Positions 1-64,000 of a DNA stretch of 64,000 nt are shown here, piece after piece (the stretch's first letter is position 1; every line of letters starts with the position of its first letter). The notes under the pieces were generated by a model. That model worked only from the letters and a program-made list of their open reading frames with translations. It was not told the origin of the DNA and did no database searches. The DNA is from Bacilli bacterium. GTDB taxonomy: Bacteria > Bacillota_I > Bacilli_A > RF39 > UBA660. The stretch lies in contig JAFRUZ010000002.1 of assembly GCA_017438635.1 (NCBI GenBank), forward strand, positions 623 to 64,622, given 5' to 3'. The position numbers and the translations under genes are program-made.

Positions 1-23
1 TCTACCAATTGAGCCATTTCGGC
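1..23 (-). tRNA. 5' fragment of a tRNA truncated by the window edge, probably tRNA-Thr
   Basis: Minus strand reads GCCGAAATGGCTCAATTGGTAGA (acceptor stem + D-arm). Anticodon is outside the window; Thr guessed from the 5' sequence and the usual Val-Thr order. Confidence 0.75.
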
Positions 24-37
24 ACTAATATAAAAAA

Positions 38-114
38 TGGTGGGCGATGAGAGACTCGAACTCCCGACCCCTTGCTTGTAAGGCAAGTGCTCTAACCAAC
101 TGAGCTAATCGCCC
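38..114 (-). tRNA. tRNA-Val(TAC)
   Basis: 77 nt GGGCGATTAGCTCAG...CTTGC-CT-TAC-AA-GCAAG...GTTCGAGT...ATCGCCCACCA, full cloverleaf with encoded CCA. Confidence 0.97.
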
Positions 115-140
115 ATGTAATTTAATTGCTGACGTCTATA

Positions 141-169
141 AATATAATATATTATAAGGTTTTTGTCAA
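141..169 (-). promoter_or_regulatory. sigma-A promoter of tRNA operon
   Basis: TTGACA-17nt-TATATT upstream of tRNA-Val. Confidence 0.75.
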
Positions 170-187
170 GTACAATTAAATTTTTTT

Positions 188-559
188 TCAACTTTTTATA
201 GTATTATTAGCCTTTATATTCCCCTTTGCTTCATCAATCCATTTTGGAAGATTATCCTCTAAAATACCAAAACCACTACCTACTTCCTGAATATCTACCT
301 TTTTTCTTGCTAAACTCTTATAATTAACATCTTTTATACTAAGTTTAACATGAAAAGACTCATCATCAACATCAATTACTTTTACCTTTATTGTGTCTCC
401 TAAAGAAACAAAATCATTAACATCTCTTACAAAGCCATGTGATATTTCAGAAATATGAATAAGTCCAGTATAGTAATCATCTAAATTGACAAACACTCCA
501 TAATTCTCAATACCAGTTACAGTACCAAACACTAAGCTACCTACTTTATACTTTGACAT
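188..559 (-). CDS. S1 RNA-binding domain protein (YugI/GSP13/CvfD family)
   Basis: S1 motif GTVTGIENYGVFV...GLIHISEIS...VKLSIK; start moved to MSKY. Confidence 0.88.
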   Translation of the reverse strand: MSKYKVGSLVFGTVTGIENYGVFVNLDDYYTGLIHISEISHGFVRDVNDFVSLGDTIKVKVIDVDDESFHVKLSIKDVNYKSLARKKVDIQEVGSGFGILEDNLPKWIDEAKGNIKANNTIKS

Positions 560-664
560 AAGTATCACTTCCAACTATATTATACCTTATTTTAACACTT
601 TTTTCAAAGTTTTTATCCTTTACAAAAAGGAAAACTGATTATATAATTATAAATGGTGATTGAA

Positions 665-886
665 ATGGAAGAAAAAGTTAAAGAAGTTCTTGATGATTTA
701 AGACCATTTTTAATGAACGATGGTGGAAATGTAGAACTAATTAAAATCGAAGATAACATAGTTTATATAGCATTTCAAGGAGCATGTGCTGGATGTGCTC
801 TTAGAGATATGACTCTAACCGAAGGTATTGAAAAAACTATTAAAGAAAAAGTGCCAGAAATTAAAGAAGTAAGATTAGTAAATTAG
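665..886 (+). CDS. NifU/NfuA-type Fe-S carrier (YutI-like)
   Basis: LRPFLMNDGGNVEL...GACAGC (CxxC). Confidence 0.92.
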   Translation: MEEKVKEVLDDLRPFLMNDGGNVELIKIEDNIVYIAFQGACAGCALRDMTLTEGIEKTIKEKVPEIKEVRLVN

Positions 887-1776
887 CTAATCTCTTTTTT
901 TATCCAACTAATATATGGAATATTTATATTAGTATATGCATTAAATATATGTTTTAAAACAAGTATAATATTTCTTTTATTAACTATTTCTAACAGTTGC
1001 TTTTCATCTTCTTTATCTACAATAATATTTTCATATAAATCAAAGAAATAAGAAGGAAAAAGAAGTCTTGATATAACTAAAATAATACTTTCTCTAGACA
1101 AATTATTAAAGTATTTATCAATTAATTGAAAAGAAAAGTTCTTATTCATAGCAAATGACTTTATATATTCACCAATATCTCTCTCTTTAAAATCAACAAC
1201 AAAGTTAAGAGGATTTAAAAAATCATATAAATCCATATTAAAAAATATTCTCTTATGACAAATATACTTTTTATTATTAAAACTAACGTTATAATTAAAA
1301 TAACTAATACCATTCTCCCAAATACCTATATAATAATCTATATATTTATCAATAATTGGATATTTATTTTTCATTTGATTAAACTGATATTCTATAAAAT
1401 CTATTTTTCTAGACCAAGATTCACCCCAATTAGATTTATCAAGTATTTTATATTTATTATTTACTAGAGTAGAAAAACTAATAATATCATCATAAGTAAT
1501 AATCCTGTTAATAACATTAGGAAATCTCATTAATATATAGTACTTATCTTCATACATAAATAATATTTCATTATTTTTAGTAAGAATAATAGTATAACCT
1601 ATACCCCTATTTAAAACTTCTAAGTTTAAATTATATAAAAAAACAACCTCAGTAATATCACGATTATATAAATAAATGCCATAACTATTATTTAAATATT
1701 TAAAATAGTAATTATCATTTATTTTTTTTATACCTGAAACATTTATATTAAAAAAAAATAAAATAGCATTATTCAT
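883..1776 (-). CDS. Spore coat kinase-like protein (YutH/YsxE/CotS family)
   Basis: W..KIDFIEYQ, DYYIGIWENGISY, ICHKRI, ERDIGEYIK, RLLFPSYFFDLYE motifs; adjacent to yutI-like gene as in B. subtilis. Confidence 0.75.
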   Translation of the reverse strand: MNNAILFFFNINVSGIKKINDNYYFKYLNNSYGIYLYNRDITEVVFLYNLNLEVLNRGIGYTIILTKNNEILFMYEDKYYILMRFPNVINRIITYDDIISFSTLVNNKYKILDKSNWGESWSRKIDFIEYQFNQMKNKYPIIDKYIDYYIGIWENGISYFNYNVSFNNKKYICHKRIFFNMDLYDFLNPLNFVVDFKERDIGEYIKSFAMNKNFSFQLIDKYFNNLSRESIILVISRLLFPSYFFDLYENIIVDKEDEKQLLEIVNKRNIILVLKHIFNAYTNINIPYISWIKKEIS

Positions 1777-1792
1777 AATATTACCTCATTAA

Positions 1793-1820
1793 ATAATATG
1801 AAAAACGCTATTATTTTAAC
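1793..1820 (-). promoter_or_regulatory. Putative sigma-E promoter
   Basis: GTTAAA-14nt-CATATTAT just upstream of the GAGGT RBS of the yutH-like gene. Confidence 0.5.
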
Positions 1821-1821
1821 C

Positions 1822-3723
1822 CTAAAATTTATAATCGTCTTCTAAAGAAAACTCTACATTCTCTTCAATCCATTCTTTTCTTGGTTCAACTTTATCTCCC
1901 ATTAAAACACTAACTCTTTTTTCAGCGAGTAATGCATCATCAATATTGACTTTTATTAATGATCTAGTAAGAGGATTCATTGTTGTTTCCCAAAGCTGAT
2001 CTGAATTCATTTCTCCAAGACCCTTATAACGTTGAATTTCACATTTTTTTCCTTCAGTCATCTCTTTTAATTCATCGTTTTCATAAGCATAAGATACATC
2101 TTTACCACTTGTTACTTTATAAAGTGGTGGCATTGCTATATAAAGTTTACCTAACTCTATCAATGGTCTCATAAATCTATAGAAGAACGTAAGTAATAAT
2201 ACTTGAATATGAGCACCATCATCGTCGGCATCAGTCATTATTATTACTTTATCATATTGAATATCATCAACATCAAAGTTAGAACCTACACCTGCTCCAA
2301 TTGTATGAATCATTGTATTAATTTCTTCATTCTTAAATATATCTTCTTGTTTTGCTCTTTCTGTATTAAGCACTTTACCACGAAGAGGAAGTATTGCTTG
2401 AAATTTACGATCTCTACCTTGCTTTGCAGATCCACCTGCAGAATCACCTTCGACTAAGAAAAGTTCATTCTTAGTTTTGTCTTTACCTCCCGCAGGGGTT
2501 AACTTCCCTGACAATAACTTTTCTTTAGCACCTTTACTCTTACCTTTTCTAATTTCCTCACGAGCTTTACGAGCAGCTTCACGAGCCATTTTACTTTTTA
2601 ATGATTTTTCTATTACTTCAGTAGCTATTGCTTTATTCTCTTCAAGGAAGAACAAAAGTTTTTCAGTAGTTACTGCTTCTACTGCAGTACGTGCAGCAGG
2701 ACTACCTAATTTAGATTTTGTTTGTCCTTCAAATTGAAGAAGATTTTCAGGTATTTTTAAAGATATTACAGCAGTAAGTCCCTCACGAACATCACTACCA
2801 TCAAAACCTTTATCTTTTCCTTTAAAATATCCATTTGCTTTTCCATAATCATTAAACACTTTAGTAAGAGCTGTTTTAAACCCTACTTCATGAGTTCCAC
2901 CATCTATTGTTTTCACATTGTTAACAAATGATATTATATTTTCATTATATGAATCAGTATACTGAAATGCTATATCCATTTCTATATTGTTTTTAGAACC
3001 TGAAAAACTGTATACATTATGAAGAGGTTTCTTATTTTCATTAATCATTTCTACAAATGATAAAAGTCCATCATCATAATGAAATTTATCATGTTTATTA
3101 TCTTCAATATCTGCTATTTCAACAGTAAGTCCTTTTAAAAGAAAAGCACTTTCTTGCATTCTTTCACGAACCGTTGTATATGAGAAATTTGCACCTTTAA
3201 ACACTTCGTAATCAGGCATAAATCTAACAAGAGTACCATGTTTATTAGTAGTACCTACTTTCTTTAATGGTACTTTTACTTTTCCACCATTTTCAAATCT
3301 TATATAGTATTCATACCCATCTCTTCTGATGGTAACTTCAAGCCATGATGAAAGTGCGTTTACTACAGAGGCTCCAACACCATGTAAACCACCAGAAACT
3401 TTATAACCACTTGTTTCAAATTTACCTCCTGCGTGAAGCACAGTAAAAATAACTTCCGGAGTAGTCTTTCCACTTGCATGCATTCCTACAGGAAGTCCTC
3501 TACCTTTATCTTCTACTGAGCAAGATCCATCTTCATGTAATGTAACAGAAATATAATCACCAAAACCATTTATAACTTCATCTATTGAATTATCAACAAT
3601 TTCCCATATTAGATGATGTAATCCTCTTTTATCAGTAGAACCTATATACATCCCAGGTCTTTTACGAACTGCTTCTAAACCCTCAAGAATTTTTATACTA
3701 CTTTCATCATACTTAAGTGCCAC
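1822..3723 (-). CDS. parE: DNA topoisomerase IV subunit B
   Basis: GHKL ATPase (EIVDNSIDE, GGLHGVG), EGDSAGGS, DADDDGAHI Toprim, C-terminal LMGDKVEPRKEWIE; likely GTG start at 3723. Confidence 0.93.
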   Translation of the reverse strand: MALKYDESSIKILEGLEAVRKRPGMYIGSTDKRGLHHLIWEIVDNSIDEVINGFGDYISVTLHEDGSCSVEDKGRGLPVGMHASGKTTPEVIFTVLHAGGKFETSGYKVSGGLHGVGASVVNALSSWLEVTIRRDGYEYYIRFENGGKVKVPLKKVGTTNKHGTLVRFMPDYEVFKGANFSYTTVRERMQESAFLLKGLTVEIADIEDNKHDKFHYDDGLLSFVEMINENKKPLHNVYSFSGSKNNIEMDIAFQYTDSYNENIISFVNNVKTIDGGTHEVGFKTALTKVFNDYGKANGYFKGKDKGFDGSDVREGLTAVISLKIPENLLQFEGQTKSKLGSPAARTAVEAVTTEKLLFFLEENKAIATEVIEKSLKSKMAREAARKAREEIRKGKSKGAKEKLLSGKLTPAGGKDKTKNELFLVEGDSAGGSAKQGRDRKFQAILPLRGKVLNTERAKQEDIFKNEEINTMIHTIGAGVGSNFDVDDIQYDKVIIMTDADDDGAHIQVLLLTFFYRFMRPLIELGKLYIAMPPLYKVTSGKDVSYAYENDELKEMTEGKKCEIQRYKGLGEMNSDQLWETTMNPLTRSLIKVNIDDALLAEKRVSVLMGDKVEPRKEWIEENVEFSLEDDYKF

Positions 3724-3819
3724 AACTATCATCTCCATAATCATTATACCAAAAAATAAGGAAAAACAAAAAAAAGAATGTCAAACTTGACACTCTTAAA
3801 TTAATCTAATGTAAATATT

Positions 3820-5022
3820 TTAATTCTTAGTCCCTTTAGCACCCTTCAAACCTTTTGTACCTTTGCTTCCAGAAAATCCTGCTAAAATATTACTTTCAAA
3901 ACTCATAGTTTTTTTAGATTTATTCTTATATTCTTTAATAGCTATACTTATCATTTCATCAAGTAAATCTTTATACTCAACTCCAGATTCTCTCCATAGA
4001 TAGAAAGATAAACTACCTGGAATAGTATTAGGTTCATTTACATAGTACTTTTCAGTCTTCTTATCTATTAAATAATCTATTCTACAAACACCACTTAAGT
4101 TTAATAATCTAAACACTTCTTTTGAGGTGTCCTGTATTTTTTTAGTTAATTCTTTAGATATCCTAGCAGGTATTATTCTACTAGTAGAAGCCATTCCTTT
4201 ACTACCAGTACCTTTAGTTTTTGCATTTGATAAATATTTATCAGAATAACTAAGTATTTCATCAAGTCCCATAACTTCTTCTAAAGGACTTACTTTTTGA
4301 TTTTCATAATTACCTAATACGCTTGCATTAACTTCTACAAGATTATCAACTGCCTTTTCTATTACTATTTTATTATCGTAACTAATAGCATCATCTATTG
4401 CTTTTTCTATATCTTTTTCACTTTTTACAAATGTAATTCCTACACTACTTCCAAGTGTCGCAGGTTTAACAACTACTGGATAACCAAGACTCTTAACATT
4501 TTTTAATACTTTATTTTTATCATCTAAATATTCATTATCAAAAAACCAAATATAATCTACTATAGGAATTCCACTACTACCCATAACTTGTTTCATAACA
4601 ACTTTATCTTGTCCAAGAGCAGCTCCTAAAACATGAGGTCCAACATATGGAATACCAATTGTATCAAGAAATCCTGCAAGAGTACCATCTTCAACATTAT
4701 TTCCATGAACTATAGGAAGTACTACATCTACATCTGTAATATCTTTTCTGATAAGACCAGTAGTATTTTGTAAATAATACTTACCTTCTTTTTTACATAA
4801 TGATACTTCTTTTACACCTTTTCTATTATCTTCGAAACTTTTATATGCATCAATTTCTAACAAAGAATCTCCAGTATATAAAACTTTATTCTTACCAATA
4901 TATATTGGTATAACATCATACTTATCTTTGTTTAAATTTTGTATTGCTTGAAGTGCAGAAATTATACTTACTTCATGCTCAACTGTTTCCCCTCCAAACA
5001 TAACACCTAATTTTACCTTCAT
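3820..5022 (-). CDS. ddl: D-Ala-D-Ala ligase family ATP-grasp protein (divergent long form)
   Basis: FGGETVEHEVSIIS, HGNNVEDG, KPATLGSSVG, EPNTIPGS. Confidence 0.85.
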   Translation of the reverse strand: MKVKLGVMFGGETVEHEVSIISALQAIQNLNKDKYDVIPIYIGKNKVLYTGDSLLEIDAYKSFEDNRKGVKEVSLCKKEGKYYLQNTTGLIRKDITDVDVVLPIVHGNNVEDGTLAGFLDTIGIPYVGPHVLGAALGQDKVVMKQVMGSSGIPIVDYIWFFDNEYLDDKNKVLKNVKSLGYPVVVKPATLGSSVGITFVKSEKDIEKAIDDAISYDNKIVIEKAVDNLVEVNASVLGNYENQKVSPLEEVMGLDEILSYSDKYLSNAKTKGTGSKGMASTSRIIPARISKELTKKIQDTSKEVFRLLNLSGVCRIDYLIDKKTEKYYVNEPNTIPGSLSFYLWRESGVEYKDLLDEMISIAIKEYKNKSKKTMSFESNILAGFSGSKGTKGLKGAKGTKN

Positions 5023-5033
5023 ACAATCAACTC

Positions 5034-6626
5034 CTATTCATTAAATATATCTGGTAAATCATTTTCTAAAAGGACATAAGTTTCTTTTCCACTTAATCTA
5101 TTCATAAGAGGAAATGCCTCTTTTACATCATTTAGAATATAAATATTCTTTTCATCATATTTAGATTTTTTTAATCCATCAAGTATTGGTTTAGTTTGTT
5201 CTTCTCCAATAAGAATAACACTATCACAAACTTTTGCTATTTGTTTACCAAATTCCATATTGTATTCGTACTGTTTCTCACCAAGTTCTACCATACCTGG
5301 AGTAACAATTATTTTTTTGCCTTTCATCATTCCAAGTACAGAAACAGCCATCTCTGCTCCTACTGGATTAGAGTTATATGCATCATCTATTATATTAATA
5401 TTACCATACTTTTTTAATTCTAGTCTATGTTCAATCGGTTTAATTCTTTTTACTCCTGTTGCTATTTCCTTTAAGTCAAGTCCTAGATTATATGCCAGAG
5501 CTACTGCTTGTAAAATATTATATACATTTGCATCTCCTAAAAGAAGAGTTTCAAGTACTACACTTTTTTTACTATCTTTAAATGTTACTTTAAAACTAGT
5601 ACCATCTCCAGAAAGTTTTATATCTGATGCATAAACATCCGCTTTTTTGTTTTTAAGTGATACCCATACTTTTTTACAATTGCTCTTTATTTTATATTTT
5701 ACTTGATAAGGATCATCCATATTTAATATAGCAATACCATCATCAGGTAAACTATCAATTAATTCAAATTTAGCTTTTTGTATATTCTCACGAGTCTTAA
5801 AAGTATCTAAATGTGCTGTCCCTATTATAGTAAGTATACCATACTGTGGATGAATTAAATCACATAGTTCTTTTATTTCTCCTTGTTTAAATGCTCCCAT
5901 TTCTGTTATAAATACATCTGTAAATTTATCTAGTTTATTATTTACTGATATCATAAGACCATTCATGGTATTAAAACTTTTTTCTGTAGCATAAGAATTA
6001 TACTTTACATTTAAAATATCATTTAGTATATTTTTAGAACTTGTCTTACCATAACTACCAGTAATAGCAATTCTTTTTAAATCAGTCATATCTTTTAATT
6101 TATTCTTTGCCATTTTTTTATAATGATTAAACACCATTTTTTCAATTGGTTTATTAATCATATTAGCAAGTAATACTAAATACCAATTCATAAAAATCAT
6201 AAATCCAATTAATAAATAATAAACATTTATATAACTTTCATTATATCTAAAAATCATTGATGTTACTAATAGTAAAAATAGTATTATTTCAGTAATATAT
6301 AACCTTTTAACTCTTGCAGTAATAACAAGAGGTTTTTTACTCTGTTCATTTTCTAACTTTTTCTTATATGTGAAATATGAAACTACATATAAAACAATGA
6401 ATACAATCATAGATAGTAAACTATTCTTAATAAATTGAAGTAGTAAAAACACCAAGAATAATATATCAAAATTTAAAAACATTTTTTTATAATTATTACT
6501 CATCCAATTAATATATCTACCATCGTCATTATAATAATTTTGTTGTAACATATGATATGCTTTTTTACTCTTGAACAATAAATAGAAAAAAGAAATTAAA
6601 ACTGAAACTACAAACAATATTTTCAT
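5034..6626 (-). CDS. murF: MurF-like Mur ligase with N-terminal multi-TM domain
   Basis: AITGSYGKTSSK P-loop, DDAYNSNP, TPGMVELG; about 150 hydrophobic N-terminal residues. Confidence 0.8.
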   Translation of the reverse strand: MKILFVVSVLISFFYLLFKSKKAYHMLQQNYYNDDGRYINWMSNNYKKMFLNFDILFLVFLLLQFIKNSLLSMIVFIVLYVVSYFTYKKKLENEQSKKPLVITARVKRLYITEIILFLLLVTSMIFRYNESYINVYYLLIGFMIFMNWYLVLLANMINKPIEKMVFNHYKKMAKNKLKDMTDLKRIAITGSYGKTSSKNILNDILNVKYNSYATEKSFNTMNGLMISVNNKLDKFTDVFITEMGAFKQGEIKELCDLIHPQYGILTIIGTAHLDTFKTRENIQKAKFELIDSLPDDGIAILNMDDPYQVKYKIKSNCKKVWVSLKNKKADVYASDIKLSGDGTSFKVTFKDSKKSVVLETLLLGDANVYNILQAVALAYNLGLDLKEIATGVKRIKPIEHRLELKKYGNINIIDDAYNSNPVGAEMAVSVLGMMKGKKIIVTPGMVELGEKQYEYNMEFGKQIAKVCDSVILIGEEQTKPILDGLKKSKYDEKNIYILNDVKEAFPLMNRLSGKETYVLLENDLPDIFNE

Positions 6627-7354
6627 TATTTATCACTTCCTATAAAACTATCTAAAACACTAATAGTTTGGCTTAGTCTTTCTAAATATGCGTAATGAGT
6701 ACAAGAATCATAAGTTACTAATCCACAATTAGGTATTAATTTTTCTAATTTTAAAGCATCTTCATAATCAACTGCTTCATCATTAGTACCCCAAATAAGT
6801 AATGTTGGACATTTAATCTTTTTAACTTCAGCTTTTAAATCTAAATTAACATGTTTAACTAGTATATTTCTCATCATATCAGAAGCATTTCTATAATCTG
6901 TACTTCCCATATGTTTTTTAGCAAAGTTAGCAAATGGAGTCTTTTTTAATAGTTTAAATACTTTCATTTTAAAAGTAGGTTTTGATATTTTTTTCTCATA
7001 AGGACTAGCAAGTAATACAAGTTTATTTACTCTATATTTTAAAGCATAACAAATAGAAATCTTACCTCCAAAAGAATGGCCTATTAAAATAGGATTATTA
7101 AGCTTTAAATCTTTTACAAAAGCATTCACCATATCAGCATAATCATATAAAGTCCATGCTTCTTTTGGTTCAGAAGATGATCCAAATCCTGGTAAATCAA
7201 TTACTAAAACATTATATTTATCCGTAAATGGTTTAGCAATTGGCATCATCATCTCTATATTTTGTCCCCATCCATGTAAATATATTAAACTTGTTTTTGA
7301 TTTGTTATCATAAAAAACATAATTTATACTAGTATCTTTATATATTTTTTCCAT
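6626..7354 (-). CDS. Alpha/beta hydrolase
   Basis: HGWG, GHSFGG nucleophile elbow, WGTND, C-terminal His. Confidence 0.9.
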   Translation of the reverse strand: MEKIYKDTSINYVFYDNKSKTSLIYLHGWGQNIEMMMPIAKPFTDKYNVLVIDLPGFGSSSEPKEAWTLYDYADMVNAFVKDLKLNNPILIGHSFGGKISICYALKYRVNKLVLLASPYEKKISKPTFKMKVFKLLKKTPFANFAKKHMGSTDYRNASDMMRNILVKHVNLDLKAEVKKIKCPTLLIWGTNDEAVDYEDALKLEKLIPNCGLVTYDSCTHYAYLERLSQTISVLDSFIGSDK

Positions 7355-7407
7355 CTACTCACCTACTTAAATTATATCACAAAAGGATGTATTTAGAATT
7401 CTTTAAA

Positions 7408-8847
7408 TTATTCTTTTACCTTATTAAGTTCATTTTGCACTACTACAATATCTGTTTCATATGGAAGCCATTCCCCATCTATCATTTGATAGTTTTCATC
7501 ACCTTTTCCAAGAAGAGCAATGACATCATCTTTTGTAGCATCATGTATAGCTTTTAATATTGCTTCTTTTCTATCTTCAATTACTTCATAATTGTTATGA
7601 TACTTTTCTATATATTTGATTATATCAGAACAAATATCTTTAACAGTACTATGTCCAGGATCCTCTGCTGTTAAATATATATAATCTGCAAACTCACCTG
7701 CAAGTAATCCCATGTCTTTTCTTCTATTAATTCCTTTATCACCAGGACAACCAAATACTACTTTAATATTTTTTCCAGGATAGTCTTCTTTTAAAGATTC
7801 ATACAAAGCTCTGGCACTAAGTTCATTATGAGCATAATCCACTATAACAGGACAAACTCCTCCATAGAATACATTCATTCTACCAGATACAGTGGTTTCC
7901 ATAAGCCCTTTAATAACGTTTTCATAAGAGACATCTAAAAGATCTGCTACAGCAATAGCACAAGTAGCATTTATAACATTAAATCTTCCTGCCATACTTA
8001 TCTTATATGTTTTACCATTTACCTCAAAACTAAGACCTTCTTCATTAGTAATATTACTAATTATATAGTCAGCATCTTTAAATCCAAAAGTAATAACCTT
8101 TTTATCTTTTACAGCAGAGATAACTCTATCATAATTATCAGTATGTCTATAAACAATAACTGTATCACATTCTTTTATAAATGCAATTTTTGAGTTTAAA
8201 TAATCATCAAAATCACTATGTTCAAGTGGTGATATATGATCAGGACTTACATTTAAGAAGCATCCTACATTAAACTTCATACCAAATACTCTATCGTGTT
8301 TTGGAGCTTGACTAGAAACTTCCATAGACATATATTCTATGTTGGAATTCATCATATCATTCAAATGTTTATGAAGTTCCAAACTCTCTGGAGTAGTTAA
8401 ATGGTTTTCTCCTTCATCTTTACCACTATAAAAATAATGTGTTGCAAGTATTCCAGGTTTATATCCTAAATGATGTTTTAATATGTTGTGAATAAAATAA
8501 TTAGTAGTAGTTTTTCCTTTAGTACCAGTTATTCCAATTTTAAATAAATTATCGGGATAAAATAAACTAGCTAATACTGCTAAAGCTTTTCTAGAATCGT
8601 TAACAATTATTTTTGGAATTGATACAGAAAAATCTGTTTCACTAACATAACAAATAACACCTTTTTCTATTGCAGACTCAAGATACTCTTTTTTAAATGT
8701 AACACCTTTACATACAAAAAGTGTCTTTTCCTTAACATCATTTGAATCATAAGAAATATATGAAAAATCAGCATCAAAATCATCATGCGATACTAATAAA
8801 TCATACTCCTTTAATCTTTCTAAAACATCATTAAATTTCATCATCAT
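7408..8847 (-). CDS. murE: UDP-MurNAc-tripeptide synthetase (MurE family)
   Basis: GITGTKGKTTT, TTPESLEL, MEVSSQ, VDYAHN, VFGCPG, LGKG. Confidence 0.88.
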   Translation of the reverse strand: MMMKFNDVLERLKEYDLLVSHDDFDADFSYISYDSNDVKEKTLFVCKGVTFKKEYLESAIEKGVICYVSETDFSVSIPKIIVNDSRKALAVLASLFYPDNLFKIGITGTKGKTTTNYFIHNILKHHLGYKPGILATHYFYSGKDEGENHLTTPESLELHKHLNDMMNSNIEYMSMEVSSQAPKHDRVFGMKFNVGCFLNVSPDHISPLEHSDFDDYLNSKIAFIKECDTVIVYRHTDNYDRVISAVKDKKVITFGFKDADYIISNITNEEGLSFEVNGKTYKISMAGRFNVINATCAIAVADLLDVSYENVIKGLMETTVSGRMNVFYGGVCPVIVDYAHNELSARALYESLKEDYPGKNIKVVFGCPGDKGINRRKDMGLLAGEFADYIYLTAEDPGHSTVKDICSDIIKYIEKYHNNYEVIEDRKEAILKAIHDATKDDVIALLGKGDENYQMIDGEWLPYETDIVVVQNELNKVKE

Positions 8848-9727
8848 TACCTACCTTTACATTTCCTCTAGGATGACTTTTTAAGTATACATCCTTTAAT
8901 CTATCATTAGTAACATGTGTATATACTTGAGTAGCCCTAAGTGATTCGTGACCAAGAAGCTCTTGAACACTAAGTAAATCACAACCCTCATTAAGTAAAT
9001 GTGTTGCAAAAGAATGCCTTAACATATGAGGACTAACCTTTGTATTTAAACATGCTTTCTTGACTATTTTATCTAGTATATATCGCATACCTCTAGCAGT
9101 AAGTCTTTCCTTTTTATTATTTATTAATAAGTATTCACAATTATCATCTCTTAAATCTAAATACATATCAAGTATCTCTCTAGCATAATCTCCAAAATAA
9201 ACAATTCTCTCTTTATTACCCTTACCAAGAACCTTTATAGAATTATCATATAAATTTATATCCTTCACCTTGACCATTTCAAGTTCCCCAACTCTCATAC
9301 CGGTAGCATATAATATCTCTAATAACAATCTGTCCCTAACACCAAAAAACTCTTCTAAATCACAAGCATCAAATAATTCTTCTAATTCATTATAATAAAG
9401 AAATTTAGGAAGAAGTTTATCTTTCTTAGGTCCCTTAGTAAGAGAAAAAGGATTAAACTTTATATGATCATTTCTTGCTAAATATTTATAAAAACTTCTT
9501 ATAGAACTAATTTTTCTTGAAATAGTATTCTTTGAAAACTTTTGTTCATCCATATAGTTATAAAACTTTCTTATAAATGAATAATCAATATCTAAAAAAG
9601 AAACTTTTTGCTTTTCTACATAATCCTTAAAAAAAAGTAAATCTTCTTTATAATTTAAAATGGTTAAATCAGAATAATTCCTCTGATATACAAGATAATC
9701 TAGATATAAATCTATATACTTATCCAT
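8831..9727 (-). CDS. xerC: Tyrosine recombinase XerC/CodV
   Basis: TGMRVGE, GKGNKER, HMLRHSFATH, LGH, TQVY catalytic residues. Confidence 0.88.
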   Translation of the reverse strand: MDKYIDLYLDYLVYQRNYSDLTILNYKEDLLFFKDYVEKQKVSFLDIDYSFIRKFYNYMDEQKFSKNTISRKISSIRSFYKYLARNDHIKFNPFSLTKGPKKDKLLPKFLYYNELEELFDACDLEEFFGVRDRLLLEILYATGMRVGELEMVKVKDINLYDNSIKVLGKGNKERIVYFGDYAREILDMYLDLRDDNCEYLLINNKKERLTARGMRYILDKIVKKACLNTKVSPHMLRHSFATHLLNEGCDLLSVQELLGHESLRATQVYTHVTNDRLKDVYLKSHPRGNVKVGNDDEI

Positions 9728-9843
9728 AACACCACCTACATAATATTTTATCATAAAAACAAAGACATTAAAAGTTTAGAGATAATAAAGGTGTAAAGTA
9801 AAAAGTATATAAATTATTATTCATAACTATATACTTTTTATCC

Positions 9844-12384
9844 TTATCTATTATCATTTATAATTGTATCTATTTCTTTTAGTTTATCATCTATTTCTAA
9901 TAATGATATTTGATGAGGTTGTTCTAAAACTTCAACAACTTCTTCCTCTTCTTCAACTTCTACATCATCTAAAGTTTCTATTTTCTTTTGGCAGAATACT
10001 GCATCTATATCTTGCTTAGAAATAGTAGAACCTGTTTTATAACGATCAGAAATAGCAATCTCTGTATTCTTTATATAACTTATATCTTCACCTTTTTTAA
10101 GCCCTATATAAGCACGACTTTCAGTAGTGATAGCACTTATTACTTTATATGGATTAGTCTTAACTTCACGAAGTATTACTAAGCCTCTTCTTGCTCTTGA
10201 TGCCTTTTCAAATTCATCTAGTTTAACCCTTTTAGCAGTTCCCTTATCAGTAAATATTGTAATATATTCAAGTGATGAATCAAAATTACTTGCACTTACT
10301 ACAACATCACCTTTTAAATTAATTGATTTAACACCCGAAGATTTTATACCAGATAAAGGAATTTCGGAAACATCAAACCAAAGCCCATATCCTTTATCAG
10401 TAGCAACAAATATATCGCTTTTATCATCTTCAAATATACTTATTACTTCATCTCCAGATTTTAATTTCATACAAGCCATTGGTTTTGAATAACGACTAAC
10501 TTTAAACTCTGAAAGAGATGTCTTTTTAATCATACCTAGTTTACTAGCAATAACTACATTAACTTTTTTATTAAAGTCTTTTACAGGAATACATCCTATA
10601 ACTTCTTCATTTTCTGCAAGTTTTATTATATTACTTATATGCTTACCAAGTTGCTTCCATTTTATATCAGGTATTTCATGAACAGGTAAGAATAAATAAT
10701 TACCTAGATTAGTAAACAATAGAACTGTATCAAGAGTATTTAATTGATATAAACCAATTACGTAATCTCCTTCTTTTAAAAGTGGATCTTCTGTATTAGC
10801 TTTATACCCTCTCATAGAAGTTCTCTTAACATAACCATCTTTTGTAATTAAAGCTACAACTTCTTCACTTGGTATCATATCTTTTTCATCTATTTTTATT
10901 GTTGCTTCTTCTTCTGAAATAACTGTCTTTCTAGGAACAGCATATTCCTTCTTCATAGCTTTAAGTTCAGCTTTCATAACTTTCTTTAATTCTTCTTCAT
11001 CTTCAAGTATTTTTGTTAAAGCAGAAATAATTATACTTAAATTTTTAAGTTCTTCTTCTAAAGTAACAATATCAGTATTAGTTAATCTATATAATTGTAA
11101 TACTACAATCGCTTCTGCTTGATCTATAGTAAACCCAAATTCTTTTACTAAATTATCTTTAGCATCTCCTTTATTTTTACTAGCACGAATTACTTTTATT
11201 ACTTCATCTAAAATTGAAATTGCTTTTATTAAACCTTCAACAATATGAAGTCTTTTTTTAGCATGTGCTAAATCAAAAGCAGTTCTTTTTAGTACAACTT
11301 CTCTATAGTGAGCAAGATGAGCATCTAATATATCAAGTATTCCAAGCTGTCTAGGTCTTCTATTTACAATAGCAATCATATTGTAATTATATGTAGTTTG
11401 AAGTTCTGTATTTTTATATAAATAGTTAAGTATTAAATCAGTGTTAGCACCTGCTTTTAATTCTATAACTAAACGTATACCATCTTTATCTGTCTCATCA
11501 CGGACTTCTGCAATACCTTCAATTTTTTTATCAATTCTTATTTCATCTATTTTACGAGCAATATTACTTTTTATTACCTCAAAAGGTATTTCTGTAACAA
11601 TAATACTAGTCTTACCTTTTACTTTTTCAAGTTCTACTTTTGCACGTACTGTTATCCTTCCTCTTCCAGAAGTAAAAGCATCTACAATTCCTTGAGAGTC
11701 ATATACGACACCTCCAGTAGGAAAATCAGGACCTTTTACTATTTCCATAATTGTTTCAAGTCTACAATTAGGACTATCTATTCTCTTAATAGTAGCATCT
11801 ATTATTTCCCCCAAATTATGTGGAGGTATATTAGTAGCATAACCTGCACTTATTCCTGTAGCACCATTTACAAGTAAATTAGGAAACTTAGCAGGAAGTA
11901 CAGTAGGTTCCATTTCAGTATCATCAAAATTTGGAGCCCAAACTACTGTATCTTTATCAATATCTTTTAATAACTCATTACTAACTTTTGCTAAGCGAGC
12001 CTCAGTATAACGCATTGCAGCAGGACTATCACCATCTATTGATCCATTATTGCCTTGCATATCTATATATGGAGTATTTTGTTTCCACCACTGACTCATA
12101 CGAACCATAGCATCATAGATAGAACTATCACCATGAGGATGATAATTACCCATTATATGACCAACAGTTTTAGCACTTTTTCTATATGGCTTATCATAAG
12201 TATTTCTTTCTCTAAACATTCCATATAATATTCTTCTTTGAACTGGCTTTAATCCATCACGCACATCTGGAATAGCACGATCTTGAATAATATATTTAGA
12301 ATATCTGCCAAAAGATTGACCCATTATTTCTTCTAAAGAATAGTTGTAAATTTTTTCTAATATGGCATTTGTAGAACTCTTCAT
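9844..12384 (-). CDS. parC: DNA topoisomerase IV subunit A
   Basis: [37 protein letters not shown]; C-terminal pinwheel without GyrA box. Confidence 0.93.
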
Positions 12385-12498
12385 CTTTATCACCATTAAT
12401 ATTGTATCAGAAAAAACAATGATTTGACAAATATTTACTACTCTTTTACGTAAATATACACATAAAAACTGAGTTTTTCACTCAGTCTTTAAATTATC

Positions 12499-14892
12499 TT
12501 ATTTAACAACTACACTTACTATTCTATCTTTTATAACTATTACTTTAACTATTTCTTTTCCTTCAGTATGTTTTTTAACATTATCTTCACTCAAAGCTTT
12601 TTCTTTTATATCTTCTTCAGTATCATTATCTGTAATAGTTATATTGCCACGAACTTTTCCATTTACTTGTACTGCTATTTGCTTTTCTTCTTCCTTTGTT
12701 TTTTCTTCATCATATTCTGGCCATGACTCATTAGCAATTGTTTTATCATGTCCTAAAATACTCCAAAGTTCTTCAGTTATAAATGGTGCTACAGGATTTA
12801 ATAATTTTAAAAATCCTTCTGCATATTCTTTAGGAAATACTTCTTCTTTATAAACTGCATTTACAAATATCATCATTTGAGCAATAGCAGTATTAGCACT
12901 TAAGTTTTCATAGTCATTTGTAACTTTTTTAACTGTTTGATGATATACAGTTTCTAGTTTCTTATTAGTTTCATCTTTTATCTTTTTTTCTTCAGTATAA
13001 AGTCTCCATACTCTATCCAAGAATCTTCTTGAGCCTTCGACACCTGTATCTGACCATGGCTTATCAGCATCAAGTGGTCCCATAAACATTTCATATAATC
13101 TTAATGTATCTGCCCCATACTTTTCTACTATATCATTTGGATCAACAGCATATTTTGGATGACGTTTACCCATTTTTAAACCATTACTTCCTAAAATCAT
13201 ACCTTGATGTCTTAACTTTTTAAACGGTTCTTTATAAGGCACTAAACCTTTATCATACAAATATTCATTCCACATTCTAGCATATAGTAAATGACCTACT
13301 GAATGTTCTGGACCTCCAACATATAAATCTACTGGCATCCAATGTTTTAATAATTCATAATTTGCAAATTCCTTATCATTATGTGGATCTATATATCTTA
13401 AGAAATACCAACTTGAACCTGCAGAACCAGGCATAGTAGAAGTCTCTCTTTTACCTTTCTTACCATTGTAAGTAACATTAACCCAGTCTTCATTCTTAGC
13501 AAGCGGACTACTTCCATCTTTACTAGGAGCATAATCCTCAAGTTCTGGCAATACTAGTGGTAAATCTTTATCATCTAAAACTCCTTCACTTCCATCTTCA
13601 TAATGAATTATTGGAATAGGTTCTCCCCAATATCTTTGTCTAGCAAATATCCAATTTCTAATTTTATAATTGATTTGTTTCTTACCAAGATTATTCTCTT
13701 CAAGCCATGAATTCATTTTAGAAAGAGCTTCTTCTTTATTTAATCCATCTAAGAAATCAGAATTAATATGTACTCCATCTCCTACAAAAGCTTCTTTTTT
13801 TATATCTCCACCTTCTAAAACAGGAATAATTTTAATATCAAATTTCTTAGCAAATTCATAATCTCTTTCATCATGTGCTGGTACTGCCATAATAGCACCT
13901 GTTCCATAAGTAACTAAAACATAATCACTTATCCAAATTGGAAGTTCTTTACCATTTGCAGGATTAATAGCATAAGCACCAGTAAATACTCCCGTTTTTT
14001 CTTTATTAAGTTCTGTACGCTCTAAATCTGATTTTGAAGCGCATTCCTTTTTATAGTTTTCAACTTCTTCTTTATGTTCTTCAGTTGTTATTTTATCAAC
14101 TAATTCATGTTCTGGAGATAAAACACAATATGTAGCACCAAATAAAGTATCACTTCTAGTAGTAAACACTGTGAACTTTTCTTCACTATCTTTTACTTTA
14201 AAATCTATTAAAGCACCTTCACTTTTACCAATCCAGTTTCTTTGTACTTCTTTAGTAGATTCAGGCCAGTCTAATTCATCTAATCCGTTTAATAATTCTT
14301 CTGCATATTTAGGAATTTCTATAACCCATTGCATCATATTCTTTCTAACAACAGGAAATCCGCCTCTTTCACTTTTTCCATCAATAACTTCGTCATTAGC
14401 AAGAACTGTTCCTAATTCTTCACACCAGTTAACAGGCATTTCTACTTCTTTAGCAAGTCCATCTTCATAAAGCCTTTTAAATATCCATTGTGTCCATTTA
14501 TAAAAATCAGGATCAGTAGTAGAAAACTCTCTATCCCAGTCATAAGAAAAGCCAAGATTCTTTAATTGTTTTCTAAAATTATCAATGTTTTCAAAAGTAA
14601 ACTTACTAGGATGGTTCCCAGTATTAATAGCATATTGCTCAGCAGGTAAACCAAAAGAATCAAATCCCATAGGATGAAGGACATTAAAACCTTGCATCTT
14701 TTTCATTCTACAAACTATATCTGTAGCAGTATATCCTTCAGGATGCCCTGCATGTATTCCTACTCCACTTGGATAAGGAAACATATCAAGAGCATAAAAC
14801 TTTGGTTTACTAAAATCTTTTATATCTGTTTTAAAAGTACTATTTTCTTCCCAATACTTTTTCCATTTTTCTTCTATTTGTTTATGATTCAT
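12499..14892 (-). CDS. leuS: Leucine--tRNA ligase
   Basis: MFPYPSG, editing domain [28 protein letters not shown]; signature variants HAGH and KMGKR. Confidence 0.96.
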
Positions 14893-15247
14893 CTTCTGTC
14901 ATTCCTTTCTTTTTTAGTATTAAACCAATTCCATTATAACTAAGATATAAGAGCAATAACATTGCAGGAATAGCTATAACAAACTTTAAAAGAATATTAT
15001 CAACAATATTAGTAAGTAAAAGTACTAAACCTATATTTATAGCATTAGTAGTAGTAACTATACGCATTAATTCTTTATAATTCATTTTTTTCATATTAAC
15101 TTTTTGTGTTTTTATAAAAACCTTAACATCAGTAGGTACATTATTCTTATTAAATTTTTTAATATTTCTAAGATCTACAAATTTATAATATAACAGTACC
15201 AAAACAACCGCTATTAAAAACTCCCCAATATAAAAATACAATTTCAT
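14882..15247 (-). CDS. Small membrane protein (about 3 TM), overlaps leuS start
   Basis: Hydrophobic segments; ORF track; likely start MKLY. Confidence 0.7.
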
Positions 15248-15330
15248 AAAAATCACTTCTTTCCAACATAATTCCCTTATATTATAATATTTTTCATAAA
15301 AATAGTAAATAAGAATTAAGAAAAGAAAAC

Positions 15331-15395
15331 AAAAAAAGTCTATTGCAAAAGCAATAAGACTTATTTAGCTGTTACAACCCCCAATACTAACAACC
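15331..15395 (-). ncRNA. Candidate ~65-nt small RNA
   Basis: Lies between a consensus promoter and an intrinsic terminator (GTCTTATTGC-TTTT-GCAATAGAC-T7); internal hairpin GTTGTTA/TAACAGC. Confidence 0.55.
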
Positions 15396-15401
15396 GGCAT
15401 A

Positions 15402-15430
15402 ATTATACCACATAAACCATTTTTTGTCAA
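15402..15430 (-). promoter_or_regulatory. Consensus sigma-A promoter with extended -10
   Basis: TTGACA-17nt-TATAAT with TG at -15/-14. Confidence 0.8.
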
Positions 15431-15440
15431 TAAAATGGGC

Positions 15441-16262
15441 TTAATGGCCCTGGCAGTTAGGACAATAATAACTACCTCTTCCCCCAATTTTTTCTTTAAC
15501 TATAGCTTCTTTACATAATTTACAAGGTTCTTTTTCTCTCATATGAACGTATAAATTATTCTGATTATTACCCTTTACTCCTTCTTCAGAAGTATAACTT
15601 CTTATAGTTGTTCCTTTTTCATCAATTGCCTTATCAAGTACTTGTTTTGTATTATCAATAATACTTTGTAATTCTTTTGTTTCTAAATCCTTTGCCTTTT
15701 TATGAGGATTTATTTTCGATAAAAACAGTATTTCATCAGCATATATATTACCTATTCCAGTTATTATACTTTGATCAAGTAATACTGTTTTAATAGGAAG
15801 ATTTTTTCTTTTATATTTTTCTTTTAAATAAGAAGAATCTAGATTATCATCCCAAGGTTCTAATCCTAATTTAGAAATAGGGCTATTTCCAACATCTTCT
15901 TTTTTTATTAAGTACATTTTCCCAAACTTTCTAACATCTCTATATCTTAAAGATATATCATTATCTATATTGAATAAAACTAATTGATGTCTTTCAATTG
16001 GATCATTAATGTTTCTATAAACATATTTCCCTTCCATACGAAGATGACTTAATAAGTAATAATCATCAAGAACAAACTCTAACCATTTACCTCTTCTTAA
16101 TATATCGTTTATAGTTTGATTCTTTATATTTTGTTTCACTTTTTCTATATCCTGTTTTTCAAACACATTATTATGCAAAATAGTTATTTCTTTAATTTGC
16201 TTTCCTTTTAATTTTTTTAAAAGAGCTCGTCTTACTGTCTCTACTTCAGGTAGTTCAGGCAT
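15441..16262 (-). CDS. mutM: Formamidopyrimidine-DNA glycosylase
   Basis: MPELPEVE, HLRMEG, GIGNIYADE, C-terminal zinc finger. Confidence 0.96.
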   Translation of the reverse strand: MPELPEVETVRRALLKKLKGKQIKEITILHNNVFEKQDIEKVKQNIKNQTINDILRRGKWLEFVLDDYYLLSHLRMEGKYVYRNINDPIERHQLVLFNIDNDISLRYRDVRKFGKMYLIKKEDVGNSPISKLGLEPWDDNLDSSYLKEKYKRKNLPIKTVLLDQSIITGIGNIYADEILFLSKINPHKKAKDLETKELQSIIDNTKQVLDKAIDEKGTTIRSYTSEEGVKGNNQNNLYVHMREKEPCKLCKEAIVKEKIGGRGSYYCPNCQGH

Positions 16263-16276
16263 ATTATACTTCCTTT

Positions 16277-18844
16277 CTATTTTGCTTCATACCAATTGTT
16301 TCCATAATTGATATCAACTTTTAATGGCACTTTTAATTTACAAGCATTTTCCATTTTATTCTGTAATATTTCTTTTACTTTGTCTAATTCATCTTTTGGA
16401 CAATCTATTAATAATTCATCATGTACTTGAATTATTAGTTTAGCTTTTATTTTTTGTTTTTTAAATTCATTATATAAATTAACCATAGCTATTTTTATTA
16501 TATCTGCACTTGTTCCTTGTATCGGAGTATTAAGAGCCATTCTTTCTCCAGAAGATCTAACCATAAAGTTATTACTAGAAAGTTCATCAATTACTCTTTC
16601 TCTTCCAAATAATGTTTTTACATACCCGTTAGCATAAGCATCCTTTTTTAAAGATTCCATATAATCTTTTATACCAGGATATGTCTCTAAATAGTTATCA
16701 ATAAAATCTTTTGCTTCTTTTACATTTATTCCTAAATCTTCAGATAAACCAAAACTACTTATTCCGTATAATATTCCAAAATTTACAGCTTTAGCATTTC
16801 TTCTTAATCTTGGTGTTACTTTATCTTTTTCTATATGATATATATCCATAGCAGTTTTAGTATGAATATCCATATCATTTTTAAAAGCCTCTATTAAATT
16901 TTCAGCATTTGACATATGTGCAAAAACTCTAAGTTCTATTTGTGAATAATCACTAGATATTATTACTGAATTAAAACTAGGTATAAAGGCTTTTCTAATC
17001 AATCTACCGTAGTCTTCTCTAATTGGTATATTTTGAAGATTTGGACTTGTTGAAGATAATCTACCTGTTCTCGTTAGTGTCTCATTAAAAATAGTATGAA
17101 TCTTTCCATCTTCTTTTATAAAATCCATAAGTCCTACTATGTAATTAGAATATAGTTTTGTTAAAGTACGATATTCTAATATTTTATCTACTATTTCATA
17201 ATCTTTTAATTTATTTAAAATATCAACACTTGTAGAATAGCTTTTATCAGCCTTCACTTTTTTAGGATAAGGCATTCCTAAATCTTCGAAAAGAACTACT
17301 CCAAGTTGTTTTGGACTATTTATATTAAATTCATCATTATTAGCAAGAGTATGTATTTCTTTTTCTAAATCCTCTATTTTTTTATTTACTTCATCTTTCA
17401 TTTTCAATAAATAATTTTTATCTACACTTACTCCTTCATATTCCATACTTGCTAAAACATAACAAAGTGGAAGATCTATATCTTCATAAATAGATAAAAA
17501 ATCTTTTTTTATTAACTCCTCGTAATACTTAGTTCTATTTTCAAAAATAAATTTAGTCTTTTTAACAATATTATCAGAAAACTCTTTTTTATCAATTTTA
17601 TCTTTTTTCTTTAATAATTCTTCTGTTTCAATACTACTATAACCTGCAATACTCATTAAATAAGATATATCTTCTTTAATAGGATAATTAAGTATATATG
17701 TTTCAATGTTTAAATCATCAGTTTTATTATCTAAAACAATACCATTTAACTTTAATAGTATTAATAACTTCTTTAAATCATAAGTATAAAGATTTATATC
17801 TTTACCAAAACTTATATTTTTAATACTATCTTTTTCAAGATAATAACTTCCCTTTTTATTAACTATTCCAAGTCCTATTATTTTATTATCGTGATAGTTA
17901 CCCTCACACTCTATATAAATAGCACTATCAATATCTATATTTATACTATCTAGTACTTCATAATCTACTTCTTCTTTTTCTTCTTTAATATCTAACTTTT
18001 TTAGTAATGAAAAGAATTCATATTCTTTCATAAGAGGAATAAGTTTCGGAGTACTACCATTATACTTAATCTTATCTAAATCCTTATCAATAGGAACATC
18101 TCTATATATAGTAGCAAGTTCTTTTGAAAAAAAAGCATTATCTTTATCATTAAGTAATTTCTCTTTCATTTTTCCTTTTATTTCATCAATATGATCATAT
18201 AAATTTTCAATAGTACCATAATCTTGTATAAGTTTTATAGCAGTTTTTTCTCCAATACCTTTTACTCCAGGGATATTATCACTACTATCTCCCATAAGTC
18301 CTTTTAAATCAACCATTTGAAGAGGACTAAAACCATATGTTTCAACAAATGTTTTTTCATTCATTCTTATATAATCATTTGTTTTTAATAATTTAACTTC
18401 ATTATCAGATGATATAAGTTGTAATAAATCTTTATCACTACTTATAATAGTTGAAATAAAGTCATCTCTTTTATCTACTTCTTTAGCAAAAGTACCTATG
18501 ATGTCATCTGCTTCATAATTATCTATTTCAAAACATGGAATTCCCATTGCTTTAGCTATTTCTTTTGCTACTGGAAATTGCATTTTAAGTTCATCTGGTG
18601 TTTCCCTTCTTCCATCTTTATAACCATCATATTTTTCATGACGAAAAGTCTTTCCTTTATCAAAAGCAATCATCATATAAGAAGGATCTTCTTCAGATAT
18701 TATTTTATTTAACATATTAATGAATCCATATAATCCATTAGTAGGAAATCCTTTTGAATTACGAAGAATTGGTCCACGATAAGCAGTTGCATAATAACTC
18801 CTGAAAAGAAGATTATTTCCATCTACTAAGATAACTTTTTTCAT
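16277..18844 (-). CDS. polA: DNA polymerase I
   Basis: 5'-3' exonuclease (DGN, EADD, GDSSDNIPGV), DYSQIELR, KAVNFGILYG, QVHDEL. Confidence 0.97.
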   Translation of the reverse strand: MKKVILVDGNNLLFRSYYATAYRGPILRNSKGFPTNGLYGFINMLNKIISEEDPSYMMIAFDKGKTFRHEKYDGYKDGRRETPDELKMQFPVAKEIAKAMGIPCFEIDNYEADDIIGTFAKEVDKRDDFISTIISSDKDLLQLISSDNEVKLLKTNDYIRMNEKTFVETYGFSPLQMVDLKGLMGDSSDNIPGVKGIGEKTAIKLIQDYGTIENLYDHIDEIKGKMKEKLLNDKDNAFFSKELATIYRDVPIDKDLDKIKYNGSTPKLIPLMKEYEFFSLLKKLDIKEEKEEVDYEVLDSINIDIDSAIYIECEGNYHDNKIIGLGIVNKKGSYYLEKDSIKNISFGKDINLYTYDLKKLLILLKLNGIVLDNKTDDLNIETYILNYPIKEDISYLMSIAGYSSIETEELLKKKDKIDKKEFSDNIVKKTKFIFENRTKYYEELIKKDFLSIYEDIDLPLCYVLASMEYEGVSVDKNYLLKMKDEVNKKIEDLEKEIHTLANNDEFNINSPKQLGVVLFEDLGMPYPKKVKADKSYSTSVDILNKLKDYEIVDKILEYRTLTKLYSNYIVGLMDFIKEDGKIHTIFNETLTRTGRLSSTSPNLQNIPIREDYGRLIRKAFIPSFNSVIISSDYSQIELRVFAHMSNAENLIEAFKNDMDIHTKTAMDIYHIEKDKVTPRLRRNAKAVNFGILYGISSFGLSEDLGINVKEAKDFIDNYLETYPGIKDYMESLKKDAYANGYVKTLFGRERVIDELSSNNFMVRSSGERMALNTPIQGTSADIIKIAMVNLYNEFKKQKIKAKLIIQVHDELLIDCPKDELDKVKEILQNKMENACKLKVPLKVDINYGNNWYEAK

Positions 18845-18928
18845 ATATATCACCTAAAATTATTATAAAATATATTACAAAAAAAGTAAAAAGATATTGA
18901 ATTATTTTAAAAATATGTTATTATGTAA

Positions 18929-18946
18929 TTGTGAAGAATTTCACAA
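18929..18946. promoter_or_regulatory. Rex-type operator
   Basis: TTGTGAA-GAAT-TTCACAA matches both arms of the Rex consensus TTGTGAA-N4-TTCACAA. Confidence 0.65.
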
Positions 18947-19024
18947 AAAAGGAATGCTAAATTTTCGTATGTTAGGCATTACCTCTAGGGTTATGCACCA
19001 ACTAACTAGTTAGGTGCTTTTTTT
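18931..19024 (+). ncRNA. Candidate ~95-nt small RNA
   Basis: Upstream TTGAAT...TGTTATTAT promoter; hairpin AATGC(TAA)/(TTAG)GCATT; terminator GCACCAACT...AGTTAGGTGC-T7; no plus-strand gene follows. Confidence 0.55.
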
Positions 19025-19118
19025 ATTGTTTTTAAATTTATTTATATATATCTAGAAATATATTCAAATTTAAAAGTATAACTTATGCAAAACATAGAAA
19101 AAGAATAAAGTAAAAACT

Positions 19119-20894
19119 TTATTCTAATGTTTCAAACTGTGAATTATATAGCTCTGCATAGAAACCTTTTTTCTTTAGAAGTTCTTCATGATTTCCTTGT
19201 TCTACTATATTTCCTTCCTTCATTACAAGTATTAAATCAGCATTTTTTATAGTAGATAATCTATGAGCAATTATAAAACTAGTTCTACCTTTTGTTAATT
19301 TATCCATTGCTTTTTGCACTAATTCTTCAGTTCTAGTATCTACACTACTTGTTGCTTCATCAAGTATTAAGAATGGCTTATCTGACAAATAAGCTCTTGC
19401 TATAGTAAGTAATTGTTTTTGACCAGAAGATAACGATTCAGTTTCATTTAATTCTGTATTATATCCTTTAGAAAGTGTTTTTATAAAATGGTCTAACCCC
19501 ACTGCTTTACAGGCTTTTTCTACATCACTATCGCTTATTTTTTTATTGTTATATTTTACATTGTCATTAATAGTTCCTGTAAATACCCAAGTATCTTGAA
19601 GAACCATAGTAAATAAATCATGTATATTTTCTCTAGATAATTCTTTTATTGATATGCCATCTATTAATATATCTCCATCTTTTATATCATAAAATTTCAT
19701 AAGTAGATTTACCATTGTCGTTTTACCAGCTCCAGTAGGTCCAACAATAGCTATTTTTGAACCTGCTTTAGCATAAGCAGAGAATTTCTTGATAACTAAT
19801 TTATCATCATCATATCCAAATGATATATTATTAAACTCAATATCACCTTTTATTTTATCTTTATTTAAAACTTTCTTAACATCCTCTTTACTCATTTCTT
19901 CTTCTCCAAGGAAAGCAAATACTCTTCCTGAAGCTGCTGCAGCACTTTGTAATGTCGAAAATACCTGTGCTATTTGACTAAGTGGATTACTAAATAATCT
20001 AATATAAATCATAAATGCTACGATTACTCCGAATGTTATATTACCATTTATAACTAATATTGACCCTACAACGCATACTGCCACATAACCAAAGTTACCT
20101 ATAAATCCCATAAGAGGTGGCATAAGTCCAGATAAAAATTGACTTTTTCTATTACTTACATATAGTTTTTCATTTATAGAGTCAAACTTATTACTAGCGT
20201 CATCCATTGCATTATATAACTTAACTACTGTTTGACCAGCATATATTTCTTCAATATGTCCATTTAAATTACCAAGTTGTTCTTGTTGTTCATTAAAATA
20301 CTTTTGTGATTTACTTAGAATTAATCCCATAAAAGCAAACCCTATTAAACTAGATAGTATTGCAGTAATAGCCATTATATAATTAGTTTTAAACATCATA
20401 AATAGTGACCCTATGAATAATGTTGAACTTGTTACTAAAGTAGTAATGGTTTGATTTAATGTCATAGCAATTGTATCTACATCATTAGTTACCCTAGATA
20501 AAACATCTCCGAAAGCAGTTTTATCGAAATATCTAAGTGGTAATCTATTTATTTTTTCCCCTATTTCACTTCTTAATCCTTTAGCGCATCTATTAGTTAC
20601 AGTAGACATAATAAATCCTTGAATATATCCAAATACTGCCCCAATAACATATATAATTATTAAAAATATACCTATGCTCTTAACTTTATTTAAATCTATT
20701 CCTGTCATTATTCCTTCAGTTATTGTATCAGTCATATCTTTTAATTTATCAGGTCCAATTATTGAAATAACTGAACATATAAACGCTAGTATTACTGCAG
20801 GTATTATCAAATATAAATACTTTTTAATATAATTAAATAATTTTGAAATATTCTCTTTAAAATTAATATCTTTTTCTATTGTTCTATTATGCAT
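19119..20894 (-). CDS. ABC exporter, fused TMD-NBD (consensus-site half of heterodimer)
   Basis: GPTGAGKT, LSSGQKQ, LILDEATS, AHRLST; start MHNRT. Confidence 0.92.
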   Translation of the reverse strand: MHNRTIEKDINFKENISKLFNYIKKYLYLIIPAVILAFICSVISIIGPDKLKDMTDTITEGIMTGIDLNKVKSIGIFLIIIYVIGAVFGYIQGFIMSTVTNRCAKGLRSEIGEKINRLPLRYFDKTAFGDVLSRVTNDVDTIAMTLNQTITTLVTSSTLFIGSLFMMFKTNYIMAITAILSSLIGFAFMGLILSKSQKYFNEQQEQLGNLNGHIEEIYAGQTVVKLYNAMDDASNKFDSINEKLYVSNRKSQFLSGLMPPLMGFIGNFGYVAVCVVGSILVINGNITFGVIVAFMIYIRLFSNPLSQIAQVFSTLQSAAAASGRVFAFLGEEEMSKEDVKKVLNKDKIKGDIEFNNISFGYDDDKLVIKKFSAYAKAGSKIAIVGPTGAGKTTMVNLLMKFYDIKDGDILIDGISIKELSRENIHDLFTMVLQDTWVFTGTINDNVKYNNKKISDSDVEKACKAVGLDHFIKTLSKGYNTELNETESLSSGQKQLLTIARAYLSDKPFLILDEATSSVDTRTEELVQKAMDKLTKGRTSFIIAHRLSTIKNADLILVMKEGNIVEQGNHEELLKKKGFYAELYNSQFETLE

Positions 20895-22644
20895 TTTTAA
20901 GTTCCTCCTCTCCAAGTTGAGAAAGAGCAATTTCCTTATAAACTGAACAATTCTTTAATAGTTTGTCATGAGTTCCAGAACCTACTATCTCACCATCTTC
21001 AATTACAAATATTTGATCAGCGTCTTTTATAGTACCTATACGAGAAGCAACTATTACTACCGTTGCATCCTTTGTATATTTATTTAATTCTTTTCTAAGA
21101 GCAAAATCTGTTTTGTAATCAAGTGCACTAAAAGAGTCATCAAATATATATATTTCGGGATCTCTAGCAATAGCTCTTGCAATAGATAATCTTTGTTTTT
21201 GACCTCCACTTACATTTGTACCTGATTCCGCAAGTGAATAAGAATATGTACCTGGAAGCTTACTTACAAATTCTTCTGCCTGTGCTACTTCTATTGCTTT
21301 TTTTATGTTTTTTTCTGATATCTTTTTATTATTCTTTTTACCAAAACCTACATTCTCTTTTATTGTCCCTTTAAACGTAACTGCTTTTTGAGAAATATAT
21401 CCAATCTTATCATTAAGACTTTCTTCTTTGTATTCTTTTACATTTATTCCATCTACTAGTACTTCACCACTTGTTACATCATAAAGTCTCGGTATTAGAT
21501 TAACAACAGTGCTTTTTCCACTTCCTGTCCTTCCTATAAATGCTATTGTTTCTCCTTTTTTTGCTTTGAAATCTATATCTTTTAAAACATAATCTTCAGC
21601 ATCGGGATATTTAAATGAAACATTTTTAAACTCTATTGTACCTACTTCAGTACCCATTTCTTTAGTACCTTCTACAATAGAACTCTTTGTTTCTAAAACT
21701 TCATTTATTCTCCTTGCTGCAACACTAGCACGTGGATATAGTATAAATATCATTGTAAGCATTGTAAATGACATTACTACTTGCATTGCATAAGCAGAAA
21801 ACACTACCATATCACTAAATAGATTTATTTTATCAAGCATATCTGCTTTGTTAATTAAATATGCTCCGATGAAATATATTGATAAAGATAAACCCGACAT
21901 TATTAAAGTCATAACTGGACTCATAATAGCCATTATTCTAGATGTAAATAAATGAGCACTTGTAAGTTCATTATTAGCATCATCAAATCTATCCATTTGA
22001 TACTTTTCAGCATTATAAGCTCTCACTACACGTATTCCTGTTAAGTTTTCACGAGTAATTCTATTTAAATTATCAGTAAGCCATTGTATCTTTTTAAATT
22101 TTGGAAAGGCTATTAAAATAAGTATTAAAATCATAATAGTTAAAACTACTAATGCCACTCCTGTAGCAAGAGTCCATTCATAACTTTTACCCGCAATTTT
22201 AGTCATAGCCCATATACCCATTATTGGAGCTCTTATTATTACTTGAAGCCCCATAGATATTAGAGTCCCTACTTGCGTAACATCGTTAGTAGTTCTAGTA
22301 ATTAAACTACTAGTAGAAAAGTTCTTTATTTCTTCCATACCAAACTTTTGAGCACTATTAAAAACATCTTTTCTAAGTCTATAAGCAAATGATGCTGCAA
22401 TATAAGCTGCAAAATAACCTACTATAATTGATGTTATTAAACTAGCAAAAGCGCACAAAATCATATACAACCCTGGAGTTAAAACGTCTTTTGTAGTTGT
22501 TCCCTTAGTTTGTATAAGTTTAGTAATCTCATTCATATAATCAGGTATTTTTAATTCAAGCCATACTTGAGTTGCTACAAAACCTATACTAAATATAATA
22601 AATATTATTTGTTTTAACGTTAATTTTTTTACTAATTTAAACAT
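20887..22644 (-). CDS. ABC exporter, fused TMD-NBD (degenerate-site half)
   Basis: GRTGSGKS, VSGGQKQR, Walker B FDDSFS, degenerate H-loop ASRI. Confidence 0.92.
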   Translation of the reverse strand: MFKLVKKLTLKQIIFIIFSIGFVATQVWLELKIPDYMNEITKLIQTKGTTTKDVLTPGLYMILCAFASLITSIIVGYFAAYIAASFAYRLRKDVFNSAQKFGMEEIKNFSTSSLITRTTNDVTQVGTLISMGLQVIIRAPIMGIWAMTKIAGKSYEWTLATGVALVVLTIMILILILIAFPKFKKIQWLTDNLNRITRENLTGIRVVRAYNAEKYQMDRFDDANNELTSAHLFTSRIMAIMSPVMTLIMSGLSLSIYFIGAYLINKADMLDKINLFSDMVVFSAYAMQVVMSFTMLTMIFILYPRASVAARRINEVLETKSSIVEGTKEMGTEVGTIEFKNVSFKYPDAEDYVLKDIDFKAKKGETIAFIGRTGSGKSTVVNLIPRLYDVTSGEVLVDGINVKEYKEESLNDKIGYISQKAVTFKGTIKENVGFGKKNNKKISEKNIKKAIEVAQAEEFVSKLPGTYSYSLAESGTNVSGGQKQRLSIARAIARDPEIYIFDDSFSALDYKTDFALRKELNKYTKDATVVIVASRIGTIKDADQIFVIEDGEIVGSGTHDKLLKNCSVYKEIALSQLGEEELKNA

Positions 22645-22735
22645 ACTTACCTCCCATCATCAGTCTTTATAATTATATGATAAAAACAAAAAAACAGCAA
22701 TGATTTAATAAAAAAAAACCTTATACAAGATAAGG

Positions 22736-23200
22736 TTAATGCTTAATTATAAGTAGAAGTCTAAGAACCCAAACTATAATCAAGCCCACTATTTGAATAA
22801 GACATATAATTCTAGTTAATATTGGAAATATCCCTTTTTTATTATTACTATTTTCTGACAAAAGAAAGAACAAAATTGCAAGTCCTATTTTCAGAACAAG
22901 TATTTTAAGAAACAACCAACTTGATAAAGCTAGAACAAACACAATTACATCCATTGCCTCTACTTTTTTTGGTTTAACACTATCAGTAACTTTAACCTCA
23001 TTTATAGGTTGTTGATCAACATTTTCTTGAGGCGTATAAAGATCATTAACATTATTTTGAATAATATCTTCAGTATTTTGTTAAAGCTGATTGACATCTG
23101 GATTTGATACTGCAGGATTAGTAACTAAACTTGCTCCGCACGCACCACATACTGTAGCTCCTTCTTGATTTAATCCACCACAATTTTGACAACTTATCAC
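22736..23200 (-). pseudogene. Zinc-ribbon membrane protein interrupted by in-frame TAA at 23081-23083
   Basis: GGAGG RBS + GTG; MISCQNCGGLNQEGATVCGACGASL...QL*QNTEDII... continues in frame into the 72-aa TM ORF; paralogous to neighbour. Confidence 0.8.
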
Positions 23201-23227
23201 ATTATTACCTCCACTACTTTTTATAAA

Positions 23228-23689
23228 TTAAAACTTAAAATATTTAAAGAATTCATTCATTATTTCTGAAGATGTAGTAAGTCTAAGTAACAAAGCAATT
23301 ACAATACCAAGTATTTGTAGTGCAGTTACAATTCTAACTAAAACCAAGAAAGCTGAATTTTTACGATTACTACTCTCAGCAATATAAAAGAAAACAAATG
23401 CTATTACTAGTTTGATTAAACGATTAGGAATAAATATATAACTACATACTGAAGCTACAAACATTATAATATGCCAAGGACTAATAAAGGCATATTTATT
23501 CTTAACTTTATTAGCATCTGTAGGACTAGCAAAATCTCTATCATATAAAATGACTCCACTATCTTTCTTTTCATTTTTTGAAACATTGCCAGGCACATTT
23601 TCCAAATTAGTGCCACAAGCGCCACAGACTGTAGTTCCTATTGGACTAAGTCCCCCACATTTTGGACAATTAAACATATTATCACTCAC
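23228..23689 (-). CDS. Zinc-ribbon domain membrane protein
   Basis: CPKCGG...CGACG then about 3 TM segments. Confidence 0.8.
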   Translation of the reverse strand: MSDNMFNCPKCGGLSPIGTTVCGACGTNLENVPGNVSKNEKKDSGVILYDRDFASPTDANKVKNKYAFISPWHIIMFVASVCSYIFIPNRLIKLVIAFVFFYIAESSNRKNSAFLVLVRIVTALQILGIVIALLLRLTTSSEIMNEFFKYFKF

Positions 23690-23704
23690 CTTTTTTATTA
23701 ATCA

Positions 23705-24721
23705 TTAACAAGCATCTGGAGCAGTTCCTATTAAAACTGATTCAGAAGATAAAGTTATTTCACTCGTATAACCAAAACCATTTTTTCCTTCATCTATTAA
23801 GCATACTTTATATACGTAAGAACCATCCATAGTTTTTATTGCTTGCACTTTAGCGTCACTATAACTATTACCAAATGGACTACTTAATAACTTTGTCTCT
23901 AACATATCATTTAACTCTTCCATAGTATAAACTTTAACATTGTCTTTCACTTCATTTACAAGAATATCTGATCTAGCCACTTCAATTAATGTTCCCGCTT
24001 CTAAAACCATTGCTTCTTTCTTTTGCTCATCAGTATTTTCTCCCCAAATAGAGGAATATAATAAGAAAGCTAGAACAGGTAAACCTACAGAAAGAATAAC
24101 CAAAACTATAATAGGTAAAACTGTCGTACCACCCTTCTTTGAACATATTGCCATAAGTTGTTCTTGAGAAAGATTAGCATTTTTACTCTTTATAATAGCA
24201 ACTTTATTATTAACATTCTTTAAATATAAATCTTTAAATTTTATAGCTACAAAGATATTAAATGCAAGTGAAACTAAGAAAGATCCTGCTGCTGCAATAG
24301 TAGGCTGAACTAATAAACCAACTAAAGCACTAACAACAATATTCATACCAAACCATATTAGTAATAATTTATACATTTTTCTATACCAAACATATATCCA
24401 TCCGAAAAGAAATGCCCATATAGAAAACCCACTAGTTTTTATCTTATCTACATTCTTTTTAATATATGCGTTTACTAATACATCATCAACATTATTTAAA
24501 TCTAAACCTGTTACCTCAGGATTAATATTAGGATCATAAATTGGTTCTTGTGCAAACTCTCCCATATCTTGATTATCATAAACTTGTTCTACAAAAACTT
24601 CAGGTTGAGGCATAGTATTTGTATTTTGTTCAACAGGATTATTTATTAAACTAGCACCACAAAAACTACAGTTAGGATTCCCATAACCATTTAATCCACC
24701 ACAGTTTGGACAATTTATCAT
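23705..24721 (-). CDS. Zinc-ribbon + DUF2628-like TM protein with extracellular C-terminal domain
   Basis: CPNCGG...CSFCG; FSIWAFLFGWIYVWYRKMY and KKGGT motifs typical of DUF2628. Confidence 0.75.
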   Translation of the reverse strand: MINCPNCGGLNGYGNPNCSFCGASLINNPVEQNTNTMPQPEVFVEQVYDNQDMGEFAQEPIYDPNINPEVTGLDLNNVDDVLVNAYIKKNVDKIKTSGFSIWAFLFGWIYVWYRKMYKLLLIWFGMNIVVSALVGLLVQPTIAAAGSFLVSLAFNIFVAIKFKDLYLKNVNNKVAIIKSKNANLSQEQLMAICSKKGGTTVLPIIVLVILSVGLPVLAFLLYSSIWGENTDEQKKEAMVLEAGTLIEVARSDILVNEVKDNVKVYTMEELNDMLETKLLSSPFGNSYSDAKVQAIKTMDGSYVYKVCLIDEGKNGFGYTSEITLSSESVLIGTAPDAC

Positions 24722-24855
24722 AGACCCACTCCTTTTCTATATAAATATATAGCATAAAAAGTTCATATATCTCATCACAAAACAACCCACCGATTATAAA
24801 TAAATTATATCACAAAAATAGTAAAACACAAAAAAAACTTAAGATAAATCTTAAG

Positions 24856-25389
24856 TTATTTTCTTATTCTACTTTTACTTTCAAAATCATACATTTTACA
24901 ACCAAATAAATCTTCATATTCTTCTTCAGTAATTATATTAAAAACATAACTATGAATATCGTTAAGATCTCCAAATATCTTATCTAATTCTGAAAAAGTA
25001 ACAGTTTTTTTATTACGTAAATAAGTAATAACTTTGCTATATAATGGAGCAACATATCTACGATATTGACTATCGTGTCTATTATCAGACTCATATCTAG
25101 AAAACAAATCACTTAAACGTATGATATCAGTTACTTTATGATATCTTTCCTCTCTAGTTAATTCATCTTTAGAATTTAAAACATAACCTTCTTCATCTAT
25201 ACCTAATAATTGATCAGTTTCAATATTTCTATACATTTCTAAAGACATATTATCAAGATTTAAGAAATATTTAGTTTTTTCTAAAAGAACATGGTCTTCC
25301 CATAATTGATACTCTTCTAAATACTCACTATATTCATCTTTTGCTTCCATTCCAATATAAAGATCATTAATATTAATTCTTTTATGCAT
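24856..25389 (-). CDS. Hypothetical protein
   Basis: 177-aa ORF with GAGGG RBS and terminator overlapping the stop. Confidence 0.7.
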   Translation of the reverse strand: MHKRININDLYIGMEAKDEYSEYLEEYQLWEDHVLLEKTKYFLNLDNMSLEMYRNIETDQLLGIDEEGYVLNSKDELTREERYHKVTDIIRLSDLFSRYESDNRHDSQYRRYVAPLYSKVITYLRNKKTVTFSELDKIFGDLNDIHSYVFNIITEEEYEDLFGCKMYDFESKSRIRK

Positions 25390-25458
25390 ATACTATCCCT
25401 CACAAGTACAATATAATAACACTTTTATAAAAAAAAATAAAGAGGAATTCCCTCTTTA

Positions 25459-25575
25459 TTAACATCCTCTCAATGAACTTAAAACAATCACTAATAATAT
25501 ATATAAAACTATTGATATTAAAAGTCCAGAAGATGTATTAGGTCTAACTTCTTCATGACATGTATTATTATTCAT
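25459..25575 (-). CDS. YjcZ/SscA-like sporulation micro-protein (38 aa), not in ORF track
   Basis: MNNNTCHEEVRPNTSSGLLISIVLYILLVIVLSSLRGC; AAGGGGGTG RBS. Confidence 0.7.
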   Translation of the reverse strand: MNNNTCHEEVRPNTSSGLLISIVLYILLVIVLSSLRGC

Positions 25576-25587
25576 TACTACACCCCC

Positions 25588-25665
25588 TTAAAACCAAGCA
25601 CCTAATATAATTATTAGTAAGATAAATAAAACTAAAACAATTGCTGATGATTGACCGTAATTCAT
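25588..25665 (-). CDS. YjcZ/SscA family sporulation micro-protein (25 aa), not in ORF track
   Basis: MNYGQSSAIVLVLFILLIIILGAWF matches the family core (AxxVVLFILLIIxGA); AAGGAGG RBS. Confidence 0.85.
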   Translation of the reverse strand: MNYGQSSAIVLVLFILLIIILGAWF

Positions 25666-25696
25666 ATTTATTCCTCCTTTTTTCTTGTTCTAGATT

Positions 25697-25724
25697 ATTT
25701 TATGGAATATATATCATTTTTGTG
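25697..25724 (-). promoter_or_regulatory. Putative sigma-K promoter
   Basis: CACA-16nt-CATAAAAT. Confidence 0.6.
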
Positions 25725-25743
25725 ATTATTTAAACCTATTTTA

Positions 25744-25772
25744 TTGTCAACTTTTAATATTTCTGTTATTAT
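25744..25772 (+). promoter_or_regulatory. sigma-A promoter of prsA
   Basis: TTGTCA-17nt-TATTAT with extended TG. Confidence 0.65.
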
Positions 25773-25799
25773 AGTCATATAACTTTGAAGGAGGAGAAT

Positions 25800-26792
25800 A
25801 TGAAGAACATAAAAAAAATAGTTATATTATCACTAATAATGCTTACAGTAGTAGGTTGTGGAGCTGTTCCCACACTAAAAAACGGAGAACAAAAAGTAGC
25901 ATCACTTAAAAAAGATGGTATTTCAGCAGATGCCCTATATGAAAAGATGAAAACTAAATATGGAGCACAAGAATTTATTGATTTATTAGATACTGAAATA
26001 CTAAATCAAAAATATAAAGAAACAACTACAGAAAAAGAAAATATTAACTCACAAATCGAAGAATTAAAGAAATCTGCTAAAGAAAACAATGTCACTTATG
26101 AACAAATACTTTCATATTATGGATTTGAAAATGAAAAAAGTTTAAAAGATTATTTAAGATTATCATATAGAAGGAAACAAGCAGTTAATGATTATGTTTC
26201 AAAAATGTTAAGTGACAAAGAAATTAAATCATACTATGATAAAAATATATATGGTGATATAAAAGCAAAACACATTTTAATATCACCAAATACTACAAGT
26301 GACATGACTACTGAACAAAAAGAAGAAGCAGAAAATAAAGCTAAGAAACAAGCAGAAGATATCATCAAAAAATTAGATAAAAAAGAAGACTTCAGCAAAC
26401 TAGCTAAGAAGTATTCTGATGATTCAGCTACTGCTAAAAAAGGTGGGGATTTAGGTTGGTTTTCTACAGGAGATATGGTTGCAGAATTTGATGAAGCAGC
26501 ATTTAAACTTAAAAAAGGAACATATACAAAAACCCCAGTAAAGACAACATATGGATATCATATTATCTACAAAGTTGATGAAAAGAAAAAACCTACGTTA
26601 AAAGATTCTAAAAAAACTATAGTTGATGCTCTTGTAAAAGAAAAACTAGAAAAAGATAAAGCATTATACTACACAGCACTTGATAATATAAGAAAAAATG
26701 CTGGTCTAAAATTTGAAGATGATGACCTTAAAAAAGCTTATACTAAATATGTTCAAAATCAAAAATCACAAGCAACTAGTAGTGCACAATAA
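25800..26792 (+). CDS. prsA: Foldase lipoprotein PrsA (parvulin PPIase)
   Basis: Lipobox VVGC, AKHILI, FSKLAKKYSDD, GGDLGWF, YGYHII; AAGGAGG RBS before ATG 25800. Confidence 0.92.
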   Translation: MKNIKKIVILSLIMLTVVGCGAVPTLKNGEQKVASLKKDGISADALYEKMKTKYGAQEFIDLLDTEILNQKYKETTTEKENINSQIEELKKSAKENNVTYEQILSYYGFENEKSLKDYLRLSYRRKQAVNDYVSKMLSDKEIKSYYDKNIYGDIKAKHILISPNTTSDMTTEQKEEAENKAKKQAEDIIKKLDKKEDFSKLAKKYSDDSATAKKGGDLGWFSTGDMVAEFDEAAFKLKKGTYTKTPVKTTYGYHIIYKVDEKKKPTLKDSKKTIVDALVKEKLEKDKALYYTALDNIRKNAGLKFEDDDLKKAYTKYVQNQKSQATSSAQ

Positions 26793-26817
26793 AAGATCGT
26801 ATAAAACGATCTTTTTT
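26791..26817. terminator. Bidirectional intrinsic terminator
   Basis: AAAAGATCGT-ATAAA-ACGATCTTTT between convergent prsA and recX. Confidence 0.85.
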
Positions 26818-27547
26818 AATTTCTAAAACCTTTTTGATATAATTTTTCTTTTATTTTATATTCAAGTTCTTTACCACTATACTTAGAAGACAGTTTCTTT
26901 TTAATTTTTTCATATTCAGCATTATAAGCATCAGATTCATCAATATCATAGTTTTCTAAACAATAAACTATGTCTTCCTTATAGAAACCTTTATCTATTA
27001 AAGATTTAAGTATTTTATTTTTTATCATTAAAGATGATTTATTTCTATTTAAACGTAGTTCTTTTTCAACTACTTTTTTTATTTTTTCACGTTGTAACTC
27101 TTCAGTAAAAGTTTCTAAAGATTCATCAATTAACGACTCTGGTAATTTAAGCATTAAAAGATCATTTTTTATTTTAAGTGGTCCTACTGTCTTTAAATTA
27201 ATTTGATCATATACAAATGCTTGAACATAAACTGATTCATCTAAATAACCATCTTGTTTTAATCTATCAATAACACTATCGACTGTCTTCAAAGAAAAAT
27301 CTTTACTTAAGTATTTTTTTATTTCACTAGCACATCTAAGTCTAATATTTATATATGAAATAGCCTTATAATATGCTTCAAAAAACTCATTATCTTTTAA
27401 ATAAAGATCTAATTCACTTTTACTGATATCATTTTTACTAAGTATATTATGTTTAAGTATAATATCTTCATATATTATATAGTTTTCATCTTCAATTGTT
27501 ACTTTGTATTTACCATTTCCTAAATATTTATACTTTTCTATTTTCAT
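26816..27547 (-). CDS. recX: Regulatory protein RecX
   Basis: AISYINIRLR..SEIKKYL, GYLDE..Y, GPLKIK, LYQKGF. Confidence 0.85.
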   Translation of the reverse strand: MKIEKYKYLGNGKYKVTIEDENYIIYEDIILKHNILSKNDISKSELDLYLKDNEFFEAYYKAISYINIRLRCASEIKKYLSKDFSLKTVDSVIDRLKQDGYLDESVYVQAFVYDQINLKTVGPLKIKNDLLMLKLPESLIDESLETFTEELQREKIKKVVEKELRLNRNKSSLMIKNKILKSLIDKGFYKEDIVYCLENYDIDESDAYNAEYEKIKKKLSSKYSGKELEYKIKEKLYQKGFRN

Positions 27548-27571
27548 ATTTTTCTCCTTAAAGAAAAAGAA

Positions 27572-27772
27572 CTAATTTTTATGAATTTCAATTAGATCTT
27601 TTTCAACTTCTTCAAGTGCTTTTCCTATGTTCTTAGCAGAAACATAAGAGTCTTGTGGCATTTGTAAATGCCCTGTGTCTTTAATTTCATTACTTCTTTG
27701 AGCTACTATATGAACTAAACGATATTTTGAGTCCACATGTTGTAACAACTTATCAATTGATGGATATATCAT
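27572..27772 (-). CDS. rpoZ: RNA polymerase omega subunit
   Basis: MIYPSIDKLL...SKYRLV...GKALEE. Confidence 0.92.
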   Translation of the reverse strand: MIYPSIDKLLQHVDSKYRLVHIVAQRSNEIKDTGHLQMPQDSYVSAKNIGKALEEVEKDLIEIHKN

Positions 27773-27843
27773 TGTATCACACTCCCTAATTTAAGAATAT
27801 AATACAATTAATTGCTTTACAACCTTTTTGTCAAAATTAGACA

Positions 27844-29130
27844 CTATTTTACATCTTTTTTTATGCTATTTAAAATTTCATCAAAGAATTTATCACTTTT
27901 TAAAGTAATAGGATATCTATTTGATATAGCTATTAAGTAAAGTGCTGCTAAAAAGTCTTTTTGAAATATTAAAGCAATATTGAATAATCTCTTATAAACA
28001 GAATCTTTATTAGTAGAATCCATATATTTATTATATATGTATCCAATAAGCATCTTACCTTTTAAGTTTTTATCTAAAGTAATATAATTCAAACTCTTTG
28101 CTTCTCGAATTAGTTTTCTATTAAACTTCTCAATACTATATACACAATCAGTATCAAGATCAAATAATGACCCTAAATATTCTAAAGAAGAGTTTACTTC
28201 TTTTTCTAAACTTTTACCTTGCTTAATATTCAAAAATATATTTTGATATCTTCTATTTTTAAGAATATTAGTAAGTTTAATCTTAGATTCATCTGATATT
28301 AATATCTTTTTTAACAGTTTAATATAATAATCACTAATATTGTTATAATTCTTAGTTAGATGTCCTTTTTTAAATGTATATTTATTCCCATCCATTTTTT
28401 TAAAGTGCTTCATAGTATCGTTATAACCAACTTTAATATTTCTTTTTGCACTTTCAGGATCAAAATCTAAAATAAACTCACTTTTATTATCTTTTTTTAT
28501 GTAATCTATTTTAATATCTTCATCTTTTACTTTTTGTTTAAGACCTATTGCTGATAAATCAACTGCTATTATTTCATCGGCTCCCATATCTATTGCCAAA
28601 TTAATTGGTAAATTGTCATAATAACCACCATCAACATATGCTTCACCATCTATTTTTTTAACTTCAACCATAGGAAAACATGTGGCAGATGCTATTATAT
28701 AAGGAACTAATTTACCTTTTGGAATTTGATCTTTTGTTAAAGCCTTAGGAACTCTATTTTTTAAATTAAATGTGACTAATCCAAAATCTATTTTTGATTT
28801 ACGAATTCTATTTTCATCTAATACACTACTTAGAATAGCTTCTGCTTTATCAAACTTTAATCCTTTATTCTTAATAATATCCTTTGCAATTTTTGGATAC
28901 TCTTTAGTTTTTTTAAATGTATAATTAAACACTTCATTTGAGGACATTTTAAGCCATAGTTTTTTAGCTCTTCGGTAATCTCCAGTACATAACACAGCAC
29001 CATTTAATGCTCCGATAGATGTACCAGTAATGATATCAATTTTTATACCAAGTCTCATCAAAGCTTTATAAACACCAAGCTCATAAGAACCTTTGGCTCC
29101 TCCACCAGACAGTACTAAAGCTCTTTTCAC
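27844..29130 (-). CDS. Patatin-like phospholipase
   Basis: LSGGGAKG, GTSIG, DGG. Confidence 0.9.
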   Translation of the reverse strand: MKRALVLSGGGAKGSYELGVYKALMRLGIKIDIITGTSIGALNGAVLCTGDYRRAKKLWLKMSSNEVFNYTFKKTKEYPKIAKDIIKNKGLKFDKAEAILSSVLDENRIRKSKIDFGLVTFNLKNRVPKALTKDQIPKGKLVPYIIASATCFPMVEVKKIDGEAYVDGGYYDNLPINLAIDMGADEIIAVDLSAIGLKQKVKDEDIKIDYIKKDNKSEFILDFDPESAKRNIKVGYNDTMKHFKKMDGNKYTFKKGHLTKNYNNISDYYIKLLKKILISDESKIKLTNILKNRRYQNIFLNIKQGKSLEKEVNSSLEYLGSLFDLDTDCVYSIEKFNRKLIREAKSLNYITLDKNLKGKMLIGYIYNKYMDSTNKDSVYKRLFNIALIFQKDFLAALYLIAISNRYPITLKSDKFFDEILNSIKKDVK

Positions 29131-29231
29131 AATATCACCTCTCTAACATTATAACACTATTTCTATGTTTTGTTTATAGTAGAGAGACATACTTTACATA
29201 TAAAAAATAAAAACTGCTAAAGCAGTCTTTA

Positions 29232-29576
29232 TTAATAATTACAACAAGAACCACAATCTACATTAGTACATACATTTTCTTCACAACATGAGTAATCTGG
29301 TCTATAAGTATGTTTAAAAATATGATGATTGATTATTTTAGTTCTAATTGGACAAACATGTGGAACTATATGTTCAAAAGTCCTATTTACAACTCTTTCT
29401 CTCATAGGTTCAATAATTGGAGTCCCAGTACTTACACCTCCGAAACTCATTGGACCATTATTTAAATTTTGGCCTTGTTCAAAATCAATATCAATAGTAC
29501 CACTATTGTTAGTAATATCAATTGCACCATCTTGACCAGGCATCATAAATGGATTTTGATTAGCATTATCAAACAT
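29232..29576 (-). CDS. CotD-like inner spore coat protein
   Basis: EHIVPHVCPIRTKIINHHIFKHTY resembles the CotD His-rich core; Cys-rich tail; AGGAGG RBS. Confidence 0.65.
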   Translation of the reverse strand: MFDNANQNPFMMPGQDGAIDITNNSGTIDIDFEQGQNLNNGPMSFGGVSTGTPIIEPMRERVVNRTFEHIVPHVCPIRTKIINHHIFKHTYRPDYSCCEENVCTNVDCGSCCNY

Positions 29577-29672
29577 TATATATCCTCCTATCTAGTGTAT
29601 ACTATTCAAAAGGATAAATACTGTATAATCAAAACACATAAAAAGTACACCGAAGTGTACTTAATTTTTATA

Positions 29673-32060
29673 TTAGAATATTAACATAGCCATGCAAAGT
29701 ATTATTACTGATGCAAGAGCAAGAGATAGTATTACTTTTAATACCCATTTTAACCAAGTAGTATATTCTACACCTGCTAAAGCAAGACCAGCCATTATAG
29801 CACCACAAGTTGGTGTAAATAGATTAACTAATCCATTAGCAGCAACTATAGTCATTATACTTGATTCTACATTGTAGTTAAGTTGTGCAGCAAGAGGTCC
29901 AATAATTGGTGCAGATATTGCTGCAAGTCCACTAGAAGATGGAACTAAGAATGATAATCCTACATGTAATAAATAGTTAAGTGGTGTAAATAGTAATACT
30001 GGCATTCCTTTTAATCCTTCTGCAGCATTATATATTATGTAGTTATCTAAATGTGTAACTCCCATAAGTATTGTAACTCCACGAGCTACAGCAATTATAA
30101 GCACAACACTTAATATATCAGAAGCACCAGCTACAAAGTTATCTACAATTCCTTTTTCACCTTGCTTATTAATGATTCCAATTATAATTGCTGATATAAA
30201 GAACCATAATGCAGCGTCAAAGAACCACCAATCGCCAAGAGCTGCTCCTGTTAAGAATGAAGAGAATGATAACCATTTAGTATCTACAAATTCTCCCCAA
30301 GGAATGAATCCAAATACCATTACTAAGAATGTGAAAGCAAATATCCATAATGTAGCTTTTTGTCTACCAGTTAAACTAACTTTTTCTGGATTCTTTTCTT
30401 CCTTACCATATTTCTTTTCCATTACTTTTTGTTCTTGTAATGATAAGAATGTAGATCCTTTATCTTTCTTTACCTTAGCAGCATAAGCCATAACAAATGC
30501 AACGGAAATACCAAGAGATACTAACCATAATGCTACACCAACTACCATGATTATACCTTGATTAACTGCTAACCCTTCAGGAAGTGCTGCTATCGCTGCT
30601 CCTGTTGCAAATGGGTTAACTGTAGATCCTAGAACCCCAGAACCTGCCCCTAATAATACTACTGCTGATGCAACAATAGTATCCATACCTGCAACTACCA
30701 TAGTTGCTGCTAAAAGTGCATAGAATCCTACTGTTTCTTCAAGCATACCATATGTTGTACCTCCAATTGAGAAGATAAACATAAGGATTGGAATAAGTAT
30801 TAATTCACGCCCTTTTAGTTTTTGCACTAGAGCTTGTATACCATTTTCTAAAGCTCCACTTGCTGATACAATGTTTAGGAACCCTCCTAAAACAAATATG
30901 AAAATACCCACATCTATGGCATTCTCAAATCCTAGAATTGGAGCCATCAGTATATCTGATAATTTTGCTCTTACTACTCCTGAACCATTTACTATTTCAT
31001 CATCAACAAAACGAGCTTGTGGTAAGAAATAAGTAATAATGCCAAGAATAATTATAAGAAGTAAAATAATTGAAAATGCTGATAACCCAAATTTTAGGTT
31101 TTTCTTTTTGGCTTCTTTTTTATTAGCCATCTTTCTATCCTCCTTTATTTCAGAACAAATAACAGTTCCAGTATTACCTCTTACAGCATCAAGTACTTTG
31201 TTTAAGGAAGTAATAACAGAATCCTTATTTGTTTCTACCGAAAACTTTAAACATGCTTTTATCTTAGGTAGCATACTACCTTCTGCAAACTCAGAAGAAG
31301 ACATATATTCATTAATTAATTTTTCATCTAAATATCTAATCCTTTGTTGATTCTTTTTACCATAATTTAAATATGCATAATCAACATTAGTTAAAATTAT
31401 AAATTTATCTGCCTTTATCTCTTTAGCAAGTAATGAACTTGATAAATCTTTATCTATTACTGCATCAACACCTACTAATCTATCTCTAGTCCGTACTACA
31501 GGAATTCCTCCACCACCACATGCAATTACTATATTACCTTCATCTATTATCTTTTTAATTGCATCTATTTCAACTATTTCTTGTGGTTTTGGAGAAGGAA
31601 CTACTCTCCTATAACTTTTGTTCATATATTCTTTGAAAACATACCCTTTTTCTTTTTCAAGAGCCTTTGCTTCTTTTTCTCTTAAAAAATTACCAATAGG
31701 TTTCGTAGGATTATTAAATGCTTCATCATCTTTGGATACTACTACTTGAGTAGTAACTGATACACATGTTTTCTTTATATTTCTTCTTTTTAATTCATTA
31801 GTTATAGATTGTCCTAAATGATAACCTATATAACCTTGGCTCATTGCATTACACTCTGGAAAAGGTATTTTATTATCGCCATTATCAAGTGCACTATTTA
31901 TCATGCCTACTTGAGGCCCATTTCCATGAGTTATAACTACACTATATCCATTTTCTACTAAATCTACTATTTTCTTTGAAACATTTTTTACTTGTTTTAA
32001 CTGTTCTTCATTAGTATTGCCTAAAGCATTACCACCAAGAGCAATTACTATTTTTTTCAT
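29673..32060 (-). CDS. arcC: Carbamate kinase (ArcC) fused in frame to YfcC-family putative arginine/ornithine antiporter
   Basis: [33 protein letters not shown] (aa 1-303); aa 311-795 multi-TM YfcC-like ([26 protein letters not shown]). Confidence 0.88.
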
Positions 32061-33043
32061 TTTAATGTAGCATACATAACAGCTTTTATAGTATGCATCC
32101 TATTTTCAGCTTCTTCAAAAACTTTTGATTTAGCAGATTCAAATACTTCATCAGTAACTTCCATTTCAGTTACTCCAAACTTTTCTGCAATATCTTTACC
32201 AATTGTAGTATCTGTATTATGGAAAGATGGTAAACAATGTAAGAATATAGAGTTTTCACTAGTCATATTCATTAATTCAGTAGTAACTCTATATGGTGTA
32301 AGAAGATTAATTCTTTCAGCCCAAACTTCATCAGGTTCTCCCATAGATACCCATACATCTGTATAAACTACATCTTTACCTGCAGCACCTTCATTAACAT
32401 CTTCTGTCAAAGTAATTGTACAGTTATTTTCACTTGCAATAATTTTAGCAGTATTTATTAACTCTTCACTTGGCCAAAGTTCTTTTGGAGCGCAACATGT
32501 AAAATTAACTCCCATTTTAGCACTCATTATCATAAGTGAATTACCAGTATTAAATCTAGCATCTCCAAAATATACAAGATTAAGTCCTTTTAAATGGCCA
32601 AAATGTTCAAGCATAGTCATAAAATCTGCAAGCATTTGAGTAGGATGAAATTCATTTGTTAATCCATTCCACACTGGAACTCCACTGTACTCTGCAAGTT
32701 CTTCAACTTTGCTTTGTTCAAAGCCACGATACTCAATACCATCAAACATTCTACCAAGTACCCTAGCAGTATCTTTAATTGTTTCTTTTTTACCCATTTG
32801 AGAACCAGTAGGCCCCAAATACGTAACATGCATTCCTAAATCATAAGATGCTACTTCAAAAGAACACCTAGTACGAGTTGAATCTTTTTCAAAAATACAT
32901 GCAATATTCTTTCCAAGTAAATATCTGTGGTCCTTTCCTTGATGTTTTAGATTTTTTAACTCTACAGCAAGATCTATTAAGTATTGTAATTCTTCAGTAG
33001 TAAAATCTAAAACCTTTAAGAAATTTCTTCCACTTAAATTCAT
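32057..33043 (-). CDS. arcB: Catabolic ornithine carbamoyltransferase
   Basis: DSTRTR, HPTQ, DVWVSMG, HCLP. Confidence 0.94.
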
Positions 33044-33044
33044 A

Positions 33045-34274
33045 TTAATCCTCCCTTATAAGTGGCATACTCATACAACGAGGTCCACCTCTTCCACGAG
33101 AAAGTTCAGCACTTCTCATTTCTAATACAGTTATTCCAAATCTTCTAAGAACATCATTTGTAACATTATTTCTGTCATATACTATTACCACTCCAGGAGC
33201 TATACATAAAGTATTAGAACCGTCATTCCATTGCTCTCTTTCAGCAGCTACTGGGTCACCTCCAGCACATGGTATTAATGTAATTTCTCTTCCTAAATGT
33301 TCTTCAAGTATTTTATTAAGCATTCCACTTCTAGCTTTTACGTTTATATCATCTTCATCTTCGTCACCTTTTGTTATCTCATATACTTTAAGAGTACTTA
33401 CGATTCCTGGATGATATGTGAATTTATCAACATCTATTTGAGTAAATACTGTATCTAAATGCATGAAAGCTCTACTTTCTGGAATTCTAAATGCAAGTAC
33501 TGTTTCAATTGTAGCATCAGGATCTTTAAATATATTTCTAGCAAGTGTTTCAATAGCATTTGCACTTGTTCTTTGAGATATTCCTATTGCTAATACTTTA
33601 TCATTTAGATTAAGTATATCTCCACCTTCAATATTATACTCATTATATCTATCAAAATATTTTGGAGTATCTTTAAAGTCTGGATGATGATTAAATATAT
33701 ACTCTGCATATATTGTTTCTCTATTTCTAGTTACAGAATACATCTTATTTAAACTTATTCCATTACCTATAGAAGCAAAATCATCTCTCGTAAAATATAG
33801 ATTTGGCATTGGATCAACTATAAACTCAGAATCACTTTCTATCATATCAATCAAAGATTTACCTTTTTTTGCTTTTTCTACAGTTATTTCTTTTATATTG
33901 ATACCTTCCATTGTTTTTAATACTAATTGTCTACTTGACTTTATATCCATCAAAAAGTCATATACAAGTCCTCTGAACTTTGGAGTTCTTACACCAGCCT
34001 CGTATATGTATTGTTTTATAAATGTTTCTTTTATTTCTGGATCCAAATCTAATACTTCTGTCATTAAGTCTTCCAAATAAACAACTTCTACTCCATTATC
34101 TTTTAATATCCTTGCAAATTGATCATGTTCTTCTTGAGCTACCTTAAGATATGGTATATCATCAAAAAGAAGTCTTTCCAAAGTATCTGGAGTTAAATTT
34201 AATAATTCCTTTCCTGGTCTATGTAACAATACTTTCTTTAGTGGTTTAATTTCACTTTTTATATTAATCATCAC
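33045..34274 (-). CDS. arcA: Arginine deiminase
   Basis: [33 protein letters not shown]. Confidence 0.96.
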
Positions 34275-34318
34275 TTACCCTACCTTCCTTATTCTAAAAA
34301 TATTATACAACATTCTAC

Positions 34319-34390
34319 AAAAAAAGAAAAGCCTTTTTTACAGGCTTTTCAGAATAAGATTACCCAGTTTAGGCTCTCCCTTATTATTCC
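34319..34390 (-). ncRNA. Candidate terminated leader or sRNA upstream of arcA
   Basis: TTTACA-17nt-TATATT promoter (34397-34425), hairpin, then terminator GAAAAGCCT-N7-AGGCTTTTC-T7. Confidence 0.5.
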
Positions 34391-34506
34391 AATTCTAATA
34401 TAATATATTAAAAGAAAAATGTAAACACTTTGAAATAAAAATGTAATAATTTGACATATAATATGTAAATATAATACAAATATAAAAAGGCGATTAATAT
34501 CACCTT

Positions 34507-36264
34507 TTATTCACCCACATCATCAACAGGTTCAGTAGTATCTGCTTCTCCCCCAGTAGAAGTGCCAGGATCATCTGGATTATCTCCAGGAGTAACAACT
34601 TCCCCAGTAGGTTCTTCAGGATTTGTAATTACTTCTTCAGTATTCTCAGTTACCTCTTCAGTTGTTTGTTTCTCAGTTGTTTTCTTTTCTTCTTTCTTAG
34701 GAGTTACTTTCTTAGTAACTTTTTTCTCATTACTAGAAGTATTTGTAGTTGTAGACTTATATACTGCACTCTTAGTAACAGTATGAGAATTGCTACCATC
34801 ACCATCATATGAAGATTGTAATACTTCTCCATCTACTACTTTCTTAATCATTTCTTTAGAAAGTTTAATTGATTCTTCATCAGGAACAGTTACATAAAGA
34901 CTTTGATATGGATAAGTATATGTATAATCCATACTTCCTGTACCTGTTAGACTATTTGATGTAATAGTCCATTTAGAATTATCTCTAAGTTGCATCTTAG
35001 CAAGTTTAATTATATTTCTCATAGGCATATCTGTAATCATACTATCCTCTAAAGAGTTTAATAATGAATTATATTTAATAATAATTGAAGGTTTTGTACA
35101 TTTTCTAAATATTGCTTCAATCATAGCTTGTTGATTCTTACCTCTTTGATTATCACCAGCATTAAATGTTTTTCTTTCACGTACAAATGATAATGCTTCC
35201 TTACCATTTACTCTGTTATATCCTTTACTAAAGTTATAACCATTCCAACTTTGGAAATCATATTCAGAGTATACATCTACTCCTCCCAAAGCATCTACTA
35301 TATTAACTAGACTACTAAAGTTAACTTTAAAGTAATAATTAATTTTAATACCAAGTAAATCTTCAATAGTAGCAACAGAAGTATCAAGTCCATATATACC
35401 AGCATGTGTTAGCTTATCTTTATATCCATCAGTATCATGTAATTGTACATAATAATCTCTTGGAATATTTGTCAGTAATATTTGCTTAGTTTTTGGATTA
35501 ATAGTAATAACCATATTAACGTCACTTCTAGAAGTCTCTGCTACTTTGCCATATTGATCCATACCACTTATATAAATATTAAATACATCTTTTGTAACAT
35601 TTAAGCCATCTGATTTTATAGGCATCTTAACTTTAAATGTATATAAAACTCTTGTTTTATCACTAAAGCCTTTTATTGATGCATTACCAGATTTTTCTAA
35701 TTTTGCTTGTTGAGAACTTTCTAGTAAAATTCCTGCAATTTTTCTATTGAATAAACTTGTTGCTAAAGATTCTAAGTTTCCATAGCCAACATTAGTAGTT
35801 TTAACTTTATTAGTAAGTGTACTAAGTGCTTTCTTAGTAGCATCACTATTATCGTTATAATACCCTAAATTCTTATCTGCAATATCAGCAATATCTTTAT
35901 AAACACTTTCAGATCTTACTAATACGTTATAAGTATATTCTTTATATTCCATACTCATATCATCTAACAATCCTAATGTCCTATAAATAAAGAATGAAGC
36001 TCCTAAGAATAGAACACATAATAGAAGTGCTAAAACAGTAAAGAATCTTCTAGGTTTTTTTCTTATTTTTCTCTTAAACAAAAAGAAATTTATAATAAGG
36101 TTTATAAGAAATAGTACTCCTATAAATATAGATAAATACTTAATAGGAAGAACATTTGAAAGAAGTACTATTCCTAAAAGTATAATTGAACATATCATGA
36201 ATAACATACCAACTACTTTATAGCCAGTAATTTTCTTTTTTCTATTGTTTTTACGTTTTCCCAT
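34507..36264 (-). CDS. LCP (LytR-CpsA-Psr) family cell-wall glycopolymer transferase
   Basis: 3 N-terminal TM; SRSDVNM, IPRDYYV, KLTHAG, FVRER, QRGKNQQ; low-complexity tail. Confidence 0.92.
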   Translation of the reverse strand: MGKRKNNRKKKITGYKVVGMLFMICSIILLGIVLLSNVLPIKYLSIFIGVLFLINLIINFFLFKRKIRKKPRRFFTVLALLLCVLFLGASFFIYRTLGLLDDMSMEYKEYTYNVLVRSESVYKDIADIADKNLGYYNDNSDATKKALSTLTNKVKTTNVGYGNLESLATSLFNRKIAGILLESSQQAKLEKSGNASIKGFSDKTRVLYTFKVKMPIKSDGLNVTKDVFNIYISGMDQYGKVAETSRSDVNMVITINPKTKQILLTNIPRDYYVQLHDTDGYKDKLTHAGIYGLDTSVATIEDLLGIKINYYFKVNFSSLVNIVDALGGVDVYSEYDFQSWNGYNFSKGYNRVNGKEALSFVRERKTFNAGDNQRGKNQQAMIEAIFRKCTKPSIIIKYNSLLNSLEDSMITDMPMRNIIKLAKMQLRDNSKWTITSNSLTGTGSMDYTYTYPYQSLYVTVPDEESIKLSKEMIKKVVDGEVLQSSYDGDGSNSHTVTKSAVYKSTTTNTSSNEKKVTKKVTPKKEEKKTTEKQTTEEVTENTEEVITNPEEPTGEVVTPGDNPDDPGTSTGGEADTTEPVDDVGE

Positions 36265-36366
36265 AAAACAACTCCTTCAGGCAACAAAAAATGCCTATAG
36301 TCAATTATATCACTAAAATGACATTTTATTAATACTTTATCAGTTTTTTGTTGAAAACTTTACACC

Positions 36367-37095
36367 TTAATATGCTTTACCCCTTATACCATATATAAGG
36401 TCATTATTTATAAGATTAAAGGCATCATCTATATTATTAAGGATATCTTGAGCCTCTCTATAAGATAATTCTACGTTGAATTTTGCTTTCTTATCATCTT
36501 TTTTAGGATTAGCAGTAAGAACACTACTATCACAGTAAAAATACTTTTCTTTTCCATCTTTACTAACTATTTTAAGAACATCTCCATTAGTAAGAACATA
36601 AAACTCTGTTCTGACATCATACCCTTCGAGCAAAGAAGCATTTCCATCTTTATCTCTAAGAGCTTTTTTACCTGATTTGACAATTCTCAGATACATACAT
36701 TTACCTTCGAAATAATTACTAACTTTTGAATATCTCATTCTGCCTACAACTTCTTTGTTGCCTTGATTTGTTATCTCGTATTGAACGTTATCCTTGGTAC
36801 ATGTAGATTTATCACCATCTTGGATATATCTAAGTTCATTTATAAATCTTTCTCTTTTTAAATCATCAGTTTTTTCTCCAGAATTTCTAAAAATAATTTT
36901 ACCGTTTTTACCATCAACATTAATATCTCTAGTTTGATTCTTAGAAACACATTTAATAGTGTTTTTATTAACACTCACATTTCTAAAATTACGCATTTCA
37001 TTAACTTTATCTATTATGTCAGATACTATTTGATTTTCATCAAAGCAAAGAACCAATCTATCAATAAATTGATCAATTAACATATCTTTGTCCAT
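36367..37095 (-). CDS. Hypothetical protein
   Basis: 242-aa ORF, GAGGTG RBS, own TTGAAA-17-TATACT promoter. Confidence 0.7.
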   Translation of the reverse strand: MDKDMLIDQFIDRLVLCFDENQIVSDIIDKVNEMRNFRNVSVNKNTIKCVSKNQTRDINVDGKNGKIIFRNSGEKTDDLKRERFINELRYIQDGDKSTCTKDNVQYEITNQGNKEVVGRMRYSKVSNYFEGKCMYLRIVKSGKKALRDKDGNASLLEGYDVRTEFYVLTNGDVLKIVSKDGKEKYFYCDSSVLTANPKKDDKKAKFNVELSYREAQDILNNIDDAFNLINNDLIYGIRGKAY

Positions 37096-37185
37096 AATAA
37101 CACCTCGGTCATCATAAGTATACTAAGAAAAACATAACTTTTCAATAAAAAAAGACAATCTTAATTGATTATCTAATAAACATAA

Positions 37186-37262
37186 TGGCGTCCCCGATTG
37201 GAATCGAACCAACGACCTATTGCTTAGGAGGCAATTGCTCTATCCTACTGAGCTACGAGGAC
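37186..37262 (-). tRNA. tRNA-Arg(CCT)
   Basis: GTCCTCGTAGCTCAG...ATTGC-CT-CCT-AA-GCAAT...GTTCGATTC...GGGGACGCCA. Confidence 0.96.
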
Positions 37263-37314
37263 AAAAAATAATACCTTATATATTATAACATATTATTATA
37301 GTTTTAAGGTATTA

Positions 37315-38211
37315 TTATTTTCTACACCTAGTTTTTAAACTTTTGTGTTCAGTTCTAGAAACTTGTTTTATTTCATTGTTTTCGTTAATGATTAAATGAT
37401 TTAATGCTAATTTTCTAACTTTTTCGTTTTCAGACTCTAATAGCAATTCTATAGCACCAGGATAATCATTTGTATGTAAAAAGTCACTTAATGTAGGAAC
37501 GGTAACAGTAGGATTATAATCATCTGCTACAAATTTATATCTATGAGAATGCCCAGATAATCGTACTCCATTTGATTCAAAATTATGACTAGCATGACAT
37601 ATAACTATATCATCTTTAGTATGAATGCCTATGATTTGTTCACCATATCCAAGTGGTATTATATCATCACGATATTTCTCAATTACTGATTTTAAGTTTA
37701 TACCATATTCTCGTAAAAATGCTTCTTCATGATTGCCAAAACCTAAAAAGGTTAAAATACCATCTACCTTTGGATAATTCTCAATTAATTCTTCTAATTG
37801 TTCTTGAGGTGTTAATATACATTGCTTATCTCCTTGCAATAAATCACCACAATGAAAAACTATATTAATATTATGTTTAATACAGTAATCATACATCAAT
37901 TCAGGATAACCCATATTATATTTAACATGTCCAATGTGAGTATCTGCTACGGCTAAAGCCCTAAAGTTTTTTCTATTTATATCGTTATTAATAGTAACGA
38001 TTTGTTCTGACTCTAAATTCTCTTTATTAAATACATAATTCCTAGTACCACTGTAATTATAAGAATTAGTTATATTAAAACCTTCGTTTTTTATGCTTTG
38101 AATTCTATTCTTTAATTCTTTCTTAGTAATACCTAACCTAGTACATATTATATCTGTTGATAATTCTTCTTTTATCAAATTTAATAATTCTCTATTTATA
38201 TCTGTCATCAT
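37315..38211 (-). CDS. Metallophosphoesterase with N-terminal HTH-like domain
   Basis: ADTHIG, CGDL, GNHE, ICH, GHSH; start moved to MMTDIN. Confidence 0.82.
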   Translation of the reverse strand: MMTDINRELLNLIKEELSTDIICTRLGITKKELKNRIQSIKNEGFNITNSYNYSGTRNYVFNKENLESEQIVTINNDINRKNFRALAVADTHIGHVKYNMGYPELMYDYCIKHNINIVFHCGDLLQGDKQCILTPQEQLEELIENYPKVDGILTFLGFGNHEEAFLREYGINLKSVIEKYRDDIIPLGYGEQIIGIHTKDDIVICHASHNFESNGVRLSGHSHRYKFVADDYNPTVTVPTLSDFLHTNDYPGAIELLLESENEKVRKLALNHLIINENNEIKQVSRTEHKSLKTRCRK

Positions 38212-38297
38212 TATTCCCCCACTATAATAGTACCATATCAAGGACATTTCTTCAAGTTTAAAAAATAAAAAAACTGCATTAAATGCAGTCATTTTTT

Positions 38298-39377
38298 TTA
38301 ATAATTTTTATGCATAAATGTTGGGATTTCTATTTCTTGAGGTTCAAAGTATGAACCACCTTCATCATCCTCATCTTCATCATCATCTATATAACTTGTT
38401 TCAATAGGAGCGTTAACTTGATTATACAATGCTTTTTTATTCTTCTTATCAAATCCTGTAGCAATTACAGTAACTATTACTTCATCAGTTAAGTTTTCAT
38501 TGATAACAGATCCAAATATTGTATTTATATCCGTATTAGCAGCAGCTCTTACTACTTCAGCAGCTTGTTCTGCTTCAAATAATGTAAGATTTGCACCACC
38601 AGTTATATTTATAATAGCATCTGTAGCACCATGTATTGAAGTTTCAAGAAGTGGAGAGGCAACTGCTTGTTTCGCAGCTTCAATAGCTCTATCTTCTCCC
38701 ATACCAATACCGATACCAATAATAGCATTACCAGAGTTTTCCATTACTGCACGTACGTCCGCAAAGTCTAGGTTAACAAGACCTACTACAGCAATAAGAT
38801 CTGAAATTGATTGTACACCACGAAGTAAAACATTATCTACTTCTTTAAATGCATCAAGCATTGGTGTAGATTTATCAATTATTTCTCTTAATCTATCATT
38901 AGGTATAACTATTAATGTATCTACATGTTCTCTTAGTTCTTCAATACCTTGCATAGCATTATTCATTCTTCTCTTACCTTCGAAAGAGAAAGGACGAGTT
39001 ACTATACCAACAGTAAGTGCTCCTAAAGACTGAGCAATTTCTGCAATTATTGGAGCAGCACCAGTTCCAGTACCACCGCCCATACCACATGTAATAAATA
39101 CCATGTCAGAACCTTTTAAGGCTTCTTCTATTTCTTTTTTTGCTTTTATAGCAGTTTCTTTACCAATTTCAGGTCTTCCCCCTGCACCAAGGGTACCTAG
39201 TTGTATCTTATGTTCTGCTTTTGAAGCATTAAGCGCTTGAGCATCAGTATTAACCGCAATAAAATCAACACCTCTAACTCCAGCATCTATCATCCTGTTA
39301 ATGGCGTTACCCCCGCCACCACCAACTCCTACTACTCTAATCTTAGCTAGTTGGTCTGCCATTGCTAAATCAAACAT
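38298..39377 (-). CDS. ftsZ: Cell division protein FtsZ
   Basis: [24 protein letters not shown]-terminal IPTF. Confidence 0.97.
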
Positions 39378-39389
39378 AACTTCATCTCC

Positions 39390-40625
39390 TTATTCAAATA
39401 TCCTTCCAAATATTTTTCCTAGTACGCTGCCTGTCCCCATTTTTTTTCTTGCTTTTAGCATATCATCGACCTTTTCGTCTGAAAACATTGTATATTCTTT
39501 TTCTCTTAAATTAAGTTTATTAACAAAGTACTTAATAGCACCATAACAAGTTGCATACTTAACATCTCTTATACCGATTATATTAGTACTAAGGACTTGA
39601 CCCTTACTACCATAAACATCACTTACAAGAGCATCAAACCCTAACATTGCAGTAGATGCTCCTGTTACTATTATATAACTTATTTCACGATTTGTTAAGT
39701 TGTTTACATCATTTTTGACATTTTTAAGCATCTCAATAATTTTAAATTCTATCGTTTCTGCTAAAGGGTATTGATTAAGTTCAAGTTCTTGATCTAATCT
39801 ATTAACAATTTTATAATTTTCATCTGAATCTGCATATTTTCTATTAGCAACTCCATACTCTTCTTTAATTGTCTTAGATTTATCCTCTTCAGTTTTATAA
39901 TTGAAACTAATAGCTTCATCAATAGCATCAGAACCAATAGAAACAATTGACTCTTTTATAAGTATCCCTTTATTGAAAACTGATAATACAGTCTTTTCTT
40001 TACCAATATCGATTATTGCAACAATCTTTTTATCAAACTCTTCATCAGATACTGCTGCATAATTAGCTATTGAAGAAGTAATAATATCAACTACCTCAAT
40101 CCCCATATTTTCAAGTATTCCTACAACTGAATATACATTCTTTTTAGGTACAGATACTACAACAGATTTTATTGAAAGCTTATCACCTTGTAATCCTAAT
40201 GGATTTTTTACTTTTTTATTATCATTTATTTTATATTCAATTGGCATAATACTAACTATTTCTGTTGAAGCATTAATATTCTTCTTAACAGATTTTTGCA
40301 TACAGTTGAATATAACATCACCATCTATAATATGATCATCTGAATGAATATTAATATCACCAGTTGCTATACTTATATCTCTATTATTAGATGGAACAAT
40401 GGCAAGTACTTGTTCTATTTTAGCCCCTAACTTACTTTCAAGTTCTTTAATGACTTTCTTAATAGCGCCAGTAATTGCATTTGCATCTACAATTAACCCC
40501 TTTCTGACACCTTTCGAAGGAGAAATAGCAGTTGCTAATACATTAAATTTTTCGTTATACTCTTCCATTGTAACTGCTTTAATAGTATCAGTTCCAATAT
40601 CAATACAAGTGAAAATCTTTCTCAT
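39390..40625 (-). CDS. ftsA: Cell division protein FtsA
   Basis: IDIGTDTIK, GVRKGLIVD, NPLGLQG, IDIG, amphipathic C-terminus; upstream of ftsZ; start MRKI. Confidence 0.9.
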   Translation of the reverse strand: MRKIFTCIDIGTDTIKAVTMEEYNEKFNVLATAISPSKGVRKGLIVDANAITGAIKKVIKELESKLGAKIEQVLAIVPSNNRDISIATGDINIHSDDHIIDGDVIFNCMQKSVKKNINASTEIVSIMPIEYKINDNKKVKNPLGLQGDKLSIKSVVVSVPKKNVYSVVGILENMGIEVVDIITSSIANYAAVSDEEFDKKIVAIIDIGKEKTVLSVFNKGILIKESIVSIGSDAIDEAISFNYKTEEDKSKTIKEEYGVANRKYADSDENYKIVNRLDQELELNQYPLAETIEFKIIEMLKNVKNDVNNLTNREISYIIVTGASTAMLGFDALVSDVYGSKGQVLSTNIIGIRDVKYATCYGAIKYFVNKLNLREKEYTMFSDEKVDDMLKARKKMGTGSVLGKIFGRIFE

Positions 40626-40697
40626 AAGCATCCCTCTATACCTTAATAAAATTATACAATATATGTAGAAAAATAACAACCAAAAGTTATTAAAAAG

Positions 40698-40737
40698 CAA
40701 AAAACAATAGTTATATAACTATTGTCATTAAGTTATT
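40698..40737. repeat. 40-bp direct repeat, copy A (duplicate of spoIVA 3' end + terminator)
   Basis: CAAAAAACAATAGTTATATAACTATTG-TC-ATTAAGTTATT; 38/40 identical to 41131-41170. Confidence 0.9.
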
Positions 40738-41083
40738 GCTGACAATTATAAGTTTTCTGTATAGTTCCACATCTAACAGAGATTGTTCCACTAAAAGGAT
40801 ATGTAGCACAATCAGATTCATATTTTAGTTGTCTATACTCACTTTTTAATTTTTGAATATAATAAGTGCCATCAGTACAACTAACTAAACTATCAGGTTC
40901 ATCATCACTGATATTAAAATAAATGAAAGCACCAACAAAGATAAGTAATAAAGCTATTGCTATTGTTAATTTATTATTAGACTTTTTTGCCTCTTTATCA
41001 TTCAATTTATAACCACAATGAATACATGTTTTTATACTATCACTTATTTCTTTATTACACTCTGGACATTTTATCAAAGACAT
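40733..41083 (-). CDS. Zinc-ribbon single-TM protein
   Basis: IKCPEC.KEISD...CIHCG, TM, Cys-containing outer domain. Confidence 0.82.
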   Translation of the reverse strand: MSLIKCPECNKEISDSIKTCIHCGYKLNDKEAKKSNNKLTIAIALLLIFVGAFIYFNISDDEPDSLVSCTDGTYYIQKLKSEYRQLKYESDCATYPFSGTISVRCGTIQKTYNCQQ

Positions 41084-41130
41084 TTAAATCAACTCTTTTC
41101 TATCATATATATTATATCAAACTAGCAAAA

Positions 41131-41170
41131 CAAAAAACAATAGTTATATAACTATTGCTATTAAGTTATT
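41131..41170. repeat. 40-bp direct repeat, copy B (native spoIVA 3' end + terminator)
   Basis: CAAAAAACAATAGTTATATAACTATTG-CT-ATTAAGTTATT. Confidence 0.9.
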
Positions 41171-42619
41171 AGAACCTTTATTAACTACTTTTGACATGGT
41201 CTGTTGAAATTTATATCTAACGTTTTCGGGCATCATTGCTATTTTAGATTGAATTCCTTCTTGAACAATTGTATCTAGACTCCTTCCAAATATTTCAGAA
41301 GACCATATACTATTTGGATCATCTTTACTATCTTTCATTAAATGATCAATTAATTCTTTACTTTGAGACTCAGTACCTATTATAGGTTCAAAACTAGACT
41401 CTACATCAACTCTAATCATATGAATTGAAGGCGCTTTTGCTTTTAATTTAATTCCGTATCTAGAACCTTGTTTAGTAATCTCAGGTTTATCTAGTTTCAT
41501 ATCTTTTATCGTAGGATTAGCAACCCCATATCCTGTTGTTTTAACCATTTTAAGAGCAGTTTTAAACTGTTCGTATTCTTCTCTAGATTCTTTATATTCT
41601 TGAAACATAGAGAGCAAATTTGCCTTATTAGAAATATCAATATCTATCATCTCATTTAATACATCTTCAAATAAATCATTTGGAGCTTCAAGATTTATAG
41701 TAATAATTCCTGTTTTAGGATCAACCTCAGACATATAGGCTTTTGATATATATGAAGAATCACTAAAATGATTAACTATTCCATCTACATCTCGAAGTTT
41801 ATCTACTTCCACTACACTCTCTTTAATTTTATCAATATAAGCCTTTTTAACATAATGATTTGGTTTTAAAACACCTATCCACTCTGGAATATTAACATTA
41901 ACTTCTAAAACAGGAAACTCGTATAATGCCTCACGAAGTATATTTGTAATTTCAACTTCATTCATATTTAATACATCTATAGGAAGAACAGGAACTTTAT
42001 ATTTATCTTTTAATTCTCTAACTAAAAGTAACGTGCTAGAATCAGTAGGTTTTGTAGTATTTAAAACCATTATATAAGGTTTATGAATTGATTCAAGTTC
42101 TTTAACTACTTTCTCTTCAGCAGAAACATAATCATTTCTAGAAAACTCTCCAATAGAACCATCAGTAGTAATTATAATACCTATAGTAGAATGATCTTTT
42201 ATTACTTTCTCTGTCCCTATCTCAGCAGCCTCAATAAAAGGTATTTCATCTGGATACCAAGGAGTTTTTACCATTCTAGGTCCATTTTCATCTTCATATC
42301 CTTTAGCATTATCTATTACATATCCCACACAATCTACTAATCTCATATTACAAACCATATCATCTATTTTAATTTTAGCGACATTATTAGGAACAAATTT
42401 AGGCTCAATAGTCATTATTGTCTTACCACCACTAGACTGTGGTATTTCATCTAAAGTTCTCTTTCTTTCATACTCATCTTCAATATTTGGAACAACAAGT
42501 GATTCAACTACTTTTTTTATAAATGTAGACTTACCTGTTCTAACAGCTCCTACTACTCCAAGATAAATATCTCCTCCAGTACGATAGGCAATATTTTTTA
42601 TTATCTCTTGTTTATCCAC
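41144..42619 (-). CDS. spoIVA: Stage IV sporulation protein A
   Basis: RTGGDIYLGVVGAVRTGKSTFIK, DCVGY, RMVKTPW, TTDGS; 491 aa. Confidence 0.96.
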   Translation of the reverse strand: MDKQEIIKNIAYRTGGDIYLGVVGAVRTGKSTFIKKVVESLVVPNIEDEYERKRTLDEIPQSSGGKTIMTIEPKFVPNNVAKIKIDDMVCNMRLVDCVGYVIDNAKGYEDENGPRMVKTPWYPDEIPFIEAAEIGTEKVIKDHSTIGIIITTDGSIGEFSRNDYVSAEEKVVKELESIHKPYIMVLNTTKPTDSSTLLLVRELKDKYKVPVLPIDVLNMNEVEITNILREALYEFPVLEVNVNIPEWIGVLKPNHYVKKAYIDKIKESVVEVDKLRDVDGIVNHFSDSSYISKAYMSEVDPKTGIITINLEAPNDLFEDVLNEMIDIDISNKANLLSMFQEYKESREEYEQFKTALKMVKTTGYGVANPTIKDMKLDKPEITKQGSRYGIKLKAKAPSIHMIRVDVESSFEPIIGTESQSKELIDHLMKDSKDDPNSIWSSEIFGRSLDTIVQEGIQSKIAMMPENVRYKFQQTMSKVVNKGSNNLIAIVI

Positions 42620-42641
42620 ACAATCACTCTCTTTCTATTTA

Positions 42642-42670
42642 AATCTATGATAGAAAAAGATTATTATTAC
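42642..42670 (-). promoter_or_regulatory. Putative sigma-E promoter of spoIVA
   Basis: GTAATAA...CATAGATT upstream of RBS; spoIVA is sigE-dependent in B. subtilis. Confidence 0.5.
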
Positions 42671-42699
42671 AAGAAAAAAGATATAATAAAATTATATCT

Positions 42700-43440
42700 T
42701 TATCTTTTTAATACTCTTTGTAATTCTACAAGTTGTTTATTATCTTGATATTCATAAATACCTGCAAAATCAGTATCAGATATTTGTCTATCATATATTC
42801 TTTTTGTTAACTCTTCTAAGTCCTTAACACTATAATCCATATCAGCATAGTATGGTTTTATAATTTGTAATTGCTTAGATACAGAATAATCCACAAAAGG
42901 ATAATTAATTTGAGCAGCCTCAATACTAGCAATATCATAATATCCTTTTTTTAGTTGTGTTGCAAGACGACTTTTTAGATTACATAAAGAATGTTTTAAA
43001 GCAATAATAGTTTCATACTCAGTTGAAACTTTATCACTATTAGCATTATCTTTAATTAATTTAGACATTTTATCATAAACTAAATCTGCTTTATCATAAG
43101 GAGTATAAAGAGCCAAGAAATACTTATCTAAATCTCTAAAACCTAACTTAATCTCTTCTCTTAATACACAAATGTCTTTAAGTTCAGAATTATTGATATA
43201 GTTATTAATAGTAGAAAATAAACCTAAATCTTTTTTAGTAGATCTAAAATAAATATATGATTCATTTATACTTTCTTCCATATGTCCTGCACAACAAGCA
43301 CGTGTCATAGTACCATTTCCATAAGATGTTAATAATAGTCTTTCTAAACTCTCTCTACCTTCTGAAAATAGTTTGGCATAATAATGCTTATTCTTTATTA
43401 CCTCTCTTTTGTTATCAACACATTTCATAGTGCTACGCAT
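42700..43440 (-). CDS. Hypothetical protein
   Basis: 246-aa ORF with TRACCAGH motif, AAGGGGG RBS. Confidence 0.7.
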   Translation of the reverse strand: MRSTMKCVDNKREVIKNKHYYAKLFSEGRESLERLLLTSYGNGTMTRACCAGHMEESINESYIYFRSTKKDLGLFSTINNYINNSELKDICVLREEIKLGFRDLDKYFLALYTPYDKADLVYDKMSKLIKDNANSDKVSTEYETIIALKHSLCNLKSRLATQLKKGYYDIASIEAAQINYPFVDYSVSKQLQIIKPYYADMDYSVKDLEELTKRIYDRQISDTDFAGIYEYQDNKQLVELQRVLKR

Positions 43441-43565
43441 AAAATAACCCCCTTTTTATGTCAATATCCACATCTTGTTTTTACGGGCTATATTATAGCA
43501 CATTTTCTTTGATTTGTCAATCATATCAACAAAAAGGAACCACAAAAGTGATTCCCATAATTATT

Positions 43566-45251
43566 CTATTTAAATATTACTTTTATAGTATGCTTTTTAG
43601 TTACATTTTTAAATGTATACTTTTCAGTAAGTTTTACTTTCTTACCATCAACATATATAGCACTTATCTTATAACCAACAGTAGGTTTAATATTTACTGT
43701 ATAACTTCTTCCATATTTTACAGTACCACTTTTTGTAATAGTACCTTTTCCAACTTTAGAAGTAGTTATTTTAAACTTATATATGGTAGCTTCAGCTTTT
43801 TCTGAATATTCATAAACTAAATTGTATACCTCATCTATATCAGTTGAACTATTTATCAAACTAATACCTTTATTAACTATAGATACAACCTTACTTTGAT
43901 TGTATTTTTTATTATTTTTATATTTATTTAATTCTGCTACAGATTCTTTCTTAACTAATTTTAATCTTTGTGAATAAGTAGGTGTTTCATCAAGTATTTC
44001 TGTTAATCTTGATATAATATCTGAAGGTACTTCAACATCTTTAGTTACTTCATAATAATCGATTAATGAAATAGCCCTATCTATTACGTATTCATTATAA
44101 TCTGCATCAGTATCATAATATAAATCATAACTTGCATATGTCTTTTTTAAAGCTTGCATTTTATTAGTAAGTCTTTTACTTCTAGCAGAATTATAGTCCT
44201 TATACTCTACTCCTGTAGTTTTAACAAGTTTTTCGATAGTTCTTTCATATAAAGACACCATTTCATCTACATTAACTGCGTTTGAAATTTCATTAACTGC
44301 ATTATTAACTATATTAGTAACAGTACTATCTATTGGATAATTAGCTACTTCAAGTTGTCTATTATAATAGTTTTGAATATAAAGTGTTAATCCTTCTTTG
44401 ATACTATTAATTTCTTTTTTAGTGTATATAACTTGTCCTATATAAATCTCAGGAGCAGTATTAATGCCTAATCTTTCTATTATTTCATAATCATCTTCAT
44501 CATAGTAATCGTCATCGTCATCATCATCGTAATCATCTTCATAAGAACAATAATAACTAGATTCTAAAGATTCCGCAAATGAGTATAATTCATCATAATT
44601 ACTAGCAATCATTCTTGATATTCCTAAAGCGTTTGCTAAAGATTCCCAATCAGTAGCAGCGGAAACTAAATTTTCAACAGTGGTTTTATCACCTTGAACT
44701 ATACTTGAGTAATAATCATTATATTGATCCTTTATGTTAGTATAACAACCAAATTCTTGATCAATAATTTCAAGCATATTATCTTTAAATTCGTCAACTG
44801 TAGCTCCCATAACTTTATTATTATCAAACAAAACAAGAGTATCAAGAGTATATAAATCTTGGAACATTTCATCACTATAAACTGGTATATACATTCCGAA
44901 AAAGTAGAATAATTGATCTATTAAATCACTTTGATTTTCAATGCTATTAACCTTATCACATAGATAATTATAATAACTATCAATTATAGCTCTTATCTCA
45001 TCAGAATACTCACGCTCAGAAGCAGAAAAATATATACTATCTACATCTTCTAATGCAATTTGTTTATAATATTCAAGTTCACTACCTACTGCTTTTATTT
45101 GTGCTTGAGTAGGTTTTGTTATTTTAAACTTTTGTCTTTCAGTAACTCTTTTTTGATTTAAAACTTTATTATTTGCGGCATTTACAGTATTAGGTGCAAA
45201 TGTAATTAATAAAGATAAAACAATTGTAAATATAAATAATTTCTTTTTCAT
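43566..45251 (-). CDS. Secreted acidic helical protein with C-terminal InlB-B/divergent repeat-type domain
   Basis: Sec signal (...TVNA), C-terminal ITTSKVGKGTI...IKPTVGYKISAIYVDG...YTFKNVTKKHTIKVIF. Confidence 0.7.
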   Translation of the reverse strand: MKKKLFIFTIVLSLLITFAPNTVNAANNKVLNQKRVTERQKFKITKPTQAQIKAVGSELEYYKQIALEDVDSIYFSASEREYSDEIRAIIDSYYNYLCDKVNSIENQSDLIDQLFYFFGMYIPVYSDEMFQDLYTLDTLVLFDNNKVMGATVDEFKDNMLEIIDQEFGCYTNIKDQYNDYYSSIVQGDKTTVENLVSAATDWESLANALGISRMIASNYDELYSFAESLESSYYCSYEDDYDDDDDDDYYDEDDYEIIERLGINTAPEIYIGQVIYTKKEINSIKEGLTLYIQNYYNRQLEVANYPIDSTVTNIVNNAVNEISNAVNVDEMVSLYERTIEKLVKTTGVEYKDYNSARSKRLTNKMQALKKTYASYDLYYDTDADYNEYVIDRAISLIDYYEVTKDVEVPSDIISRLTEILDETPTYSQRLKLVKKESVAELNKYKNNKKYNQSKVVSIVNKGISLINSSTDIDEVYNLVYEYSEKAEATIYKFKITTSKVGKGTITKSGTVKYGRSYTVNIKPTVGYKISAIYVDGKKVKLTEKYTFKNVTKKHTIKVIFK

Positions 45252-45261
45252 TTGCAACCTC

Positions 45262-47880
45262 CTACTTTACTACCTTATTAACAGTATTAGAATAAGAACT
45301 ATATACTTTCTTACCATTTACTGTTCTATAAGCTTTTATTTTATAGAAATACTTCTTACCAGAAGTAAGTCCAGTATTGTTATATGAATTAGTAGTTACA
45401 CTCTTTAATGCTGTATATTTACCATTTAAAGATGTAGATCTATAAATAGTATATCCATTAGCACCTGTTATCTTACCCCAAGATAGAGTAACAATGCCTT
45501 TCTTTGTGCTACTAACCTTTAATGTTGGTGCTTTCAAAATTGTTTTAGCGCCTTTTTTGTATGAATATCCAAAGAATATATCTTCAGGTACTGCTTTATA
45601 TTTTGCTCTAACTCTATAATAATAAGTAGTATTAAAGTTAAGATTAGTATTTGTATAAGAATTAGTAGTTACAGTAGCAATTTGTTTATATGTTCCATTT
45701 AAACTAGTAGATCTTTCAATACTATAAGATAAAGCAACTGGTATTTTATTCCATGTTAATTTAAGACTATTATATGAATTATTAGTAACTTTCAAATTAT
45801 AATCACTTTGAGAATAACTTGCTTTACCTACAGTTAGTTTAGAAGTAGCATTCACTTTATAATCCCTATATGGATTATTAGCAGTAGCAACTATATATGT
45901 AACACCTGGAGCCTTTGCAGTTACTTTTCCTGTAACACTATTAACTGTTGCTACATTAGGATCTGTACTACTCCATACTACACCTGCATTAAATGTTAAA
46001 GGATTATCTTCATCATCTAAAGCTTCTGCTTCATATGTGAATTCTTCACCAACAAGAAGTTTCCAATAACTAGCTCTTGATGTAATATTTACTTTTCTAG
46101 CATCTTTATGTACAGTGATATCTACACTATCACTTAAACTACCATCAAAATTCTTAACTGTTATAGTAGCAGTTCCAGCACTAACTGCAGTTAAATAACC
46201 CATTTCATCTACATCTACAACTTTTCTATTACTACTTTTATAGTAAACTTCTTGATTTGTAGCATCTGCTGGCATAATTCTTACATTTAATGTTGTGTAG
46301 AATCCTATACTGACATCTTCTAAATCTTCTTTATCAAGAATAGCAATACTAGTTTGATGAACTACTCCATTAACTGTAACTTGACAAGTAACTTCTTTAC
46401 CATCTACTGTAGCTCTTATAGTAGTGGTACCAGCACTAACTCCAGTTACTTTTCCTGTTACAGAATCAACTGTAGCAATTGAATTATCATCACTAGACCA
46501 AGTAACACTCTTTAATGATGTAGCAGGTCTTACAAGTGTTTCTAAATAAACATTATCACCTTCATCAACTGTAGCTTTATCATCTTTGATAGTAAGTTCA
46601 GTAACACTTACAGAATCGCTTGCAGCATAAGCAGCTTCTACAGCAGCCTTTGCATTTACTACACCATAAGCCAACATTTCATCAAAACTATCTAAACTAG
46701 CACTAGCACATATTATATTGTAAATTTGTGCAGGTGTTAAATCAGGATTTGCATCTAACATAAGAGCTACAACTCCTGCAACTACAGGTGAAGCCATAGA
46801 TGTACCACTCATATAGTCATAATCATCACCAGGTATAGTACTTAAAATATTATTACCCGGTGCAGTTATATCTTTATATGTACCATAATCTGACCAATAA
46901 GTAGCATTATCATATTTATTTGAAGCATTAACACTAATTACTTCTTTAAAATCAGTTGGTGAAGAAAATGCATTAGTACCATCATTACCAGCAGCTGCAA
47001 CCATAACAATACCTGAATTATAAGCATCTCTTATAGCAGCTTCCATAGCCCTATCTCTTCCTTCTACACCAAAACTCATATTCATTACTTTTGCGCCACT
47101 ATCTTTAGCAAAATTTATAGCATCAATAATGTCTGCAGTATATAAATATTCTCCATCTGGACTAGATCCTACAACCATTAGATCTACTAAATCATTATTT
47201 GACCCAGAAGCAACTCCTGTTACTCCAAAATTATTGTTTGAAGCAGCAATTATACCAGATACATGAGTACCGTGTTCTCCAATATCATAATCTTTAGGTA
47301 TAGCGTTACCACCAACAGTTAAGTAATACTTTTCAGTGTCTACTAAAGTATCTTGTAAATCTTCATGTAAAACATCTACACCAGTATCAATTACAGCAAC
47401 TTTAGTAGTACTATAACCACCATGTCCTTCAATTACACTCCATGCTTCCCTAGCTTTAATATTATCTAAATGATATTGGTATTTAGGACCTTGATAAACA
47501 GCATTATCATTTTCGAAAAAGCTATACTTATAATTTGGTTGTACATACTCAACCTTGTCATTATCTTTAAACTTTTCAATAGCCTCAACCATTGTATCTT
47601 CACTAGAAATTTCTACTAAAGATGCCTTGCTATCTTCAGAAACTTCAATTATATCTATACAAGAAGCATCTTCGCTTTTTACAGCAGATTTTATAGCTCT
47701 GTTAGACATATTATCTTTAAAGATAACAATTAATTCCCCTTCTTTATACTCTGACTGTTCTAACATTTCTTTAGCATCTATGTTTTCTTTATCTGCCTCT
47801 ATACCTTCAGCATATACACAAACGCTTGGAAAAAGAGTTAAAATAGTCACAAAAAACAGTGTAAGTAATCTTTTTTTCAT
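45262..47880 (-). CDS. Secreted S8 subtilisin-like protease with Ig-like (Big_2) and FN3 domains
   Basis: Signal peptide; VAVIDTG, HGTHVSG, AAAGN, GTSMASP; three WSS/SS..VATVD..G.VTA repeats; two FN3 domains. Confidence 0.92.
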   Translation of the reverse strand: MKKRLLTLFFVTILTLFPSVCVYAEGIEADKENIDAKEMLEQSEYKEGELIVIFKDNMSNRAIKSAVKSEDASCIDIIEVSEDSKASLVEISSEDTMVEAIEKFKDNDKVEYVQPNYKYSFFENDNAVYQGPKYQYHLDNIKAREAWSVIEGHGGYSTTKVAVIDTGVDVLHEDLQDTLVDTEKYYLTVGGNAIPKDYDIGEHGTHVSGIIAASNNNFGVTGVASGSNNDLVDLMVVGSSPDGEYLYTADIIDAINFAKDSGAKVMNMSFGVEGRDRAMEAAIRDAYNSGIVMVAAAGNDGTNAFSSPTDFKEVISVNASNKYDNATYWSDYGTYKDITAPGNNILSTIPGDDYDYMSGTSMASPVVAGVVALMLDANPDLTPAQIYNIICASASLDSFDEMLAYGVVNAKAAVEAAYAASDSVSVTELTIKDDKATVDEGDNVYLETLVRPATSLKSVTWSSDDNSIATVDSVTGKVTGVSAGTTTIRATVDGKEVTCQVTVNGVVHQTSIAILDKEDLEDVSIGFYTTLNVRIMPADATNQEVYYKSSNRKVVDVDEMGYLTAVSAGTATITVKNFDGSLSDSVDITVHKDARKVNITSRASYWKLLVGEEFTYEAEALDDEDNPLTFNAGVVWSSTDPNVATVNSVTGKVTAKAPGVTYIVATANNPYRDYKVNATSKLTVGKASYSQSDYNLKVTNNSYNSLKLTWNKIPVALSYSIERSTSLNGTYKQIATVTTNSYTNTNLNFNTTYYYRVRAKYKAVPEDIFFGYSYKKGAKTILKAPTLKVSSTKKGIVTLSWGKITGANGYTIYRSTSLNGKYTALKSVTTNSYNNTGLTSGKKYFYKIKAYRTVNGKKVYSSYSNTVNKVVK

Positions 47881-47967
47881 ATCTATCCTCCTTATCTTAC
47901 CTTACTATTTAAATATACCAAAAATATGACAAAAAAACAAGTATAATACTTGTTTTTACATACTAAT

Positions 47968-48255
47968 TTAATCAAATATTTTTTTAACTTTTTCCTTAAG
48001 TTTTTCATCGTCAATAATAGATAAAACTTTTTGCTCTTTATCATATAAACCAATAGCTTTTTCATATGATAGGATCTCTTCTTCAACCTTTTTTAATCTT
48101 TTATGAATAGCATTACGAGATATACCTAAATTATCAGATATTTCACCCAAAGAAAGATTATCAAAATAATAATTTTTAAAACATTCTCTATCTTTATCTT
48201 CCAAAAGCTTTTCATAGTAATCAAAAAGAATTGTTAAATATACTACATCTTTCAT
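47968..48255 (-). CDS. ylxM: YlxM/UPF0122 HTH protein
   Basis: LFDYYEKLL...YYFDNLSLGEISDNLGISRNAIH; directly after ftsY. Confidence 0.9.
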   Translation of the reverse strand: MKDVVYLTILFDYYEKLLEDKDRECFKNYYFDNLSLGEISDNLGISRNAIHKRLKKVEEEILSYEKAIGLYDKEQKVLSIIDDEKLKEKVKKIFD

Positions 48256-49241
48256 TTTATCATATCCTTAAATAAACCATATATATACTTTTCTATATCA
48301 AATACACTTAAATCAGACTCTTTTTCACCAAGACCAACATATTTTACAGGAAGACCAACTTCATCTTTAATAGCAAGTACAATACCACCTTTAGCAGTTC
48401 CATCTAATTTAGTAAGAACTATGCCTGTAACACTAGTAACTTCCTTAAAAGTTTTGGCTTGACTGATACCATTTTGTCCAGTTGTTGCATCTATTACAAG
48501 TAATGTTTCATGTGGTGCTTCGGGAATAAAATTAGATATAACTCTATTTATTTTTTCAAGTTCTTTCATTAGATTAACTTTGTTTTGGAGTCTACCTGCA
48601 GTATCTATTAAAACAATATCAAAGTTCTCTTCTTTAGCCTTTTTTAAACCATCAAATACAACAGATGCTGGATCTTTTAAGTTTTCATCACCTACAAAAG
48701 ATGAACCAGTTCTATCAGCCCATTCAGCAAGTTGTTTAACAGCTCCTGCCCTAAAAGTATCAGCTCCTACCATAAGTACTTTCTTCCCTTTTTTTATTTC
48801 CTGAGCCGCTATTTTAGCAATTGTAGTAGTTTTTCCAACACCATTTACTCCTACAAATAAAACAACAGTAGGACCTTCTTTAGCATAATTAATTTTATTA
48901 ACTAATACTTCATTATTAACATAAATAATAAACAGTTCATCTACTATTATCTCCCTAAGGTCAGAAGTATTTTCAATATGTTCTTTTTTTACTCTATCAC
49001 GAAGTCTATCCATAAATTTCATAACTGTATTAACACCAAGATCTGCCATGACAAGTATTTCTTCTAAATCCATAAAAAACTCTTCTGTTATTTTATGATG
49101 CTTATCAGTTAAATTAACTAATTTAGATACAAAATTATCACGTGTCTTAGTAAGACCTTTATCATAAAGTTCAACTTCTTTTTGTTCCTCTTTAGAAGTA
49201 TCCTTTTTAAAACTTTTTTTAAGTTTATCAAATAGACCCAT
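48252..49241 (-). CDS. ftsY: SRP receptor FtsY
   Basis: GVNGVGKTTT, DTFRAGA, DTAGR, TKLDGTAKGG. Confidence 0.96.
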   Translation of the reverse strand: MGLFDKLKKSFKKDTSKEEQKEVELYDKGLTKTRDNFVSKLVNLTDKHHKITEEFFMDLEEILVMADLGVNTVMKFMDRLRDRVKKEHIENTSDLREIIVDELFIIYVNNEVLVNKINYAKEGPTVVLFVGVNGVGKTTTIAKIAAQEIKKGKKVLMVGADTFRAGAVKQLAEWADRTGSSFVGDENLKDPASVVFDGLKKAKEENFDIVLIDTAGRLQNKVNLMKELEKINRVISNFIPEAPHETLLVIDATTGQNGISQAKTFKEVTSVTGIVLTKLDGTAKGGIVLAIKDEVGLPVKYVGLGEKESDLSVFDIEKYIYGLFKDMIK

Positions 49242-49294
49242 TAATATCACCTGACAATATTATAACAAAAAAAATACAGTTATTAAACTGTATT

Positions 49295-49546
49295 TTATAC
49301 ATATTGTTCTAATATTTCTTGAAATTTTGGAGATAAAACTTGTAAAAGTGCAGGATCTACAACTTTTTCTAAAGTCCCATCTTCATAATGCACTACCATT
49401 ACCTTGTAATTATCAGTTACATCAGATTCATCAGGTAATATTTCGTTTACAAATACGTATTCTTCACCTTCATGAAGAAGCGCAGCTAAGACAACTACTT
49501 TATCATTGCCTTCAAAAGTTATTACATCATATCGTTTAAAAGTCAT
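49295..49546 (-). CDS. Small acidic protein (possibly DUF1292-like)
   Basis: 83 aa, AAGGGG RBS, terminator overlapping the stop. Confidence 0.6.
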   Translation of the reverse strand: MTFKRYDVITFEGNDKVVVLAALLHEGEEYVFVNEILPDESDVTDNYKVMVVHYEDGTLEKVVDPALLQVLSPKFQEILEQYV

Positions 49547-49577
49547 ATTAATTCCCCTTTCAGAACTTTTTTATATT

Positions 49578-51485
49578 TTAAAGTTTTCTACCTTTTTCAA
49601 ACTCTTTAACAGCAGCAGCAGTAAGCACTCCACCACCACCTATAAAGGCAGTAGATCCAACACCAGCTGCTATTGTACCTAATACAGTACCACCAACTGG
49701 TCCAGTAAGAACCACAGCAGCAAGACCAAGAGTACCTAATGTAGCCGCTAGTTTACGACCACCTTTTGTATCTACTAACTCTCTAATTCTTGAGTTAACT
49801 CCATCCTTTATAGCTATAACTTTAGAGCGTACAACTGCCATTGTATTACCATCTATAACTGCAGAATTAACTTCTTCAATAGGAACTTCAGGAACCTCAG
49901 GAGATGATTCAGGTACAGATCCGCTTTGAGTTTCATAATCAACATTAAATTCATTATTATTAGCCTCTAAATCGTCTTCTGTTTTAGTATCCTCGTCATT
50001 AGTACCTTTAATTTTTGCTATAGTTTCTTCTCTTGCTTTAGCATCATCTATTGAATTAGCAATTTCTATAATTTTATCTTCTCCAAGATTGTATTTATCT
50101 GCATTTTTAATAACAGATAGTTTATAATTATCATCATTCATACTTGACACTATATGAACTATTTCAAAATCACGTAAATCAAATGCCTTAGCATCCTCTA
50201 TAGCTACGTTCTTTAAATCATCATATTTAATAGACTCTAATACTCTAACAAAATCTGCAGCACGTAATTCTTTATTAGTACGATGATTTGATACGTAATT
50301 AGACATATACTCCATTATTTTATTCTTGTCATTAGTATTAATAAGTTCTTCAATTTCTTCCTCATTATAAAAATACTTTGCAGAGTTCGAAACATCTGAT
50401 TTTATAGTACTCTTTATTCTATCTACATCTTCATCATTCAAACCATAATCTTTTGCATGATTCACAAATTCTTGCTTGAATGCATCATCATTAATAGTCA
50501 ATAGTATATCACGTATACCTTCATGATTTAAACCAAAATCTTTGAAATTCTTTAAAACCTCAATTCTACTAGATTCTTTTTCCATTGAAAGAACAACCTC
50601 AGCTTTGTCATATGAATCAAGAATTTTATTACTTCTAAGTTCAAATACTTTTAAATAGTCTCTAGACAAGCCTTTAACTCTGTCTAATTCAGCATCATGT
50701 AATTTTAAATGTTCATCTAAAGTCATTACTTTATCTCCAGAATCACTATTCTTTTGTGGTTCAACTGGTTCTGGTGCCTTTGTATTATTCTTTACAAATT
50801 CATTAAATTCAGCACTATACTTTCTTTTTATAGCCATTAAATCTTTATTCATTGAATAATCATTATAAACAGCTGAATCAGGACCTTGTGATGATATAAA
50901 CTGTGTAATTAAGTCCATTTCTTTATATTTTAATTGTTCTTCCTCTAATTTCTTTTGAGCGTTAGCATTAGCTCTTGCTTTAACAGATGCTATTTGACCT
51001 TTGTAACTTGCTATTGCATCATCTGCCATTCTAATTCTATTTAATAAAGATTCTCTTGCTTTTTGTTTTCCTTCACTAAAACTAGCTACTTCTTCTTCTA
51101 ATTTTTTTGCTTTATCATCTTTTTCTTCTTTAAGATGTCCAATTTTAGCAGTTACACTTTTTATTTCTTCACCTTTTTCTTTTATCAAGCGATCATAACC
51201 AGCTATAGCAGGGTTTTTAATTGCAGCTGGAACACCTGTTCTTCTTTCTGCGGTTTCCCTTTTAGAAAGCAAATCAAATAAGTCCATAGATAAATTTTGC
51301 AATTCTAAATCTAATGGTTCTATCTCCTCATCAATTTTTTTAAGATCTTCCTCTAAAATGCCTTCTAATTCTTTTCTTTTTTCCTCAATTTGTTCATCAA
51401 TCTTGTTATTTTCTTCTTCTAGTTTTAATCTTTGTTCTTCTTTTGACTTTAAAACATTTTCTAATGCTTGTACACCTCTGTCCAT
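49578..51485 (-). CDS. Coiled-coil, helical-repeat protein with C-terminal Gly/Ala hydrophobic hairpin
   Basis: N-terminal heptads, ~30-aa helical repeats, C-terminal LAATLGTLGLAAVVLTGPVGGTVLG...; AAGGAGG RBS and TTGCAA-17-TATAAT promoter. Confidence 0.7.
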   Translation of the reverse strand: MDRGVQALENVLKSKEEQRLKLEEENNKIDEQIEEKRKELEGILEEDLKKIDEEIEPLDLELQNLSMDLFDLLSKRETAERRTGVPAAIKNPAIAGYDRLIKEKGEEIKSVTAKIGHLKEEKDDKAKKLEEEVASFSEGKQKARESLLNRIRMADDAIASYKGQIASVKARANANAQKKLEEEQLKYKEMDLITQFISSQGPDSAVYNDYSMNKDLMAIKRKYSAEFNEFVKNNTKAPEPVEPQKNSDSGDKVMTLDEHLKLHDAELDRVKGLSRDYLKVFELRSNKILDSYDKAEVVLSMEKESSRIEVLKNFKDFGLNHEGIRDILLTINDDAFKQEFVNHAKDYGLNDEDVDRIKSTIKSDVSNSAKYFYNEEEIEELINTNDKNKIMEYMSNYVSNHRTNKELRAADFVRVLESIKYDDLKNVAIEDAKAFDLRDFEIVHIVSSMNDDNYKLSVIKNADKYNLGEDKIIEIANSIDDAKAREETIAKIKGTNDEDTKTEDDLEANNNEFNVDYETQSGSVPESSPEVPEVPIEEVNSAVIDGNTMAVVRSKVIAIKDGVNSRIRELVDTKGGRKLAATLGTLGLAAVVLTGPVGGTVLGTIAAGVGSTAFIGGGGVLTAAAVKEFEKGRKL

Positions 51486-51623
51486 AGTCAATTCCTCCTT
51501 TTAAAAGGTTTGCCCCTTTTTTGCGCCCATATTATATCACAGCACAACAAAAATTGCAATATTTTACTACTTTAATAATAACACAAAAAAAAGTTTAAGT
51601 AAACTTTTTTTATCTGTATTTAT

Positions 51624-52328
51624 CTATTTTTTTACATTACCAAATCTTCTATCTCGGTTATAGTATTCTTCTATTGCTCTATCAAAACATTTCTCATCAA
51701 AATCTGGAAAATATTCTGGTGTAAACAAAAACTCTGCATAAGATATTTCCCATAATAAGAAATTACTTATTCTTTGTTCTCCACTCGTTCTAATTACATA
51801 ATCTACATCAGGTAATTTATTATATAATTTTGTACTAAAATACTCTTCTGTTATATCTTTTTCCTCTATTAATCCTTCTTTTAATTCATTTGCTATTTTC
51901 TTTGAAGCATCTACTATTTCAGCTCTACCACCATAGTTTAGACAAAAATTAACTATTAATCCTTTATGATCTTTAGTCCTTTCTTCTAACTTTTTCATAG
52001 AAGAATAAACTTCATCACTAAGTGGTTCTTTCCTACCTGAAAATATTATTTTTATATCATCTTTTTTATATTTTTTACTACTTACACTAAACCATTTCAT
52101 AAACAGATTCATTAAGTAATCTACTTCATCTTTTGATCTTTTAAAGTTTTCTGTTGAAAAAACATATAAACTAAGTACCTCTATATCAGTCTTTCTAGAA
52201 GCATGAAGTATTATCCTTTCTAACATTTTAGAACCCGCTAAATGACCTTCACTTCGTATTTTTCCTCTTTTTTTTGCCCATCTACCATTACCATCTACAA
52301 TAATAGCAACGTGTCTAAGTTTTTCCAT
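51624..52328 (-). CDS. uppS: Undecaprenyl diphosphate synthase
   Basis: HVAIIVDGNGRWA, FSTENFKR, NYGGR, RTSGEQRISNF. Confidence 0.95.
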   Translation of the reverse strand: MEKLRHVAIIVDGNGRWAKKRGKIRSEGHLAGSKMLERIILHASRKTDIEVLSLYVFSTENFKRSKDEVDYLMNLFMKWFSVSSKKYKKDDIKIIFSGRKEPLSDEVYSSMKKLEERTKDHKGLIVNFCLNYGGRAEIVDASKKIANELKEGLIEEKDITEEYFSTKLYNKLPDVDYVIRTSGEQRISNFLLWEISYAEFLFTPEYFPDFDEKCFDRAIEEYYNRDRRFGNVKK

Positions 52329-52367
52329 ATTCCCTCCTCATAATTAATTATATAATAAATAGTTTTA

Positions 52368-52395
52368 AAAAAACAAGGACTTACATCCTTGTTTA
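52368..52395 (-). terminator. Intrinsic terminator closing the 63565-52393 gene run
   Basis: AAACAAGGA-TGTAAG-TCCTTGTTT followed by T-tract. Confidence 0.75.
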
Positions 52396-53976
52396 ATCAA
52401 ACATATCACTTATTGTGTAAACATATATTATATCTTCTATAGAAAAATCACTTTTTTCTATAACATTATAATATAGTATCTTATTTATATCATTTATTAT
52501 AGTATCAATATTAGAAATATCTTCTAAAGAATTTTCAGGAATATTTATACTGCTTAATTCATACTTATCAGTAATAACTTGTTTTATATCTTTATTATTC
52601 TCTATATTTATATTATTTATAATATTGTTATACGGACTAAGTATAAGTTTATTTATTTCATCTATTACTTCATCAGTTTTTAGGTCTTGCTCACCTATTA
52701 ATTTATCTTGATATATGTAATATGAATTAGCAAGTTTAAACAACGATATTAGTTCACTATTACCATTAAAAAGTAAGAACTTTTCATTGAAAATATCGGT
52801 ATCTAATTCATCATAAAAACCCTTTAATTCCATTATCTGATTATCTATATCCATATATAGTTTATCTATTGCTTCATCTTTATTCTTCTTATTTTTTGAA
52901 GCCCAAGTAGCTTTAGTTAACTTATACATTAATCCTAATTTAACTTGTTCTTCACCACTTAATAAATAAACTTTTTTAGATAAATCACTTAGCTTACTCT
53001 CTGCTTTTTTGATTTCACCAGACTTAGTTTTTACTAAACCTTTATATTTATCTTTTTCATCATATAACTTTTTCATATCATCTAAGATATAGTTATACTT
53101 TAAAACATAAGAATATTCTTCAAGAGTATGTTTTAATTTAATAAACTCTTCAATAACACCATCAATATTATCACCAATAGCATTTAAATCAGTATAACTA
53201 CCTATAACACTATCTATTTTTTCTTTAGTGAAATCATTTGGATTAAGTTCTTTATTCATAAACATATCATACACACTAGATATATTTATAATTTCATTAT
53301 CATTAAGTTCTTTTAAACTTTGATATTGTTTTATTAAACTATTATTAAAATCTTTTAATAGTTTTTGTTGTTTTAGTGCTAAAAACTTATCAAAATTTGA
53401 TTGATATTTATAATAAAGAGTCTTAAATGTTAATTCCATATGAGTAATTATATTTGATTCTTTCCAGTATAATTTTTCAAATGCTTCACGCAGAGTTCTA
53501 TTATTTAAATCATCCTTATTTTGTAAGAAAATCTTCATATATTCATAAAATACTGGACTATATGAGAAATCGCTTAATTGCAAATTAACTCCTGCTTCTT
53601 TATACATTGATAACACACTAGATATTGTTTTATTAACATCTTCATATGTTACTTTATCTTTACTCATAATATAAAGCATTTTATCAAATTCCATCTTTTC
53701 ATAAGAAGTATTATACTTACTAAACCAATGATATTCATTAGCTATTTTATTAATTAATTCACTTTTATCTGCATATTTTTCTTTTGGTAATTTAGCAAGT
53801 ACTGCTTCTTTTCTAGATTTGATTTCTTTTATAACATCTTCTTCTTTTACTTTATACTTTTCTAGTTCTTTAGAAATACTATCTTTATATTTCTCTATAT
53901 TTTTTTTATTATTTTTAGGTAAAGTGGATAATACTTCTTTTTGAACTTCTATTTCTTTTTTTAACTCTTCTATCAT
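52393..53976 (-). CDS. Hypothetical coiled-coil cytoplasmic protein
   Basis: 527 aa, K/E-rich helical, AAGGAG RBS. Confidence 0.7.
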   Translation of the reverse strand: MIEELKKEIEVQKEVLSTLPKNNKKNIEKYKDSISKELEKYKVKEEDVIKEIKSRKEAVLAKLPKEKYADKSELINKIANEYHWFSKYNTSYEKMEFDKMLYIMSKDKVTYEDVNKTISSVLSMYKEAGVNLQLSDFSYSPVFYEYMKIFLQNKDDLNNRTLREAFEKLYWKESNIITHMELTFKTLYYKYQSNFDKFLALKQQKLLKDFNNSLIKQYQSLKELNDNEIINISSVYDMFMNKELNPNDFTKEKIDSVIGSYTDLNAIGDNIDGVIEEFIKLKHTLEEYSYVLKYNYILDDMKKLYDEKDKYKGLVKTKSGEIKKAESKLSDLSKKVYLLSGEEQVKLGLMYKLTKATWASKNKKNKDEAIDKLYMDIDNQIMELKGFYDELDTDIFNEKFLLFNGNSELISLFKLANSYYIYQDKLIGEQDLKTDEVIDEINKLILSPYNNIINNINIENNKDIKQVITDKYELSSINIPENSLEDISNIDTIINDINKILYYNVIEKSDFSIEDIIYVYTISDMFD

Positions 53977-54095
53977 TTTGCTTCTCCTTGCTCACTTGCA
54001 TTTTGAAGTTCACCTGTTAAAAATTTTAAATAATCTTCAATTATTTTGTAAACCTCTAATAATTCATCATAAGATAAGTCCTTAATATTATCCAT
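53973..54095 (-). CDS. 40-aa small protein, not in ORF track
   Basis: MDNIKDLSYDELLEVYKIIEDYLKFLTGELQNASEQGEAK; AAGGAG RBS; ATGA overlap with next gene. Confidence 0.75.
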   Translation of the reverse strand: MDNIKDLSYDELLEVYKIIEDYLKFLTGELQNASEQGEAK

Positions 54096-54106
54096 TTTAC
54101 CACTCC

Positions 54107-57100
54107 TTATTTTATTATTAAATATTGATATACTTCTCCAATATAATTATTTCCATCATACAGAGATATAACTACTCTATATGTTCCAGATACTAAATTA
54201 CTCTTAGTAGTTAAGAATATATTTGTATTATTTGCAGGATATCTTGTTAATAAGAATTCATTTGGTGTACTAGTAGTTGTAAATTGATTTTGGAAATAAT
54301 CTCGTATATCTACTAACTCATACTCTGTTGAGAAAGGTGTATTATATTTTCTTCTTTTCATAGATATACGTATTTGTGGATTACTAAGCATAGAACTGTA
54401 TTTGTATGTAAATACTTCTGTGTTATTGTCATTAAGATTCTTGCCTGTATCTTTATCTATTATAACTTGTTTTTCAGGCAATGTCACATCTAATCCGTAA
54501 ACACTGTCAAGTACATTAAACGGAATTGTAGTATAATCCGAAGATACTAATCCGTAATATATACCATCAGGTGAGCTAAACGACTCTATTTTCATAGTAT
54601 ACTGACCAGGAGCCAAAGATTTTGTCGTATGAAGTTTAATTCTTGCAAGTACGTTTGAAATCCTTTCAGCAATCTTAATTCTGGTTGTTCCATCGACTCT
54701 CGGATAATGTAAAACTCCATCTAGTTCATATGATACCCCAAGTAAACTAGCCCCAGTTACTTGATCATTATTAGAATCAAATATTGTTATTTTAATACCC
54801 ATTTGACTTTCAAGAGCAGCTGTATCGTAAACTGGAACGCCTTGATATGTATTTTGAACATAATTAGTTGTTACATTAAGTCTTACTTCATCACCAGGAT
54901 ATATATTATTAGTACTTAAAGTACCTGTAACATCTATAACTGATTCATCACCATGAATCAAGTTGTATTGCATTGCTGCTTGTTGTAAACCTAAAACCCC
55001 TACAATAGTTTGTCCACCACTATTTCTTAATTCTATTAGTAATGATTTTCCTATTACATTTGAATTAATACCACTTTCACTGAAATCTACTATAGCAATG
55101 AATTCCTCTTGTGCTATATCATTAGTTGTATCAAAATATGCAACATTGTTAGCAGAATCACTATAAGTGTTAGTAGGACTTGTACTACCCATCCGTATAA
55201 ACCGTGAGAAATCATAAGTTACTTCTTGATTCTGTTGAAACTCTGTCTGTGCAGCAGCATAATCTGCAGCACTAACTATATAGTAATAGTAACTTGGATC
55301 AGCATGATTATGTAAATCTATTAGTGTTATCTTTGTTTTTTCAGGTAAAACATAATCTGAAACTAAAGTACGATAACATCCAGTTTGATAGAAGTTTTGT
55401 TGTTGTACAAATAGTGAATAGTAATTACTATAACTACCAGTTGTAGTAATATTTATAGCATCACTTGCAAATAAACTGTAATGTTTACCAGGAGCTGCTG
55501 TACCTTCATAATCGTTTGTAGTAAATAGTGCTCTAGTTAAATGTATTTCAACATTAACTCTCTCTATTATACTTTCTAGATCGTTTACTGGTGTTACTAC
55601 TACTAGTGAGATAACAACATCACCCATATTACCAGAAGTATACAAGTTCTTTGAATGGTACAAGTAAAATTGTAATACTGGCGTCATTATCGAATTTTCA
55701 CGTTTATAATTAATCGTACCATTTATAGGATGATCTGGATCAGATAAGAATACTGTTTCACCATTGTTCATCCAACCTGATGACGGTGTCTTTATCGCTA
55801 GCCCCATATTATTGTCAGCAGCTTGTTGACTACTAGCAATTCTTGGTATTGTTTCTGGATCTACTAGATTAACACCATCCGCTAAATCTGCATAATTAAA
55901 TCCTACGATAGAGAATACAGCATTTGGTCCAGAATGCATTACTAAAGGTAAATCAACAGTACCAAGAGTCAAGTATTTTGATGCTGTAATTGTCATTGGA
56001 TAAGATGATACTTGTTCACCAATAGACCACATATAGTAATCTGCATCATCTGGCGTTGGAGTAATATAATCAACTTTTATCTTTCCAGAATTATCCGCCA
56101 AATCAAAGTTAGAATAAAATCCATCTACAGTAATATCATGAGTTTGTCTATAGTGTTCACCAAGTACATAACTACCTCTACTATACATGTATAAATCTGT
56201 TGAAGGTACTACATCATCATAATCATATTGTTCATTATATAATCCTGTAGATATAACTCCTTCTCTTGTTCTTTGATACATTCCAAAGAATGTCATTCCA
56301 TGTACTTCACCTGGAACAGATATATTTTGAGTTTTGGCAATGTTTAAAACTTTTCCTTCAAGAATATATACTCTATTATCAACATTCTTTGTAACTGTTT
56401 TATTTTCTTCATCAATATCTACTGCTGCAAGTGTTTCAACATTGTTTATATCTACAGCACTTGTAAATTCTTCAAGTAAGTTAGCACCTGTTTTTAAATA
56501 TAATGTCGTTCCATTTTTTATTTTTAATTCTGCAATTCTACTTATTGAGAATTCTTCATCATCATAATCATTTGTTCTATCCTTTGCACCATATAATTCA
56601 AAACAAGAATTATTAATTATTACTCTATCTGCTCTTTGTAATGAAATGTTTCTCTTTATATCATTAGCACTTCCATAATTATCGATTGTTATATAACTGT
56701 AACCTGATGTAGAAGAAGCATTACCACTACCAAATATAGAACCATCAATATTGAAATTATTATGTGTCGCAGCATCTATATATATATCTATTCCTCTAGT
56801 TACACTGATGAATGAGAAGTCGTAGTTTGCACTACCTGAAGCATTGGCTTCACCACCACCAAATACTGTTCCACCAATTGAAATATCACCTTGAACTAAA
56901 TTAGAATTATTAGGAATAGTATTATAACCGATGTTTACTCTTGTATAACCATATACTCTTGAGGTATTAGCTCCTCCGTAAACATTTCCACCAATAGTTG
57001 CACCCGCAATGTTTACTGTACTTATTGAATTGTTATTTGCTTCAATACCAGTTTGAGCGGCATTACCACCACCAAAGACATTTCTACCTACATTTGTAGT

Positions 57101-60100
57101 TCCATCTATTGTAACTGTAGCATTTCCATTTACAACTGCAGCAGAACCATTACCACCGGCATATACACTATCTCCAATAGTTGATGAAGAAATATATACA
57201 TTTGTATTTCCAGTTACAACACCGGCATTACCTCCACCGTATATTGAACCGATTATACTCGAATTTACAAAATTTACAGTAGTGTTATTATTAACAGCAG
57301 CTTGGTTACCACCACCGTATAATTGTCCACCAATTGCTACACCATTACAATTTATATTTGCATAATTAACTGGTGCTAAGTTACCTCCACCATAAACATT
57401 GTGAACATAACCTTTAGTAAGATTTATATCAGTAGTACCAGTAAGACCACCACGGTTATTACCGCCATATAAATTAGAAACGATTAAGTTTTCACTATTT
57501 TGTACAAATGCATCTCCAGAAGATGATATTCCTACAATAGATTGTTCATCCATTTCAAAATTAGCCACTGGATCATTAGAATAAATAGTAAATGTAAATG
57601 AATGAGTAGCACCAGGTGCTAGTTCAAATGGATTATTTTCATCATATTTATTTATTTGATTAAAAGTATATATTCCGTCATCTTCTGTTATGTCATGATT
57701 ACTATAATTTGAATAAAGAGTTGAACCTTGATCCTTAAGTACACCAGACCATTCTGTTATTGTTTTATCACTATTATTAGTAACAGTAACATTAACAGTT
57801 ACCACAGAAGTATAATCTGTGTCTTGCCAATATGGATCTACTGCTACAGCACTAGTAGTAATATCCATATCTATTTCTGTTTCGTTATTAAATGTTGTTT
57901 TATTAGTTTGGGCAGTACTTATATGACTTGTTGTAACAGTACCAGATTGATTTGAACCACCAAATACATTTGTAGCAGTACCACTCTTTAAAATTATATT
58001 TGAAGTTGTAAGACCTGCTTGATTACCGCCACCAAATATACTTCTAGTGTTCGTACCATCTAAAGTTACAGTTGAAGTTGTAGTTGTAGCTTGATTACCA
58101 CCACCGTACACATAAGTAGCTCTTCCAGAGTTTAAATTAACATATGTTGTAGTTGTTGTACCACCTGCATTATTGCCACCATATACAGAAGTTGCTCTAC
58201 CACCATTAATATTTACCGTACTTTGTGGTACCGTTCCAGAGGAATCTGATCCTCCGAATATTGAGCCGTTAACTGTAGCACCATTTTGATTTACTGTTGT
58301 TGATGTCGTAATACTTGCACTTTTACCACCACCAAATACATCGGTAGCAGTTCCGCTTGTTAAAGTAACTAACGTTTGAGTAGTAGTAGCTAATCGACCA
58401 CCACCATAAATAGTACCTGCACTAGCACCATTTAAAGTAACATTTGCACTTGAAGTAACACCACCAGCATTATTACCACCATATACATAGGTAGCACTTC
58501 CACTAGTTAAAGTTACATTAGAAGTTGTTACATTACCAGATTGATTAGAACCACCATATATTTCTCCGCAATTTGCACCATCTAAAAGTACACTTGTTAC
58601 CGGTACACCAGTTTGATTACCACCACCATAAGTGTAATCCACATCTCCGCCATATAGTTTAACTTGTACAGTACCATTTGGAGTACCTGCAGCATCGTTT
58701 CCACCAAAGACATTAGTAATATCTCCACCATTTATTGTTACTAATACATTACCTTCAACATATGGTGTATAAGTACTAGATCCTTTACCACCACCGAAAA
58801 CTGAACCTATGTTACCTTTGTTTACGGTTACTCGTGTATCATAACTAGAAACTGTATTAGTATTAGTAGCACCATTTACTGTACCATAAGCACTACCTCC
58901 GAATACTTCTCCAGAAATAGTAGGTCCAGGATTTATACTGCTATCTCCAATTGTTACTCTAACGTTTTGGGTAACGTAAGTACCAGGGTGATCATTATCA
59001 TTAGCTATATAACCACCTTTTCCTCCACCAAAGACATTAGCAACAGTTCCATTTACTATATTTACATTTGTGCTTCCATAAATTGTTCCTTTTTCATTAG
59101 AACCACCATAGACAGCACCAGATACTGTGCCTCCAGTCATTTCAATATTAACTGTAGAACTAATACTTGAAGATCCAGAACCATTGTTGTTACCTCCGCC
59201 ATAGACAGAACCACTTATTGTTCCACCATGTACCCATATATTGGTCGTTGTTGTTCCACTTGTTTTACTAACCCCTACAGCCGAGAAATTACCTCCACCA
59301 TAGACATTACCATTAACAAGAGCATCCTCATCTATAATTACATTAGAATTGTCATTTGATCCGATTGTTTGAGACCCTGATTTACCATTACCGTTACCAA
59401 ATACTGAACCGGCTTCAGCTCCCCACATAGTGTTATTATTGCTTGCCATTATTGTAGTATCTCCGATTTCTGCTCCGCCGCCAACATATACTAGTGAAGA
59501 TCCTCTTAAAGTTCCATCACCTTCACTACCATCATAACCGTTTGATCCACCAAAGACGCTGTAATTTATTTTACCACCAGTAAGTTGAATAATTCTGTTA
59601 CCATATGTAGCAGTAGTACCTGCTCCACCAGTTATCATATCGATGGTTCCACCTTTTTGATAAATATAAGTATCATTTACACTACCCCTGTTAGTAGCAG
59701 TAAGTGGTCCACCGATTAAATTATATATATATCCACCAAGAATTGTAGCTTGTCTTGCAGCGTTATGAGTACCACCGTAACGACCACCTACATATATACC
59801 AGTAGTATGGTCTATCTTACCTCCACCAAAACTACCACTTTTTACTGTTAATTCAATAAATGTTTCTTTACCATTAATAGCACTGTAAGCTCCTCCCCAA
59901 GTACCAGAAGCACAGTAATATACATCAAGTTTTGTATTATCATTTGCTACTCTATCATAGTCATTGCCATACTCTACTAAACCATCCATACTTATGGTAG
60001 GTACATTATTTGTAGAGTTATATGGTGTATTAGTATTTGAAATAGACATATAATGACCTTGTTCTATCATAAGTTTATAATTTTTGTTACTGTTACTACT

Positions 60101-61768
60101 AGAGTTACCTCCAACTACTGCTATGAAGTTACCATTTGAACCTGTTCTAGTTATTCGTCTACCTATTTTAACATTGTGATAGTTTCCATAGAAACCACCA
60201 TTTCTACTTGTAGGATTAGATACATCACTAAATTCTATATCATCATCTTCAAGATTATAAAAATCAAAACTACAATTTATTCTTATATTTTCAATTGTAG
60301 TATCTGCATAAGCATTTACTTGAATACCGTTTATAGTAGTTGTACTCCACCAACCACCACTTGTACTAACCGTTGCAACTGTCCAGGTAGCATTAGAATC
60401 ATAATTAGTAGTACCATCGTTATATTCAGTTGTTAATGTAAATGGTTTATTTTGACCACTAGCCCAAGTAGTATTCATACTATTAGTCATAACTATTATA
60501 TTGGTATCTCTTGTTACCAAATAGTAATAAGTAGTATTATTAGCTGCGATGTTTGGATTATTATTTGAATCATAGTATTGCATAAGTTCATAGTAATCGC
60601 AACCATTGGTAGCAGTACAGGATGTAACGACGTTACCATCTGCATCATAGAAATTTGCTCCTACTGTAGCACCTCTAGCAAAGTGTTGAGCTTTATAATA
60701 ACCAGCAACATTTTTGTTACCGATATCTTCGTTATAATCTTCATGTGTTTGATCAGGTACTAATGGTAAAGTATCCGGATCAACTAAACTCATACTATTA
60801 TTTCTTAATCTATAATAATTATTACCTTCGGTATAGTATTCACCACTAGGTATTAGCCTGTAATAAGTACAAGTATTTTGGTTACAAGTACCACTAGTAT
60901 ATAATTGCCCTCTGTTACTATAGTAACCTACTCTTGATTGACCTCTTGTTAATATTACTTGCGCATAATATCCACCCATATCATAAGGCAAGTATGAATC
61001 TACTACTGTAACTGATGATACAAGTGGTTGCATACCTTTAGCTTTTAAATCTCCAAAAGCTGTTGACCAGTTTCTGCTTGTAGAAACAGTAGTACTTGTA
61101 GCTACTACCCAGTTAGCATTAAAAGTTATTTCTATTGCTTCAGGTTCACCACTAGAATATGTAACAGGAACTTTTGCAAATCTTAAATAATGTCCTGCAT
61201 CATATCTAAGAGTTACACCTTGATAATTAGTAGTCCATCCATTAAATGCTTTACCTGCCGGCCTTTTTGTAAATGGATTATCAATAAGTTCTATTTCTAT
61301 ATAATCATCACTAGTACTATTAGTACCGTTATTATTAACAGGATAAACTTTATAGTATCTATATATACGTTGTGTTTCATCATTTGATACATACCCTATT
61401 AAATTACTATTATCAGCATCTGTACTATCATATATTACTTCAGTTTGTACTAAGTTAGCATCACTATAAATGTGTTGATTTGAGCCACTTGGAAGTGTTC
61501 CATTACTACTATAAGTGTAATTAAGACCCATATAATAATTATAATCTTTTCTAAGATCATCTACAGATACCACTGTACTTGTCATTCCTGAATTTTCATT
61601 TCCATATCCAGGAAACTTACTACTAAACAGTGCATATGAAGGAAGAAAACTGATAATATTTAGTAGTATAACTAAAAAAAAGGATACAAGAAAAACTAAA
61701 CGTATCGTTTTTGGAACACGCTTAACTTTTAAATTAATAGTTTTAAGTATTAATTTAAATTTTTCCAT
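54107..61768 (-). CDS. Giant surface protein (2553 aa): Gly-repeat beta-solenoid with CBM2-like insert; putative adhesin
   Basis: N-terminal basic + hydrophobic segment ending SYALF; many (V/I)(Y/F)GG(G/S/N) repeats; V.VTNNSDKTITEW...LAPGATHSFTF. Confidence 0.8.
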   Translation of the reverse strand: MEKFKLILKTINLKVKRVPKTIRLVFLVSFFLVILLNIISFLPSYALFSSKFPGYGNENSGMTSTVVSVDDLRKDYNYYMGLNYTYSSNGTLPSGSNQHIYSDANLVQTEVIYDSTDADNSNLIGYVSNDETQRIYRYYKVYPVNNNGTNSTSDDYIEIELIDNPFTKRPAGKAFNGWTTNYQGVTLRYDAGHYLRFAKVPVTYSSGEPEAIEITFNANWVVATSTTVSTSRNWSTAFGDLKAKGMQPLVSSVTVVDSYLPYDMGGYYAQVILTRGQSRVGYYSNRGQLYTSGTCNQNTCTYYRLIPSGEYYTEGNNYYRLRNNSMSLVDPDTLPLVPDQTHEDYNEDIGNKNVAGYYKAQHFARGATVGANFYDADGNVVTSCTATNGCDYYELMQYYDSNNNPNIAANNTTYYYLVTRDTNIIVMTNSMNTTWASGQNKPFTLTTEYNDGTTNYDSNATWTVATVSTSGGWWSTTTINGIQVNAYADTTIENIRINCSFDFYNLEDDDIEFSDVSNPTSRNGGFYGNYHNVKIGRRITRTGSNGNFIAVVGGNSSSNSNKNYKLMIEQGHYMSISNTNTPYNSTNNVPTISMDGLVEYGNDYDRVANDNTKLDVYYCASGTWGGAYSAINGKETFIELTVKSGSFGGGKIDHTTGIYVGGRYGGTHNAARQATILGGYIYNLIGGPLTATNRGSVNDTYIYQKGGTIDMITGGAGTTATYGNRIIQLTGGKINYSVFGGSNGYDGSEGDGTLRGSSLVYVGGGAEIGDTTIMASNNNTMWGAEAGSVFGNGNGKSGSQTIGSNDNSNVIIDEDALVNGNVYGGGNFSAVGVSKTSGTTTTNIWVHGGTISGSVYGGGNNNGSGSSSISSTVNIEMTGGTVSGAVYGGSNEKGTIYGSTNVNIVNGTVANVFGGGKGGYIANDNDHPGTYVTQNVRVTIGDSSINPGPTISGEVFGGSAYGTVNGATNTNTVSSYDTRVTVNKGNIGSVFGGGKGSSTYTPYVEGNVLVTINGGDITNVFGGNDAAGTPNGTVQVKLYGGDVDYTYGGGNQTGVPVTSVLLDGANCGEIYGGSNQSGNVTTSNVTLTSGSATYVYGGNNAGGVTSSANVTLNGASAGTIYGGGRLATTTQTLVTLTSGTATDVFGGGKSASITTSTTVNQNGATVNGSIFGGSDSSGTVPQSTVNINGGRATSVYGGNNAGGTTTTTYVNLNSGRATYVYGGGNQATTTTSTVTLDGTNTRSIFGGGNQAGLTTSNIILKSGTATNVFGGSNQSGTVTTSHISTAQTNKTTFNNETEIDMDITTSAVAVDPYWQDTDYTSVVTVNVTVTNNSDKTITEWSGVLKDQGSTLYSNYSNHDITEDDGIYTFNQINKYDENNPFELAPGATHSFTFTIYSNDPVANFEMDEQSIVGISSSGDAFVQNSENLIVSNLYGGNNRGGLTGTTDINLTKGYVHNVYGGGNLAPVNYANINCNGVAIGGQLYGGGNQAAVNNNTTVNFVNSSIIGSIYGGGNAGVVTGNTNVYISSSTIGDSVYAGGNGSAAVVNGNATVTIDGTTNVGRNVFGGGNAAQTGIEANNNSISTVNIAGATIGGNVYGGANTSRVYGYTRVNIGYNTIPNNSNLVQGDISIGGTVFGGGEANASGSANYDFSFISVTRGIDIYIDAATHNNFNIDGSIFGSGNASSTSGYSYITIDNYGSANDIKRNISLQRADRVIINNSCFELYGAKDRTNDYDDEEFSISRIAELKIKNGTTLYLKTGANLLEEFTSAVDINNVETLAAVDIDEENKTVTKNVDNRVYILEGKVLNIAKTQNISVPGEVHGMTFFGMYQRTREGVISTGLYNEQYDYDDVVPSTDLYMYSRGSYVLGEHYRQTHDITVDGFYSNFDLADNSGKIKVDYITPTPDDADYYMWSIGEQVSSYPMTITASKYLTLGTVDLPLVMHSGPNAVFSIVGFNYADLADGVNLVDPETIPRIASSQQAADNNMGLAIKTPSSGWMNNGETVFLSDPDHPINGTINYKRENSIMTPVLQFYLYHSKNLYTSGNMGDVVISLVVVTPVNDLESIIERVNVEIHLTRALFTTNDYEGTAAPGKHYSLFASDAINITTTGSYSNYYSLFVQQQNFYQTGCYRTLVSDYVLPEKTKITLIDLHNHADPSYYYYIVSAADYAAAQTEFQQNQEVTYDFSRFIRMGSTSPTNTYSDSANNVAYFDTTNDIAQEEFIAIVDFSESGINSNVIGKSLLIELRNSGGQTIVGVLGLQQAAMQYNLIHGDESVIDVTGTLSTNNIYPGDEVRLNVTTNYVQNTYQGVPVYDTAALESQMGIKITIFDSNNDQVTGASLLGVSYELDGVLHYPRVDGTTRIKIAERISNVLARIKLHTTKSLAPGQYTMKIESFSSPDGIYYGLVSSDYTTIPFNVLDSVYGLDVTLPEKQVIIDKDTGKNLNDNNTEVFTYKYSSMLSNPQIRISMKRRKYNTPFSTEYELVDIRDYFQNQFTTTSTPNEFLLTRYPANNTNIFLTTKSNLVSGTYRVVISLYDGNNYIGEVYQYLIIK

Positions 61769-61797
61769 GTATTACTCCTTTTTTATTTTTTTATTTA

Positions 61798-62829
61798 TTA
61801 ACTTGGATTAGTTGTAATTTGAAATTGGAATTCTAAATCTCCAGATGAAGAACCATTTTCACAGTCAACATCTTGTCCTTCAAGCCAGATATATACTCTG
61901 TATTTTGTAATACCTGCTTTTAAATCAAATATTTGTTGGTTGCTTGCAAAACCTGTTGATGTTTTATAATTAGCAGTTACATTAGAAAAATATGCAGGAT
62001 AGTTAGCAGCAGTTGCTTGTCCTAATGTAATGTTTTGAGATTCATTTATTATATTTGATACTCCAGAATAATTAAGTGGAGCGTTGTTAGCAGTTATTGT
62101 TTGTCCAAATAGTGAATAAGCATTAGCTATTCCTGTTGGAGAATGGGTATTTGCATTAGGTTCCCAAATATATAAATCAGAACTAGTTCCTCCTCTTAGT
62201 GATTGAATAGAACCTTGAGCTGATCCTATAGGAACTGTTCCTTCTTCTAGAAAAGCAATTCTTATAGCATTTTCTACTCCTGCATTATTATTGCCAGTAA
62301 AGGTAACTGTTGAATTTGGAGTTAGATATCCATCAGATGATTTATCAACTTTTAAGAAGAAATCAAACGCTAAGTAATCTCCTTCATCACCACGAGCCTC
62401 AGGACTATTCACAGTGGTAATAATATAGTCACCATTTTCATTTCCTAGAATTACTCCACGGTACATAGTCATAAATCCACTAGAAACACTTCCAACAGTA
62501 GAAGTTGGTATTAATGAATCTGGGAATTGATTAAGACTGGCAGGATAAGTTGAAACTGCTCCTTCCAATTCTTCTTGGTTGATAATTGTTTTCCAATTAA
62601 GACCATCTACAGATATTTCAATACCACCTTGCGATTCAACATGAACATTCAAAGAATTTACTGATACTATCCTGTTTGCAGTAAACCAAGCATATGTTGA
62701 AACACTTAGCATAAATCCTGTAAATACTAAGAGAAAAAATAGTAATAATAATCTATTTTTTCTACGTTCTTTGTATTTTGGGTCTTCTAAATAATCTAAA
62801 TTTTTATCCTTCTTTTGTAGCATTTTCAT
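61798..62829 (-). CDS. TasA/CalY-like protein with SipW-class signal peptide
   Basis: ...MLSVSTYAWFTAN...; C-terminal YIWLEGQDVDC. Confidence 0.72.
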   Translation of the reverse strand: MKMLQKKDKNLDYLEDPKYKERRKNRLLLLFFLLVFTGFMLSVSTYAWFTANRIVSVNSLNVHVESQGGIEISVDGLNWKTIINQEELEGAVSTYPASLNQFPDSLIPTSTVGSVSSGFMTMYRGVILGNENGDYIITTVNSPEARGDEGDYLAFDFFLKVDKSSDGYLTPNSTVTFTGNNNAGVENAIRIAFLEEGTVPIGSAQGSIQSLRGGTSSDLYIWEPNANTHSPTGIANAYSLFGQTITANNAPLNYSGVSNIINESQNITLGQATAANYPAYFSNVTANYKTSTGFASNQQIFDLKAGITKYRVYIWLEGQDVDCENGSSSGDLEFQFQITTNPS

Positions 62830-63565
62830 CTACCCCCTCAATATGAGATTCAATTATATCCATATGCATTTTTATTTCTCCACCAATAAGAGGATCCAAG
62901 CAATCTGGATCTGGTCCAGATAAATAAACAACAATCATAAACTTATCAACAGCATTTGGAGGCATCTTTGCTCTTTGTTCCAAAACTGCTATTTTATCTG
63001 AATAAAATGGCGTTGTTAATACATTAGAATCTTCTGTTCTTTTTTCTGGTGTTTTTGTATCACCATTAATTTTGGCATATACTTTTTCTTGACCATTTCG
63101 ATATATTACTATTCTAATAGCTTCATCAACATGTCTAGTAACATCATCTATATCTATTTCATACCAATAATCAATAGTTCTTTGACCAGTATTTTCTGTA
63201 TAAAAAGTATAAATCATAAGATTTTCATCATTATGTGCACCATCTTTTTCAAAATGGTTATTCTCTTTTAGTTTTTGATAAACCCAATTATCTCCGACAT
63301 TATCCATAAACTCTAATTCTTTAGCAAATAATCTTCTTTGTGACCTTTTTTCTATTTTGTCTTCGTATATGATTAATCCTGTTTTTAAAGCAAAGTTTGG
63401 ATCAAGTGTAATAGTAAATTTACCACCATTATATATAACTCTTAAAATAAGAAATAAAACAAACAATACTAAAAAAAGTACTAACCCAACAATTTTAACC
63501 GTTTTTAAAGTTATCTTTCTTCTTTTGACTTTCTTAGCAGTTACTTCAACCTCTTTTATTGCCAT
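62804..63565 (-). CDS. Membrane-anchored paralog of the TasA-like subunit
   Basis: N-terminal TM; EAIRI and YLSGPDPDC motifs shared with 61798-62829. Confidence 0.65.
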   Translation of the reverse strand: MAIKEVEVTAKKVKRRKITLKTVKIVGLVLFLVLFVLFLILRVIYNGGKFTITLDPNFALKTGLIIYEDKIEKRSQRRLFAKELEFMDNVGDNWVYQKLKENNHFEKDGAHNDENLMIYTFYTENTGQRTIDYWYEIDIDDVTRHVDEAIRIVIYRNGQEKVYAKINGDTKTPEKRTEDSNVLTTPFYSDKIAVLEQRAKMPPNAVDKFMIVVYLSGPDPDCLDPLIGGEIKMHMDIIESHIEGVDENATKEG

Positions 63566-63720
63566 ATAATCACACTTTCTCCATTATATTTTATATATAA
63601 TAATTTTATCATATTATAGAGAGTAATGCAATAAAACATAGACCTAAAATAGCAAAAATATTGTATAAATTTTCAAAAAATGATATACTTTTTTTATAAG
63701 TAAAATAAGAGGTGATGTTT

Positions 63721-64000
63721 TTGACTATCCGCAGGCGTTTGGGCAGGCTTATTGCTTGCATTGCCCTACTCTTTTTAATACTAGTTGTAACTGATACATA
63801 CTCAAAATATTTGAGCGAAGCAACTGGTACTACAGACATTGATGTTGCAAGATGGAGAATCCTAGTAAATGGTCAAGATATAAGAAATAATGCTAATATA
63901 TCTCAAGTTATTACACCATATCTTTATTCTAACAATCATATTGCTTCGAATATAATAGCACCGACATCTACAGGATACTTTGATATAATTATAAATTGTG
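63721..64000 (+). CDS. TasA/CalY-like protein with SipW-class signal, truncated at window edge
   Basis: AGAGGTG RBS + TTG; MTIRRRLGRLIACIALLFLILVVTDTYSKYLSEATG...VARWRILVNG...IAPTSTGYFDIII; open to the end of the window. Confidence 0.72.
   Translation, partial: MTIRRRLGRLIACIALLFLILVVTDTYSKYLSEATGTTDIDVARWRILVNGQDIRNNANISQVITPYLYSNNHIASNIIAPTSTGYFDIIINC

Follow-up and report, generated by a model that had tools for sequence, protein, structure and literature searches.

The window, the whole 64,000-nt stretch analysed, carries the distal end (p223, divergent from p253-p343-giant) of a ~22-kb two-module cluster. Its probable product is a surface fibre whose subunits are processed by signal peptidases of their own, accompanied by the giant surface protein and a GTPase-like motor bound to the membrane (Table 1). 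More specifically, we hold it to be somewhat better than evenly likely that this fibre depends on SipW, resembles those of TasA or Tafi and comes with an NTPase module of the CoCoPALM type. Dozens of uncultured Bacilli MAGs share the cluster in syntenic form; it is a conserved locus of small-genome gut bacteria, of a kind that the literature has mentioned by name but never studied. Its two-module extent, two catalytically dead SipW paralogues and an NTPase trio were missed in the original prediction because they lie outside the window.

Table 1 Features of the cluster. Plain positions are those of the window; L001 positions convert to contig C6 as C6 = L001 + 61999.
Feature	Position	Strand	Basis or remark
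Giant, 2553 aa, exported	54107-61768	-	ORF list
Giant S-Y-A-L-F codons, putative SipW site after A46	61625-61639	-	family alignment
p343, 343 aa, candidate main subunit	61798-62829	-	ORF list
p343 T45-Y-A↓W-F49 codons, putative SipW cleavage after A47	62683-62697	-	family alignments
p253, 253 aa	62804-63565	-	ORF list
Divergent intergenic region p253/p223, 146 bp	63566-63711	.	promoter-like site inside
p223 (first 96 of 223 aa)	63712-64000	+	small subunit-like protein; gene ends past window, L001:3006
p215	L001 3033-3680	-	beyond window end
SipW	L001 3682-4428	-	beyond window end
p372, DUF2357	L001 4439-5557	-	beyond window end
p513, McrB-like	L001 5570-7111	-	beyond window end
p322, 322 aa	L001 7124-8092	-	beyond window end
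p324	L001 8108-9082	-	beyond window end
Dead SipW	L001 9087-9602	-	beyond window end
p385	L001 9714-10871	-	beyond window end
p209	L001 10991-11620	-	beyond window end
SipW + 2 Cna_B	L001 11624-12877	-	beyond window end
p202	L001 12890-13498	-	beyond window end
Second dead SipW	L001 13498-14232	-	beyond window end

The start of p223 is the GTG at 63712 or the ATG at 63715, not 63721, and the p253 stop and p343 start overlap by 26 nt. A promoter-like site (63612-63583, - strand) lies between p253 and p223; overall, such sites were not above shuffled expectation. Past position 64,000 are two active-type SipW genes, the two dead paralogues and five more motif-bearing families, with p223 a paralogue of p202 (99.7%).

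The sipW gene predicted to lie past the window end is thus present twice, both products exceeding the TIGR02228 cut-off (76.8 and 70.4 bits; cut-off 51.85) and retaining the catalytic Ser and His. An ordinary LepB-type enzyme is encoded separately elsewhere in the genome (171 bits), so the locus SipWs look dedicated to the cluster, and SipW-p209 fusion ORFs tie peptidase to subunit. The dead paralogues score 21-25 bits with TIGR02228, match SEC11A/C weakly (E 0.2) and have no match to PDB 4N31; they are SipW/SEC11-like in type. SipA/LepA of Streptococcus pyogenes, an inactive peptidase-like pilus chaperone needed for pilus polymerisation, is a precedent for such signal-peptidase homologues without catalytic residues, although it is derived from the bacterial (LepB) type and serves sortase-built pili. 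The label ‘pilin assembly protein SipA-like’, with PDB 4N31, is found in the eLife supplement. No locus protein has an LPxTG sorting signal and the locus contains no sortase (four are encoded elsewhere in the genome), in agreement with the sortase-independent system originally proposed.

In p343, the giant and p223, a membrane segment is followed by [ST]-[YF]-[AGS]-x-[FY], as first noticed in the translations (p343, S44-T-Y-A-W-F49; giant, S44-Y-A-L-F48; p223, T29-Y-S↓K-Y33; ↓, putative cleavage site), and p223 also has the reported IAPxSxG-type motif (IIAPTSTGYFD). These motifs are beyond chance because each family conserves them: P3 S/T, P2 Y/F, P1 A and P2' F are each found in 52/52 p343 relatives; in the p223 family P3 is T/S and P2 Y/F in 59/60, and P1 is A/S/G and P2' Y in 60/60. 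A small P1 with aromatic P2' is likewise found in the families of p385 (33/33), p215 (52/52), p209 (13/13), p324 (47/47) and p202 (22/23). The giant family retains P3 T/S (31/31), P2 Y/F (29/31), P1 G/S/A (31/31) and P1' E/D (27/31), with an aromatic P2' in just ~10/31, which counts against the fibre reading. p253, with a single membrane segment (23-41), had been thought to lack a cleavage motif; instead, a variant (Y45-N-G-G↓K-F50) is conserved in its family as Y-x-G-G↓x-F (Y/F 64/64, G at P1 60/64, F 64/64), so p253 may itself be cleaved, which also counts against the fibre reading. When the SipW-cognate signal model TIGR04088 was run as suggested, the paralogue p385 passed (19.2 bits; cut-off 19), and this model was the commonest NCBIfam match in the p343 family (6/25 members at E<=0.1). 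Processing of TasA by LepB is hindered by the Phe at P2', and SipW is the peptidase dedicated to it (PMC10269814). However, the common motif could be a peptidase recognition site alone, on SipW-dependent surface or secreted proteins that have generic beta-sandwich folds and form a non-polymerising adhesion complex or wall-associated layer: two further SipW genes elsewhere in the genome adjoin at least nine other proteins with the same motif. We consider this improbable, as mature position 2 is invariably aromatic, like the clamp that sets donor-strand register in the AbpX preprint, and the paralogue sets mirror the major and minor pilin sets of Tafi.

The predicted structures bear on the same choice. 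p343 (2512 relatives, none with a Pfam match) comprises a membrane helix (17-43), an N-terminal segment (45-67) and a beta-sandwich (68-343) with an EGQDVDCEN loop. In its model (pLDDT 82.9, pTM 0.75), residues 45-67 are the most conserved (A47, W48, F49, T50, N52 and V62 invariant in 25 sequences), yet form the sole long unplaced segment after the helix (pLDDT <50); p215 shows a similar unplaced conserved N-terminal pattern (residues 43-54). Conserved segments left unplaced in monomer models argue against non-polymerising proteins, as do the best two structural matches of the p343 model among 48,161 chains, the archaeal Saci_0406 thread (Z 5.3) and the TasA fibre (Z 5.1), both donor-strand fibres and the only chains at Z>=5, although the comparison tool calls Z ~5 common for unrelated folds. 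The next matches were the CS17 pilus, cannulae, Hyper2 and CfaB (Z 4.1-4.2). Fold similarity at these scores is weak, and such weak fold matches are also what non-polymerising proteins would give. p215 matched TasA (5of2) with a Foldseek probability of 0.90, but it resembles generic lectin or Cna-type sandwiches best, counting against the fibre reading. Membership of Peptidase_M73 was not borne out, no locus protein reaching the cut-off (p215, 15 bits vs 22.5), again as non-polymerising proteins would have it; 2/22 p215 family members match at E<=0.1. With signals removed, profile comparison with M73-positive proteins of related genomes showed weak similarity, at 75.8% for p215 (over 32 columns), 25.9% for p209 and <2% for each remaining locus protein; this and the missed M73 cut-off count against the fibre reading. 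Similarity of the locus proteins to TasA is weak. Of the two motifs said to be common to p253 (1138 clusters at E<=1e-3 among 1.84 billion representatives) and p343, both were seen: the C-terminal EGxDxDC block (WLEGQDVDC in p343, YLSGPDPDC in p253) has profile support (hhalign probability 83.6%, E 8e-6, 35 columns), while AIRI (NAIRIAF in p343, EAIRIVI in p253) lies outside that alignment.

The giant has an N-terminal membrane segment (residues 24-42), ~25 [FYVI][GA]G[GSA] rungs (residues 647-1636), beta-helix-like, and a ~900-aa beta-rich C-terminal region, with no Pfam, NCBIfam or PDB sequence match. Its family (269 proteins, 1400-4500 aa) is conserved over the entire length, unlike a variable tip adhesin, and no pilin-like domain was detectable in it; both points count against the fibre reading. 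Across 79 loci from MAGs, p253 has a p343-type gene directly behind it in 56/56, and the unit then ends with the giant in 46/52; p223 points away from p253 in 56/59 and SipW is upstream in 47/54. The place of the giant, and an NTPase module inside the locus, would also suit a wall-crossing export machine, in which the McrB-like NTPase would drive a short, membrane-anchored pseudopilus of small SipW-processed subunits to push the very large folded giant (and perhaps p343) through peptidoglycan, like type II secretion pseudopili; a large protein of the Clostridium perfringens sipW-bsaA-bsaB operon depends on a type IV pilin to be secreted (PMC11580942). This is unlikely in our view: the NTPase is McrB-like rather than a PilB/GspE-type extension ATPase, no platform protein was seen, and the core also occurs in distant families. 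There it is kept in 4/5 regions examined (p253-like, p343-like, ‘STFAWFT’ protein, Sip, AAA, DUF2357, Sip, small YAWF proteins); in these four no ORF matched the remaining family profiles searched and, judged by position alone, there is no giant homologue, only unassigned 830-860-aa ORFs upstream, so the core does not serve this giant alone. Distribution is patchy (11/34 genomes of the window genome's own family), which counts against the fibre reading.

The NTPase trio comprises a membrane-anchored McrB-like AAA+ NTPase (p513), a DUF2357 protein resembling the McrC N-terminus (p372) and p322, present in 50, 51 and 50 of the 79 loci, respectively, and the gap holding it measures 3.56-3.9 kb in 47/47 loci. 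p513 matches the PADLOC candidate model PDC-M26A (E 4.7e-33, AAA part), and a larger genome (G050) has AAA-DUF2357-AAA without peptidase or subunits, as if an anti-phage (CoCoNuT-like type IV restriction) system had lodged, functionally unlinked, in the fibre locus. This seems very improbable: the trio occupies the same place in 47/47 loci, p513 is the best-conserved gene (80% mean column identity vs 45-54% in subunits) and membrane-anchored, p372 has no detectable nuclease domain, neither p372 nor p322 has a PADLOC match, all 11 p343-positive genomes of the family carry p513 (21/34 lack both), and the AAA/signal-peptidase association is already in print (PMC11090510). Rather than a defence island, the three genes are conserved cluster parts.

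On the preferred fibre reading, we infer that cleavage, polymerisation and NTPase coupling would proceed as follows. An N-terminal signal anchor (basic n-region, ~20 hydrophobic residues) would insert eight protein families into the membrane, where the two dedicated SipW-type peptidases would cut [ST]-[YF]-[AGS]↓x-[FY] after the small residue; the freed N-terminus, aromatic at position 2, would act as donor strand to an adjacent subunit, whose beta-sandwich it would complete in the manner of TasA, AbpX and Tafi. p343 and p385 are the likely main subunits, with p215, p223, p202, p209 and p324 as putative minor subunits or adaptors; p253 may be a membrane-proximal base comparable to TafF, and the 2553-aa beta-helix protein a possible displayed adhesin or payload, perhaps at the tip. 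The dead SipW paralogues may retain precursors or pass them on, and a membrane-anchored McrB-like NTPase ring, with its DUF2357 (McrC-like) partner and p322, may gate or power assembly from the cytoplasmic side.

The architecture, originally thought undescribed, has antecedents in the logic of Tafi (PMC11821415, PMC12337348) and in the McrB-like GTPase/signal-peptidase pairing named CoCoPALM, in which an McrB GTPase with FtsB-like TM/coiled-coil part is associated with ‘pilus assembly factors’ of the signal-peptidase family (PMC11090510); it is given one paragraph and two supplement rows there, with analysis deferred to a later publication. The cluster shares with CoCoPALM a McrB-like GTPase with N-terminal membrane segment and coiled coil, a DUF2357 McrC homologue, neighbouring signal-peptidase-family genes and occurrence of this association in Bacillota; that paragraph and those rows do not mention the SipW-cognate motif, eight substrate families, active/dead peptidase split, two modules or giant. 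The NxD signature of the clade could not be confirmed in p513, since its NNDD aligns ungapped to McrB NTAD.

TapA-SipW-TasA of B. subtilis and CalY/TasA of B. cereus (PMC9674648, PMC4292775, PMC9245690) similarly have a dedicated SipW adjoining its substrates, signals ending T-aromatic-A↓x-aromatic, sortase independence and a beta-sandwich subunit with free N-terminal strand. In contrast, the cluster subunits fall outside Peptidase_M73 and are larger (343/385 aa), and the cluster has eight substrate families, two dead peptidases, an NTPase module and no recognised TapA homologue. The sipW-bsaA-bsaB-bsaC operon of C. perfringens combines SipW with several remote TasA-like paralogues, and its oligomers are membrane-anchored rather than wall-linked; export relies on an energy-using, type IV pilus-related machine encoded elsewhere, whereas the candidate machine of the cluster is McrB-like. 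BsaA locks subunits via an N-E-K isopeptide triad, and operons with several paralogues and possible heteropolymers were also noted (PMC11580942). Haloarchaeal Tafi, assembled by strand donation without chaperone or usher, resemble the cluster in that a dedicated signal peptidase and its helper are encoded with major and minor pilins, a larger tip protein and a one-helix, jelly-roll membrane protein proposed as anchor (PMC11821415, PMC12337348). They differ in being archaeal, with Tat signals in the type system, no NTPase, a tip protein far smaller than the giant and a DUF5305 helper (TafG) absent from the cluster. A TafD/TafG-like pair is present elsewhere in the genome, on contig C10.

The giant (2553 aa), p343, p253 and p223 genes of the window belong to a larger cluster that continues past the window end and that we read, with somewhat better than even confidence, as a CoCoPALM-type system (the published name for an association of a McrB-like GTPase with signal peptidases) building a SipW-dependent surface fibre similar to TasA and Tafi; we infer that its subunits are cleaved and polymerise, and what each of them and the NTPase does. 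The source genome (904 kb, 18 contigs, ~28% G+C) is 79.6% complete, and 18 kb were read past the window end (stretch L001, C6:62000-80000, on the contig where the window is C6:623-64622; window position = L001 + 61377). From p215 to the second dead SipW paralogue, all genes upstream of the p253 unit lie on the same strand as that unit. Gaps between these genes are 1–15 nt, except for ~110–120 nt on each side of p385; the p253 and p343 genes overlap by 26 nt, 30 nt separate p343 from the giant, and p223 is head-to-head with p253 and tail-to-tail with p215. Scans for promoters and terminators gave nothing above shuffled expectation. The two Lys/Glu-rich proteins downstream of the giant were not counted as parts of the system because they have no signal, no motif and a cytoplasmic look; the 527-aa protein has no hydrophobic segment and the 637-aa protein ends in a Gly/Ala-rich hydrophobic tail. 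Between their genes sits uppS (undecaprenyl-diphosphate synthase; 51624–52328).

Genes of the cluster and its flank, in window or L001 coordinates
Feature	Position	Strand	Remarks
Two Lys/Glu-rich proteins, 527 and 637 aa	window 49578-53976		downstream of giant; without family
Giant, 2553 aa	window 54107-61768	-	ORF in window
p343	window 61798-62829	-	ORF in window
p253	window 62804-63565	-	ORF in window
p223	window, starts 63712	+	ORF; divergent, runs off window end
p215	L001:3033-3680	-	
Active SipW, 248 aa	L001:3682-4428	-	TIGR02228 76.8 bits
p372, DUF2357 protein, 372 aa	L001:4439-5557	-	
p513, McrB-like AAA+ protein, 513 aa	L001:5570-7111	-	
p322	L001:7124-8092	-	
p324	L001:8108-9082	-	
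Dead SipW paralogue, 171 aa	L001:9087-9602	-	TIGR02228 25 bits
p385	L001:9714-10871	-	
p209	L001:10991-11620	-	
Active SipW with two Cna_B domains, 417 aa	L001:11624-12877	-	TIGR02228 70.4 bits
p202	L001:12890-13498	-	
Second dead SipW paralogue, 244 aa	L001:13498-14232	-	TIGR02228 20.5 bits

The giant, p343, p253 and p223 each have one N-terminal membrane-like segment and no significant match in Pfam or NCBIfam. The (T/S)Y(A/S)x(F/Y) sequence that the original prediction placed after a hydrophobic segment in p343, p223 and the giant is real, and counts in homologues from 79 related loci revealed that a SipW-cognate motif ([ST]-[YF]-[AGS]-x-[FY], with the putative cut after the small residue) is conserved across eight families. 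In the p343 family S/T, Y/F, A, W and F are each found in 52/52 members, and in the p223 family T/S and Y/F in 59/60 and A/S/G, K and Y in 60/60. Members of the giant family keep T/S (31/31), Y/F (29/31), G/S/A (31/31) and E/D (27/31), with an aromatic residue at mature position 2 in only ~10/31. The motif is also carried by p215, p202, p209, p324 and p385, with this aromatic residue in 22/23 to 52/52 family members. To say that p253 lacks the cleavage motif was too strong, because a variant, Y-x-G-G|x-F, is conserved in its family (F in 64/64). The SipW-cognate signal model TIGR04088, proposed as a check, gave a positive result: p385 passes it (19.2 bits, cut-off 19) and it is the commonest NCBIfam match of the p343 family (6/25 members, E≤0.1); p343 of the window genome itself (P0002) has no match.

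Several of these proteins are related to one another. As originally noticed, p253 and p343 share a C-terminal block (EGxDxDC; probability 83.6%, E 8e-6 in a profile comparison, 79–88% in a second). Two pairs of paralogues are p385 with p343 (E 1e-86) and p202 with p223, and with signals removed p202 and p215 are related over their full length (75.7%, E 2.4e-5). A sortase-assembled pilus, with LPxTG on the subunits and a pilus sortase in the locus, is not indicated: the absence of both reported for the window extends to the whole cluster, with no C-terminal LPxTG in any locus protein and all four sortase genes of the genome on other contigs. Motif-bearing proteins were also seen at C1:1101-1823, C2:111391-112080 and C14:15412-17658, the last with a Listeria-Bacteroides repeat.

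A sipW gene, expected beyond position 64000, is indeed present there, and twice: two genes exceed the cut-off (51.85 bits) of TIGR02228 (SipW-type, archaeal/ER-type signal peptidase I), and both products keep the SxSM and THR motifs with the catalytic Ser and His. The 171-aa and 244-aa paralogues retain both membrane segments and are not SipW members in the catalytic sense, since both catalytic residues are missing from every aligned member; against the PDB, the dead-SipW profile found weak SEC11 matches only and did not match SipA (4N31). The genome also encodes an ordinary LepB-type signal peptidase (171 bits), and the SipW enzymes are therefore extra. In the 417-aa enzyme of the second module (SipW417) two Cna_B domains (143 bits) follow the C-terminal membrane segment, while orthologues elsewhere have 170–260 aa without Cna_B domains, or 375–406 aa. 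The SipW and p209 genes, separated here by 3 nt, are fused into a single ORF in L062 (L062:7046-8188) and five other loci (L023, L030, L035, L046 and L058); in the L062 ORF residues 8–183 match SipW417 (E 1e-31) and residues 204–376 match p209 (E 1e-36), including its own membrane segment and motif. A third SipW gene (108.7 bits against TIGR02228) lies outside the window on contig C9 (C9:1587-5894); the three or four small proteins on its flanks carry motifs of the SFA|xF type.

The expected membership of Peptidase_M73 (PF12389, gathering score 22.5 bits) did not hold: the window ORFs P0001–P0004 have no match, p215 reaches 15 bits (E 0.022), no protein of the genome itself is over the cut-off, and 2/22 members of the p215 family match at E≤0.1 (best 0.0041). 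Once the signals were taken off, the profiles hardly resembled M73-positive proteins from related genomes. The p343 model is a beta-sandwich (pLDDT 82.9) whose top two matches among 48,161 chains, and the only ones with Z≥5, are the Sulfolobus thread 7pnb_A (Z 5.3, 150 residues aligned, rmsd 6.6; Foldseek E 0.04) and the TasA fibre 8aur_A (Z 5.1, 148 aligned, rmsd 4.3; Foldseek E 0.011), followed by other strand-donation fibres. The p215 model resembles generic sandwiches, with TasA 5of2 at rank 11 (probability 0.90, E 0.027) and 7ueg_A at Z 4.5. In both monomer models the best-conserved segment directly follows the predicted cut and is left unplaced, as a donor strand would be; this is indirect evidence for polymerisation by donor-strand exchange. 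In the available part of the AbpX preprint, the aromatic residue at mature position 2 acts as a clamp and calcium sites lie at the strand-groove interface; by analogy, the acidic EGQDVDCEN loop could be the counterpart of those sites. For the giant, hhalign of every subunit family and of the M73-positive proteins gave probabilities ≤0.2% throughout, and PDB sequence and profile searches with the giant, the p343 alignment (A1) and A3, A4, A6 and A7 returned nothing meaningful. A set of surface proteins that do not polymerise appears distinctly unlikely. The observation behind the original fibre proposal is confirmed, and its interpretation is supported in part.

The available text of PMC11580942 describes, for the BsaA family, several TasA-like paralogues per SipW operon and possible heteropolymers, and for haloarchaeal Tat-fimbriae (Tafi) the accessible portions of PMC11821415 and PMC12337348 propose a peptidase, a helper, major and minor pilins, a tip and a membrane anchor. 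The present locus follows the same logic as Tafi, but the pairing of TafD with DUF5305 (TafG) was not found, as no locus protein matches DUF5305. That pairing is seen in a second SipW-based locus outside the window (L109; C10:3304-10202), where DUF5305 (54.4 bits, cut-off 29) accompanies a multi-membrane-segment SipW (380 aa), a 233-aa protein with LGFA|AF and two ~578-aa proteins with GYS|AF.

Between p324 and the 248-aa SipW lies an NTPase trio (p513, p372 and p322), whose public records read ‘hypothetical’ or ‘DUF2357 domain-containing’. p513 has one strong membrane segment (residues 56–74), then a charged, Leu-rich helical stretch (weak ftsL_broad match at residues 65–116, E 0.086), then Walker A and B. 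McrB chains are the only PDB matches of its profile (A5; E 7.5e-4 to 8.7e-4, query 192–370), and it matches NF008457 McrB at E 8.9e-6, far below the model cut-off. Its signature, G-T-I-N-N-D-D-S, aligns NNDD ungapped to McrB NTAD (HMMER) and is readable as NxD + D or as NxxD. p372, whose gene is 12 nt from p513, matches PF09823 (DUF2357; 42.7 bits, cut-off 23.3) and corresponds to the McrC N-terminal domain only, with no nuclease domain and no PADLOC match. Pfam searches with p322 and p513 family members gave scattered weak matches only, and those of p322 lend no support to an EAL-like protein. The available section of Bell et al. (eLife 2024, PMC11090510) describes an NxD McrB-like GTPase clade with a fused FtsB-like membrane and coiled-coil segment, names such systems CoCoPALM and defers their analysis to a later paper. 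The present locus largely fits this description, with a McrB-like AAA+ domain, an adjacent DUF2357 McrC homologue and four signal-peptidase-family genes, and with a tentative FtsB-like segment and an ambiguous NxD signature (NNDD). A literature search found no other relevant paper using the term, and no description of this locus type in these lineages besides the CoCoPALM paragraph. The kind of locus is already named and has never been studied. What is new here is the set of substrate families with their motif, the dead peptidases, the two-module layout, the giant and the link between CoCoPALM and the TasA-type signal class.

A McrBC defence island unique to this genome (L001:4439-8092) was ruled out by conservation of the trio in 47/47 loci, where the gap between p324 and SipW is always 3.56–3.9 kb. 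Among the 79 loci, matches to p513 occur in 50 (worst E 1.6e-175), to p372 in 51 and to p322 in 50, and p513 has the highest mean column identity of the cluster (80%; subunits 45–54%). That the trio is an unrelated defence system is highly improbable given this conservation.

The 79 loci were kept from 399 stretches in a scan of species-representative genomes and derive from MAGs labelled Bacilli, Tenericutes, Mycoplasma, or Clostridium sp. CAG:914, CAG:628 and CAG:609, such CAG genomes presumably belonging to GTDB orders RF39 or RFN20. Near-identical DNA also occurs in sequencing runs from two studies, labelled gut metagenome or a coded organism, and one of these may be the source. The recurrent order is dead SipW, p324, 3.6 kb, SipW, p215, p223 (opposite strand), p253, p343, giant. 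Synteny was counted only where the contig leaves room, and the counts are not independent, because p343 served to select the loci and several share a genome. The gene after p253 is p343 in 56/56 loci, a divergent p223 occurs in 56/59, p215 in 49/57 and SipW in 47/54; p324 is no more than 8 kb away in 32/42 and a dead SipW no more than 8.6 kb away in 24/42. The giant comes next after p343 in 46/52 loci, and further along in five of the six others. Relatives of p343 form 2512 clusters at 90% identity, the giant family has 269 members, and the p253 family comprises 1138 clusters at 50% identity (E≤1e-3; 742 at ≤1e-10, 210 at ≤1e-30). An export pseudopilus serving the giant is unlikely. No member of the p343 and giant families has a Pfam domain, and their relatives are named only ‘hypothetical’ or ‘beta strand repeat-containing protein [Bacilli bacterium]’; the NTPase, p253 and p343 families are all without a Pfam model and annotated ‘hypothetical’.

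The system is common: of 300 genomes sampled from this class, 105 carry a p513-like gene and 31 a p343-like one. Within the family of the window genome, each of the 11 genomes with p343 also has p513, and 21/34 have neither. Four distant genomes have the p513-like gene within a core of p253-like, p343-like, ‘STFAWFT’ protein, Sip, AAA, DUF2357 (617–664 aa), Sip and small YAWF proteins. In three of five distant regions Sip genes flank AAA-DUF2357; in a fourth (L116) one Sip lies ahead of AAA. In the fifth (L117; G050:C3:5388-10162), from a 3.6-Mb genome of the same class, two p513-like AAA genes without a membrane-anchor match flank a 625-aa DUF2357 gene, and the neighbourhood has no genes for peptidases or subunits. 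The region probably encodes a CoCoNuT-like restriction system of the ordinary kind and can serve as an outgroup.

A bolder and less likely version of the fibre system favoured here would be a new Gram-positive surface-filament machine, in which a membrane-anchored McrB-type GTPase ring with a McrC-like plug, co-opted from restriction systems, would work on the cytoplasmic face of the membrane to gate or power SipW-dependent assembly by strand donation (or release/retraction) of a heteropolymeric TasA-like fibre; the dead SipW paralogues may be subunit chaperones, and the ~2,500-residue beta-helix protein the adhesin displayed in this lineage. To our knowledge, none of the donor-strand fibres described from monoderm bacteria and archaea (TasA, BsaA, ABP, threads, cannulae, Tafi) is believed to need an NTPase for its assembly. 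A conserved McrB-like motor in such a locus would, if true, be a new principle of assembly or control and would clearly exemplify the recruitment of a restriction-system module to the cell surface. The cluster occupies ~2% of the genome in these roughly 1-Mb gut Bacilli, which suggests that attachment to host, mucus or partner cells is central to their lifestyle. Since the model predicts where cleavage occurs, metaproteomes that already exist allow a direct test of it.

In three genomes (G005, G102 and G224) four p343-like genes (380–550 aa) form tandem arrays, suggesting lineage-specific expansion of the main subunit. Just past the cluster, L001:14507-18000 carries a small HNH-like ORF with a weak IscB-domain match, a GH25 endolysin with PG_binding_1, a holin-like ORF and tail-fibre-like ORFs, and these phage-type genes, lysis genes among them, probably mark the end of a prophage.
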